A DNA stretch of 64,000 nt, taken from contig OX597823.1 of assembly GCA_951406725.2 (NCBI GenBank), forward strand, positions 53,692,001 to 53,756,000, in the 5' to 3' direction. Of the stretch, positions 1-64,000 are shown in pieces. The DNA is from Octopus vulgaris (taxonomy: Eukaryota). The stretch's first letter is position 1; each line of letters opens with the position of its first letter. Under the pieces are notes generated by a model. The model was not told where the DNA came from, ran no database searches, and worked only from the letters and a program-made list of their open reading frames with translations. The translations under genes were made by a program, and so were the position numbers.

Positions 1-956
1 CTTTACCCTTACCCTTTACTACATTCAATAATATACTAAATGTTTCACCCTATGTGCCGAGTTCAATTTACTACAGGGCTAGATGAATAAGTAATAAACC
101 AGTATTACAACTAAATGTTATTCAACTATCTATCTTCTCACCCACACACAGACTGTTCTTATACTTCTTTAATAGAATCTGGTACACTGAAAGAAAAAAA
201 TTGCTGTAGCTGTTATCCCATAATCATTCTGATTATGGGATGGCTTGAATTTGTCCTCAGAAAATCAAGCAAACCAAAGTAGAAGAGATATTAAGAACAA
301 CATCTTTTTATTGATATCCACATTACCAATCTTATCTTTATTTCACATTTATTTTTCAGTATTAACTTTAATTAATTTTATTTCATTTTAATGTAAGGTG
401 GTGAAAGGTAGAATCAGTAGAAGTCCTGGAAAAAATACCTTGTAGTATAGAGCTACATATCTTTAGATTCTGAGTCCAAATTCTTCCTCTTTTGATTTTA
501 TTATTTATTTTTGTTTTTGTTTTTTGTTTTTGTTTTTGTTTTTGTGTTTTTCAATCTTCCAAAGTCAATAAAATTACATATCATTCATACTCTAAGGGTG
601 AAGTTAATTTAATCAATTCCCCCAAACACAAAAATTTCATGGCCTAGCACCTTATGTAAGAAATCCTTATTTAATTTCATTAATACATGGATTTTTATTT
701 ATTAGGCCCCATCCATCAAAACACACACACACACACATATATACACATACGTACTTCTATTTAATATCTTTAAATTCTATACTTCTCAAAATGATCAATT
801 CTGTTTTGTATTTTAGAATTTGTTTGGTCTCATTTATTAGTTCTTTTGGTGAGACAACAACACGGGGAAGGGTGAGAAAATTCTTCAAACAAACACCAAG
901 TCATTATAAAGAGTAAAAGGTTTTGTTTTTTTTTTTTTGTTTTTTTTTTTATTTAC

Positions 957-1284
957 CTCTGCGGTGTGTTGATTGTCACAACTCTATGTACCGGTGATAT
1001 GTAAAGTTTGATATGAGATCATAACTTTCACTGGCTATTAGCCACACCCATTGGTTGTTTATTAAAGACTATGAAGCTCACAATAAATAAGGACTTGTCA
1101 CTGACCATTATTATTCTCAATTATTTATTAGCGCTGCTCATCTATACACCAGATCGTTTAGACAGATCACCAGCATAAAACGATAACAATGATTGAAATA
1201 ATGATAATACGTGCTGGAAGTGGGTTGGGCGAATAAAGAATGGGGGTGGTATTCTTCTCTGCCACCCATTCACCCCCCCCCTAC
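957..1284 (-). other. Candidate spliced exon (non-coding or 5'UTR) of an unidentified transcript
   Basis: Unique sequence bounded on the minus strand by a long T-rich tract + ttttgtcAG and by gcagag|GTaaat. No long open frame; several short ATG-initiated ORFs. Confidence 0.3.
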
Positions 1285-1679
1285 CTGACAAAACAAAACA
1301 AGAGAAAACAACAATGAAAGAAACAAAAATGGAAAAGCATAAAAAAGAAAAGAAAAAAAAAACGAATCTCGTTTTCATCTCTCTTATTTCTTTCATTCCC
1401 TCAAAGACTTTTTAAACCATTCTTTCATTGTAGTTCTTCATCAACAATATACTTTCTGTTAATATTATTTATAAACTAAATTCTGTTACAAACAAACATA
1501 CGAAGAAAAAGAAAAAAAAGCAAAGGAAGTACATACTATTTTGTCCCCTCACCCCATTTTTTTTTTCCATCTTTTACCCCACTTCCATACATTATTTTCA
1601 ATTCCATTTGCATGCTATATGTGTCATCTTCAAAATTTTGAACGAGACTAGATTTGTCAAAAATATACATGCATACATT

Positions 1680-1749
<70 letters not shown>

Positions 1750-1869
1750 ATATATATATGTGTATATGTGTGTGTTTGTATGTATGTGCATGTTTGTATG
1801 TATGTATATAGGTATGCATATTTCATATTTTCATATATATATATATATACATATATATATGTATGTATG

Positions 1870-1909
<40 letters not shown>

Positions 1910-2109
1910 ATATACATATACAAATATATATATGTGTATATAAAATATGTATATGTATGTACATATACAATTCATTTATATCTATGTAAGTGTATATATA
2001 TATATATATATATGTGTGTATATATAAGTGTGAGTTGCTGTATATATATATGTTTATATATATATAAAGATATATGCATATATATATAAAGATATATATA
2101 TATGTATAT

Positions 2110-2140
<31 letters not shown>

Positions 2141-2216
2141 AGTAGGTATATATGTGCATATATATATATATAAGTATGTATATATGTGCATATATATATG
2201 TATACATATATTTATG

Positions 2217-2260
<44 letters not shown>

Positions 2261-2723
2261 TATGTATATATAGGGAACTCCAGAAAATCCTTCCACTGTG
2301 ATGTAAAATTCTTTTCGCACAATTGTGAGTTAATTATATTTGACATTTGGAGACTGTATGAAGCTGTGAAGCTACGCTATGTGGTTGGATGAAGTGGTGT
2401 TCAGATATTCCCCTCCATATGGAAGCTCTGATTTGAGTTTGTTTTTGTTTTTTTGTTGTTTTTTTGTTGTTTTTTTTTTTCACTCTGAGATAAATACTAA
2501 ATCAATGGAAAATTTTAATCGACTTTACAAAAAGTTTAAGAATTGAGGTACAATTTCTACTTTGAATCCATCAAAAAAAATTAAATTAAGACTAACTGTT
2601 ATGAAATTTATATTGTATTCTCAAAACATATACTTTTCTTTCTTTGCACATTATGATTATAAAAAAAAAATCATACTTAGGACATGGACACATATTATGA
2701 ATGTATGTATATTGATACATATA

Positions 2724-2769
<46 letters not shown>

Positions 2770-2790
2770 TATATATATATGCATATATGC

Positions 2791-2847
<57 letters not shown>

Positions 2848-2968
2848 CATATATGTATAACCAGCAGTAAAAACCATGCAAATACACATACAAAAGCCTT
2901 GTACTTGGCCAGCCCCTATCACACCGTAAACCCATGCCAGCATGGAAGACGGATGTTAAATGATGATG

Positions 2969-3019
<51 letters not shown>

Positions 3020-3072
3020 GTATATGTATATATATGGATATATACATATATAACCATATATATATATTTATA

Positions 3073-3119
<47 letters not shown>

Positions 3120-3232
3120 GAAAGTATGGTGGGTTAATTTCCCTCTTTCCATATATATTCAACCACATGTAAATACCTGCTTTCTATATTTATATATACA
3201 TATATATCTTTATATATATATATATATCTTTA

Positions 3233-3279
<47 letters not shown>

Positions 3280-4028
3280 TTAGTGGTATGTGTTTTGCAT
3301 ATTATGTACAAATATGTATGCATGGTCCACTTTTGGAGTCTTAGTATACATAGGTGTGTGTGTGTGTGTGTTCCACTTACAAAATCTTAGTTCAGTTTCG
3401 ATGTATTTAGATTTACATACATAGGTTGGAGATACAACCAATCAAATTTAAAACTAACAACATAGAAGCTAAACCAGAGAAGAATTTATTTACAAAAGCA
3501 ATAAAAGGAAAAAAAAAATAATCAATTGAATTGTTTCTCTCTCTCTCTCTTTTCCTCTCTCTCTCTTTTCCTCTCTCTCTCTTCTCTCTTTCTTTTTTTC
3601 ACTGTCACACACTAGAGACATTTTTTCACCATACTCACACACATTCATTTATCTATATGTGTATATATATATATATATATGTCTGTGTGTGTGTGTGTGT
3701 GTACATGTGTATATATGTATATATGTATGTATAAGAAGAGAGAGCAAGAAGGAGGGAGAACAAAAAGGATATAGAGTGAAATAATAAACTCATTAATCAT
3801 ATACTCACATGCATGTGTGTATGTATGTGTGTTTATATATATATATATACACACATATATTCATCCATGTATATATGCATATGCATATATATATATACAT
3901 TCATGCATAAATATATATGTATATGTATGTATATGTATATAAGTATTCATGTATATGTATATATGTATATATATGTATATATATATGTATATATGTATGT
4001 ACATATATATACATATATATATATACAT

Positions 4029-4087
<59 letters not shown>

Positions 4088-4119
4088 ATTTTGCATATAT
4101 ATATATACAATATATATAT

Positions 4120-4172
<53 letters not shown>

Positions 4173-4250
4173 AGTTTGCATACAGACACGCAGACACACA
4201 CATACACATACGTACACACGTGCATGAACATACACATAGATACACACACT
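1680..4250. repeat. Dense (TA)n/(TATG)n/(CA)n/(CT)n microsatellite blocks
   Basis: Directly visible; they generate the IYIY/THTH ORFs. Similar blocks recur throughout the window. Confidence 0.95.
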
Positions 4251-4830
4251 GACCCAAACATTCTGGAGTATTTATTTCAGGGTGAAAAAAAAAATATCTT
4301 GTGATACCTGCCATGGTGCTGGGGGGTTATCGTTTATGTTCTTACTGTCTCTGCTGTATTTTTTACAAAGGTCTACCTCATTGATAGATTTATGCAAATA
4401 AAAGCAAAAGAAAAAAAAAACTTAAAAAAAAACAACATAAATGAAAATTTATCATTTTCACTCTCTCTTTCTCCCTACCCTTCTCTCTCTCCCTCTCTCT
4501 CCCCCTCTCTCTCTCCCTCTCTCTCCCCCTTTCTCTCTCTGTATCTCTTTCAATCATTGCTCTTTTTACTTTCTCCTTTAAAAAAAGGGGAGAAAAAAAA
4601 AGAAAGACATGATGATGGTGTGTGAGTGTGTTTGTATGTGTGTGTGTGTGTGGAGGGGGGGCTATTGGCTGGTGATGGTGTTCATGATGGCGGGGTGGGT
4701 GGGGTGAAAGTGTTGGTGCTCATAATGATATTGATGATGGTGATGGTGAGGTGATGATGGGGAAAATTAAGACGATGCTAATAATGTTGATAACTGATGA
4801 TGACAATGATGATGCTATTGATGATGATGT

Positions 4831-4873
<43 letters not shown>

Positions 4874-6156
4874 ATCAAAGAAGATGGCTACAATATCTGA
4901 CGATAGTGACAATGACAACAGCTGTTCAAAATGAATTCTGATGATGGCAATGATTAAGATAATGATGATGATGATGATAATGATGATGTTCGATGGTGGT
5001 GACAGTAATAGCAACACCACTGATAATGACAAGGATAATGGTAATAGCAGTGGAGGTGATGACAGTAGTGGTCAAGGTACTCGTGACCATGATGGTAGTG
5101 ATGGTGGTGGTGGTGGTGGTGGTGGTGGTGAGAGTGATGGTGGTGTGATTTGTATCTTTGGTGGCTTCAGTAATGAATTTCCTGCAAAGTGACACAGCTA
5201 CCCAATGTTTGGTTCAAACCCGATATCAAATTGCCTGCTTTTCATGGCAATGACTACCGCCACTACCACCACCACCACCACCGCCAACAACAACAACAAC
5301 AACAACACCTCCACCACCGCCTTTAGCACTACCAGCATCACAACAACTGCTATTTAAAATTCTTCACCTGGTTGTTTGTAGAACCACCCTTTAAAAAACC
5401 TTCATACCCAATTTATACCTAATTCAAAACCCACACTCGTTCATTTTTGTGTGTGACCATTTTCAAGGTTTTTCATTCACTCATAACATTGAATCATTCA
5501 AAAATCCTCACCTGTACTTTTAGTAACATTTTCCCCAATGCCTTCATTTGCTTAAAACATCTCTTTAACCTGTTCATTTCATGACCATTTATTCAGACTT
5601 TTCTTTTTATTCATCCAAAATTCTCTCCTTTTCACTCATATCATCTCTCATGGTGATCATTTGCTCACACGATACAAAATCCTCCTCTCATTCATAAACA
5701 TCTTATTCAATAGCAACATTTTTAACTGTACATTTCCTTCTGTCTTCCGCAAATGATTTGGTTGTACCATTCTGATACTGATCCTTTCAGGGTTATTGGT
5801 AAAATTAAGCACAAGTAAAATACTGAGCTTTATTTATATTCCTATAATAATGTATCCAAGATGTCAATGGAGTTATGATAGATGAATATGACGATTGTCT
5901 TGAGAATGCATTTGAAGGACACATTGGACAATATGCATGCAAAGAAATTTTTTTTAAAATATGCTACTTGCTGCTGGAATCCCGTTCAATTCACCATCGG
6001 TCAGCTCACTCAGGGTTGTCCTGGTTGAATTGGCCTTGGGCTAAATAACAACAAATCTTCTATTTGGTACGGTGTCTTTTATATGTCTCTGTTACATTTG
6101 GGAAAGAACAGAACGATATCGAATTCCCGTCTCTTACCACTTTCCTCTCTATTTTG

Positions 6157-6200
<44 letters not shown>

Positions 6201-6912
6201 TAATATCAAGTCAGCAAACCTATATACAAAAGCAAATATCATTTTGTTGTTACCATTGTTCCTGAGTGTGTGTGTGTGAATATATACAAATTTATTTATT
6301 TATACGTGTTTATTATGTGTGTGTAGGTATGTGCAATTTTGTTCTTTAGTGTAAAGAGGAAAGAACCGCTGTGTAAGGTTAGCGCAGCGAATAAATGCTA
6401 TATATAATTAGAAGTATAACATTTCCGTATGCATGGATACAAGAATATATGGAGAATTGTATTTATTTTATTTATTTATCTATTTATTAATTTTTAATAC
6501 GCTGCAAACATTCTGCAAGTAACGTTCGCTGATCATTTAACACAAGTTAAACACTACTTACTTCCCTTTAACGCTATATATATTTTTTTTTCCTTACAAT
6601 GCTTACTCCCCTTTATCTCTGCCTAATCAGTTTGCTATTTACTGCTCTGTTTTATTGTGGATGCAAGTCTGAGGATGTAAAAATTTGATGCAGAACAAGC
6701 TGACATTTTACATCATAACATAATTATTTTCATTAGTCGAAGAAATTAACAGAAAACGATAGAATTCAAGATGATTTCAAAATAACGCTTTTATAAGCTT
6801 TCATACTTTGCAGACACATACATTTACAAAGATACGTGTGGAATAAATGTATGAATACAGTTGCGTGTGTGTGTGCTTTTATGTATATATATATATACAT
6901 ATATATAAATAT

Positions 6913-6982
<70 letters not shown>

Positions 6983-7089
6983 TTACATGTAAACTTACAT
7001 TTATATAAGTATATATACATGTATCTATACATCTGTATGTATACTGTTTTTAATATAAACACATATAACATGCATATAATACAATATAA

Positions 7090-7137
<48 letters not shown>

Positions 7138-7263
7138 TAAGATCCAAGTGTAGTATATATATAGATGGTCCTTGATTTTAAACATGAAGCCAAAAGGTTG
7201 CCATTTGCATTGCCATATGCATATATACGTACATACATACTTATATACACACACGCATGCATA

Positions 7264-7500
<237 letters not shown>

Positions 7501-7517
7501 GATATGAATATGTATAT

Positions 7518-7578
<61 letters not shown>

Positions 7579-8131
7579 ATTATAGATAAATATGAATGCA
7601 TACGTTCTACGTGCATGTAAGGTGACGTTATTATTTTTGTTGTGAATTGAAACTAATATCTACAAACATGAGTTCTCTGTAGTTACTGCCAATCTTGCCT
7701 GTTGTATCAAATTGTTTTCCTCACACAATGTCTCACTGGATAATATCATCCATTCTTTATCTAAAGAGAAAATCATCTTCTGTGTAAAGAAAAAAAAAAA
7801 AAAGAAAACATCATCTGAAAATGCCCCAATTTCATCTCATATTCTTCCACTCAGAAGTTTGTTTAAAATGCCTTATTTAGTTCATAACTCCTTGCAGTCG
7901 TGTAATGCGATGTCTAACCTGGTGATATTTCTATACGCTGTTCTAGCTAGTCATTTGAAGTCATTCCATTGTAAATTTATATTGTCTGCATCAGATAAAT
8001 ATTTTATCCGTGTAGAAACTTAGGAACAAAATCTTTAGGTAAAACACAAGTACATGTCAGTATAATAACTGAGCTGAGATGAGGGCAATGAAGATGACCA
8101 AATCAACAGGACATGAAGCTTGGTGCTTTAA

Positions 8132-8337
8132 CCCCCTGGCATTTAAACCAGCCATTTTCAGTCAAAATATTCTACCAATTTGATGTTCAAAGTGATCATA
8201 TCCAGCCTCGCACATCTACCCTATGATGCCATTCTAAACACAAACAATCACATCATTGAAATTTTGACCCTGCAAGATAAACCATGATCAATTCAAATAA
8301 ATATAACATTTGACAGAGTAATCTGAATTCTAAAGGG
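8132..8337. mobile_element. piggyBac-like MITE
   Basis: TTAA on both sides (8128-8131, 8338-8341); CCC...GGG termini; imperfect TIR CCCCCTGGCATTTAAA / CCCTTTAGAATTCAGA. Confidence 0.7.
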
Positions 8338-8556
8338 TTAATGGTATATAGTTTGATACTTCTGAATTATAATTCGAATCATTTTCCTGTCAGGTTTTTA
8401 TCCTTCTAGGGTTGATAAAAAGCCAGCAATATGTTGTGGGTTAATTCAATCGTTTCTATCTCTACTTTTTAAAATATACAGATGTATATTATCAAACGTA
8501 AAATCTGTGTATGAGTGTATGTGTAAGGACTTCGTTCTTATATATATATATACTTA

Positions 8557-8597
<41 letters not shown>

Positions 8598-9453
8598 TTA
8601 TGCATATATATATATATATATAATACACACACATATTCATGTGTATAGGTATACATATATATGTATGTATGTACTTTACAAAGTTTTCTTGAATCTTAAT
8701 TTTTCTATTGAAACAAAGATTTGTCTGGGAGCTATCTGTTAAATTATGGGCAGTAATTTGTTTAAAACTAGAGACATTATGAAAAATAACAATGAGAAAG
8801 GATTTTAGAACTGGCCAGAGTAAAATCCAGTAGGAATACCATATCTAGAATTATACTGAAATTTTATTATTATCAATCCAATAGACAAAGTTAAAAAAGC
8901 ATTTCTATTTTCTGTCTCTTAATATATTTCTCTATAGGGGAAATTATGATAAACACAAGTTTATATCATTAGTTCCCTACATATGTTTCACTGTTGTGGT
9001 TGCTCGGAACCACAATATTGGATGTTTCAAGTGTGGTTGGATGCTTAACTACAATGGATCTTTGGGGGAACATTTTACTGCATTATGTTACAAAGGTCAA
9101 ATGTTTCATATATTTTGCCTACATTTGCTTTGTATACCCTAACCAGTAGTACTAGCAAGCACAGTAGAAATCATACCACTTTACTGGAAGCAAACTGGAT
9201 GATCATAATCTATATCGAACACTCTGAACTCAACAATAGCAGTCATACATCCAACAATACACACAAGATGTACTGTGTTTCTGTATATCAATATTTGTAC
9301 ATTAAAACAGCTTGTATGACATTCACAGCAACATAACATAAATGCATCATTAATTTTAAAAGACAAAATGCACATGTGAAAAGGAGAAAAGAAAGGAAGT
9401 ACCATTTTTCTTTTACAACTCTTAATTAGAATTTGAGACTCTTTCTCACCAAA

Positions 9454-9509
<56 letters not shown>

Positions 9510-9652
9510 GTCTGGTGTGTTTAGTTTAATTGCCTACCAATGTATACAGTGAGTTTCTCTGCCCTAGGAGTTGGGAAGACACTTGGCAAGAAATAGAAAC
9601 AAAATTGAAAGAAGAAAAACTCATAGTAATAATAGTAGTAGTAGTAGTAATG

Positions 9653-9712
<60 letters not shown>

Positions 9713-9803
9713 GAATCTATTGTATACAGTGCTCAGGTGCACTACAACCAACAGATAAAGTAGCCAGAAGTGCATGAACAGTACAGAATATTTATTAAAA
9801 ACA

Positions 9804-12270
9804 AAGGTGGCGAGCTGGCAGAAACATTGGCATGCCAAGTGAAATGCTTAGCAGTATTTCGTCTGTCTTTACATTCTGAGTTCAAATTGCACCGAGGTCG
9901 ACTTTGCCTTTCATCTTTTTGGAGTCGATAAATGGAGTACTAGTTGCATACTGAGGACAATCTAATCGACAGGCTCCCCCACCCCAAAAATTTCAGGCCT
10001 TGTGCCTAGAGAAGAAAAGAATATTTATTAAAAACAAATTTACTTATTTACAAAATCTTCAAATTTTCTTAGTGAAGTTGCTCTGGGCCCATAATCTACT
10101 CTCTATTATGTAGTTATTAATTTTTAAATGCTTAAGGTGGTGCTTCAGCATGGCCACAGCTAAATGACTGAAGCAAGTAAAAGAATATTATGTATGTCTT
10201 ATATGCAACAGGATTTTTTTTTGTTAACACTATACATTATTTCATTTGCAATAGTTACCATCTCAGAATGTCTTTATTTCCTCCTTTGAATCCAAAGAAA
10301 GGTTTAATCACAGTTACAGCATTGTTAATAGAAGGAATTATCCAAAGGTTATAATCAAGAATTTGGCATATGGAATCTCAAAGACTTAATCTTTGACAAT
10401 TATGACAGAACTAAACAAATTTTTAAAAAAAAGAACCATTATTAATAGTTAGACTCAATCTCGACAAATCTATATTCATTTGAATGACATTAGGCTGATA
10501 TTAATTCATTAATTATAAATAAAATTTTCAAAATACCATTTTGAATATATTTAGTTTTGTCTTATATCTTCTTTTTATTATTAGTATTGTTATTATTATT
10601 ATTCCCCTACCTAATTTTATAATGTTACTTACATAACAATTGTTGCTATTATTAAGGGTGTATAAGGCAGCGAGCTGGCAGAATCATTAGCACACTGGAC
10701 AAAATGCTTAGCAGTATTTCACCTGTTGCTATGTTCAGAGTTCAAATTCCTCCAAGGTCGATTTTGCCTTTCATCCTTTCAGGGGCGATAAATTAATTAC
10801 CAGTTATACACTGGGGTCGATGTAATTGACTAGCCCCCTCCCCCCAATTTCAGGTCGTGTACCTATAGTGGAATGGATTATTAAGGGTGTATAAGGTGGG
10901 CAAGCTGACAGAATCATTGGCATGCAGGGCAAAATGCTTAGCACCATTTCATGTCTTTACATTCTGAGTTCAAATTCCATTGAGGTCAACTTTGTCTTTC
11001 AGCCTTATGGGGTTGATAAAATAAGTACCGGCTGAGTACTGGGGATCGATGTAATTCAACTTATCCCCTCCCCCAAAGTTTCTGGCCTTGTGTCAAAATT
11101 TGAAATCATTATTATTTTTTTTCTCGGTTATAAATGATTTCCTTTATGTTTCATTGTCTTCCAAGGGTAGTGGATTAATTAAATTAGAAGAGCATTGAAA
11201 ATAAAAAAAACTCCCAAATCAATGCCTAGTGTTTTTTTGTTTTTTTTTTAATTAAGAGCTCTTTATGTCCTGAGTTCAAATCCTTTGTAAGTTATCTTTG
11301 ACATTCATTCTTCAGGTTGGGCAGATTGATAAAATAAAATAAATACATTCCTTTTTACTTTGAATTCTGAGCCCTTGTGCCAATTATAGAAATTGTTAGT
11401 TCTTGTCTTCTACCATTATCAGAAGTTCCTTCTTCTAAAGTGCTGCCAGTATCATTAGCACACCAGACAAAATAATTGGCAGCATTTTTCCAGCTATTTT
11501 ACTTTCTGAGTTCAAATTCCACAGACATCGACTTTGTCTGTCATCCTTTTGGGGTCAATAATATATGTACCAGTTGTGTACAGGTGTCAGTGTAAGCAAC
11601 TTACCCCTCCCCAAAAATTGCTGGCCTAGAACCAAAATTTTAAACTATTATTATTATTTTTCTTGGTAATGAATGATTTCTTTCTAACTTTTCTCCTTTC
11701 TAAGTTCAAATTCCACAAACATCAACTTCACCCTGTCATCCCTCAATAATATAACTACCTTTCAAGCACTGGGGGTCATTGTAATCGACTTGTCCCCTTC
11801 CCTCAAATTTCAGGCTGTGTGCCTATAGTAGTAAAGATTATTATTAGTATGTACACAAAGGCAACAAGCTGACAGAATCATTAGCACGCCAGGTGACATG
11901 CTTAGTGGTATTTCATCTGTCATCATGTTCTGAGTTCAAATGCCACTGGGGTTGACTTTGCCTTTCATCCTTTCAGGGTCAATAAACTAAGAACCAGTTA
12001 CGCACTGGGATCAATGTAATCAACTGGTCCCCTCCCCAAAAATGTCAGGCCTTGTGCCTATAGCAGAAAGGATTATTAGTATCTGACAAAATACTTTGCT
12101 GCATTTCTGCTTGTTCTTTATCTTCTGAGTTCATATCCTATTAATGTCAACTTTGCATTTCATCCCTCCAAGGGTCAATAGAATAAATAAAGCATCTATC
12201 AGGGCTTGGAGTTGATTTCATCAAAGAATCTCTCCCACAAAATTGCTGGTTGTGTGCCTACTTTAGAGAC
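9804..12270 (+). mobile_element. Cluster of about 7 same-orientation copies of tRNA-derived SINE family A (CpG-decayed)
   Basis: Recurrent head aagg(c/t)ggcgagctggcagaa, B-box-like gagttcaaattcc, core ctttgcctttcatcctttcggggtcgataaa and tail ccttgtgcctatagtagaaaggattatt at about 9804, 10665, 10893, 11445, 11700, 11858 and 12085. Confidence 0.85.
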
Positions 12271-12522
12271 GAACTTTTTATTTATCTATTTATCTTTTTT
12301 TTTTTCATTTATCATGTCATCATTATATATCCATCATCAATATCATCGGTGTTAATATTATTCCTTCAATATCAATCCCACTTCTCTTCTCCATAATGTT
12401 AGGTTAAAGAATTAAAGAATATAGCAAACAGCCCTATCATTAGAATACTCTGAAATAATAGGATGTACTTCTTCAAGGAGAATTCAAAGAAAAACCGAGC
12501 CATTATGATTATTAAATTCAGT

Positions 12523-12576
<54 letters not shown>

Positions 12577-12740
12577 TCACATATATATCATATTTAATAT
12601 ATATTATATTTATATATATATATATATTATATTTAATATCTATAGATATAGGTATATATATTAGATATGTAAGTATGCATGTCTATCTATGTATGTGTAT
12701 ATATATATATCTATATCTATATCTAGATATATAGATATAT

Positions 12741-12779
<39 letters not shown>

Positions 12780-12920
12780 CACATACATATATACATACAT
12801 ATATATTTGTATATGTATGTATATATATGTGTGTGTGTATCTATATATAGATAGATAGATAGATATATACATATATTTATACACATACATACAAACTAGC
12901 ATTTTTGGTTTTATATATAT

Positions 12921-12977
<57 letters not shown>

Positions 12978-13629
12978 TACATATGTAGGTATATATATTT
13001 GTATATGTGTGAAATATATCCTATACATGTACATATATTTATGTAAGCATATGTGTGAGTCTATACAGATATATACATATACACAAACACATATACATAT
13101 ACATAGATGTATATACATAACCTGTGTATATAAAAAAAAATAATAAATTCCCAATTCCAAAATCTACATTTTCACTATGTTTCAATAAATAAGCCTGGTT
13201 TTTGAACTGTACTGCATGTGGTAAGAATAATGTTTGGGTGTGTTTTTTAAAATTTTTGATTATTTTATTTTGTTGTTGTTATTTTTGTTTTTGTTGTTCC
13301 TATGGTGTTTTTTCTTTATTAGTTAAATTTTTATTTTTTATTTATTTATTCATCTTCTATTTTATTTATTAATTTTTTTTTTTTTATAAAATCAGATACG
13401 ACATCATCTTACATACTTATATCATTATAAAAACATGCAGAGTTTCGAATTGCCAAGAAAAAGTGTCTCACTTTGGCCTGTAAATAATGGAAATGGAAGC
13501 TGAGAAAATATGTTTGTGTTAGAGAAGGGGAAGGAAAATCCATTATAACGATTTCTCCATGTGATATGAATCTCCAAAAATATTATTCATAATAACAATA
13601 ATAATAATATTTATAATAATAATAACGAC

Positions 13630-13692
<63 letters not shown>

Positions 13693-13708
13693 GACGATAA
13701 TAATAATT

Positions 13709-13749
<41 letters not shown>

Positions 13750-13890
13750 TAACAACAACAACAGCAACACATCATGTTTGACCTCTCTTTCTTTCCACGA
13801 CACATTCTTGTTCCATCTTGTGAAATATTCGAAACTTTCTGGACTTAACCTTCATCATCATTAATAATAATAATAATAATCATAATAATG

Positions 13891-13945
<55 letters not shown>

Positions 13946-14630
13946 TAATAGTAATAATGGTATTAATAATAATGATAGCAGCAACAACAACAACAGTGGT
14001 AATAACAGCAAAAACAACACAATGAGAATAATAATAATTATAATTATTCACATAATTATTGTAACTATTATGATAACAGCAATAATAATAATAATTGTTC
14101 TTATTACTATGATTATTATTATTATTATTTTTATTATTTTTATTAATACTATAATGATGATGATAAAAACAATGCTCATGATAATAACAACAAAATCAAT
14201 AATATTATTATAATTATAATAATATCGATAATAATAATGATAGAGCAACAACAACATTTTTTTTTTAAATGATGATAATAACAATAATAATCATATAAAT
14301 AATACATTTTCATATCGAACATTTTTTGTGGGGGTCAGTGTACAAATCGTGAAGTGTTTGTGTGTCTTCATTATATAACTTCTGTGATAGATAGAATAAG
14401 TGTTAACCTAAATTTAAAATAAAATTTGATTAAAAAAATCAAAAAAAAATTCCTTGTTTTTTCTTAATTGCTTACTTTTGTTTCTTTTATCTGTTTGACA
14501 CATAACTCAGTACATTCTCTAGAAATACCATACATAAATATATATATATATACACACACATTTATATATACCCATAAGTATATGTGTGTATATACACATA
14601 TATATATAATGAGAGACATATACTTATGGG

Positions 14631-14694
<64 letters not shown>

Positions 14695-14698
14695 TGTA

Positions 14699-14738
<40 letters not shown>

Positions 14739-15024
14739 TATATACACATTTATATATACCCATAAGTGTATGTGTGTATATACATATATATATATATATA
14801 CACATATACATTTATATATACCTATATACATACACATATACATTTATATATACCTATATACATACACATATACATTTATATATACCTGTATATATATCAT
14901 GTGACTGACCAGACTATTAGTAGTTGTTACACATTGCTGGTCTTTTGCATTGCTTTAGCTAATGAACCAACCAGGCCAACACACTCTTTGATTGAAAGGG
15001 GACTGAAGCTACATGAAATGAAAT

Positions 15025-15170
15025 GGGTGTGTGGTGGAAGAAATTTGCTTCCTAGCCAGATGGTCCTGGGTTCAGTCCCACAATGTGGGACCTTGAACAA
15101 ATGTCTTCTACTGTTGCCTTGGGCCAACCAAAACCTTGTGAATGGATTTGAAAGAAGTCCTTCATCCATC

Positions 15171-15269
<99 letters not shown>

Positions 15270-15512
15270 ATATATGTTATATGTGTGTGTCTGTGTTCTG
15301 GGTTTGTCTACCATCATTACCACTTGGCAACCAGTGTTGGTGTGTTTACATCCCCATACCTTAGCAGTTCAGCAAAAGGGTCCAATAGAAAAAGTACATG
15401 GCTTAAAACAATAAAAGTACTAGAATTGATTCATTCAACTAAAATTTCTGAAAGCAGTGCTCCAGCATGACCACAGTCTGATTCCTGAAACAAATAAAAG
15501 AAAGGATAAAAG
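15025..15512 (+). mobile_element. SINE family B copy with internal (TA)n, CpG-decayed
   Basis: Matches the 47861-48213 copy (ggttcagtccca...tgtcttctact; ttagc.gttc.gcaaaa; gtgctccagcat..ccacagtc; aaaaga-type tail). Confidence 0.75.
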
Positions 15513-15889
15513 ACATTTTAATTTATACACTTATATGTGTGGTATGTGTGTATATGTATATTTATGTATATATTTATGTGCACCCTGTTGAGACAGCAAG
15601 AGATCAATCTAAATGAGCATCATCATCATACAAGTGGAGTTAATCATTGCCAATCTTCCATGAAAACATGTCTGGCCACGGGAAATTGTTTCCTTTCTTT
15701 GAAACAGGTGAGGGTTGGCAACAGGATGAGCATCCAGCTATATAAAACCTGACTCTACAATTTCCATCTAACCCATGCAAGTATGTAAAAGCTAAACAAT
15801 CATAATGAAGAAGACAAGTTTAAGTTCAAATTCATTTGAGTACTATCATGTGCTTGCTGTAACTGAGCATATCTTGCTCTCACATATTG

Positions 15890-15974
<85 letters not shown>

Positions 15975-15977
<3 letters not shown>

Positions 15978-16163
15978 CATCATCATCATCATCATCGTTT
16001 AATGTCCGTTCTCCATGCTAGCATGGGTTGGACGGTTCGACCAGGGATCTGGGAAGCCAGAAGGCTGCACCAGGCTCCAGTCTTATCTGGCAATGTTTCT
16101 ACAGCTGGATGCCCTTCCTAACGCCAACCACTATGTGAGTGTAGTGGGTGCTTTTTACGTGCC

Positions 16164-16165
<2 letters not shown>
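15975..16165 (-). mobile_element. 3' end of an RTE-type SINE/LINE with (GAT)n tail
   Basis: Minus strand ggttggcgttaggaagggcatccagctgtagaaac...cccatgctagcatgg...ggacattaaacgatgatgatg. Related pieces at about 2860-2970, 15700-15810 and 26390-26520. Confidence 0.65.
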
Positions 16166-16208
<43 letters not shown>

Positions 16209-16363
16209 CATATATATATATATACATATATATATACATATATATATATACATACATATATATATATACATACATATATATACATATATATATATATATA
16301 TGTATATATGGATATATGTATACTTATGTATATATTTTTATGTCTATATGTATATATATATAT

Positions 16364-16394
<31 letters not shown>

Positions 16395-17197
16395 ATACAT
16401 GCATGTGTGTGTGTGTGTGTGCTCTCAAAGCCACTCACCTGATGACATGCCAGTACACAACTGCTGCTGGATCATATTCATATAATATTTATATAATGAT
16501 CTGTATAATATGGAAAACTAAACAACTAACTGCTGCTACTAATGCAAAGAAACAATTGTTGTGGTTTGTGATTAAAGGAGATATGATGCCTGAGGAGCTA
16601 TGAAACTATAAATTGTTATTAAAGAATATATATATAAATAAATGAATGTAAAAAGTATTAGAGATCTTTCGCAGCCTATCTTGAAAATCAGTTTTACAAC
16701 TCGGTATTAGATAACCAGATATTATATATATGCAAGTGAATATGTTTTCTGGCTTATGGATTCTTAGAGACGCATGCATGTGTGTGTGTGTGTGTGTGTG
16801 TGTGTGGATGTGTGTACATGTGTACATATATATATGCATATATCTTTGTGTGTGTGTATATATGTATGTATGTATGGATATATATATATATAAATATATA
16901 TATCATAACATATGTTTCTGTACCTCATACGTTCATTAGATAATAATTTTCCATATTCATAAGATTTTACTTAAGATTATTCTTAACTTTTATGCATTTG
17001 AAATTTTTTTCAACTTCATTTCAATGTGCTTCCTCAGGTGTCACATTCTTGTTTCTGCAATCCAGATCTACCAACTTTAAGGACATTCTATTAGATTACC
17101 CTAGAAGATGGAATTAACAGGTGGAAGCCGACAAAGAGAAGCAAGGATCTTTTACGAGTACATTCTGAGGGGTTTTTTCTCAAACAAAACTTAATGG

Positions 17198-17230
<33 letters not shown>

Positions 17231-17661
17231 TCCATGAGTTTGTGTGTGTGTGTGTGTGTGAGCAGCTATATATATATATATATATATATATACACGTGTG
17301 TAAATATGCATGCATGAACAGTTAAATTAAAAATTAAGAACAAACTCCTTGTGACTTTAGATTTTAAGGCAATGATGAATTTTATTATTGTAATCATAAT
17401 ATCCATTTTTATTATCTGACAGTACAGTACATCATGACCACAACGGCTTTGAAAATCAATTTCGTCCATTATATTCCTCCCCTTCCTCTTCCTCCTTCTC
17501 CGCCTCCTTTTCATCACCATCTACATCATCATCATTATCATCAGCATAATCATCCTTCTCCTCTTCCTCCTCACCCCCATCCTCATCACCATCACTTGAC
17601 ATTTTCGTCATTTTTTTGTCTTCATTTTCCCCATCATATTCATAATAACAGTGATATTAAC

Positions 17662-17701
<40 letters not shown>

Positions 17702-17997
17702 AATCGCAATAACAACAACAACAACAACTGCCATTTTTGAATACTGATATTCTTAATGCTGCCATGACTCTTGCGGTGACAGTCAAAAGTTAATAATGTG
17801 TTCAAATACCGCTTGGGTGCCCTCTTTGCATTTCTTCCTCCTTTTGCGCGATTTATAAAACAATCTACTCAATGTACCATCTTGTGAGGGTGGAGAAGGG
17901 TTCACTGACTCATTCAATTAGACCTTAACTTGAAAAAATTTGTGGCCTGTTGCCTAAGTTAAAAACTCATCATCATCATCATCGGTTTTGCTATTAT

Positions 17998-18612
17998 TAA
18001 GGTGGATGAGCTGGTAGAACCATCAGTGTTTTTGGATAAAATGCATAATGGCATTTCTTCTGGAGCTTTATGTTCTGAATTCAAATTCCATCGAGGTCGA
18101 CTTTGCTTTCACTTTTATCCTTTTGGGGTTGATAAAATAAGTACTAGTTGAGCACTGGGATGAATATGACTGAGCAGATCCCCACCCTCAAAATTTCAGG
18201 CATTTTGCTTATTGTAGAAAGGATTATTAATATTATTATCCTTTAGGAGTAGATAAAATAAGCATTAGTCAAATATTGAGGACAGTGTTATCAACTAACA
18301 ACCACCTCCTTTCAAAATTACTGGCCTTGTGCAAGAGGTTTTGAGCTGACAGAAACGTTGGTACATAAGAAAAAATGCTTAGCAGTTTTTCTTCTGTTCC
18401 TGTATGTTTCAAGTTCATATTCCACCGAAATTGACTTCACTTTCCGTCTTTTCAAGGTCGATAAAATAAGTACCTGTTGAGCACAGGGGTTGATGTAATC
18501 AACTAAAACTTTCCTCCAAAACTCTAGGTCTTGTGCCTATAGTAGAAAGAATTATCATTATTATTATTAATATATTATTATTATGATTATTATTATTATG
18601 ATTATTATTATG

Positions 18613-18676
<64 letters not shown>

Positions 18677-18944
18677 GTAAGGTGTTGAGCTGGCAGAATC
18701 ATTAGCATGCCAGGTGAAATGCTTAGCAGTATTTCATCCATCTTTACATTCTGAGTTCAAATTCCGCCAAGGTCGACTTTGCCTTTCATCCCTTTGGGGT
18801 TGATTAAATAAGTACCAATTACACACTGGAGTCGATGTAATTGACTTAATCCCCTCATACTCAGTTGCATACAGAGTCAATCTAATCAACTGGCCCTCTC
18901 CCACAAAATTTCAGGCCTTGTGCTTATGTTAGAAAGGATTATTA

Positions 18945-18987
<43 letters not shown>

Positions 18988-19245
18988 TATTATTATTATC
19001 ATTATTATTAGTAGTAGCATTATTTTTAAAGTAGTGAGTTGGCAGAATCATTAGCACGCTAGTTGGAATGCTTAGCAGTATTTTTATTGTCACTATGTTC
19101 TGAGTTCAAATTTCGCTGAGGTTGACTTTGCCTTTCATTTTTTGGGGGTCAGTTAAATAAGTACCAGTTATGCACTGGGGACAATGTAATCAACTTCTCC
19201 CTTCCCTCAAATTTCAAGCCTTGTGCCTATTGTAGAAAGGATTAT
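17998..19245 (+). mobile_element. Cluster of 4 or more same-orientation SINE-A copies separated by (ATT)n
   Basis: Copies start at about 17998, 18340, 18678 and 19030; CpG sites mostly converted to TG/CA. Confidence 0.85.
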
Positions 19246-19277
19246 CATTATTATTATTTTCATCACTATCATCATTG

Positions 19278-19329
<52 letters not shown>

Positions 19330-19555
19330 TATCATTGTAATTCTCTTTTTTCCTACACACCATCATCACTGTCATTATCATCATTATTTTCATCACAATT
19401 ATCATCACCAATGACATCATTTATGTGTTTTGTATGTATCTATTGTCATTACAACAAGTTTCACAACTCTCCCTTGCCCAGCTCAACCTCTGCAAGCAGA
19501 TAACATTGCATTATCAAGCATCATTGTCAAACACATCATCACCATCATCATCAGT

Positions 19556-19597
<42 letters not shown>

Positions 19598-20026
19598 GTC
19601 ATCATCATCATCATCATCATCTTCAACTTTATTAGTAGAAATTACCAGCCTGCATCATTATTATCAACATTATCGTCATTGTCATACTCACCATTATCAT
19701 CAGTGTCATCATTGATGTCATTCTTCATCACCATCATTATCAGCATCATCATCAGTACCAATAGCAGCAAGAAGGACCATTGCAAATAATGACAAAATGT
19801 GTTGTCATTCTTACAAAATGAAGGATGTCTCTCTATCTCTATCTCTCTCTCTCTTTCTCTTCCACACACACATACACACATATGCAAACATGCATAGGTA
19901 TGAGTACATATATTTATACATATACACATGAATTTAAAAACACTCACTTATACATACCTATTTATCAAAATATGATTGAATATATAAAATATTTATATAA
20001 ATACATACATACATACATACATATAT

Positions 20027-20090
<64 letters not shown>

Positions 20091-20361
20091 TATGTAAACA
20101 TATCTATATCTATACATATATACATGTATGTAGGTGTATATATATATATATATATATATATATGATTTTTGTACATAGTATTATATTCATACATGCAGTA
20201 ATCATTGAAAATGCATACATGTATGTATGTATGTATATATGCATGTATGTATGTGTATATGTGTACATATGAACATACATACATTCATATATATATGCAT
20301 ACATACATGTATATATATATATACACATATATATACATGCACATATATATATATATATACA

Positions 20362-20425
<64 letters not shown>

Positions 20426-21376
20426 GATATATAGACATGTATACATGTTTCTATGTATATGCGTGTATGTGCATAAGTATGTAAGTGTGTCAAATTAATA
20501 TTTGTAAGGAAAAAATTATTAATATATATATATATTAATTACTATGTGATTCAAAAATTGATGTATATAATAGTTATAGAATTTTCCAGAATCATGTATT
20601 TGCTCTTACTACATACATCATCATCAAAGTATTTGAAAATATTGATTTGGGAATCTATTCATGTTTTTTGTTTTATTTTAGTTTCTGCTTTTGTTTTTTT
20701 TTTTCTTTTCAAAATGGATTTTCGTTTTAAACTGTTCCAGTTTTCCAATTATTATTATTATTATGATCATCATCATTATTATTATTGTCAATTAATAATT
20801 TTTTCAATTCAATAACCCTGTAAAAATGAATAATAATTACTCCACAGTCAAATTAATATTTTTTTTGTTTAATTTTATTTTCAGGTAATTTAATTTAATT
20901 TTTTTTTTTCTCCCATCGCACTTCCACCCTACTTTCATTTTTAATTTTTACTTAAATTCCTTCACAAACGATATCTACAATCTGACAACTGTGTTGGTTG
21001 TGGGTTTTTTTTTTTTATTTTTGGTTATTCATTTTTCTTTTTTTTGATATAATATTGTATTTAAAAGAAAAACAAAAACAATTATTTTGTTGCTGCTGCT
21101 GGCTATTTGCAAAAAGAATTATCATTTCATGTGTTGGCGTTGTTTAACATACATTTCATATATATATATATATAAACATGCATACGTGCATAGATATATA
21201 CATAGAAACATATGCATACATACATACATATAGATATATATGTATATTTACGCATTCATATATATACATACACACATGCTCACACATACACACACACACA
21301 TATATATACATACATACTCACACATACACACACACACATATATATACATACATACATACATACATACATACATACA

Positions 21377-21410
<34 letters not shown>

Positions 21411-22102
21411 CATACATACATATGATATATACATATACATGCAAACATAAATATATATATGTACGTTTGTGTGTACATATTTGACTACAACCAAAAAGTG
21501 TACTCAATGCATGTAGAGTATATATTCACTATGGGACAGCTGATGGTGCATACCATTGCACATACATGCATGCATACACACACACACACACACACACACA
21601 TGCACACAAAATAAAAAACATGGAGACACACAAACATAACATAAATATTTTATTTAATAGTTTTTTTCTTGAACTTTTTGTTCCATTTTCATTTTTTGTT
21701 TTTGTTATTTTCTCTTTCTTTTTCTGTTTTATTGTTTTATTTTTGTTGTTGTTGTTGTTTTGTTTTTCTAAATCCCCTTCACTGGTCCTGTGTAGCTTGT
21801 ATGGTTTCTATCGATGTCCATTTTAAACAGGAGAGTCTATTCAAAAAAAAAAAAAATTCAAGAAAAAGAAAAAACAAATAAAAGGATTTTGACTTCTATC
21901 TTTGGCATTGCGACTTATTCTGATTTTCTTAAAATTTACATGAAATTTGTTTTCTATTTTTTCTGAAGCAAAGACTTGGTTGTTAAACTCTCTGAGACTG
22001 CTGATATTAATGCAGTTGACTTAACAATCACAAACACCCACACACGCACACACTCACATGTATATATATTTATATTTATAGTTATATATATGTATATTTA
22101 CC

Positions 22103-22152
<50 letters not shown>

Positions 22153-22177
22153 CACATGCAGATATGTATGTGTATCC

Positions 22178-22210
<33 letters not shown>

Positions 22211-22421
22211 ACATATGCAAGGTAGGCAGTGCCTACCTAGAATAACATAGATCGATAGCAACATTACTTGTATGGCAAAATATGCACCTAATTCAATAAA
22301 ATTATGAAGATTACTTTGATTACTATGCATAAAATGCAAAATATTTTATTCTTTTGTAGATTAGATAAGCATAATTCACCCTGCCTTTAAATCTCAGTAT
22401 TCTTTTCTACTCTAGGCACAA

Positions 22422-22542
22422 GACTTTGCTCACATTGTGTCATTCCTGAGAGGAGAAGGCCTTCAAGCCATTCCACATTAGGCAGGTTGAAATCTCCCAT
22501 GAGAAGTACACTGATGTGCACTTCTAGTTTGGTTAAGACCCC

Positions 22543-22546
<4 letters not shown>
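22422..22546 (-). mobile_element. LINE AP-endonuclease fragment (CR1/L2-like)
   Basis: Manual translation EGVLTKLEVHISVLLMGDFNLPNVEWLEG contains the GDFNLP..W motif. Confidence 0.6.
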
Positions 22547-22581
<35 letters not shown>

Positions 22582-22627
22582 AAATTAGATTGAGAATGGA
22601 CTTCATTACCTTACAGCTGTTTCTGGT

Positions 22628-22808
22628 ATAAGATGCAATGCACTCATAATTGAATGGTTGTGTATCACCCTATAGCTTCATCAAAGCTTCAGACATGAAG
22701 TATGATTTTTAATTAAAAAATTTTTTTTAAGTGCAGTTCATGCTTGAAGCCCCAGTGAAGTTATAGGGTGGTACACAAGCATTCACACTGAGCACATTTC
22801 ATCTTATT
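22628..22808. repeat. Imperfect inverted repeat, about 75-bp arms, probably Penelope-like terminal repeat relic
   Basis: ataagatgcaatgcactca...catgaagt versus the reverse complement of gttcatgcttgaagc...catcttat; adjacent minus-strand GAAACAGCTGTA motif. Confidence 0.6.
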
Positions 22809-23399
22809 GCAAAAACTGAAATTACTATTCTCTGAAGAAGGCATGGGTAATCTCTTTCAAAAAGTGAGTCACATGAGACATATTTCATGATCAGTAGGAT
22901 AGCACTACTAAAATATCCAATGTAATATTTTGCTAGGCGTTCCAATCAGCAGGTAGCCCTCCACTGCACTAAAGCCTTGTTGTTGTAACTAGCTGCTCTG
23001 TCAGATGTGGTTTGTGTTTTTAACTCAATTCTTATAGATGATTGGTGGGGGTTAGAATTTATATATAAAGTGATACACATCAGGTTTTCATGATGTTTTC
23101 TAAAGGGTGTTACAAGCTTATATCTAAATCTAAGATGACATACATCCAAAGAAACTTCTAAATGCTATTCTGAATATTTCCCAGTTGACAATATGCTACA
23201 TAAGCCCTTTGATTGGCATAATGCCAAAGTGAGTTTCTTCTGCTTTTCCAGTGACAAACATTAAAGCACGTAATAAACAACATTAAACAACGACATGCAT
23301 CTCTCAAAAACTATGCACCTTGTATTCATGAAAACGATTCTTCACTTGGGAATTACAGCAAAACCGCAGACAGGGGACATAACTAGCTATATAATTGGT

Positions 23400-23499
23400 N
23401 NNNNNNNNNNNNNNNNNNNNNNNNNNNNNNNNNNNNNNNNNNNNNNNNNNNNNNNNNNNNNNNNNNNNNNNNNNNNNNNNNNNNNNNNNNNNNNNNNNN
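23400..23499. other. Assembly gap (100 N)
   Basis: Exactly 100 Ns, a common placeholder for a gap of unknown size. Confidence 0.99.
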
Positions 23500-24816
23500 C
23501 TACAGACCAATAACCTGCCTCCCTACTATGTTCAAGGCATTTACTGCAGTGATATCGCAAAGGCTGAACAAGCACCTGGACGAAAACAAACTGTTCCCAG
23601 AAGAGCAGAAAGGATGCCGCAAGGGCTCATATGGCTGTAAAGATCAACTAATGATTAATAAAGCCGTAACTGAAGACAGCCACAGAAAGAAGAAAGGCCT
23701 CAGTATGGCCTGGATTGACTACAAAAAGGCGTTTGATAGCATCTCCCACACATGGATCCTCGAAACACTAGCCATTAACAAAGTAGCACCAACAATCATA
23801 AAATTCATAGAGCACTCTATGAATAAATGGCAAACAGTCCTACACCTCCAAACAAAAGAGGGACTCATGAAAACCAAAGACATCCCCATTAGAAGAGGAA
23901 TATTCTAGGGAGACACGCTCTCTCCACTCCTTTTCTGCTTGGCACTGTCACCTCTATCTGATATGCTAAATAGAACTGGATGCGGATATAAATGATACGG
24001 CAAAACGATCAGCCACCTTTTATATATGGATGACCTAAAACTATACGCTGCAAATGACAAACAGCTGGAAACACTATTAAAGACAGTTCATGGATTTACC
24101 AAAGAAATAGATATGAAATTTGGATTAGAAAAATGCGCCAAAGTAACCATGAAAAGAGGAAAACTAGTTAAGAGTAACAACATCACACTAGATAAAACCA
24201 ATGAAATAAAAGAATTAGACCAAAGCCAAACTTACAAATACTTAGGAATCCATGAACTAGATAAGACACAACACACACAAATGAAAGAGAAAATAAAAAA
24301 AGAATATTATAGACGAGTTAGATCAATACTAAAAACAGAGCTCAATGCTAAAAACAAGATAATAGGTATCAACACTTTAGCTGTCCCAGTTATAAGTTAC
24401 AGCTACAATATCCTTAACTGGACACGAAATGAACTGTCCAAAATAGATAGGAAAACAAGAAAAATACCGGCAGATGACAACGTGTCTCTAAAAGAAATGG
24501 AGAAACTCTCAAAATACAAAGACCTGGAAATAGAGGTAACTAGAATGTGGAACCTGAAAACAGAAACAATTCCTATCATAGTAGGTGCATTAGGCATGAT
24601 AAAAAAAATATTCAGACAAATACATAACAAAAACACCAGGACTTACAAACACATATAACATACAGAAAATTGCACTACTAGGCACTGCACACATCCTACG
24701 CAGAACACTTTCCATACAATAACCATCAGAGCATCACAACAAATCACAGCACATACCCAAGGCACACAGAGCTGCGCTCGGTAGTGAAGTGAAAGCACGC
24801 TATAAAAATAAAACTA

Positions 24817-24820
<4 letters not shown>
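23500..24820 (+). mobile_element. Dong/R4-like (RLE-type) non-LTR retrotransposon, defective
   Basis: RT motifs EEQKG, AWIDYKKAFDS, RGIF*GDTLSP, YMDDLKLY, YKYLG; C-terminal KLSKYKDL...IPIIVGALG; 3'UTR then (TAA)n. Two premature stops, an internal deletion and a late frameshift. Confidence 0.9.
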
Positions 24821-24895
<75 letters not shown>

Positions 24896-25002
24896 CATCC
24901 AACTGTAAAACGATCATTCTTACAAATGTTACTCTTTCTCCTGTTAGTATGGAGGAAAAAAATGTTAAACAAGACAAGAGAAAAATAAGTAACGAAACTT
25001 AC

Positions 25003-25069
25003 CTACTAAAGACAAGAATAGTGAAATCTTTCCAAAATTAACTTCCCCAATGAACTTTTTACAGAAAAT
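25003..25069 (-). CDS. SLC35F3: SLC35F3/F4-like transporter, 4th exon found (IFCKKFIGEVNFGKISLFLSLVG)
   Basis: ttttttAG|ATT...GTAG|GTaagt; 67 nt, phase 0 to 1; matches the recalled SLC35F3 segment VLFKLLLGSAKFGEAALFLSILG and follows the previous exon in frame. Too short for the ORF track. Confidence 0.85.
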
Positions 25070-25285
25070 CTAAAAAAGCGAAATAAAATAAGAATAAAAT
25101 AAAAATGAAAGAAAAGATGGAAGACAGGTTTATTGTATTGTTTGCTATAAATGTTATATAACTTATAAAGAATTAGTCAGCAAAGTAAATTATTGAAAGA
25201 TCAACAACGAAGGGGAAAATGTCATTGTCATGACAACGAAGTTACTCTTTGGCTTTTTTTCTCTATAAATATCTGTACATGCCAT

Positions 25286-25318
<33 letters not shown>

Positions 25319-25353
25319 GGAAGATGTATTCACTACGCCTGAATGATATTATT

Positions 25354-25400
<47 letters not shown>

Positions 25401-25571
25401 TATATATAAATATATATACATATACATATATATACATATACATATATATATATATATATATGTAATTATATATATATATATATATATATAATTATTTTAT
25501 ATACGTATATACATACACATAATATACGCACTTGCACACGCATGCACGTACGCACACACACATGTGTACAT

Positions 25572-25613
<42 letters not shown>

Positions 25614-25688
25614 TATATACATATGTGTATATACTTACATAAATATGTATATACATATGCATATATGGGCACAGGACGTTCACCGATC

Positions 25689-25743
<55 letters not shown>

Positions 25744-27247
25744 CAATTATCAATGAATATTTATTTTGGAATTACGTTGTTTGTATTGTAATTTACGTTG
25801 TCTTTACTCTGTGGTTTGGTTGCTACGTAACCACACAAAATGTAATAAATGTTATATCGTCAGGTAAAGCTTAACACATTTACTACACATGATCGACCGA
25901 AAAGTTGGATGTGGCGGGAAGGAAACGGATATACATGAAAAGCACGTTGTTGTTGTTATCATCATCCACGTCGTTGTTGTTGTTCTTTTTTTTTTTTAGC
26001 TCCAGGTCAACGTTGATCGACCAGATCTGTGATCAAAGGTGTTTTAGTTGTGACCATTCTGTCTTCTCATGCATAGTTTAACTCAAACCTATATTATCCA
26101 ACATAGCTTTGTTTTTCGGATTTTTTTTTTTTCGTGTTTGCTTCATTCTATTTAATATTGATGTGATATCAAAGACTTTCAGTGGTCACACAGACGGTGT
26201 CTCATTCATATAAACTTTACTGTGGAGACGGCAGAAATGATTCATTTAAAAAATAAGTGAACTGAACGGAAGAATTAATTGAAGATTCTATGTTCTAAAA
26301 GTACTGAAAGCTCACAGCTATCAATGTACCGAAGACATTTTTAGCACGGGCTAAATTAATTTATAAATAATAATCTCAGAAACAGATCGTCATAGTTTTA
26401 ACGTCCACTTGTCCATGCTTGCATGAGTCAGATGGAATTCGTTGAAACAGATTATTTTTATGGCCGAATACCCTTCCTGTTGTCGACTCTTACCAGTTGC
26501 CAAGCAGGGTAATATTTACCCTAGTTCTTTGAACACGAAGAACACAATTTTTTGTTTGTGTTTATGTGTAATTCACAAAGGTTATTGTAAGTAAGCTGTC
26601 TTTTTTTTTTTCCTACCGCATATTCAAGAGGGAAGGGTAGTACCCAGAACTTTTTCCAGCACTTCAAAAGGCGAGGAGCCGAAACAAATATCTCAAAGTA
26701 TCCTTTCCGATGCTCTAACGATTCTGCGTCGTTAGAGTGGAATTTTATTTATCAGCCCTATAAAGATGAAAAGCAAAGTTAACAACTGCAGTAATTTCAC
26801 TTAGAACACAAAATGCCAACATGGACAGCAGAGGGAGTGGTCACATGAAACAGATATCTGCAGGGAGAGAGAATCACAGTTAAAAGATACCTGAAAGGAA
26901 TATCATCGAAAAGAAAATATTTTTAAAAATGTCTACAGATCTGGATAGCTACAGAAACAATAGCCTCATTCTACTGAGATGCAAAATTGAGTACTGGAAG
27001 AGAAACCTTAGGCTAAGACCGATTTCCTCCTCCTAATTCAGCTACTTGTGTCTACCACCTGGGCCCATGTCATATGCATAACAGCTAACTGGGTGTGTGA
27101 GGAGGCGGTGTACACCCATGCTGTTACTCTGCATCCCATATATTAATTAGTTGCAGGTCACTGTGTGCAGTGTTCTTCCTAATCAGATAGAGACATAGAT
27201 TGTCTGAGCCATACCTGGACGTTCAATACCAGCTGCCTATATGCATG

Positions 27248-27546
27248 TGGAGGCACATGGCCTGGTGGTTAGAGCAGCGGACTTGCGGTCGAGGGATCGC
27301 GGGTTCGAATCTGTGTGTGTTCGAATCTGCGGGCGATGTGTGTTTATGAGCGAAACACCTAAGCTCCACGCGGCTCCGGCAGAAGGTAATGGCAAGCTTC
27401 TGCTGACTCTTTCGCCACAACTTTCTCTCACTCTTCCCTCCTGCATCTTGCAGCTCACCTGCGACGGGCCGGCGTCCCGTCCAGGTGGGAAACCTATACG
27501 CCAAGGAAACCGGCCCTTATGAGCCAAGCATGGCTCGAGAAGGAAC
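27248..27546 (+). mobile_element. Full-length tRNA-derived SINE (family C) with 9-bp TSD
   Basis: A box TGGCCTGGTGG, B box GGTTCGAATC; TSD ATATGCATG at 27239-27247 and 27547-27555; CpG-rich. Confidence 0.85.
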
Positions 27547-28059
27547 ATATGCATGACCAGGCTTTCTTTAGCCACCTGGGGAATCCCTTAGCATCACTCG
27601 ATCTACTACAAATAGGAATTAAATTTCTTCCAGATCATAACCAGTCGCTTTGAAATGTGAAATAACGAAATCCTGAATACACAAAGGAAAAAAACGAATA
27701 TTCGTAGCCAGAACGTCTTTGAGTAAAGGCTTGTTCAATCAAGGTTAATCTGCAACAAAACAACGTCGACAAAAACTGAGATTAACAGCAACAAGGACTG
27801 GGAAGCTGGCATGTCCAAAAAATACGATGTAGACTGGCTGGCCACTAAATAGCAAAAGATGAGACGATAGTGTGCGTGGAGTGTAGAAATAACTTAGGAA
27901 CGATAGATTTTTTAGTAATATAGGTAACATTTTCCCATGTTGTCTCTTGCCAGTACAGAAAAGTATTAGTCTTAGTTTGGAGAGACCCTAGTTGGAATTG
28001 GCAAGCCACTAAAGTTTGCGAACTAAACGAACACAGAATTAAAAACGAAACTTTCTTGG

Positions 28060-28500
28060 ATTTGTAACAAGAAACTTCGTTGATAATATGAAACCTTATT
28101 TATGACGGGAAACCATAGAGATGACAAGAAACTATTTCATTAAGAAGAAGCCACCTTGATAACAGGAAAACACATTAATAAGAAGCATTAACACTGATAA
28201 CAATAAGCCACATTGATAACAAGGGAGAGACTACATTGATAATACAGGAGGAATTACATTCATAATAAGAAACTACACTGAGAATAATAAACGACATTAA
28301 TTACAAGAAATCATATAGAAAACATGAAACATATTGTTAACAACAGCCATGTTGATAAGAAAGAAACTATATTGATAAGAAGGAAGAAATCACATTGATA
28401 ACAAGAAACCATATTGGTAGTATGAAACATTGTTAACAAGCCATATTGACGGCAACGAAACCGCATTGATACCGAAAACCGCATTGATGACAAATTATAT
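28060..28500. repeat. Degenerate minisatellite, unit of about 19-21 bp (approx. acattgataacaagaaacc)
   Basis: Around twenty diverged tandem copies visible. Confidence 0.7.
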
Positions 28501-28906
28501 TGGTTTCAAATTTTAGCACAAGGCCAGTATGTTTGGGAAAGGGTTTTTAAGTCGATTACAATCAAGCCCTCTGTTCAACTGGTACTTATTTTATCGACCC
28601 CGTAAGGATTGATAAGCAATGTTGACTCCCCACCCCACCGCAGCATTTGAACTCGGATTGTAAGGACGGACGAAGTGCTCCAAACATTCTTCCCAGCGTG
28701 CAGCTCACCACCTTATAACAACAAAGGATATTCATGACAATAAACAATACTGATGACAAGATATATTTCTGATAATAAGAAATCATATTTATAAAGGAGA
28801 ATATGTAAATTTATTTAGTTTTCCGCCGTCTATGATTGTCGCCGTCATAATTGTTTTGCTTAAACCAATTATAGTTCTAGCCTACCGATAGTTAATTTGA
28901 TTGTGA

Positions 28907-28974
<68 letters not shown>

Positions 28975-29013
28975 GTATGAATGTATGTACGTATGTATAT
29001 ATGTATATATATG

Positions 29014-29045
<32 letters not shown>

Positions 29046-29076
29046 TATATGCATATATGTATGTATATATATATAT

Positions 29077-29307
29077 TTCTTTACTACCCACAAGGGGCTA
29101 AACACAAAGGGGACAAACAAGGTCAGACAAAGCGATTAAGTCGATTCCATCGACCCCAGTGCGTAACTGGTACTTAATTTATCGACCCCGAAAGGATGAA
29201 AGGCAAAGTCGACCTCGGCGGAATTTGAACTCAGAACGTAACAGCAGACGAAATACGGCTATGCATTTCGCCCGGCGTGCTAACGTTTCTGCCAGCTCGC
29301 CGCCTTC
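29077..29307 (-). mobile_element. Young full-length SINE-A
   Basis: Near-identical to 37371-37600 and to the reverse complement of 38241-38473; CpGs intact; embedded in TA-rich repeats. Confidence 0.9.
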
Positions 29308-29438
29308 ATGTATATATATATATATGTATATATATGTGTGTATATATATGTATGTATACATTTGTATATATATATGTGTATATATATATGTGTATATATA
29401 TGTATGTATACATTTGTATATATATATGTGTATATATA

Positions 29439-29647
<209 letters not shown>

Positions 29648-30537
29648 CCTTTGTAAAGAGTAAAATTAAGATGAATAAAACAACATCAAATAAATGTAAT
29701 ATTTGTTTAATTTTTTTTTAATTACTGAATGAGATGACAATTTATTAATTCATTGAACCAAGCAATCAAATAAATAGTTTTGCTCATATAACGTAGAACT
29801 TTGCCATTTTGTAAAGGTTTTATAAAAGTTCATCTTTTCTAGAATCCGGATAAATCACAAGGCTAGTGTTTAATTTCAAGTGCGAAACAGTGCGAAACTA
29901 GTGTGAAGCAAAATCTTTGACTCTGGATAGAACGCAAGTCAATCGCATGTAGCTTATCTGTTCAAAGAGTAAGGTAATTTCCGACAGCTTAGGTATATGA
30001 AAAATTTGAAGGCAAAGAATTTTGTCAAGAGAACAACGAAATATCTACAACGAACAGTAATCAAATACTTAATCTGCTCAATAATTTTTTCCATTCCTAT
30101 CATATCTGGCAGTCCGACGGTTTCGACGACGAGTATTCCAGCTGATCCGATCAACGGAACAGCCTGCTCGTGAAATTAATATGCAAGCGGCTGAGCACTC
30201 CACAGACACGCATTCCCTTAACGCAGTCCTCAGGGAGATTCAGAACGATTCTGTCAGCTCGCCAACTTAACATATAGTATTTGCCAAAACTGCTTTGCAA
30301 TCATGAGGTACCGCATTCGATTCCACGAAAAGGTATCTTGGGGAAATATTTTTTTACCATAGCCTTGAACAGAACTAAAGTGAAAATGGATGGACAGACA
30401 CTGTGGAAGCTTTTCGGATGAACGATACTTACAAAGCAAAGGGCCAATCTTGTAATACACTATAACTTACTGATTCTGTTCAAGGATTGAGTTAAGAGTA
30501 CAAGTGTCTAGGAATACTCGACCACTTAAAAAACTGG

Positions 30538-30853
30538 CATCCCATTGGTTACGACGACGCGGGTTACAGTTGATCCGATCAACGGAACAGCCTACTCATG
30601 AAATCAACGTGAAGTGGCTGAGCACACCGCAGACACGCATGCTCTTTACGTAGTTCCTAGGGAGATTCAGCGTGACACTGAATGTGCCAAGGCTGGCCCT
30701 GTGGAATACAACTAGTACTCATTTTTACCAACTGAGTGGACTGGAGCAACGTGAAATAAAGTGTCTTGCTCAAGGACACAACGCACCATCGGAAATCGAA
30801 CTCAAGACATTCCGACTGTGATCTGGATATCCAAAGTACTAAGCCACGCACCT
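30538..30853 (-). mobile_element. tRNA-derived SINE family D
   Basis: Minus-strand head gtggcttagt...gagttcgattt, core gtgtccttgagcaagacactttatttcacgttgctccagtccactcag; homologous to 41307-41642 and 30110-30245. Confidence 0.75.
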
Positions 30854-31254
30854 TCACTTTCCTCTCATATAAAAGGAGGTAAAAATATTATAAATCTTTA
30901 TTGTATGTTAACCCCACAGATTACAATAAAAATTGCTTATGTATCGATTATAGTTGTCGTATTGATTGTACTGTTAGAAGATGCCTAAAATTGTGGATAA
31001 AAATTACATCAGTAGTGTTACATTATATATTTATGACTTTAACAAACCAGAACCAAATTAAAACAGCCGAAAATAGAACTAACTAATCGATAATAAGTCT
31101 CTGTAGCAACTGCGGCTAATGCTATACTGGAGCATTAAACAATAACACTGAGGTGCTTACATATGTGTAATACAAACATTCGTTTGACATCCACCAGAAT
31201 CCAATAGGAAATATGCAGATTGTAGAAAACTAAAATATTCGTAAGCTAGAATAT

Positions 31255-31327
31255 TCATAAGGGCCGGACTAGTGCGTGACCTAGCCTGGTAACCAGGTTA
31301 GGTCACACACTAGTCTGATCCTTATGA
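31255..31327. repeat. 73-bp near-perfect palindrome (36-bp arms, 1-nt centre)
   Basis: TCATAAGGGCCGGACTAGTGCGTGACCTAGCCTGGT versus the reverse-complemented right arm TCATAAGGATCAGACTAGTGTGTGACCTAACCTGGT: 5 transitions. Confidence 0.9.
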
Positions 31328-31501
31328 TCAATCGAGAGGTAGCAGAAAATATTTATTTTATCGATCCAAGAGTAGGAAGGAAGAGGAAAGTCGACTTCAG
31401 TGAGATTTTGAACTCAGGACGTATAGCGGAGAAACTAAAATTCTGTTCAATATCTTGTCCTGAGCTCAACGATGTTGGTTAATTTATCTCCGTTTCTCAT
31501 C

Positions 31502-32231
31502 CTCGGCGGAATTTGAACTCAGAACGTAGCGGCAGACGAAATACATATCTCTTTACCTTTCTACTAACAGGCACAAGGCCTGAAATTTTTAAAGTAGGGG
31601 CTATTCGATTACATCGATCCCCAGTGCTCAACTGATACTTATTTTATTGACTCCAGAATGATGAAAGATAAAGTCGACTCCAACAGAATTTGAACTCAGA
31701 ACGTAAATGCCACTAAATATTTTTCCCAACGTGCTAAGCATTCAGCCAGCTTGCCGCCTTAATAATTTTTTTTCAAACATAGGCGTAAGGCTTGAAATTT
31801 TGATTACAGAACGTAGCGGCAGACGAAATACCTATTTCTTTCCTACCCACAAGGGGCTAAACACAGAGAGGACAAACAAGGACAGACAAATGGATTAAGT
31901 CGATTATATCGACCCTAATGCGTAACTGGTACTTATTTAATCGACCCTGAAAGGATGAAAAGCAAAGTCAACCTCGGCGGAATTTGAACTCAGAACGTAG
32001 CGGCAGACGAAATACCTATTTCTTTACTACCCACAAGGGGCTAAACATAGAGAGGACAAACAAGGACAGACAAAGAGATTAAGTCGATTATATCGACCCC
32101 AGTGCGTAACTGGTACTTATTTAATCAACCCCGAAAAGTCGGCCTCGGCGGAATTTGAACTCAGAACATGACAGACGAAATACTGCTAAGCATCTCGCCC
32201 GGCGTGCTAACGATTCTGCCAGCTCGCCGGC

Positions 32232-32232
<1 letters not shown>
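31502..32232 (-). mobile_element. Tandem multimer of SINE-A (one head plus repeated headless units)
   Basis: Junction cagacgaaatacctatttcttt.ctacccacaagggg recurs at about 31820 and 32005. Confidence 0.8.
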
Positions 32233-32271
<39 letters not shown>

Positions 32272-32609
32272 CACACACACTCGCACACACACACACTCAC
32301 ACACGCACACACACATGCACAGAATGCTAGTGACCGGTTAGTTTGGAAAGAATCCAATGGTGTACTTCGGTACATTGGTTTGAAGCATCAACGCGTAAAC
32401 TTTAAATAATAGGATAATTATGGACAATATACCGTAGTATAGGAGGGAGAATTGACTAACTTTATGCTTTTTCAACTTTACTACTGTGCTGTAAATATTC
32501 AATATAAGTTATGTTGATTTTGTTTGCTTTTCTTTTTGTTATTTGTTTTCGCAAATACTGCTTAGCTCTTTTATATACCGTGTACCTAACTTTCGGTTCA
32601 ATAATCATA

Positions 32610-33050
32610 TCCATCCATCCATCCCTCTTTTACGCCCAATATTCTTGGCAGGACCGTGGGGGAAGAGTCCTCAGTCACCTCTTCTATAGAGACCTATCAA
32701 AAGCAACCACCATTAAACTTACCGATGCATTTCCAAGCGGGACTAACTGAAACTATGGATATTATCCATCCATTTCGTTCTTGGTCTGCCTCTAGGTCTT
32801 CCACCGTCTTAAGATTTTTTTTCCTACGACATTCTCATGACATGCCTGTAGTACCAGAACTATGAGCCCTCAATGCCGAGGAACAATGGCTCGACCTGGG
32901 AAAGACTCACTGACCTCCGAGCCACGCATCCCGTCGAATAGCGTTATTCCAGAGATCCTTCTGAGTAACCCCATTTCGGCCGCTCGTATTTACGTTCGTA
33001 CTCTTTCAGTCTTTAGCGAACTTTCATGATTGTTGACGAGAATAACCACG
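32610..33050 (-). mobile_element. RTE-clade LINE 3' fragment (Rex3/Expander-like)
   Basis: Degenerate translation IRAAEMGLLRRISG...HVMRM...GRPRGRPRTKWMDNI; (GGAT)n tail. Confidence 0.75.
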
Positions 33051-33079
33051 AAAACCGATTTTATACATAATTTTTTAAA

Positions 33080-33294
33080 TATCTGTAAATGTAATATGTG
33101 ACAATTATTCGGTAGCCATGATAAAACTCCGAGTTTCGGATGCCGAGGTTATAAATTTCAGTTATAAATTTCATAGCATTTTTCCGATGGCCGGATAACT
33201 GAAGAGATAGCAGCGTGGTTTTCCACCTCGGCATCCGAAACTCGGGGTTTTATCATGGCTACCGAATAATTATCAGATATTACATTTACAGATA
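33080..33294. repeat. Inverted repeat, 70-bp arms (33080-33149 / 33225-33294)
   Basis: tatctgtaaatgtaatat...gtttcggatgccgaggt versus acctcggcatccgaaac...atattacatttacagata; few mismatches. Confidence 0.9.
33188..33261 (+). ncRNA. Type I hammerhead ribozyme motif (Penelope-like element type)
   Basis: Stem I GATAA/TTATC (extended by TGGCC/GGCTA); core CTGAAGA 33199-33205; stem II G...C containing a GTGG-TTTT-CCAC hairpin; GAAA 33237-33240; short stem III; cleavage triplet GTT 33247-33249. Confidence 0.6.
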
Positions 33295-33722
33295 AATTCC
33301 TCTATTTACATAATATCGAGGTCTCTTTCTTTCTTTTGTTGTCTTAACATTTTTATCAATAATTTTTAATATATATATATATATATATATAAGCAATTGT
33401 ATCGTGGAATGGTTATTTTAGCTTTCTGGAAAAGATACACAAGCTCTGTTTTAGATGGCTAAAATCATTTTTCCATGATATAAATGCCACCAGAAAGAAA
33501 ATACAATGATGATCAAGTATACTAGCCTTCTTTCGGTATATATTTGTTGTTTGGACAGAGTCAACATCAACTGACAATGTTGCAAAAACAACGAAAATTT
33601 TGGAATAAAAAATATAAGAAATGAATGGAAATCAAACCGGTGTGTGTGTTAGATAATAAGGCATTAAGACAATATGACTCTCCCCAGACACAACATAATT
33701 TGTTGTTATCGTTGATGTTTAA

Positions 33723-33940
33723 AAGGCGGCAAGCTAGCAGAATCGTTAACACCATGGGTTGAATACTTAGTGGCATTTCGTCCACCTTTACGCCATGGGT
33801 TCAAATGTAGCCGAAGTCGACTTCACCGTACGTCCTTTCGGGGTCGATAAAATAAGTAACAGTTGAACATTGGGGTCGATTTAATCGACTTAGCCCCCCT
33901 CCCTCGAATCTGCTGGCCTTGTGCCAAAATTTAAAACCAT
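33723..33940 (+). mobile_element. SINE-A copy (ccccctcc...ggccttgtgcc tail type), CpGs largely retained
   Basis: Head, core and tail motifs of family A. Confidence 0.8.
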
Positions 33941-34115
33941 TATTGTTGTTGTTGTTGTTTAAAAAAGACATTCCAACCATAACCACACCGTCTTTTATTA
34001 GGACAGTACATTTAAGATGGTAAACTGTGATTTGAGCTACAAATCTAGAAACTCTTACAATTGCTCTTCGTTTGAATTCGTATTTATATATACATGTGTG
34101 TGGGGGGGTGTATGA

Positions 34116-34183
<68 letters not shown>

Positions 34184-34429
34184 ACTAATACGCATGTTTG
34201 TGTATGTCCTTTTGTGTGTGTATGTGCATATAGCGGTGTTTGGATTATCGATTCCGCGAATACCTACACAGTGTTCTCCACCGCATTCTGGGCCAGCCCT
34301 TGAGAATCATTCGGGCCACATCATTAGCCACATCTCGCTCAATCTGTCTTCCACGAGACTCTTTCTTCTCTTCCTAACCTTATTACACCTGAATTTATCG
34401 TGGTTTTCTTAAGTATTTTTTACGTATGT

Positions 34430-34673
34430 ATCTTTTATCTTTTATTTGTTTCACTCATTAGACTGCGGCCATGCTGGGGTACCGCATTGACGAATTTTAG
34501 TCGAACGAATCGACTCCAGTGCTTATTGTTAATTTTTTAAAGCCTGACACATATTCTATCAATTTCTTTTCTTAATATTAAGTTACGGGGACGTAAATAT
34601 AACAGCAACGGTTGTCCAACTGTAGTAGGGAACAAGCACAGACAGAAATACACACACACACAGAGACATATGC

Positions 34674-34735
<62 letters not shown>

Positions 34736-34876
34736 CGACGGGCTACTTTCAGTTTCCATCTACCAAGTCCACTCACAACTCTTTGGTCGGCCCGAGGCTT
34801 CAGTAGAAGACGTCTACCCAAGGTGTCACGCTGTAGAACTAAACCCGGAACCATATGGTAAGGAAACAGGCACGCC
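34430..34876 (-). mobile_element. SINE-B copy with internal (CA)n
   Basis: Reverse complement of family B motifs (gactgcggccatgctgg, taagttacggggacgtaaa, cccaaggtg.cacgc). Confidence 0.75.
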
Positions 34877-35122
34877 TGATTCTATGTACGTTTATTTTAC
34901 TGTATTAATCTTGACTTGTTTATCGCGTCTCTTTCCGTTAAAATCAATTTTATATATTCTTTACACAGAAGACGGGAGTTTTTTTTTTCTATTTTACAAA
35001 TTATATTGCATCGATTCCCGTTATATCTACAGAATATCTGTTAGTATGCATATTCATTTTTTGTATGTGTGTGTACGCATACATATGTGTGTGTGTCTAT
35101 TTATATTTATACACACAGAGAG

Positions 35123-35185
<63 letters not shown>

Positions 35186-35204
35186 GATAATAATAATAAT
35201 AAAG

Positions 35205-35287
<83 letters not shown>

Positions 35288-35312
35288 AATAATAATGATA
35301 ATAATAATAATA

Positions 35313-35344
<32 letters not shown>

Positions 35345-36190
35345 AATAATAATAATAATAATAATAATCTACATGCTATTTAAATGTCAGAGATATTTTC
35401 TAAATGTTGCCACTTCAATAACTACCTCCTGAACCACCGAGGCTCATACTACAATTGATTGAACAGATCAATACTTAACTTTTTACTAGAAACAATCATG
35501 CATTCTCTCTATTTCTTTTTTCACTCTTAACCTACTAATAGATATTCCTGTCCCAGTATATTTCATTAAAATACACTCTTTGACATTTTCAGCATTTCAT
35601 ATTTCCATGTTCGTTTCCTTATAGTTCAATACTTAACTATTGAACAGGAACATCCGCACCTTCCATTTCCTCTTCAGCTCTTTTATCCAATGCAGACACT
35701 CCTGTTCTCATTGTGAATAACAATACATTTTTATTACTGGGCATTTTCAACTCTTTACTTTTCCATTTTTATTTCCGATAATCTATTCATATTGTATACA
35801 TTGTTATGTCCTTCATCTTACGTATATTTCCTTTTTTCGCTGCCTTCTTTATTTCTAACTACCCAAGTGGTTTAACTCAGCCCTAGCATATTAATATAAG
35901 TTATGATTCTTACAACCTTTCTAACCAGCTAAAACTAAGCTATCACCAGACTACAATACTCAGCAGTTTGTTTTTTTTTAATATCAGTGACATATATGTT
36001 ATTAGCATGTACAATTCCTAGTAGCTGAGAGCTAGATAAGGTCAATATAGAAAACACATTAGTGGTCAAAAAAATTTGAGCTTAAACCCTGATATCTTCA
36101 TTCAGGACAAGGCGCACAGCATCAAAAGTGGCTACAAGAGAAACCCAAGGTGAGCTAATATGGAGATAGTGATGCAGATAAACACAGGCT

Positions 36191-36257
<67 letters not shown>

Positions 36258-36926
36258 TCAAATTTACAGAAAACAAAAGACGAAGACAAGTGTAAGAACT
36301 ACAAGCAAGTATATTGGTTTAACGCTCGGGAAAAATGGAAAAGTCTTTTATGTTTCGAGCCTACGCTCTTCGACAGAAATGATTAAAAGGGAAAAAATAA
36401 AGAGAGAATGAAAAAAGTGGAGAAAGAAAAAACTGTGTAGAGTTCAAAGGTCCAACATAACGAGATGAGGAAAAATAGGTTAAAGTAAGATAATGATAAA
36501 AACGGTAATGGTGACCCCCTCCCCAACGAACAAAGGTGAGTAAGCGTGCGTGTATGTGAGAATGGTGTGTGTGAGTCTAACGTGTGTGTATGTGTGTGCA
36601 TGTGTGTATTTTGTGTTGTGTGTAGCAGTTGATGTGTGCTTGTTCAGCTGGTGTGTGCACGTGTGTGTGTATGCACACTTAGATGGAGTACGAAAAAAAA
36701 AAACAGAATAAAAATAAAGAAAAAAAATATAAAAGAAATAATGTAATATCTTAACACGCCTTCTGTTTCAGGAAGCAAAGAGATACGCAATAATCATAAT
36801 TTGCAGATGATGTTTACAAAATGCCATGGCTATGCAAACAGTGACAAATTACATGAATATTTTTCTTTATTTTTATTGTGAATTTATTGTGCCCCATCTA
36901 AATATACACATATATACATACATACA

Positions 36927-37114
36927 TTCAGGTTTATACCTGTAATTATTGGGGCCCCGAGATATGTAACACAGTGCCTAAATACCAATCTTGAAAAATT
37001 AGGCTTCACAAAACCAGAAAGGAGAAAGCTAATTCGCTAATTCGAGGACTATAGATCCAAGCCATCACTGGAACTGTTAAAAATCTGTATAACTTACCAG
37101 AAGTTTATCATTTA
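36927..37114 (+). mobile_element. Extreme 3' end of an RLE-type LINE ORF
   Basis: FRFIPVIIGAPRYVTQCLNTNLEKLGF... resembles the IP(V/I)IIGALG C-terminal segment of the other two RLE elements; followed by a long (TACA)n. Confidence 0.55.
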
Positions 37115-37340
37115 AACATATATGAACATGTCTAGATATGAAACTATATGCATGAGAATACATACATAAAGCAAAACATACAAATCTGCACATACATACA
37201 TACATACATACATACATACATACATACATACATACATACATACATACATACATACATACATACATACATACATACATACATACATACATACATACATACA
37301 TACATACATACATACATACATACATACATACATACATACA

Positions 37341-37370
<30 letters not shown>

Positions 37371-37371
<1 letters not shown>

Positions 37372-37600
37372 TTCTTTATTACCCACAAGGGGCTAAATAC
37401 AGAGGAGACAAACTAGGACAGACATAGGTATTAAGTCGATTACATCGACTCCAGTGCGTAACTGGTACTTAATTTATCGACCCCGAAAGGATGAAAGGCA
37501 AAGTCGACCTCGGCGGAATTTGAACTCACAACGTAACGACAGACGAAATACGGCTACGCATTTCGCCCGGCGTGCTAACGTTTCTGCCAGCTCGCCGCCT
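37371..37600 (-). mobile_element. Young SINE-A, 70 nt downstream of an exon donor
   Basis: Full head-to-tail match to family A. Confidence 0.9.
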
Positions 37601-37670
37601 ATGGAAGGATTGTGCGAAAGTGAGGTAAAAAACGGGAGAGAGAGAGAGAAATAGAAAAAAAGATAATTAC

Positions 37671-37796
37671 TTTATAGACAGCAGCAGCAGAAGCCGATAC
37701 GACGGCCAGTACAACCCCCCACATATTGGAAGTGCCAAAACCATCAGCATAAGCGAATAGGACGATTCCTGTAATGGAGAATATGATAGCCAGTAT
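37671..37796 (-). CDS. SLC35F3: SLC35F3/F4-like transporter, 3rd exon found (ILAIIFSITGIVLFAYADGFGTSNMWGVVLAVVSASAAAVYK)
   Basis: ttacAG|ATA...AAA|GTaatt; 126 nt, phase 0-0; GIV...YADGF and VxSAS..A.YK motifs match SLC35F3/F4. Confidence 0.92.
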
Positions 37797-38240
37797 CTGT
37801 AATGACAAAACAAAAAAAAAGAGATAATTAATAAACAATGGGGAAAAAAGGAAAACATTTTGTTGTTGTTGTTGTTGTTGTTTAATTAGGCACATTATTG
37901 CATATTGGTGGGGTATGGCAAAAATATAGGCTTTACTTGTTTTGGTTATCATTGAACTGCAGAGTTGAAAAGAATCGGCCTCACTACTTATGTTTTATTC
38001 AAAGCCCGCAATCGGTCTCTTTTGCCAAACCGCTAAGTTACGAGGAGATAAACAAACCAATACTAGTTGTCAAACGTTGGTGAAAGACTAACACAAGCAC
38101 AAAATAACTACATGTGTGTGTGCACACGTGTATGCATGTAAACGACAGGCTTCTTTCAGTTTCCGTCATCCAAATCCGTCTATATATAGCAGCGTACGTA
38201 CACTTTGGTCTCATATATGTAAGTATATATTTATCTAAAT

Positions 38241-38473
38241 TAAGGCGGCGAGCTGGCAGAGACGTTAGCACGCCGGGCGAAGTGTTTCGCGGTATTTCGC
38301 CCGTCGCTACGTTCTGAGTTCAAATTCCGCCGAGGTCGACTTTGCCTTTCATCCTTTCGGGGTTGATAAATTAAGTACCAGTTACGCACTGGGCTCAATG
38401 TGATCGACTTAATCCGTTTGTCTGTCTTTGTTTGTCCCCTCTATGTTTAGCCCCTTGTGAGTAATAAAGAAAC
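38241..38473 (+). mobile_element. Young full-length SINE-A with 16-bp TSD
   Basis: TSD ATATATTTATCTAAAT at 38225-38240 and 38474-38489. Confidence 0.92.
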
Positions 38474-39246
38474 ATATATTTATCTAAATCTTGTACGACT
38501 TTATTCTTTCTTTCTTTCTTTCTTTCTTTCTATCAGCCCTTTCACGTTTACTTCGTTCATTCCACTCTTCGTTCTTTCGTTCCCCCTCTCTCACATTTCC
38601 CTACCTTCTCTTCATGCTCACTTTCCCTCCTCTTTTCACTTCACTGCATCCCTGTTATTTTTTGTCGGCCCTCCTTCTTTCTTCTGTACCTCTGCCTCTA
38701 CCTCTCTCTCTCTTCTCTCCCCACGTGACCGGTGTTCGGCCAAGCCTGACCTTTCTTTCTTGGTTCGGCCGCTGTCCGTGCAACATCTATATTCTTCCCT
38801 GTGCCTGTGAAATCTTGTATCCCAGCCGTAAGGCTTTACTTCCACACACGCCAGCTTAATTTAATTCGTCCTTAGCCGAAAGACACCTGTTGTTATGTCC
38901 TATTATTTGTATTTGTGTAACCTTCTCCGTTTTTTTTCCGTCCTTGTTTTCGTATATATTCGCTGCTTTCTTCCAAGGAATCTAATACTCTTACCTTAGT
39001 TTTTCTTAAGGAGCAATCTCGAGTATAACCAGCCGAAATTGCAATGATAATCTGGAACTCAACTAAGGAGAGAAAGCTCCAAATGACCCGTCCTTGTTTT
39101 CTTTGTACCGTCTATCTGGATGTTTTGCGTTCTTGTCCCATCTTCTTTCCTGAGCGTCAATAATACTTTAATTGTTCCACGTCCTGCGTTGCTGTGTGTT
39201 TTTTTCTCATTTTTTCTCTTTTTTTTCTGTGTTTTCTTGTTTGGAT

Positions 39247-39296
<50 letters not shown>

Positions 39297-39307
39297 TAGA
39301 TAGATAT

Positions 39308-39354
<47 letters not shown>

Positions 39355-39380
39355 TAGATATATAGATATATATATATATA

Positions 39381-39538
39381 TATATGGGTACAAGACATCA
39401 CCAACGGTGGAAATAACATGAAATACGTAAACAACGAGAAAAATACAAAACATGTGTTACTTGTCCTGTTTTCTTTTTTTTTCATTGTTTACGTATTTCA
39501 TGTTATTTGCACCGTTGGTGACGTCCTGTACCCATATA
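39381..39538. mobile_element. Fold-back MITE-like element (about 60-bp arms) inside TA repeats
   Basis: atgggtacaagacatcaccaacggtggaaataacatgaaatacgtaaacaa versus ttgtttacgtatttcatgttatttgcaccgttggtgacgtcctgtacccat. Confidence 0.75.
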
Positions 39539-39542
39539 TGGA

Positions 39543-39637
<95 letters not shown>

Positions 39638-39820
39638 TAATCGAACGCGACACATCCATTTCCAAGTAAGTATATATAATTAAAGGTTAAATGCCTTATT
39701 AAGGGATAATAAAATCCAATGAATATAGTGGTTCGTTACCTATTACAATAAGTATTAAATATTATATAATATTCAACAGTAAGGTCATTAGATAAAGAGG
39801 GGTTTATATGTATTTAAGAA

Positions 39821-40129
39821 AATAAGAAAATAGAGATAATTAATAATTATTTATTAATTACAAAATTGGACATCATCTCTGTCAGCTGTTTCGATTCAAA
39901 ACCTTTAGAAATTAATTAGTATAATTAAAAAACCTTTATAAAGATGAATCTCATCGGGGGTGGAAAAAGATATACCATTACATTTTCATATTATTTTGTG
40001 TTGAGTATACGGAGCAAATCCGCTAACTCAACTAATTAATTTCTAAAGGTTTTAAATTGTAACAGCTGTCAGAGATGATGTCCAATTTTCTAATTAATAA
40101 ATAATTATCAATTATCTCTATTTTCTTAT

Positions 40130-40130
<1 letters not shown>
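39821..40130. repeat. Inverted repeat with about 100-bp arms, containing a degenerate hammerhead-like motif
   Basis: Arms at about 39821-39919 and 40032-40130; minus strand CCGATGA-GATTC...GAATC-GAAA-CAGCTGAC. Confidence 0.8.
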
Positions 40131-40166
<36 letters not shown>

Positions 40167-40333
40167 TTATGCCCTTGTCTGACGAGATGGACATGGTTCA
40201 CATCTAATATTGTGTACTATTATACAATCATATTCATAATGTGCCTGAATTATGTATTGTTGAAACGATCCCGATAAAGGAAAACATGTAATAATATCCC
40301 TATTTTGGACTTACTATATACATACACACACAG

Positions 40334-40383
<50 letters not shown>

Positions 40384-40473
40384 GCGCGCGTATGTTTACT
40401 TCAATAAGATTCGAGTAAAAATGCTGTACAAAGCTCGTCCATGGATGATTACACGATATCTCAGCAATGTACT

Positions 40474-40547
<74 letters not shown>

Positions 40548-40559
40548 TGTGTGTATATG

Positions 40560-40705
<146 letters not shown>

Positions 40706-41306
40706 GCATCTAAATTAAATTAAATTATATTGCCGTTATAAAGAGTAGTAATCTGGTGTTTTTGTCTGGACTCTACGTCACAAAAATATTCTATTTAAGT
40801 TATTAGCTTTCTCTTCTTAGAGGTGACATATTTTATTCCACTTTACGGCTCATTATACTTTATGTTTACCGTTCCTCACTTTGACTTACCTATACCGGTT
40901 TCCTAGGGTTCTATTGTTTCGTCTGTTTATATAAGAGCTAATATTTAGAATATATCAGGCGGCAATTAGTGTCCCGAGAACGATTACTCATAATGCTTAT
41001 GAATTGATAAATTGATTCAGAATAAAGTGAGAATTACATTATTCATAAAGCTTTAGCGAAATCATATATTCTATGGTGTGTTATGTCAATATCAATGTAT
41101 ATGCGTGCGTGTGTGTGTGTGCGTGTGCGCGTACATATGCAGTGGAAAGGAAACAACTCTATTGTAAAACCTCTGTCAATGCATTATGCTTAGTGCATGT
41201 GTGTTTAGTTGGAACGCCAAAAACTGCGATTTTATCCAAAAATAACATTTCTTTATACACGTATTGTGTTAAAAAGAAAACAGAATGTATTTCAAAGCTA
41301 AACTGT

Positions 41307-41642
41307 CATTCCATCAGTTACAACGATGACTGTTCCAGTTGATCCGATCAACAGAACAGCCGCCAGCTCGTGAAAGTAACGTGAAAGCAACCTTGAGCAC
41401 GCCACAGATACGCGTTCCCTTAACGTAGTTCTCAGGGAGATTCAGCGAGATACAGAACTTGACATGCCTGGCCCTTTGAAATAACAGTTCTGTTCATTTT
41501 TACCAGCTGAGGGGACTGGAGCAACGTGACATAAAGAATCTTCCTCAAGAAAACAATTTGCCATCAGGTGAAATAAAGGGTTCTGCTCAAACACAGCGCT
41601 GATCGTGAACTGAACATCCTCTAACCACTAAACCATGCGCCG
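41307..41642 (-). mobile_element. SINE family D copy
   Basis: Homologous to 30538-30853. Confidence 0.75.
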
Positions 41643-42159
41643 TTACACACTTTACGACGAGATCAAGCTCTGCAAATCTACTGGCGTACAGATGTCTCTA
41701 CTGGTCTCTACTGAAAGTTCTCTGGTGGCGGGAAACTGGCAACATGTTGGAAGCTCACGGTTGCAAGACAGCTGGACTGAATAGAGGTTTGAGAGGTCAT
41801 GGACGGGAAGTCAGATAAGCCATTGACAACTAGGAAGCTCAAGGAGACGGCATTCATCTGTGAAGATGGAGCAATCTTCATGTATGTATATATGAATGTA
41901 TGCATGTATGCATGTGTGTATGTATGTATGCATGGATATATGTATGTATCTATCTGTCTGTCTGTACGTATCACTGGTGACCGCTGGTTCTTAAATCAGC
42001 GCAAGCCATATAATTGAAGTAGGATACATATAACATGTCTTTCCAGCTGACTCTCATAAAAACAAGGAATTTATATTAAAATCGTACTTGATATTTGCGT
42101 ACATGTATATATAAAAGGTACACGTTACATGCTCTGAATCCATGCGGGAAACACCACTG

Positions 42160-42915
42160 GGATGGACTGACGGATGGATGGACGGACGGACGGACGGACG
42201 GACGGACGGATGGATGGATGGATGGACGGATGGACAGACAGTAAAAGCAGGCAGGCAGGTAGACAGACAATCAGACGGGCGGACGGACTGACAGACGGGT
42301 GGTTGGCTGGCTAACTGGCTGGTTGGATGGATAGATTGATTGAGTGGCAGATAGATGAATGGTGGATGGATGGTTGGATAGATTGATCAGTGGATGGATG
42401 GATGGATGGATGGATGGATGGACGGACGGACGGACGGACGGACGGACGGACGGACGGACGGATGGATGGATGGACGGACGGACGGACGGACGGATGGATG
42501 GATGGATGGACGGACGGAGGGACAGATGGACAGACAGTAAAAGCAGGCAGGCAGGCAGACAGACAATCAGACGGGCGGACGGACTGACAGACGGGTGGTT
42601 GGATGGATAGATTGATTGAGTGGCAGATAGATGAATGGTGGATGGATGGTTGGATAGATTGATCAGTGGATGGATGGATGGATGGATGGATGGATGGATG
42701 GTTGGATGAATGGTTGGATAGATTGATCAGTGGATGGATGGATGGATGGATGGATGGTTGGATGAATGGTTGGATAGATTGATCAGTGGATGGATGGATG
42801 GTTGGATGAATGGTTGGATAGATTGATCAGTGGATGGATGGATGGTTGGATGAATGGTTGGATAGATTGATCAGTGGATGGATGGATAGATGGATGGATG
42901 GATGGATGGATGGAT
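42160..42915. repeat. Compound (GGAT)/(GGAC) satellite with higher-order duplications
   Basis: Block gacagacagtaaaagcaggcaggcag...gacgggtggttgg duplicated at about 42232 and 42529; repeated unit ttggatgaatggttggatagattgatcagtggatgg. Confidence 0.9.
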
Positions 42916-42929
42916 TTATAAATTCTTAC

Positions 42930-43146
42930 TCTTATAGCGATGAATTTTTCGAATAATATAATCCATGACAACATGTAGACAAAACTCTGATTGGTTGAGT
43001 AGAGCGCTATGACGTCCACCGAATCGAGAAGCTGAAGCGCCCGAATGTAGCTGTAGTTACTGATTGCCCAAATAAAACAAAAGGCACATGTCCTCACTGA
43101 AAAACGTACCAGCTTCGTTTCTTCCTTGTAAATCTTGAAGTTTTCA
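42930..43146 (-). CDS. SLC35F3: SLC35F3/F4-like transporter, 2nd exon found (ENFKIY...[16 protein letters not shown]...[18 protein letters not shown])
   Basis: tgtttcAG|T GAA...AGA|GTaaga; 217 nt, phase 2 to 0; W...NY.Y..A and FV..LSWI.L...F...R family motifs. Confidence 0.92.
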
Positions 43147-43524
43147 CTGAAACACAGAAAATTTGGAGAAAGATAATGAGAAACACAATTGTAAGAAAGT
43201 AAATAGGATATTTCTTTAAATAGAGTCGAAATGGAAGGAAGTCCGGGAGGAGGAGGAAAAAAAGACTAAGGAAGAGGGGTCGGACGACGACGATGAAGAA
43301 GAAGAAGAAGAAAAAGAAGCTAGTCTACCATCCCCTCAATAGAAAGCTCTCACTCTTTCTTTTACTCTCCCGCTCCTTCCTTCCCCCATTATTTTTCTGT
43401 CTTACCCTCTCTCATTCTCCCTTGGCCTCTCTCTCACTCTCCTTTACCCTCTCTCGCTCTTTTGCTCTCTCTACCCTCTTTCTCTATCCTCTTCTCACTC
43501 TCTCTTACCCTTTCCCTCGCACTT

Positions 43525-43586
<62 letters not shown>

Positions 43587-45126
43587 TGTGATTCTATCTG
43601 TCTATTTATCTGAAGAGGAATCTTTTGTTTCTTTTTTTTGTTGTTTATTTTCTTTCCGCCAGAATTTTTGATGTATTTCAATTTTTTTTTTTTTTAAATG
43701 TAAGACTTTTTAATGATTTTGTTTACACACACAAAAAAGTAAATAAATAAAAATCCCCCAGACAAAGTTTCACAATGAGATGACCTTAAGTAAGGTTCGG
43801 CTTGACGAACTGCAAGATGGCGGTTGCTGAATAAACTTTCGCAAAGGAGAGAATTAAAGGGAGATAACTTTCTGGAGAGCAAGGACTAGACAAATCACTT
43901 GATAAGTGATTTGTGAGAAGTCTGGGAAAAGGGAAGCACAATATGAAGCAGATAGAGACAACTGTTTAGCTTCGGTCGACCATGATAGAGCAGAACTATG
44001 ATCAACAGCATTGTATTTCCTCGTTGCACAATACTCAGGGCGATATATAATTAGTCCTTCTTTGCTAAAAGACTAAGGTGTTATTTTAAGGGAGCTTAGG
44101 ATGTTATCCCTAGTAGGTAAAGTAAAAAGATTTCTTTGATGGTTTGTAGATTATGATGATGTTTCCACTATTTCTAACATTTAATTTTTTTCAAAAGAAA
44201 TTTTAGGAAAAACAATTGCCTTTACAAAAATGTTGTTGCTGTTGTTGTTGTTCCTTAGCCCCAAATTCTCAGGAAGAGCAGATCTATAGTCGATGATATT
44301 CCGCCGTAACCGGCCTATTATTCATTTTCTCGTTCGTCCCCCCCCCACTCTTTTCAAAATTCGTTTAAAGGATGTTCTATTGTGTCTGGGGGGAGTCAGT
44401 TTCTTTTTGTGCCTTATAATTTGTGTCAAAAAGAAAATGACTCTCCCCAGACACAACAGAATATGCTTCAACACACGAACTCACATAAAGAATCTTGCAA
44501 ACCAAATCCAAAATCGAAATATAAGTTTAAAGGATATTTGTCTTCTAATTTTAGCATGTCAAATAAAAAAGCCCTTGTTGGCTGATGTTGTTGCTGCTAT
44601 TGCTGTTGTTTCTGTTTCTGTTGTTAATGATGATGATGAATACGATGATGATAATAACGACGGAGACGACAAAGATGCTACTGATGTGATTTTGGCGGTG
44701 GTAGTGGTGGTGATGCTTCCGCTGCTGCTGCCGCTGATGATGACGATGGTGATGTTATTGATATGTTGTTGCTGATATCTTGTTGTTGCTATTATTATTG
44801 TTATAATGGTCGTTCTCGTTGTAGTTGTTAACCAACAGTTTCTTTCGGCTGGTTTGTATGTATTCGTGTGAAGTGGTTTCTCCCCTTCCTCCCCCTCTCC
44901 AATATGTAATCTATGTGTGATGTTATTGACTGAGCTAACTTGTAATTCCGGTTGCATATATGTTGAACAGACAAGTTTCTAAAATAATAAAAAAAAGAAT
45001 TGCACTTATTTTTTTTCATTAAAATTACAATTCCAACATGTTTTCATACGTATTTTTGTTTTTTCTTTGTTTATTGCCATATTTTTTTTACCATTTATTT
45101 TTAGAACAATTTTTTTTTTTACTTAT

Positions 45127-45906
45127 TCAACAGGAAGTCTTCCAGACTAATTTCGTATTATTAATAATAAGGAAATATCTATATTGTAATTCTTTTATTT
45201 TAATGTTGTTACTGCTACTGCAAGACGGGTAAGCGTGATTAGGTGATGGTCTAGGGCTTAGAGGCGGGAGACCCCAGACCTTGGAAAAAAAAAACTTTGG
45301 TCGTCTTGTTGTAGTCGAGGGCTCTTCGTTGACGCCCGACACCACTGGGAAGTGGCCCTCGAAGTCGCTGGAAATGGAGATCTCCCGATCCAAATTCTTA
45401 AACGGCCGCTGCTGCTGCTTGTGATCAAAAGCGTTCTATCCACAGCTCATTTCATCTCTTTCCCGGCAGCAATACCTCTGGATACCGCTAGAATCACATA
45501 TTCCAAAGGCAGGGTGTAATTTGAGGGAGGTTTCATTCCTATTTCTAGCAACACGGATGACCGTGTAGATCAGGCATGACCAATATTTTTCGAGCAGCGG
45601 GTCGCATGAGACATGGCTCATCACCAGGCGGACCGCATTAGCAATAATATTCAAAGATAATTTTTCGTTGGTGGGGTGCCATTCGGAGTGTCTGGCAGGC
45701 TGCAGGTTGCCCATGAATGACGAACAGGCTCCTTTGTTGATTCGTTCTGACTGATTGGATGCTAAATCATCTACTGCAATATTTATAAATTTTCCGTTGC
45801 CTTTCTTCGCTACGTGTAAATGTCGCCAGTTGCTATTACTGTTGTTGCTATTGTTGTGACTTATCTCAAGACAGCTCTGATCACTTGTACCTTTGATTAT
45901 TGCCAT
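45127..45906 (-). other. Intronic 260-codon reading frame of unknown nature, interrupted by one TAG (45436-45438)
   Basis: ORFs 45436-45906 and 45127-45393 share a frame with no other stop; unique, CpG-containing sequence; includes a hAT-TIR-like piece at about 45571-45637. No recognised homology. Confidence 0.25.
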
Positions 45907-46012
45907 TGTATCCCGTCTTTTTTCTCAAACCTATTATACTTAGGAGTACATTACCAATTGTCTTCTCTATTGTGTATGTGCGTATGTATGTATGTACGTA
46001 CGTACGTATGTA

Positions 46013-46056
<44 letters not shown>

Positions 46057-46122
46057 GTGATTTGAAGGAGATATGGCAGTTATTTGTAGCTGTTCCAGTA
46101 GCCTCCTAGAGATTTTTTTCAT

Positions 46123-46153
<31 letters not shown>

Positions 46154-46181
46154 TAATCATTATTATTATCATTACTATTAC

Positions 46182-46223
<42 letters not shown>

Positions 46224-46224
<1 letters not shown>

Positions 46225-46713
46225 GAGTGAGTGAGAGAGCAGCGCATGACATCAAAGTGACACTGGGGTACAAATATACAAAACCCAGTATACTCATTAT
46301 AACTACTCGTTTGATAAAGGGATGCTAGGCACATGCATCACAGCCATATGTACGCGATATGGTGATTTTGTATCAAGATAAATAGCGCATGACCTAGCAG
46401 GTGGAGCCCAATTAGAATTTTCTTCAGGTCGAGTAGCTCATCCCGCTCAAAAGGTCCCTGAATAAGAGTTGTTTAAAGATGATGAACAAAACACCCATGT
46501 TTCCAGAGACGAATTATTCAAACCTCAAAGAATTCCTCTCAACACATGACTATGGTACTCCCCCGCTACTCCTGCACGGGATCAGAGATACACATATCAT
46601 CAGCCACTAAAGGAAATGCTCAACTGCTTAAGGTCAAGCAAATGACAAGCAAATCTGTGGTATTGAGCAGAGTATTTGCTATAGCCCATCCTTTATTCCA
46701 AAACAAAACAATG
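46224..46713 (-). mobile_element. About 500-bp non-coding (TAA)n-associated retroelement, copy 1
   Basis: Homologous to the copies at 46990, 48468 and 50233; 3' end abuts (TAA)n. Confidence 0.8.
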
Positions 46714-46918
46714 TACTGCGCTTACATAATTTTAAGAATGTGTTATTACATTTAATTCCGGATCTAAATGAATGAATGTGCCCTGTACATCTAACCGTAA
46801 ATATGTTTCTAGTCAAGCAAATTTACAAGTTTTCACTGTCTAGTCTCCTAATTCATTAGTTCTAGACACAGGACCGATGATTAAGGTAGAAGAGTAATTT
46901 ATTGTTTCAAATCACATG

Positions 46919-46957
<39 letters not shown>

Positions 46958-46989
46958 TATAATAATAATTATAATAATAATAATAATAA

Positions 46990-47497
46990 CTGATTGGAAG
47001 TGTTATCGTGTACATTGTTTTGTCTTGGTATAAAAGATGGGCTACAGCAAATATTCTGCTCAATACCACAGATTTGCTTGTCGGTTGTTTGACCTTAACC
47101 AGTTGAGCATGTCCCTTAGTGGCTGACGATATGTGCATCTCTGATCACGAGCAGAAGTAGTGCGGGAGCATCATAGCCATGTGTTGAGAGGGATTCTTTG
47201 GGGTTTGAATAATTCACCTCTGGAAACATGGGATGGTTCTTTCAGCATCCTTAAACAACCCTTATTCAGGGACCTTTTGAGCAGGATGGGCTACTCAACC
47301 TGAAGAAAATTCTAACTGAGCCCACCTGCAAGGTCATGTGCTGTTTATCTTGATATGAGATCACCATGTCGCGCACATATGGTTGTGATGCATGTGCCTG
47401 GTGTACCCTTATCAGACGGGTGGTCATGATGGGTATATTGGGCTTCGTATATTTGTACCCCAGTGTCACTTTGATGGCATGAACTGTTCTCTCACTC
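46990..47497 (+). mobile_element. (TAA)n-associated retroelement, copy 2
   Basis: Flanked on both sides by (TAA)n. Confidence 0.85.
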
Positions 47498-47568
47498 AAT
47501 AATAATAATAATAATAATAATGATAATAATAATGATAATAATAATGATAATAATAATAATAATAATAA

Positions 47569-47599
<31 letters not shown>

Positions 47600-47681
47600 A
47601 AGAAGAAGAAGAAGAAGAAGAAGAAGAAGAAGAAGAAGAAGAAGAAATAATAATAACCTTTTCTACTAAAGGCACAAGTCC

Positions 47682-47754
47682 GCCCGCATAGCTCAGTCGG
47701 TAGAGCATCAGACTTTTAATCTGAGGGTCACGGGTTCGACTCCCTCTGCAGGCG
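47682..47754 (+). tRNA. tRNA-Lys(UUU), probably a retroposed copy or pseudogene
   Basis: GCCCGCA TA GCTC AGTCGGTA GAGC A TCAGA CTTTTAA TCTGA GGGTC ACGGG TTCGACT CCCTC TGCAGGC G. D and anticodon arms are canonical; one acceptor-stem (C4:A69) and two T-stem mismatches; T4 tract just downstream. Confidence 0.85.
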
Positions 47755-47860
47755 TACGTTTATTTTAATGGTCGTTTACTGCCGCTTTAAAGGTTAAACG
47801 AAATAAAGAGTATATAAGTAAATAATTCTTGAATCATAATTTATTATATATATATTTCAT

Positions 47861-48213
47861 AGGCGTAGGAGTGGCTGTGCTTACCAACCACATAGTTCCG
47901 GGTTCAGTCCCACTGCGTGGCACCTTGGGCAAGTGTCTTCTACTATAGCCTCGCTCATTGTTTTGGATTAGTCATAGCATTTATGTGTGTGTGTTTGTGT
48001 GTCTGTGTTTGTCCCCCCAACATCGCTTGACAACCAATGCTGGTGTGTTTACGTCCCCGTAACTTAGCGGTTCGGCAAAAGAGACCGATAGAATAAGTAC
48101 TAAGCTTACAAAGAATAAGCCCTGGGGTCGATTTGCTCGACTAAAGGCAGTGCTCCAGCATAGCCACAGTCATATGACTGAAAGAATTAAAAGAATAAAA
48201 GAGTAAAAGAGAG
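47861..48213 (+). mobile_element. SINE family B copy (internally deleted) with aaaagag-type tail
   Basis: Head aggcgtaggagtggctgtg...ccgggttcagtccc; body cgtccccgtaacttagcggttcggcaaaagagaccgatag. Confidence 0.8.
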
Positions 48214-48228
48214 TACTAAAAGTACAAG

Positions 48229-48447
48229 GACTGAAATTTGGGGTGCGGAGACTAAGTGGATTATATTGACCCCAGTGTTTCACTGGTACTTAATTTATCG
48301 ACCCTGAAAGGATGAAAGGATGAGGTTGACTTTGCCTTTCATCCTTTCGGGGTCGATATATTAAGTACCAGTGAAACACTAGGGTCGATGTAATCGACTA
48401 GTTCCCGCCCTCAAAATTTCAGGCCTTGTACCTTTAATAGAAAAGAT
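48229..48447. mobile_element. Head-to-head fusion of two SINE-A 3' halves (palindrome centred at about 48325)
   Basis: ...ttatcgaccctgaaaggatgaaagg / cctttcatcctttcggggtcgata...; both arms carry the variant gtgaaacac. Confidence 0.85.
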
Positions 48448-48467
48448 TATTATTATTATTATTATTG

Positions 48468-49020
48468 TGTGAGAGAGCAGTGCATGCCATCAAAGTGACA
48501 CTGGGGTAAAATATACGAAGCCCAATATACCCATCATGACTACCCGTCTGATAAGGGTACACCAGGCACATGCATCACAACCATATGTGCGCGACATGGT
48601 GATCTCATATCAAGATAAACAGCACATGACCTTGCAGGTGGGGCTCAGTTAGAATTTTCTTCAGGTTGAGTAGCCCATCCCGCTCAAAAGGTCCCTGAAT
48701 AAGGGTTGCTTAAGTATGTTGAAAGAACCACCCATGTTTCCAGAGGTGAATTATTCAAACCCCAAAGAATCCCTCTCAACACATGGCTATGATGCTCGCC
48801 CACTACTTCTGCTCGTGATCAGAGATGCACATATCATCAGCCACTAAGGGACATGCTCAACTGGTTAAGGTCAAACAACTGACAAGCAAATCTGTGGTAT
48901 TGAGCAGAATATTTGCTGTAGCCCATCTTTTATACCAAGACAAAACAATGTACATGATAACACTTCCAAGCAGTTAAGATCAGAAGCCATGAGAGCCACT
49001 GCCTGGTACTGCATCAGGGC

Positions 49021-49023
<3 letters not shown>
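48468..49023 (-). mobile_element. (TAA)n-associated retroelement, copy 3 (longest)
   Basis: Flanked by (ATT)n on both sides; extends further 5' than the other copies. Confidence 0.85.
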
Positions 49024-49053
<30 letters not shown>

Positions 49054-49629
49054 CACACATATGATTTGAAGCAATCAATTATTCTTCTACATTAAATATC
49101 GTTTCTGTGCCTAGAACGAATGAATGTAGAATTGGTAGACTAGACAGTGAAAACTGTAAATTTGCTTGACTGGAAACACACTTAAGGTTAGATATACTGG
49201 ACACATTCATTCGTTTAGATTCAGAATTAAATGTAATAACACATTCTTAAAATTATGTAATCGTACACTTTACTACAATCTAATATGTACATGTGTCTGT
49301 GTAGCGTATGTTTGTATGTTGTTGTTTTTGCTATTGTTTAACCCTAAATCACCCTCATTGAGCTGATAAATGACCAAGAGCAATCCTATCGTAACCATCC
49401 AATATTTGTTGTTTTAATGTCCTCCAAATTATTCAACTTCTTTCCTTTTTTAAGCTGCTACAGTATGACGGGAAGGAAATCTGGTCGCTATTGTGTAAAA
49501 GGTAAAGTGACTATACATAGACACCCCCGTTAGCTCGTGTGTATGTCTGTGTGAGTGTGCGTGTTTTGCGTGACATGGTACTATTTTCTGTCAGATTGAC
49601 TAATGAATTATGTCTCTTTAACTACTTAC

Positions 49630-49927
49630 CTGTATAACTGCTTCAGCTGTATAGAACCACGGGCTACAATGAAAACGACTGTGATATAAACTGGATAGAA
49701 AACCACCAGCCAAGACGTGTGGAAATACACGACGATCAATGGAGCTGTGAAAGACTCTGTGTAGGTATTCTTGGAAAACTGGGTGAAACCAACCCATAGT
49801 GTACCGAGAATAATCGTGATCAGTACGCCGCAACTATATTGCTTTTGAGCTTCTGTGCAACTAAGATATGATTTGTAAGTTTCGGTCATTGAGGACGAAC
49901 TCACTATGTTGCTTTGCCCAGAGGTAT
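49630..49927 (-). CDS. SLC35F3: SLC35F3/F4-like transporter, most 5' exon found (...GTLWVGFTQFSKNTY...FTAPLIVVYFHTSWLVVFYPVY...)
   Basis: tttttcAG|AT...TACAG|GTaagt; 298 nt, phase 1 to 2; WVG.TQ..K.T, F.AP and F.T.W...F.P.Y motifs; splices in frame to 43146. F3 versus F4 orthology cannot be resolved. Confidence 0.9.
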
Positions 49928-49969
49928 CTGAAAAATAAATAAATAAATAAATATAAGACCTTGTGTACG

Positions 49970-50011
<42 letters not shown>

Positions 50012-50152
50012 CACAGGGTAGGCCAAAAGTCACTCAAAATAAGTTCAAGACGCTCCGGAATTGTGAAAAACATGCTTCAATTTTTCTAAAATTGAAAAAA
50101 GAACTGATAAAATAATGAGGAGTACACACATGCTTGCACATGATGGACAAGA

Positions 50153-50217
<65 letters not shown>

Positions 50218-50232
50218 CTCAACAACAACAAC

Positions 50233-50468
50233 TCTTATTCACGGACCTTTTGAGTGGGATATGCTACTCGACCTGAAGAAAAGTCTAACTGGACCCCACC
50301 TGCAAGGTTTTGCACTGTTTATTTTGATATGAAATCATCTTGTTACGTGCATATGGTTGTGGTGCATGTACTTGGTATACCCTTATCGGAAGAGTAGTCA
50401 TGATGGGTATACTGGGCTTCGTATATTATACCCCAGTGTCACTTTGATGGCACGCACTGCTGTCTCAC
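50233..50468 (+). mobile_element. (TAA)n-associated retroelement, copy 4 (5'-truncated)
   Basis: 3' half only, between (TAA)n tracts. Confidence 0.8.
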
Positions 50469-50489
50469 TAAATAATAATAATAATAATG

Positions 50490-50538
<49 letters not shown>

Positions 50539-50553
50539 TAATAATAACAACAA

Positions 50554-51390
50554 CATATTAAAGAACGGCAGTAGCCCAACATGTCGTGTATGCCGACAAC
50601 AAAATGAAACCATTGACCATGTTGTCTCCAAATGCAGTCTTCTAGCGCCTACAGAGTACCTCAGTAGGCATGATAGAGCTGCACAATATATTCACTGGGT
50701 AATTTGCAAAAACCTGGATTTGCCTCATGAAAAAAACTGGTGGGAACACAATCCACCTCCAGTGCTTGAAAATGACCACATCTCACTCCTCTGGAACTTC
50801 ACCATTCAAACTGACAGGAAGATAGATGAAAATAGGCCAGACATCATATTGAAAGACTTCAGACAAAGAACATGCCTCCTCATTGATATGACTGTCCCAA
50901 TCGATATAAACGTATCTGTCAAGACCTACCAAAAACTGAGCAAATATAAAGATCTTGAAATAGAAATCAGCAAAATGTGGAAGCTGAAGACTAAAACAAT
51001 ACCTGTTGTCATAGGTGCCCTGGGAATGATAGCGAAAGGGACTGATTGCTACCTAACTCAAATACCAGGAAACCCCAAAATGGCGGAAATTCAAAAGATA
51101 GTGCTCATGGGAACTGCTCATATCCTACGCAAAATACTCTCTATGTAATCCCAAGGTTTAAAACAAACTTTTTTTTATTTTTTTAATTTTTAATTTTTAT
51201 CTTTTATTTATTTTATTTTTTTTATTTTTTATTTATTTATTTTTTATTTTTATGTATTAGACATTCACTAGTACAACACCAAAAAAAAAACCCAAATATA
51301 TGGCACAGAACTTCCAACCTGTTGTCTCTTGAGGTCTCTGGGTGAGACTTGGAGCCAACTTGTACAGACATAAAGCAAAAGTCAAACATA
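50554..51390 (+). mobile_element. 5'-truncated Dong/R4-like LINE: CCHC finger + restriction-like endonuclease + 3'UTR
   Basis: CRVC...ETIDHVVSKC, RHD, RPDII...LLIDMTVP, KLSKYKDL, IPVVIGALG; open to the stop at 51148; (TAA)n on both sides. Confidence 0.92.
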
Positions 51391-51452
<62 letters not shown>

Positions 51453-51731
51453 GTAGTTTCAAGTTTTGACACAAAGCCAGCAATTTCGGGGAAGGGATTA
51501 AATTGATTACATCGGCGCCACTGTTCAACTGATACTTGTTTTATCGACCCCGAAAAGATGAAAGGCGAGTCGACCTCGGCGAAATTAAAACTCAGAACAT
51601 AAAGGCAGACGAAATGCCACCGATAATTTTGCCCGGCGTGCTAACGATCCAGCCAACTCGCCATGATAATATTAATAAAACGTCAAATGTTTTGGTTCGT
51701 GATTTTTAGCCCACCCTATATATATATATAC

Positions 51732-51924
51732 ACGAGAGGGTGCTAGAAGGTTCCTGGGTTTGGGTAAAAGAAAATACAGGAAGATCACTTAATTATGATT
51801 TTATTCAACATATTCTCCTCTCAGGTTCACACGCTTATTACAACAGCCCTTCAGTTTTTCTAAGCCCTGTAAAAGAACTCGGGAGGTTCGTGACTCCTTC
51901 AAAGCCAGGAATTTTCAGCACCTC

Positions 51925-51929
<5 letters not shown>
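51732..51929. mobile_element. Tc1/mariner-like MITE
   Basis: Imperfect TIRs ACGAGAGGGTGCTAGAAGGTTCCTGGGTTT / ACAAGGAGGTGCTGAAAATTCCTGGCTTT; left flank is (TA)n. Confidence 0.7.
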
Positions 51930-51956
<27 letters not shown>

Positions 51957-52598
51957 CCTGTCTGTCTGTATGTATGTATTATGTATGTATGTATGTATGT
52001 ATGTATGTATGTGTGTGTGTATGTATGTATGTACACGCCAATCATATGCTATCCGAGCTGTATGTATCCAAAATTCTGGCGACCCAACTCCATCACCATC
52101 GAAAATAGATGCAAAAGTAATAGATCAAAGTCATTCTCGTAAATTGTAAATTGTATTAAACGATTGATAACAATGTCGGAACAAGTAGACGGTTCAAATC
52201 AGACCGACACACACTTATGATAAATATACTCGTTCTGCAATTTATACAGAAGAAAATTAAGGCAACGAGCTGGCAGAATCGTTAGCTAGCCGGACAAAAT
52301 GCTTAGCCGTATATTTTTTTATGTTCTGATTTCAACTTCCACTGAGCGAAATTTCTGGACTTGCACCAAAATTTAAAATTAATATATACAAAAGGAACGC
52401 AACGCCTTTGGCTAATCATATTTGGGACCTTCAAGAGAACAATATAAATATAAATAAGCAATAATACAGAGTGCTAATATGAATGTTAATGCTTCTGGAA
52501 CAGCCCCGGCTCTCGAATGCACGACGGAAAATACAACATAAATACACAACTCATGGGCTTACTCAATCAAAGAAATGATACAATATAATACTATAGAC

Positions 52599-52800
52599 CA
52601 GTGGTTTTTAACAAGGGTTCCACCAGTACAGTCCAGGGGTTCCGCAAGAAGTTAAAAAAACTGCTAAAATCGGCAGTAATTTTTAATTCTCCTGTGCAGA
52701 TATGTGTGCATAAGACTATTAAATTATTGCCCAGGGGTTCCTCGAGCCAGTGGAATGTTTCCTTGGGGTTCCGCTCCAGCAAAAAGTTTGAAAAGCACTG
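52599..52800. mobile_element. hAT (Charlie-like) MITE
   Basis: CAGTG...CACTG termini; perfect 8-bp TSD CTATAGAC (52591-52598, 52801-52808). Confidence 0.9.
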
Positions 52801-53437
52801 CTATAGACCCTAGAAAAATTCGTCTCTTAAAACTGATCCGAATTGCAAACAGGCTAAATATCTGATGGTATAATATCAGCGGAGGTGGCGGTGAAGAAAC
52901 AACAATACCGAATTCTACGAAACAACAGTTTTGACCGAACAGGAAAAATTGAAGTAACTAGTAATTTAGGGGTACCGACCACACAGAAGCTCTAAACAGA
53001 ACTGCAAAATTTACAAACATCAAGTAGAACACCCACAGAGTTAATACAGACAGAAACAGCATAACGATTGCGGGGAAACCGGATATAACAAAACTGACCC
53101 ATAAAAAATCCAATAAATCATTCAATAAAAAGTGACAACAAAATAACAAGCGAAAAAAGATAACCCTCTCAATGAATTATCCAATGAAAATGAAGGAGAC
53201 TCTATTGAAAGCGGATAAACCAATACGTTCAACCTATGTTGACAAAATAACCGACGAATCAACCACTGAAAAGAAACATCACGACAGCACTCCAACTGAA
53301 ACACACGACTGTTATAAAATAATATTTAGAAACTAGTCAATAAAACCATTAACTATCCACAGAAACATGAGCATATTTCTATATAAGCTAGAAGAAATAC
53401 CATAAAAATATTTCCCTGAAAGATCGTAGTATAGCTT

Positions 53438-53694
53438 TGTTAAGCTTATTTGCTAACAAACAAGTGGAGACGAGAATACATTTGTCAAAGGTTTATTACT
53501 TTATGTACATCAGGGCTTAAGTCGTCAGCTATTTCTGTTTAGTTCACTCAGATTCGTTTTACACTCACTGTTGACATTCTTTTGTTTTCCTTCTCCTACC
53601 GGAAGTCCCTTTTGTTTTACTGCTGACCAACTTTCTAGCTAGCCCGCAGCGAAGTTTCTGTCTACAGTTCGTCTGTCACGAATCCTGCCCTACA
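53438..53694 (-). mobile_element. Putative 3' LTR of the adjacent Gypsy element
   Basis: TGTAGGGC...GCTTAACA termini; preceded by the polypurine-like tract GGGGTGGGGTGGGGGAG; AATAAA about 55 nt from the end. Confidence 0.65.
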
Positions 53695-53754
53695 TAGCTC
53701 CCCCACCCCACCCCAGAACTGTTGACTGTCATTGGAAACGGGAAGGCATTTTAA

Positions 53755-54640
53755 TTATCCAGCCCATTCGCGTTTTTGGGAACCGATGTTGAGAGAAAGG
53801 GTGCGACGACCGTATGCCTCGATTGTGGACCCGTTGGCGGCTGTTAAAGGTTGGCTCCGCTTTCCGTGACGGAGGTCCCTTGCCGACGCCGGTATCACGC
53901 TGACTTCTGCTCCTGTGTCGATGAGGAACCTGTGTCCGGAGCTGCGATCGTGGACATAGAAGAGCATTTGGTCATGTCTGCCGGCCACCAGGACGTTCAC
54001 TGGCGGCCGACCCTGGAGTTTCTTTGGGACACTGGTGAAGGGGTCCCGAAGCTACTTGGTTGTTTGCACTTTGTCGCCTCTTTTCCAAACTTTACATGGT
54101 AGAAGCACAGGTCATTATGCTTAACCCTACCCCGTCTCGGGGCCGACCCTATGGCGTTGACCATGACACGGCTGGATAAAAATTTGTCAGCTACCTTTGC
54201 TAATTGCTGCAGGTCCTTGATTTGGGTCTGAGTTATGAGGGCCTGGACCTGGGGTGGCAGCTTGCGGAGGAATATTTCTTTAAACAAAAAGGAAGGTGAC
54301 TCGCCGGTGAGGGGGGACTAATGCCAACATCCTACCCGGATGGCTTGGAATCGCTTGATTCCTCCTCCATTATCTTGGCTGCCACTTCTCTTTCACCAAA
54401 TCGGAATGTATCCATTACCCTATCTTTCAATATGGCCTATTTTTTTGTTGGTGGGGGATGGGTTGAAATGTCCAGCACCCTCGTTGCCGTGTCTTCGTCT
54501 AGTGCCGCCACAACGTGCGAGTACTTCGTTTGGTCGGCCGTTACCTTGCTTATATTAAATTGAATTTCCGCCTGCGTGAACCACAGTTCAGCCCTCTTAG
54601 GCCAGAACTGTGCTAGCCTAGGATGTAGTGCGGTGTGTTG
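53755..54640 (-). mobile_element. Ty3/Gypsy (CsRn1-like) gag + protease relic
   Basis: Gag: FW...AELWFTQAEIQF, FKEIFLRKLP, CFYHVKFGKEATKCKQPS (CX2HX9CX3C with the last C replaced by S). Protease FLIDTGAEVSVIP and LTAANGSTI in the -1 frame. Stops and frameshifts in gag. Confidence 0.9.
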
Positions 54641-55584
54641 CTATTAAGCTAATATTATTGCATGCATTTTGCGTACTTGCATGTTATTAGATCTATTAGC
54701 TGTCAATTCTGTATAACAGCTTGGTTGGTCATTCGCATAAAATAAGTGTAAAAGATCGTGTGCGACAACGACTTGATTTTGATAAACATCGTATGACGGG
54801 GAAATGCCGTCGACGGTTAAGAATGGATTTTCTGTGATTGAAGCACATATGAGAGAAGCTTGCTGGCGATGTATAAACTCAACAGCAAGAATAATAGATC
54901 TTGTGAACACTAATGACACGAAGTAAAATTTCAGATTTGTTTTAATCTGATGACAGATGTGATGGCTATGCAAAAAAATTCGGTAACGGTGAAAACTCCC
55001 GGAACATGAAATGAATTTTAACAATATGAGATATTTGACAATGTCATCGGATCGTCTTCCAAAGAATTTGATTATTTTCTGAAGGGGTCAGAATATCATC
55101 ACAATATTAAAATCTAACTGAATATATTCAAAGTTATTCTCAAACAATACGTGAATCAGTTCACTTCGTTTTCACGAATATGCAAAATTTAGGACTAAAG
55201 GACAAATCACTGAAACCTATTTGATTGAAATGAAAGTCAGGGCATTGCATGCAATCGCCCGGGCATCGTGTGAAAACTTTAGAATATTTTTCATCATGCG
55301 ATCAGAATCTTAATGAATGCATTGAATTCATTCTATAGCCAAAAATGATTTCGTTCAGATGACTGAAAGTAAAAGATAAAAAAGGCAAGAGTGATCTTGA
55401 TGATATCACTGTGTCACAAGGTGATAGAGACAAGCATAAATCTGATTATAATGTCGCTTCTGTAAATATAAAGCAAACACCATCAAAATGTTCTGCATTT
55501 AGAGTTGTGAATATAAGCGTTAATTAAGCGTTATGAGTTTAGCTGGCGGACTGAGTTTAATAACTAAGTCTGCCAAACAATATA

Positions 55585-55626
<42 letters not shown>

Positions 55627-55706
55627 CATACATACATATATACATACATACATATATACATACATACATACATACATATACATACATACATACATATATA
55701 CATACA

Positions 55707-55770
<64 letters not shown>

Positions 55771-55949
55771 CACATACATACATATATATACGTATATGTA
55801 TATGTACACATACATATGTCGGTACGCCTGGCAAACAGTGATGTTTAAGCTGCATGCGGATTGGTCAAAAAGGTATTCTAAAAATTCAGCTTGTTGGAGC
55901 GTTTCAAGAGGTACTTAAGTTGTCAAGAACTCAACTGTCAGTTAAACAC

Positions 55950-56780
55950 AATTGAAATCTGATGATTATACAATATATGAAAGCGCTAATTTAATTTTAT
56001 GAGCCTAACAAAATATTGGCATTACTAAGCTCTACAGAAATACGCTGCAGGTGACGACAGATGGTCTATTACAGTTCGGGCGCGAAATCAAGTCTGCGGA
56101 TTAGCTCTTAAAAAAACAAGTAACGCGAATTGGTGAAACCCAAGCAAAATTTATCAATCTTGGACAAGACGAAATCGTGCACGTCGATAATTTAAGATAT
56201 CTCGGAAGCTGTATTTCCAATGAGTAATGTAGAAGTTGAAGTCAAAACCAGTATAAGTAAGGCAACGTAATATTCCAGCGCCTTTGTCCAATATGGAGAT
56301 CGAAGGCCATCAGTAAGAAGATAAAGCTGCAGTGATACTCATCTATTTTTATATCAACAATCCGAAATCTGGAAGAAAACAGCGTATATATCTCTCAACT
56401 GCCGGACGTGTTCAATCGATGCTACCGACGTTCAATCCTTAGCATGTATCTCTTACCGAGACAGAATGAGAAACGAAGAAGGATGAGAAGAGCTGGCATG
56501 GGAAATTTATAGGATGTGGTGACTAAGCCATATATATAGTTTGCTAGCCATTTGCTTTGATTACCGCAGGAGAGACATGCTGCCCTCGTGATGGAGTGGA
56601 CGCCGGAAATTAAGAAAAAGACCGAGAAGAAGACCATGGAAGACGTGGAGCAGTATATTCAGCGATGGCATGGTAGCGATGGGAGTCGGCCAGAGTAGCG
56701 CTAAGTGGAAAGTGAACAATCGGGATGTTTGGGGAAGATTCGTTTCCCATTGTACTGACAGCATTGGAGGATCTAAGAGT
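55950..56780 (+). mobile_element. Degraded RTE-clade LINE 3' region
   Basis: Remnants YLGSCIS, EVEVKTSISKA, PIWRSKAISKKIKL, LVMEWTP, RRPWKTW. Confidence 0.7.
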
Positions 56781-57179
56781 CAAGAATTAAGAGGGCTTAG
56801 ATAACATCACAAATAGGAGAATAGCAAATAAGGGAATATCTTTGGTATGGATAGCGAAATGAGAACAATCTGTCCCCGTGGATTTAAATAAGGGTTTGAT
56901 TCGAAATTCCGAGCACATAACCAAATACGATACGCACTTGAAAGAGACTGGAAAAAAACAACAACTGAAACGTTATGACTAGAGAAATCCAGGCGAAAAC
57001 CCCAGTTTGAATTTATCCGGATAAATATAAGAATTTCTCATTTCAGAAATTCAGAGAAAAACTATCATTTTAAGTAGCATGTAAATTTATAGAAAAGATT
57101 AAGGAAATTAAAAAGGTAGATTCTGCAAGTATTTGTGAAATTAACATAGAAATATTACAATGATGAATTTGAAAATAAT

Positions 57180-60100
57180 GCTTACGTTAGAATACAAGTC
57201 GACACTGGTATTTAGAGTTTCTGGATATATTTGAAATAATCAAAAGAATGTGTAACCAAAGGCTAAAATAATTTGATGAGTCATATATTGAAATTTTAAG
57301 AAAATATTATTAAAAAATAGTTGTTGAATATAAAAAAATAAATAATCCATTACTTGATTGATATAGGTATGATGATTGTCGAGAGTTAAACATTAATTCA
57401 TGAGATGGAAACTCCAGGACAATTTGGAAGAGCAATAGGTTTTAAGGCTTACACTCAAAGAAAATATTGGGTCGTGTTATTTTGAGACAAGATCATTACC
57501 AATACGCATTAAATCATTCGTATTAACGAAGCTGAGGAAACTAATTAAGGACGATCCTCCGAAAGAAGTTCCTCCTGAATGAAGTTAATGGGCCTCTCCT
57601 TTGATAGTTGAGCGAAAGATGGATGGAGATTTCGGAATATGAGTAGACTGTAAATCAGGTATAAATGAAAGAATTTATTCAAATTCTTATCCAACTCCAA
57701 ATATTGAATAGACATTTCGTCCTCTTTGTGGCATGAATTATTTCGCCATTCTGGGTTTAAAGGAGACATGTAATCAAATACAAATGTGTTCTGAAGCAAG
57801 AGAAGTTACATGGATCAATACACCTATGTGTCTTTTAAGACAGACATGTCTTCAATATGAAATTAAAACAACTAGTGCTAGATTTCGGAAAGCAACTGAA
57901 TATGCTATTGGAAATAACATTTATAATGTTATTATTTATCAAAATGATGTATTTATGGTTGTAAAACTATTGTAAATCTACAGATCGAAGTCGGTAAAAC
58001 CATAAAAAGTTCGCAATTATCAAACATGGTGATCAATCGCGTTCTAATGTCAGGCTGGTGAATTGTCTCCTGAGACTATATAGCTGGGCAAAAGAAAGTA
58101 TATCTTCGTTTAGTAGTGAGAATTATGGATGCAAAAGCGACAAGGAACAAGAAGTAATTAGAATAATTTTTGGGACTTGTTAATATTTATTATCGTTATT
58201 CAGGCCACATATCAGTTGGCATCATTTCGTGAACGAAGTGTGTCGTTTTCATGAGAAGTCGGACAAGAAAGGCATTTGAGTTTATCAAAGTCAGTAGTCA
58301 ATATTTATGATGCTTCGAAAGAAGTTACCTTAAGAACTGGTGAAAGAGCTATATTAGGAATACTTTCACATGATCGACATTGTGCACTATATTCGTCAAG
58401 AGCAAATATAATAACAGCTGAAGCAAGATATCCAATTATTAAAATAATTCTCAATAGCAAGGTGTACTCAAAAACCACAATATTTTTAGCGTGGTTTTGG
58501 ATCATTGACCAGTAAAATCTATTTTGGTGAAAAATTGGGTTTTACCGAAAGTAATATGTGCATGTGTTTCAAGATGGACCTTACAAATAACAACATTCCA
58601 TTATAAAGTATCTCAGTTACAGATAGTACATGTTGATGCATTATCACGACTAGAATTTATTAATTATCCTGGTTTAGATGAGTACAATAAATGGTCATGA
58701 TGATTCCAATATATATATTGTTGAAACTGATATTATAAGACGTGAAAATATTAAGTTGGGGATTGCCAATGCTAATATTTTGTCTGGTTTATTAAACATT
58801 GTTTTAAAAATTAGAGCCATCGTTTTGTTGTTGAAAGACTATTTCAGTTATTGGAAAATAAGTTGCTAGATGAAGATGGTATCTTGTGCGATAGAAAATT
58901 AATTGTTCCATCAACTTGTATGGCAACATTAATGATAAAAAAGAAACTGTTGCTCAACGACAAAGAAGTGTTAGAAATTGTAAGTATGGTGACTAGGTTA
59001 CTGCGAAGACGTGGCATGATACATAAGATGTACTCCATGACTCACACAAACACAATATAGATAAGGCCTAAAGAAATTAAAGTAAAGAAACGTGTGCATA
59101 CGGACCAGGTTTCATTCCAGAATTAATAACAGTTCTTAATACTTGATGAATACTTTGAGTTGCAGCAAGTCACAAGGATTAAGAATAAAGTAGCAATAAC
59201 TGTATTGAGAACTGTAAGTAGTATTCTATAAACACTATGGCCGACAATGCTTGTATGTTCTGCAACAGGGACATTGTAATTTTGCAATAAGCAAATATGG
59301 CTTGATAAGATCGGATGTAAAGTTGCATAAGACTCCATATCATCCAGAATCAAATGGTCGCATAAGTTAAAATGACTGTAAAAGTATATTCATCAAGTAA
59401 CAATTTCAATACCATTAATGTGCATTTGTGTCCCGTGCTTTTGTATTACCGGATGATCCTTCATTTAGAACAGTGGTTCTCAACCGTGATTCATATGGCC
59501 TCTGAGAGTCCATATAAGATCCATTGCAACAAAATAGTAAACTGGGGATCAACGGTAGTATTTTAAGGGTCCCTGAAAAAATATTTTTTTAGGTGTACGT
59601 GTTGATATTTATTGCAAGAAACAGGCAGGTTTCTTTCTCTAATATTTTACATAGTTCAATCTACACATGTTAATGCATGATAAACAAAATAGGAATTTTG
59701 AAAGAAGTATCTATAAAACTAGTTTATAAACACAGAATGGCTATGAGGGTCCACCAGAATAAAATAATAAACAAAGGGGTCCGTGGATAAAAAATGGTTG
59801 AAAATCCCTGATTTAGAAAGATTTCTTGGTTCATCTGCTTTGATGGGCAGACTATGATAACCAAAAAAAAAATGCCTTATGAAACAACAGCTTCAATTTA
59901 TTAACGATACGGAAATATACAAAAGAACGATAAACTAAAGAAAGCTCGATTTATATTTTAAGCATGAACATAATACAGCTATGACTCTTCTGAATGAATA
60001 ATATATTGAAGCTCATATACAGATCAAATAAACAACGACACATTTGATGATGAACAAAATACAGTGAGAGTCCTTCAAGATTTCAATACATCCAATAATC

Positions 60101-60200
60101 CGTTAATAAACATTGCAGATTTGACACCTGATGCAGGAAGAAACATCACAAATTATATTAGAAGCTCTTCTCGAATAATAACAGGAACAAAACCAAATAG
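57180..60200 (+). mobile_element. Heavily degraded Ty3/Gypsy pol relic
   Basis: Ordered remnants: protease IQVDTG (about 57195), RT YPTPNIE / INTP / IIYQNDV, RNase H YDAS...AEARY, HVDALSRL, integrase TPYHPESNGR (about 59332). Boundaries approximate. Confidence 0.8.
59471..59810. mobile_element. hAT (Charlie-like) MITE nested in the Gypsy relic
   Basis: TIRs CAGTGGTTCTCAACC / CAGGGATTTTCAACC; perfect 8-bp TSD ATTTAGAA. Confidence 0.9.
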
Positions 60201-60231
60201 TTTCCAGAAAATATGATGTACAATTATGCTA

Positions 60232-60842
60232 ATATTGGTTTCAAATTTGGCACGAGGTCAGCAATTTTTGGAGAGGGCTTAAGTCAATTACATCGACTCC
60301 AGCGATCTACTGTTACTAATTTTATCGACCTCGAAAGGAATGAAAGGCAAAGTGGACCTCGGCGGAATTTGAACTCAGAACGTAAGGACGGACGAAATGC
60401 CTATTTCTTTACTAATCACAGAAGGGACGAACAAGGACAGACAAGGGGATAAACACAGAGGGGACGAACAGGGACAGACAAATGGATTTAGTCGATTATA
60501 TCGACCCCAGTGCGTAACTCGTACTTATTTATCGACCCCGAAAGGATGAAAGGCAAAGTCGACATCGGCGGAATTTGAGCTCAGAACGTAGCGGCAGACG
60601 AAATGCCTATTTCTTTACTACCCACAAGGGGATATAAACACATAGGGGACAAGCAAGGACAGACAAACGGATTAAGTCGATTATATCGACCCCAGTGCGT
60701 AAATGGTACTTATTTAATCGACCCCGAAAAGATGAAAGGCAAAGTCGACCTCGGCGGAATTTGAATTCAGATCGTAACGGCAGACGAAATACGACTACGC
60801 ATTTCGCCCGGCGTGCTAACGATTCTGCCAACTCGTCACCTT
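60232..60842 (-). mobile_element. Tandem SINE-A trimer (one head, repeated headless units)
   Basis: Junction gacgaaatgcctatttctttacta at about 60391 and 60597. Confidence 0.85.
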
Positions 60843-61293
60843 CTGTGATGCTAATGTTAATGCATGACACAATCTCACACAATCAATCGTACAACAATGA
60901 CTTATGGTATTTAGCTCCCACATTTGCGTATCTGGGTTCAAATTTCGCTGTGGTGAACTTTAATTTTTATCGTTCTAGAGTCGATAAAATGAAATAGTGA
61001 GTCATTGTTAAAGACTGTTTTTCCCCCACCAAAATATATGATCTTGTGCCTATCTCAGAAAATATTAATCTGCACCCTACCGTTTGAAAGCGACTGACTT
61101 AAACCTTTCACAGCAGAAATCAGACGCATTCACACAGAATTTCGTTACTCTTAACAACGGAAAGCCATTTTATACACTTGCCTATCTTTTGTTGAGCAAT
61201 ATGATGTTTGAAACTACTGTTGTTGAGATAGGTCAAGTTTATTGAGGAAACATGACTTGGAGAAAATACCTATTCTATTGTTTGGTAAGATAT

Positions 61294-61451
61294 TCTTTTA
61301 CTTGTTTAAGTCATTTGACTGTGGCCATGCTGGAGCACCGCCTTTAGTCGAGCAAATCGACCCCAAAACTTATTCTTTGTAAGCCTGGTACTTATTCTAT
61401 CAGTCTATTTTGCCGAACCGCTAAGTTACGGGGACGTAAACACACCAGCAT
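61294..61451 (-). mobile_element. SINE-B 3' fragment
   Basis: gtggccatgctggagcaccgcctttagtcgagcaaatcgacccc...gctaagttacggggacgtaaacacaccagc. Confidence 0.75.
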
Positions 61452-61559
61452 AATTGTTGTTGTTGTTATTGTTGTTGTTGTTGTTGTTGTTGTTCTTGTT
61501 GTTGTTGTTGTTGTTGTTGTTGTTGGGACAATGCCTGGGCCTTCTTTAGTCCTCCTAGA

Positions 61560-62600
61560 CATGCCAGATCGATGCGATTAATTTTCTTTTTTTTTTTTTT
61601 TTTTTTTGGACAGTTGCAGATAGTGAATTTTAGAGAGTCAATGTTCGGCACAGGAAGGAATGGATGTAGTAGTTAATGCCCACCATGGGTAGGATTGCAT
61701 ATAATATGAGTGGAGAAATGAATGAATTTGAAGCGACTAGATGTGATACGAGATTGGGCCATTCTGAGAAGTCAAAGAGAGAAGACTGTATATTTGTGGA
61801 TCAGAGATTGGAATGTAATGGCGAGAGATTTTATATCAGACAATTGAGTGACCTTTCCTTAGATGTGATCGGGGATGTCTACGTATGTAGCAACAGCACC
61901 ATCCCATGTATGGATGCAATATTCTGTTGTGAGTATCGGTTGAAAAAGGCTAAAGTATATTCTGGTCCTGAAGAGAAAGGTTAGTCTTTGTAGAGGTGAC
62001 TTTAATGAAACTAATGGTGTGGGAAGTGATAGTTTTGGAGGAGATTTACGTAGTGTGCAGATTTACGTAGTGTGGAGTTGGATACAAAGCGAGTGGGAAA
62101 TCTAGAGATTTTTTTTCCTGCAGGAGTACTACTTACGGAACCATCATGCTTGAGAAGAAGCGTGAAGGATAGTTCCACGAAAATGGAAGCGATCTTTTGA
62201 TAAGGGATCAAAACGATCAGCTGCAACTCCGTAGGAAAGAGGACTTGCAGTCTGTGTGATGCATTACGGCATCCTTTACATTTCGGATGATGGTCTTATT
62301 GGAGTAGCTGTGTTGTGTAAAAGCCGTCCAGTTTGTAGGATGGTGTTATTTTAGCGTGTTTCGATTAAACGTAACAGCGAGTTCATTAATGTATAGAATA
62401 CATTGAGGGACACAAAAGATGATTAAATCTAGGTCATCAATACTAGAAGGAGGTTTTGAAAAACGAAGCAAGAAAGGAGAAAGGGGAAGGACAAAAGAAC
62501 AAAAAAGAATGAGGATGATATATGGTAATGATTTGTGTAGAAACTGGGAAAGCTGGGATCGATACAGTTTCAGTAAAATAGAGGATGGTTATTATGATGA
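61560..62600 (-). mobile_element. Degraded CR1/Jockey-group LINE remnant
   Basis: Remnant TEYCIHTWDGA resembles the post-RT EYC..IW.G motif; otherwise poorly readable. Confidence 0.4.
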
Positions 62601-63683
62601 GGTGAAATAATTAGGCAGACCATCAACTAATTCTGATTAGTTTTTGGCGAAAATATTTGAAGAACCAAAACAAACCGAACGAGTGATGCCAAGATAAATT
62701 AAATATTAAACTGACCCCAGTAGTAAAAGGTGAAAATTGGAAAACACTTCTCAGAGACAAAGTGTAGGTGGTAATTTGTTAATCAAATTTATGAATATAA
62801 AATGACTGCATAAATATAGCAAAAATACTGTGGGTTCTTTGTTTTGTTTTGTTTTTGAATGTTTGTTTTTGTTTTGTTTTTGTTTGTTTTTGTTTGTTTT
62901 TGTTTCTATTTTGTTTTGTTTTTGCCCTCCAGCATTGATAAAACAAATTCCAGTCACAAGATAAGTTGCCAGAAAATCTGGTACGTGACCCGGTTTCGAT
63001 TCTTAGCTGAAGACAATTTTGTTTCCTTAATGTGTTAATAATTTTGTAGAAGTTTCAACATCACAAAATATATCTCATCAATCGTTAGCACACCGGGCAA
63101 ATTGCTTAGCGTGGCAGAATCGTTAGCACGCCGAGCAAAATGCTTAGCGGCATTTCGTCCTCCTTTACATTCTGAGTTCAAATTCCGCTGTGGTCCGTTT
63201 TGCCTTTCGTCCCTTTCCAGATCGATAGGACAAGTACCAGTTAGCAATGGGGTCAACGTAATTGACTTAACCCATTTCACAAAATTGCTGGCCTTTAGCC
63301 AAACTTTTAAATCAATACATTTAATGTCTGATGTGCAGTCATAATAAATCACTGTTATTTTATACAAGCATGCAGTGGCGGCACGTAGATAAAATTAGTG
63401 GGGGCGCTGCTTCAGAAAATTTTTAGCCATTGTTTTAATATTGTGAAATAGACATAAAAAGAATATTTTATACATAAATTTGGTTGGTTCGCGTTTTAGC
63501 CACTACTGAGTGGTGTGTTTAATTTGTTCACAGAACACCGCTGCGAATTCCCCCTTGTTTTTCAAAAATCCCCGCTAAATCACAAAATAAGGGGAGAAAA
63601 TCTACCCTATTTTTCAAATCCTGGCAGCTACACTGAAGTCGGAAGCAGGATAATAATTTAATTCTACACTTTATACATTCAAG

Positions 63684-64000
63684 AAAGGCGGCGAGCTGGC
63701 AAAAACGTTAGCACGCCGGGTGAAATGCGTGCTTCGTCTGCCGTTACGTTCTGAGTTCAAATTCCACCAAGGTCGACTTTGCCTTTCATCCTTTCGGGGT
63801 CGATAAATTAAGTACCAGTTACGCACTGGGGTCGATATAATCGACTTAATCCGTTTGTCTGTCCTTGTTTGCCCTCTCTGTGTTTAGCCCCTTGTGGGTA
63901 GTAAAGAAATAAGTATTTTGTCTGTCTTATGGCTCTGAGCTCAAATTCCGCCGAGGTCCACTTCGCCTTTCATCCTTTCGGGGTCGATAAATTAAGTACC
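63684..64000 (+). mobile_element. SINE-A with a second headless unit (runs off the window); an older copy lies at about 63080-63310
   Basis: Full unit, then gtaaagaaataagtattt rejoining the SINE body. Confidence 0.85.

Follow-up and report, generated by a model that had tools for sequence, protein, structure and literature searches.

A tRNA-Lys copy and a SINE-B apparently retroposed as one unit into a SINE-A tail of Octopus vulgaris

In a repeat-rich 64-kb stretch of Octopus vulgaris DNA (34% GC; hereafter the window), we found a tRNA-Lys(UUU) copy, an AT-rich trailer and a SINE-B element arranged as a single cassette within the tail of a SINE-A (Table 1). Because this cassette is bracketed by one pair of direct repeats, has ends resembling those of an RNA, shows no internal duplications and has an empty paralogous site nearby, its retroposition in a single event appears well supported, as a preliminary description of the locus had proposed. 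Its likely source, which we hold with modest confidence, would be a Pol III transcript that read through from a tRNA gene into a neighbouring SINE-B, that is, a 5' transduction driven by the tRNA gene.

Table 1. Features of the cassette and of the locus that hosts it, in window positions
Feature	Position	Strand	Basis or remark
Host SINE-A 3' end and (TTA)n tail, left of insertion	47647..47663	-	Alignment with other SINE-A tails
Target-site duplication, 5' copy, 15 bp	47664..47678	+	13/15 with 48214-48228; single in 13/13 other aligned SINE-A tails
3-nt leader ahead of tRNA	47679..47681	+	A few further nt may hide within the repeat
tRNA-Lys(UUU) copy, likely pseudogene	47682..47754	+	ARAGORN; Rfam RF00005
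AT-rich trailer, 107 nt	47755..47861	+	Likely 3' flank of source tRNA gene
T3-A-T4 run, Pol III terminator-like	47759..47766	+	5 nt past discriminator
SINE-B: head, altered middle, conserved 3' part, tail	47862..48213	+	5' boundary approximate
28-nt segment in place of SINE-B middle; contains T4 at 47961	47954..47981	+	
SINE-B simple-repeat tail: three 8-9-nt units and GAGAG	48184..48213	+	Abuts 3' repeat
Target-site duplication, 3' copy	48214..48228	+	
Host SINE-A, remainder up to inverted-duplication tip	48229..48320	-	
SINE-A tail of opposite arm, with uninterrupted (empty) site at 48425-48439	48321..48457	+	
Inverted duplication hosting the cassette; arms 46719-48320 (minus insert) and 48321-49263	46719..49263	.	

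The insert (47679-48213, 535 bp) comprises a 3-nt leader, the tRNA-Lys(UUU) sequence, its trailer and the SINE-B with its tail. Its coordinates and flanking repeats were given correctly in the preliminary description: the two 15-mers are identical at 13 of 15 positions, and the match stops there with no extension. As a measure of chance, direct repeats this good (13/15, at a distance of 535 bp +-3 nt) were counted across the window: 4 of 37,457 positions outside low-complexity sequence have one, and 493 of 62,367 do when simple repeats are included. The unit's first base lies 3 nt ahead of the tRNA and its last belongs to the SINE tail, the positions at which an RNA would start and be primed. 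Two features of target-primed reverse transcription are present, namely a duplicated target sequence of which the empty site has one copy and a simple-repeat tail abutting that duplication, and the duplication also encloses upstream sequence that is not part of the element and has no duplication of its own, as in 5' transduction. The tail unit carries on into the 3' repeat for two bases, a weak sign that priming may have involved annealing. Separate duplications around the tRNA and SINE-B, named earlier as the observation that would speak against joint movement, were looked for around SINE-B, the tRNA, and the tRNA plus trailer, and none was found within the slop tested, a search that short or decayed duplications could escape. 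No partner LINE sharing the tail was found in the window among the 10 of 129 ORFs scanned. A weak zf-RVT match in an open frame at 50552-50641 (E 0.0005, below the curated cut-off) is likely a LINE fragment, and is not related to the tail.

The flanking 15-mer belongs to the SINE-A tail, and it occurs once in all 13 of the other tails that we aligned, which were chosen by hand from about 30 SINE-A matches because they extend into the tail; the right-arm tail described below is among them. The host SINE-A itself forms part of an inverted repeat structure, as one arm of a duplication of ~0.9 kb, a feature absent from the preliminary description. When the insert is taken out, the left arm is 87.0% identical to the right arm over 123 nt, and the next-best full-length tail reaches 81.3%. 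The right arm carries the target site once and uninterrupted, 200 bp from the cassette. Position 6 of the site is A in both repeats and in the right arm; it is T in 7 of 8 tails of the same subtype (the eighth has A and an inserted base) and in 5/5 tails of a second set. Moreover, each of the three sites, that is, the two repeats and the right-arm site, deviates by one base from their majority, and together with the shared A this indicates that both repeats derive from this locus. Most simply, then, the insertion would have taken place here after the inverted duplication, with the right arm as a stand-in for the empty allele; conceivably, the right arm instead lost its insert by recombination between the repeats.

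The inverted duplication folds back on itself (46719-48320/48321-49263) around a tip that is asymmetric and measures about 14 nt. Matches of this palindrome tip to miRNA families were far below gathering scores and were set aside as reflecting the hairpin only. The arms are 88.5% identical in their outer parts and 87.5% in the SINE-A tails, and 97.2-97.5% identical over an inner element of ~500 bp. The higher identity of this element may go back to two separate young insertions at homologous (AAT)n runs, or else the arms may have exchanged sequence by gene conversion. Four copies of this element lie within 4.4 kb (46156-46716, 46987-47497, 48467 to about 49000, 50227-50470), each flanked by (AAT)n runs, and the rest of the window lacks it. 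SINE-A tails on the same strand also occur in dense runs, at 9894-12090 (at least 6) and at 18093-19262 (at least 5). The assembly contains a gap of 100 N at 23400-23499.

The tRNA-Lys(UUU) sequence is the only tRNA gene called in the window, by ARAGORN and by a match of 59 bits to RF00005. The preliminary description called it complete, which is correct for its length. Its stems are imperfect: pairing is 6/7 in the acceptor stem, 4/4 in the D stem, 5/5 in the anticodon stem and 3/5 in the T stem, so that three pairs are broken and the fully paired cloverleaf of a functional tRNA-Lys(UUU) gene is missing, with a fold z-score of -1.0. The A box (47689) and the B box (47733) are both intact, at a spacing of 44 nt. 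A pseudogene is more likely here than an added gene. As described earlier, the insert begins 3 nt ahead of the tRNA, and CCA is absent past the discriminator. In eukaryotes, CCA is not part of the tRNA gene, and therefore its absence excludes only a retrocopy of a mature tRNA.

The trailer, previously estimated at about 105 nt, measures 107 nt at 21% GC. An earlier reading of a T4 terminator was right in that a terminator-like run is present 5 nt past the discriminator, and has to be amended in that the run is T3-A-T4 and that a further T4 lies at 47961; there is no T4 at the 3' end of the trailer. With a terminator-like run where a tRNA gene would be expected to have one, and no T4 at its end, the trailer looks like the ordinary genomic flank of a tRNA gene. 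Further copies of the tRNA, of the trailer or of the 28-nt segment were sought in the window and none was found. An exact 30-nt pattern from the trailer had 0 matches in metagenome contigs, a result that is uninformative as it lacks a control that the collection includes this organism.

SINE-B does end in its simple-repeat tail, as had been noted: three GA(A/G)T(T)AAAA units followed by GAGAG directly adjoin the 3' repeat. The element is also shortened in its A-box region and replaced in its middle, neither of which had been described. A B-box-like motif of its head is found at 47901, about 16 nt are gone from the A-box region, and the distance from A to B box is 29 nt, compared with 45 nt in the sole intact copy of the window. 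Such a head suggests that the element may have depended on the tRNA promoter. We rejected the shortening as a specific mark of promoter takeover, since two of the three head-bearing copies in the window share it (34825-34895 on the minus strand and 47862-47900, short by 16-18 nt); the A-to-B box distance of the other shortened copy is 27 nt, and either a recurrent deletion or a subfamily may lie behind these heads. For the 28-nt middle, the best match within the window is 19/28, no better than shuffles (17-21). The 3' part shares 148 of 161 positions with its most similar copy in the window. Two 5'-truncated copies (10131-10187 and 61452-61290) keep intact tails, and thus fit a retroposon family moved by target-primed reverse transcription. 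No repeats were evident by eye around two older full-length copies in the window, and a 15-bp duplication as the norm for SINE-B thus lacks support there. Part of SINE-B (48081-48150) is weakly similar (E 0.05-0.4) to SINE-A bodies, e.g. 60482-60533, and this weak similarity suggests that the two may share a domain.

How could tRNA, trailer and SINE-B have come to share one RNA? In our preferred reading, which we regard as fairly probable, the source would be a tRNA gene elsewhere in the genome with a SINE-B 107 nt behind it. Pol III would start at this gene, pass the T3-A-T4 run and continue through the SINE-B; the transcript would escape processing by RNase P and RNase Z, its SINE tail would be recognised by a LINE reverse transcriptase, and copying would run full length, up to the 5' leader. 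A single LINE-mediated insertion into the SINE-A tail would follow, and then decay of the copy. Since the trailer carries the terminator, any route through RNA polymerised by Pol III requires read-through of T3-A-T4. The T4 at 47961 would also have to be passed, unless the segment containing it arose after the insertion. Human Pol III is described as yielding read-through pre-tRNAs with long trailers, and in the same report T4 terminates efficiently in vitro and read-through is very poorly represented (PMC3141230); T3-A-T4 should be at least as strong a terminator as T4. Internal T4 and T5 runs are also described for mollusc SINEs, where they are followed by C, favouring read-through (PMC4758252). 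Here, the runs at 47759-47766 and 47961 are followed by AA and GG, neither by C. The earlier proposal of read-through into SINE-B is the simplest source that we can suggest, though the terminator context is unfavourable to it. Read-through was probably rare, and in that case a one-off copy is easier to account for than a family.

We considered whether the tRNA and the SINE-B could have been joined in another way. A chimera might have formed during or just before insertion, by a template switch from SINE-B RNA to a separate long-trailer pre-tRNA or by ligation with one, and the common orientation and single duplication would fit this equally well. Head exchange in SINEs is commonly attributed to template switching (PMC5786205, PMC4758252, PMC7245038), and tRNA/L1 chimeras with duplications of 9-19 bp exist, although those known are mostly antisense half tRNAs (bioRxiv 10.1101/2025.02.02.635956). 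A chimera would still require read-through of T3-A-T4, and would add to it a second rare step, whereas co-transcription needs no further step. In addition, no T4 run closes the trailer, which in this respect is unlike a pre-tRNA that was terminated and then joined to another RNA. We therefore regard a chimera as quite unlikely. The terminator problem would disappear altogether if a Pol II transcript across the tRNA gene and the SINE-B had been retroposed, because Pol II ignores T runs, and 5' transductions by SVA and L1 are reported to start from upstream Pol II promoters (PMC12593883). It would, however, be a coincidence for 5' truncation to have stopped so close to the start of the tRNA, within 3 nt, and no poly(A) lies behind the SINE tail; such an origin seems highly improbable to us.

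A further possibility is that the cassette belongs to an established multi-copy composite SINE family, in which the tRNA took over from the shortened SINE-B head. The intact tRNA boxes at 44-nt spacing beside a SINE-B head cut to 29 nt would suit such a takeover, the broken T and acceptor stems resemble those of SINE heads, and there is precedent in the Deu-SINEs, whose upstream-fused 5S head replaced a tRNA head (PMC4758252). Yet the tRNA, the trailer and the 28-nt middle are single in the window even though SINE-B has several copies there, the shortened head is shared by two of the three head-bearing SINE-B copies, and loss of the T3-A-T4 terminator would be expected of a family, which makes membership unlikely. 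Origin at the DNA level, either by copying at a staggered break or stepwise, with tRNA and trailer arriving before a SINE-B at their 3' edge, might be suspected at a locus rearranged by inverted duplication. The foreign 28-nt patch in SINE-B could be repair filler, and the absence of CCA suits DNA as well as a pre-tRNA. Both ends of the insert nevertheless coincide with RNA ends (a leader at -3 and a SINE tail), the search for internal duplications found none, and the stepwise version requires SINE-B to have landed on the exact boundary. We regard a DNA-level or stepwise origin as very unlikely.

With respect to age, the two repeats differ at 2 of 15 positions, the SINE-B 3' part has diverged to 148/161 and the tRNA stems have decayed, all of which argues for an old rather than a fresh copy. 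The cassette is most likely a one-off or low-copy retrocopy that decayed later. The preliminary description had seen in it a nascent SINE family and a route of tRNA-gene amplification. With one copy in 64 kb, decayed tRNA stems and diverged repeats, we could uphold neither. A tRNA-derived head with A and B boxes is present, as in composite SINE2 families, and there is one copy in 64 kb; SINE2 elements are characterised by having no strong internal Pol III terminator, and the cassette has T3-A-T4 at 47759-47766 and T4 at 47961. Shares of the queried stretch in 24 public runs (best 0.59) were discarded as evidence on the cassette, as they are explained by repeat content: 353 of the 644 31-mers (55%) lie wholly within repeat or tRNA segments.

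The repeats of the window probably resemble octopus SINEs, among which OK, OR1 and OR2 are tRNA-derived. The Twin SINE of Culex pipiens is reportedly a family for which a Pol III precursor spanning two units was proposed; two tRNA units are joined there, unlike the tRNA and pre-existing SINE joined here. Of the octopus SINEs, OR1 is listed as a CORE-SINE, and it is named in PMC4824008. The SVA 5' transductions (SVA_F1/MAST2) are similar to our cassette in that extra upstream sequence lies within the duplication, brought in by an upstream promoter, and SVA_F1 is described as a transduction unit able to found a subfamily (PMC12593883). In the cassette, by contrast, the upstream promoter is that of a tRNA gene, transcribed by Pol III, internal and carried along in the copy; the joining is by read-through instead of splicing, and one copy is known here. 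Composite SINEs, such as the 5S-headed Deu-SINEs/AmnSINE1, HaSE3, SINE1-1_EBu, the Tu types and GarnAlu, likewise have a Pol III head upstream of a tRNA-derived SINE with a reduced head. They are defined as families by a uniform structure across many copies (PMC4758252, PMC3272025, PMC7245038, PMC5786205); they are of high copy number and are attributed to template switching or recombination, unlike the single cassette, which retains a genomic-looking 107-nt trailer and a terminator. In chimeric U6/L1 and tRNA/L1 retrocopies, too, a small RNA and the 3' part of a retroposon were inserted together, between target-site duplications of 9-19 bp (bioRxiv 10.1101/2025.02.02.635956). In the tRNA/L1 cases, mostly antisense halves are fused directly; here, the tRNA is full length and in sense, with a leader, its partner is a SINE, and the 107-nt trailer intervenes where U6/L1-type chimeras have a direct fusion. 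A search of full-text literature, with few subscription journals covered, turned up no account of a SINE transduced by a tRNA gene ahead of it, and we take this absence as weak evidence of novelty (for context only, see PMC3747384). In summary, the cassette is a variant of known 5' transduction and of composite-SINE formation.

Template switching or recombination is the usual explanation for how SINEs gain their heads, and intermediate stages are seldom observed. The present copy, which retains the leader, the genomic trailer and the terminator, points to read-through as a direct route of head gain, and leads to the testable prediction of a tRNA gene that, at the source, is followed after 107 nt by a SINE-B. 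If the cassette is a lone dead retrocopy, it would be a clean but minor example. tRNA finders count such retrocopies as genes, as the 59 bits obtained here illustrate. Very high copy numbers of tRNA-derived sequences have been reported for the giant squid (PMC6962438). Lastly, in a rather unlikely but conceivable extension of our reading, a tRNA-Lys gene with a leaky terminator would be a source element driving an adjacent SINE whose own promoter is damaged, and tRNA-trailer-SINE composites descended from it would form a dispersed family. The cassette would then be a preserved intermediate, evidence that a composite SINE can acquire its head simply because Pol III reads through, with no need for template switching, and the same route would account for some of the abundant tRNA-like copies of cephalopod-type genomes.
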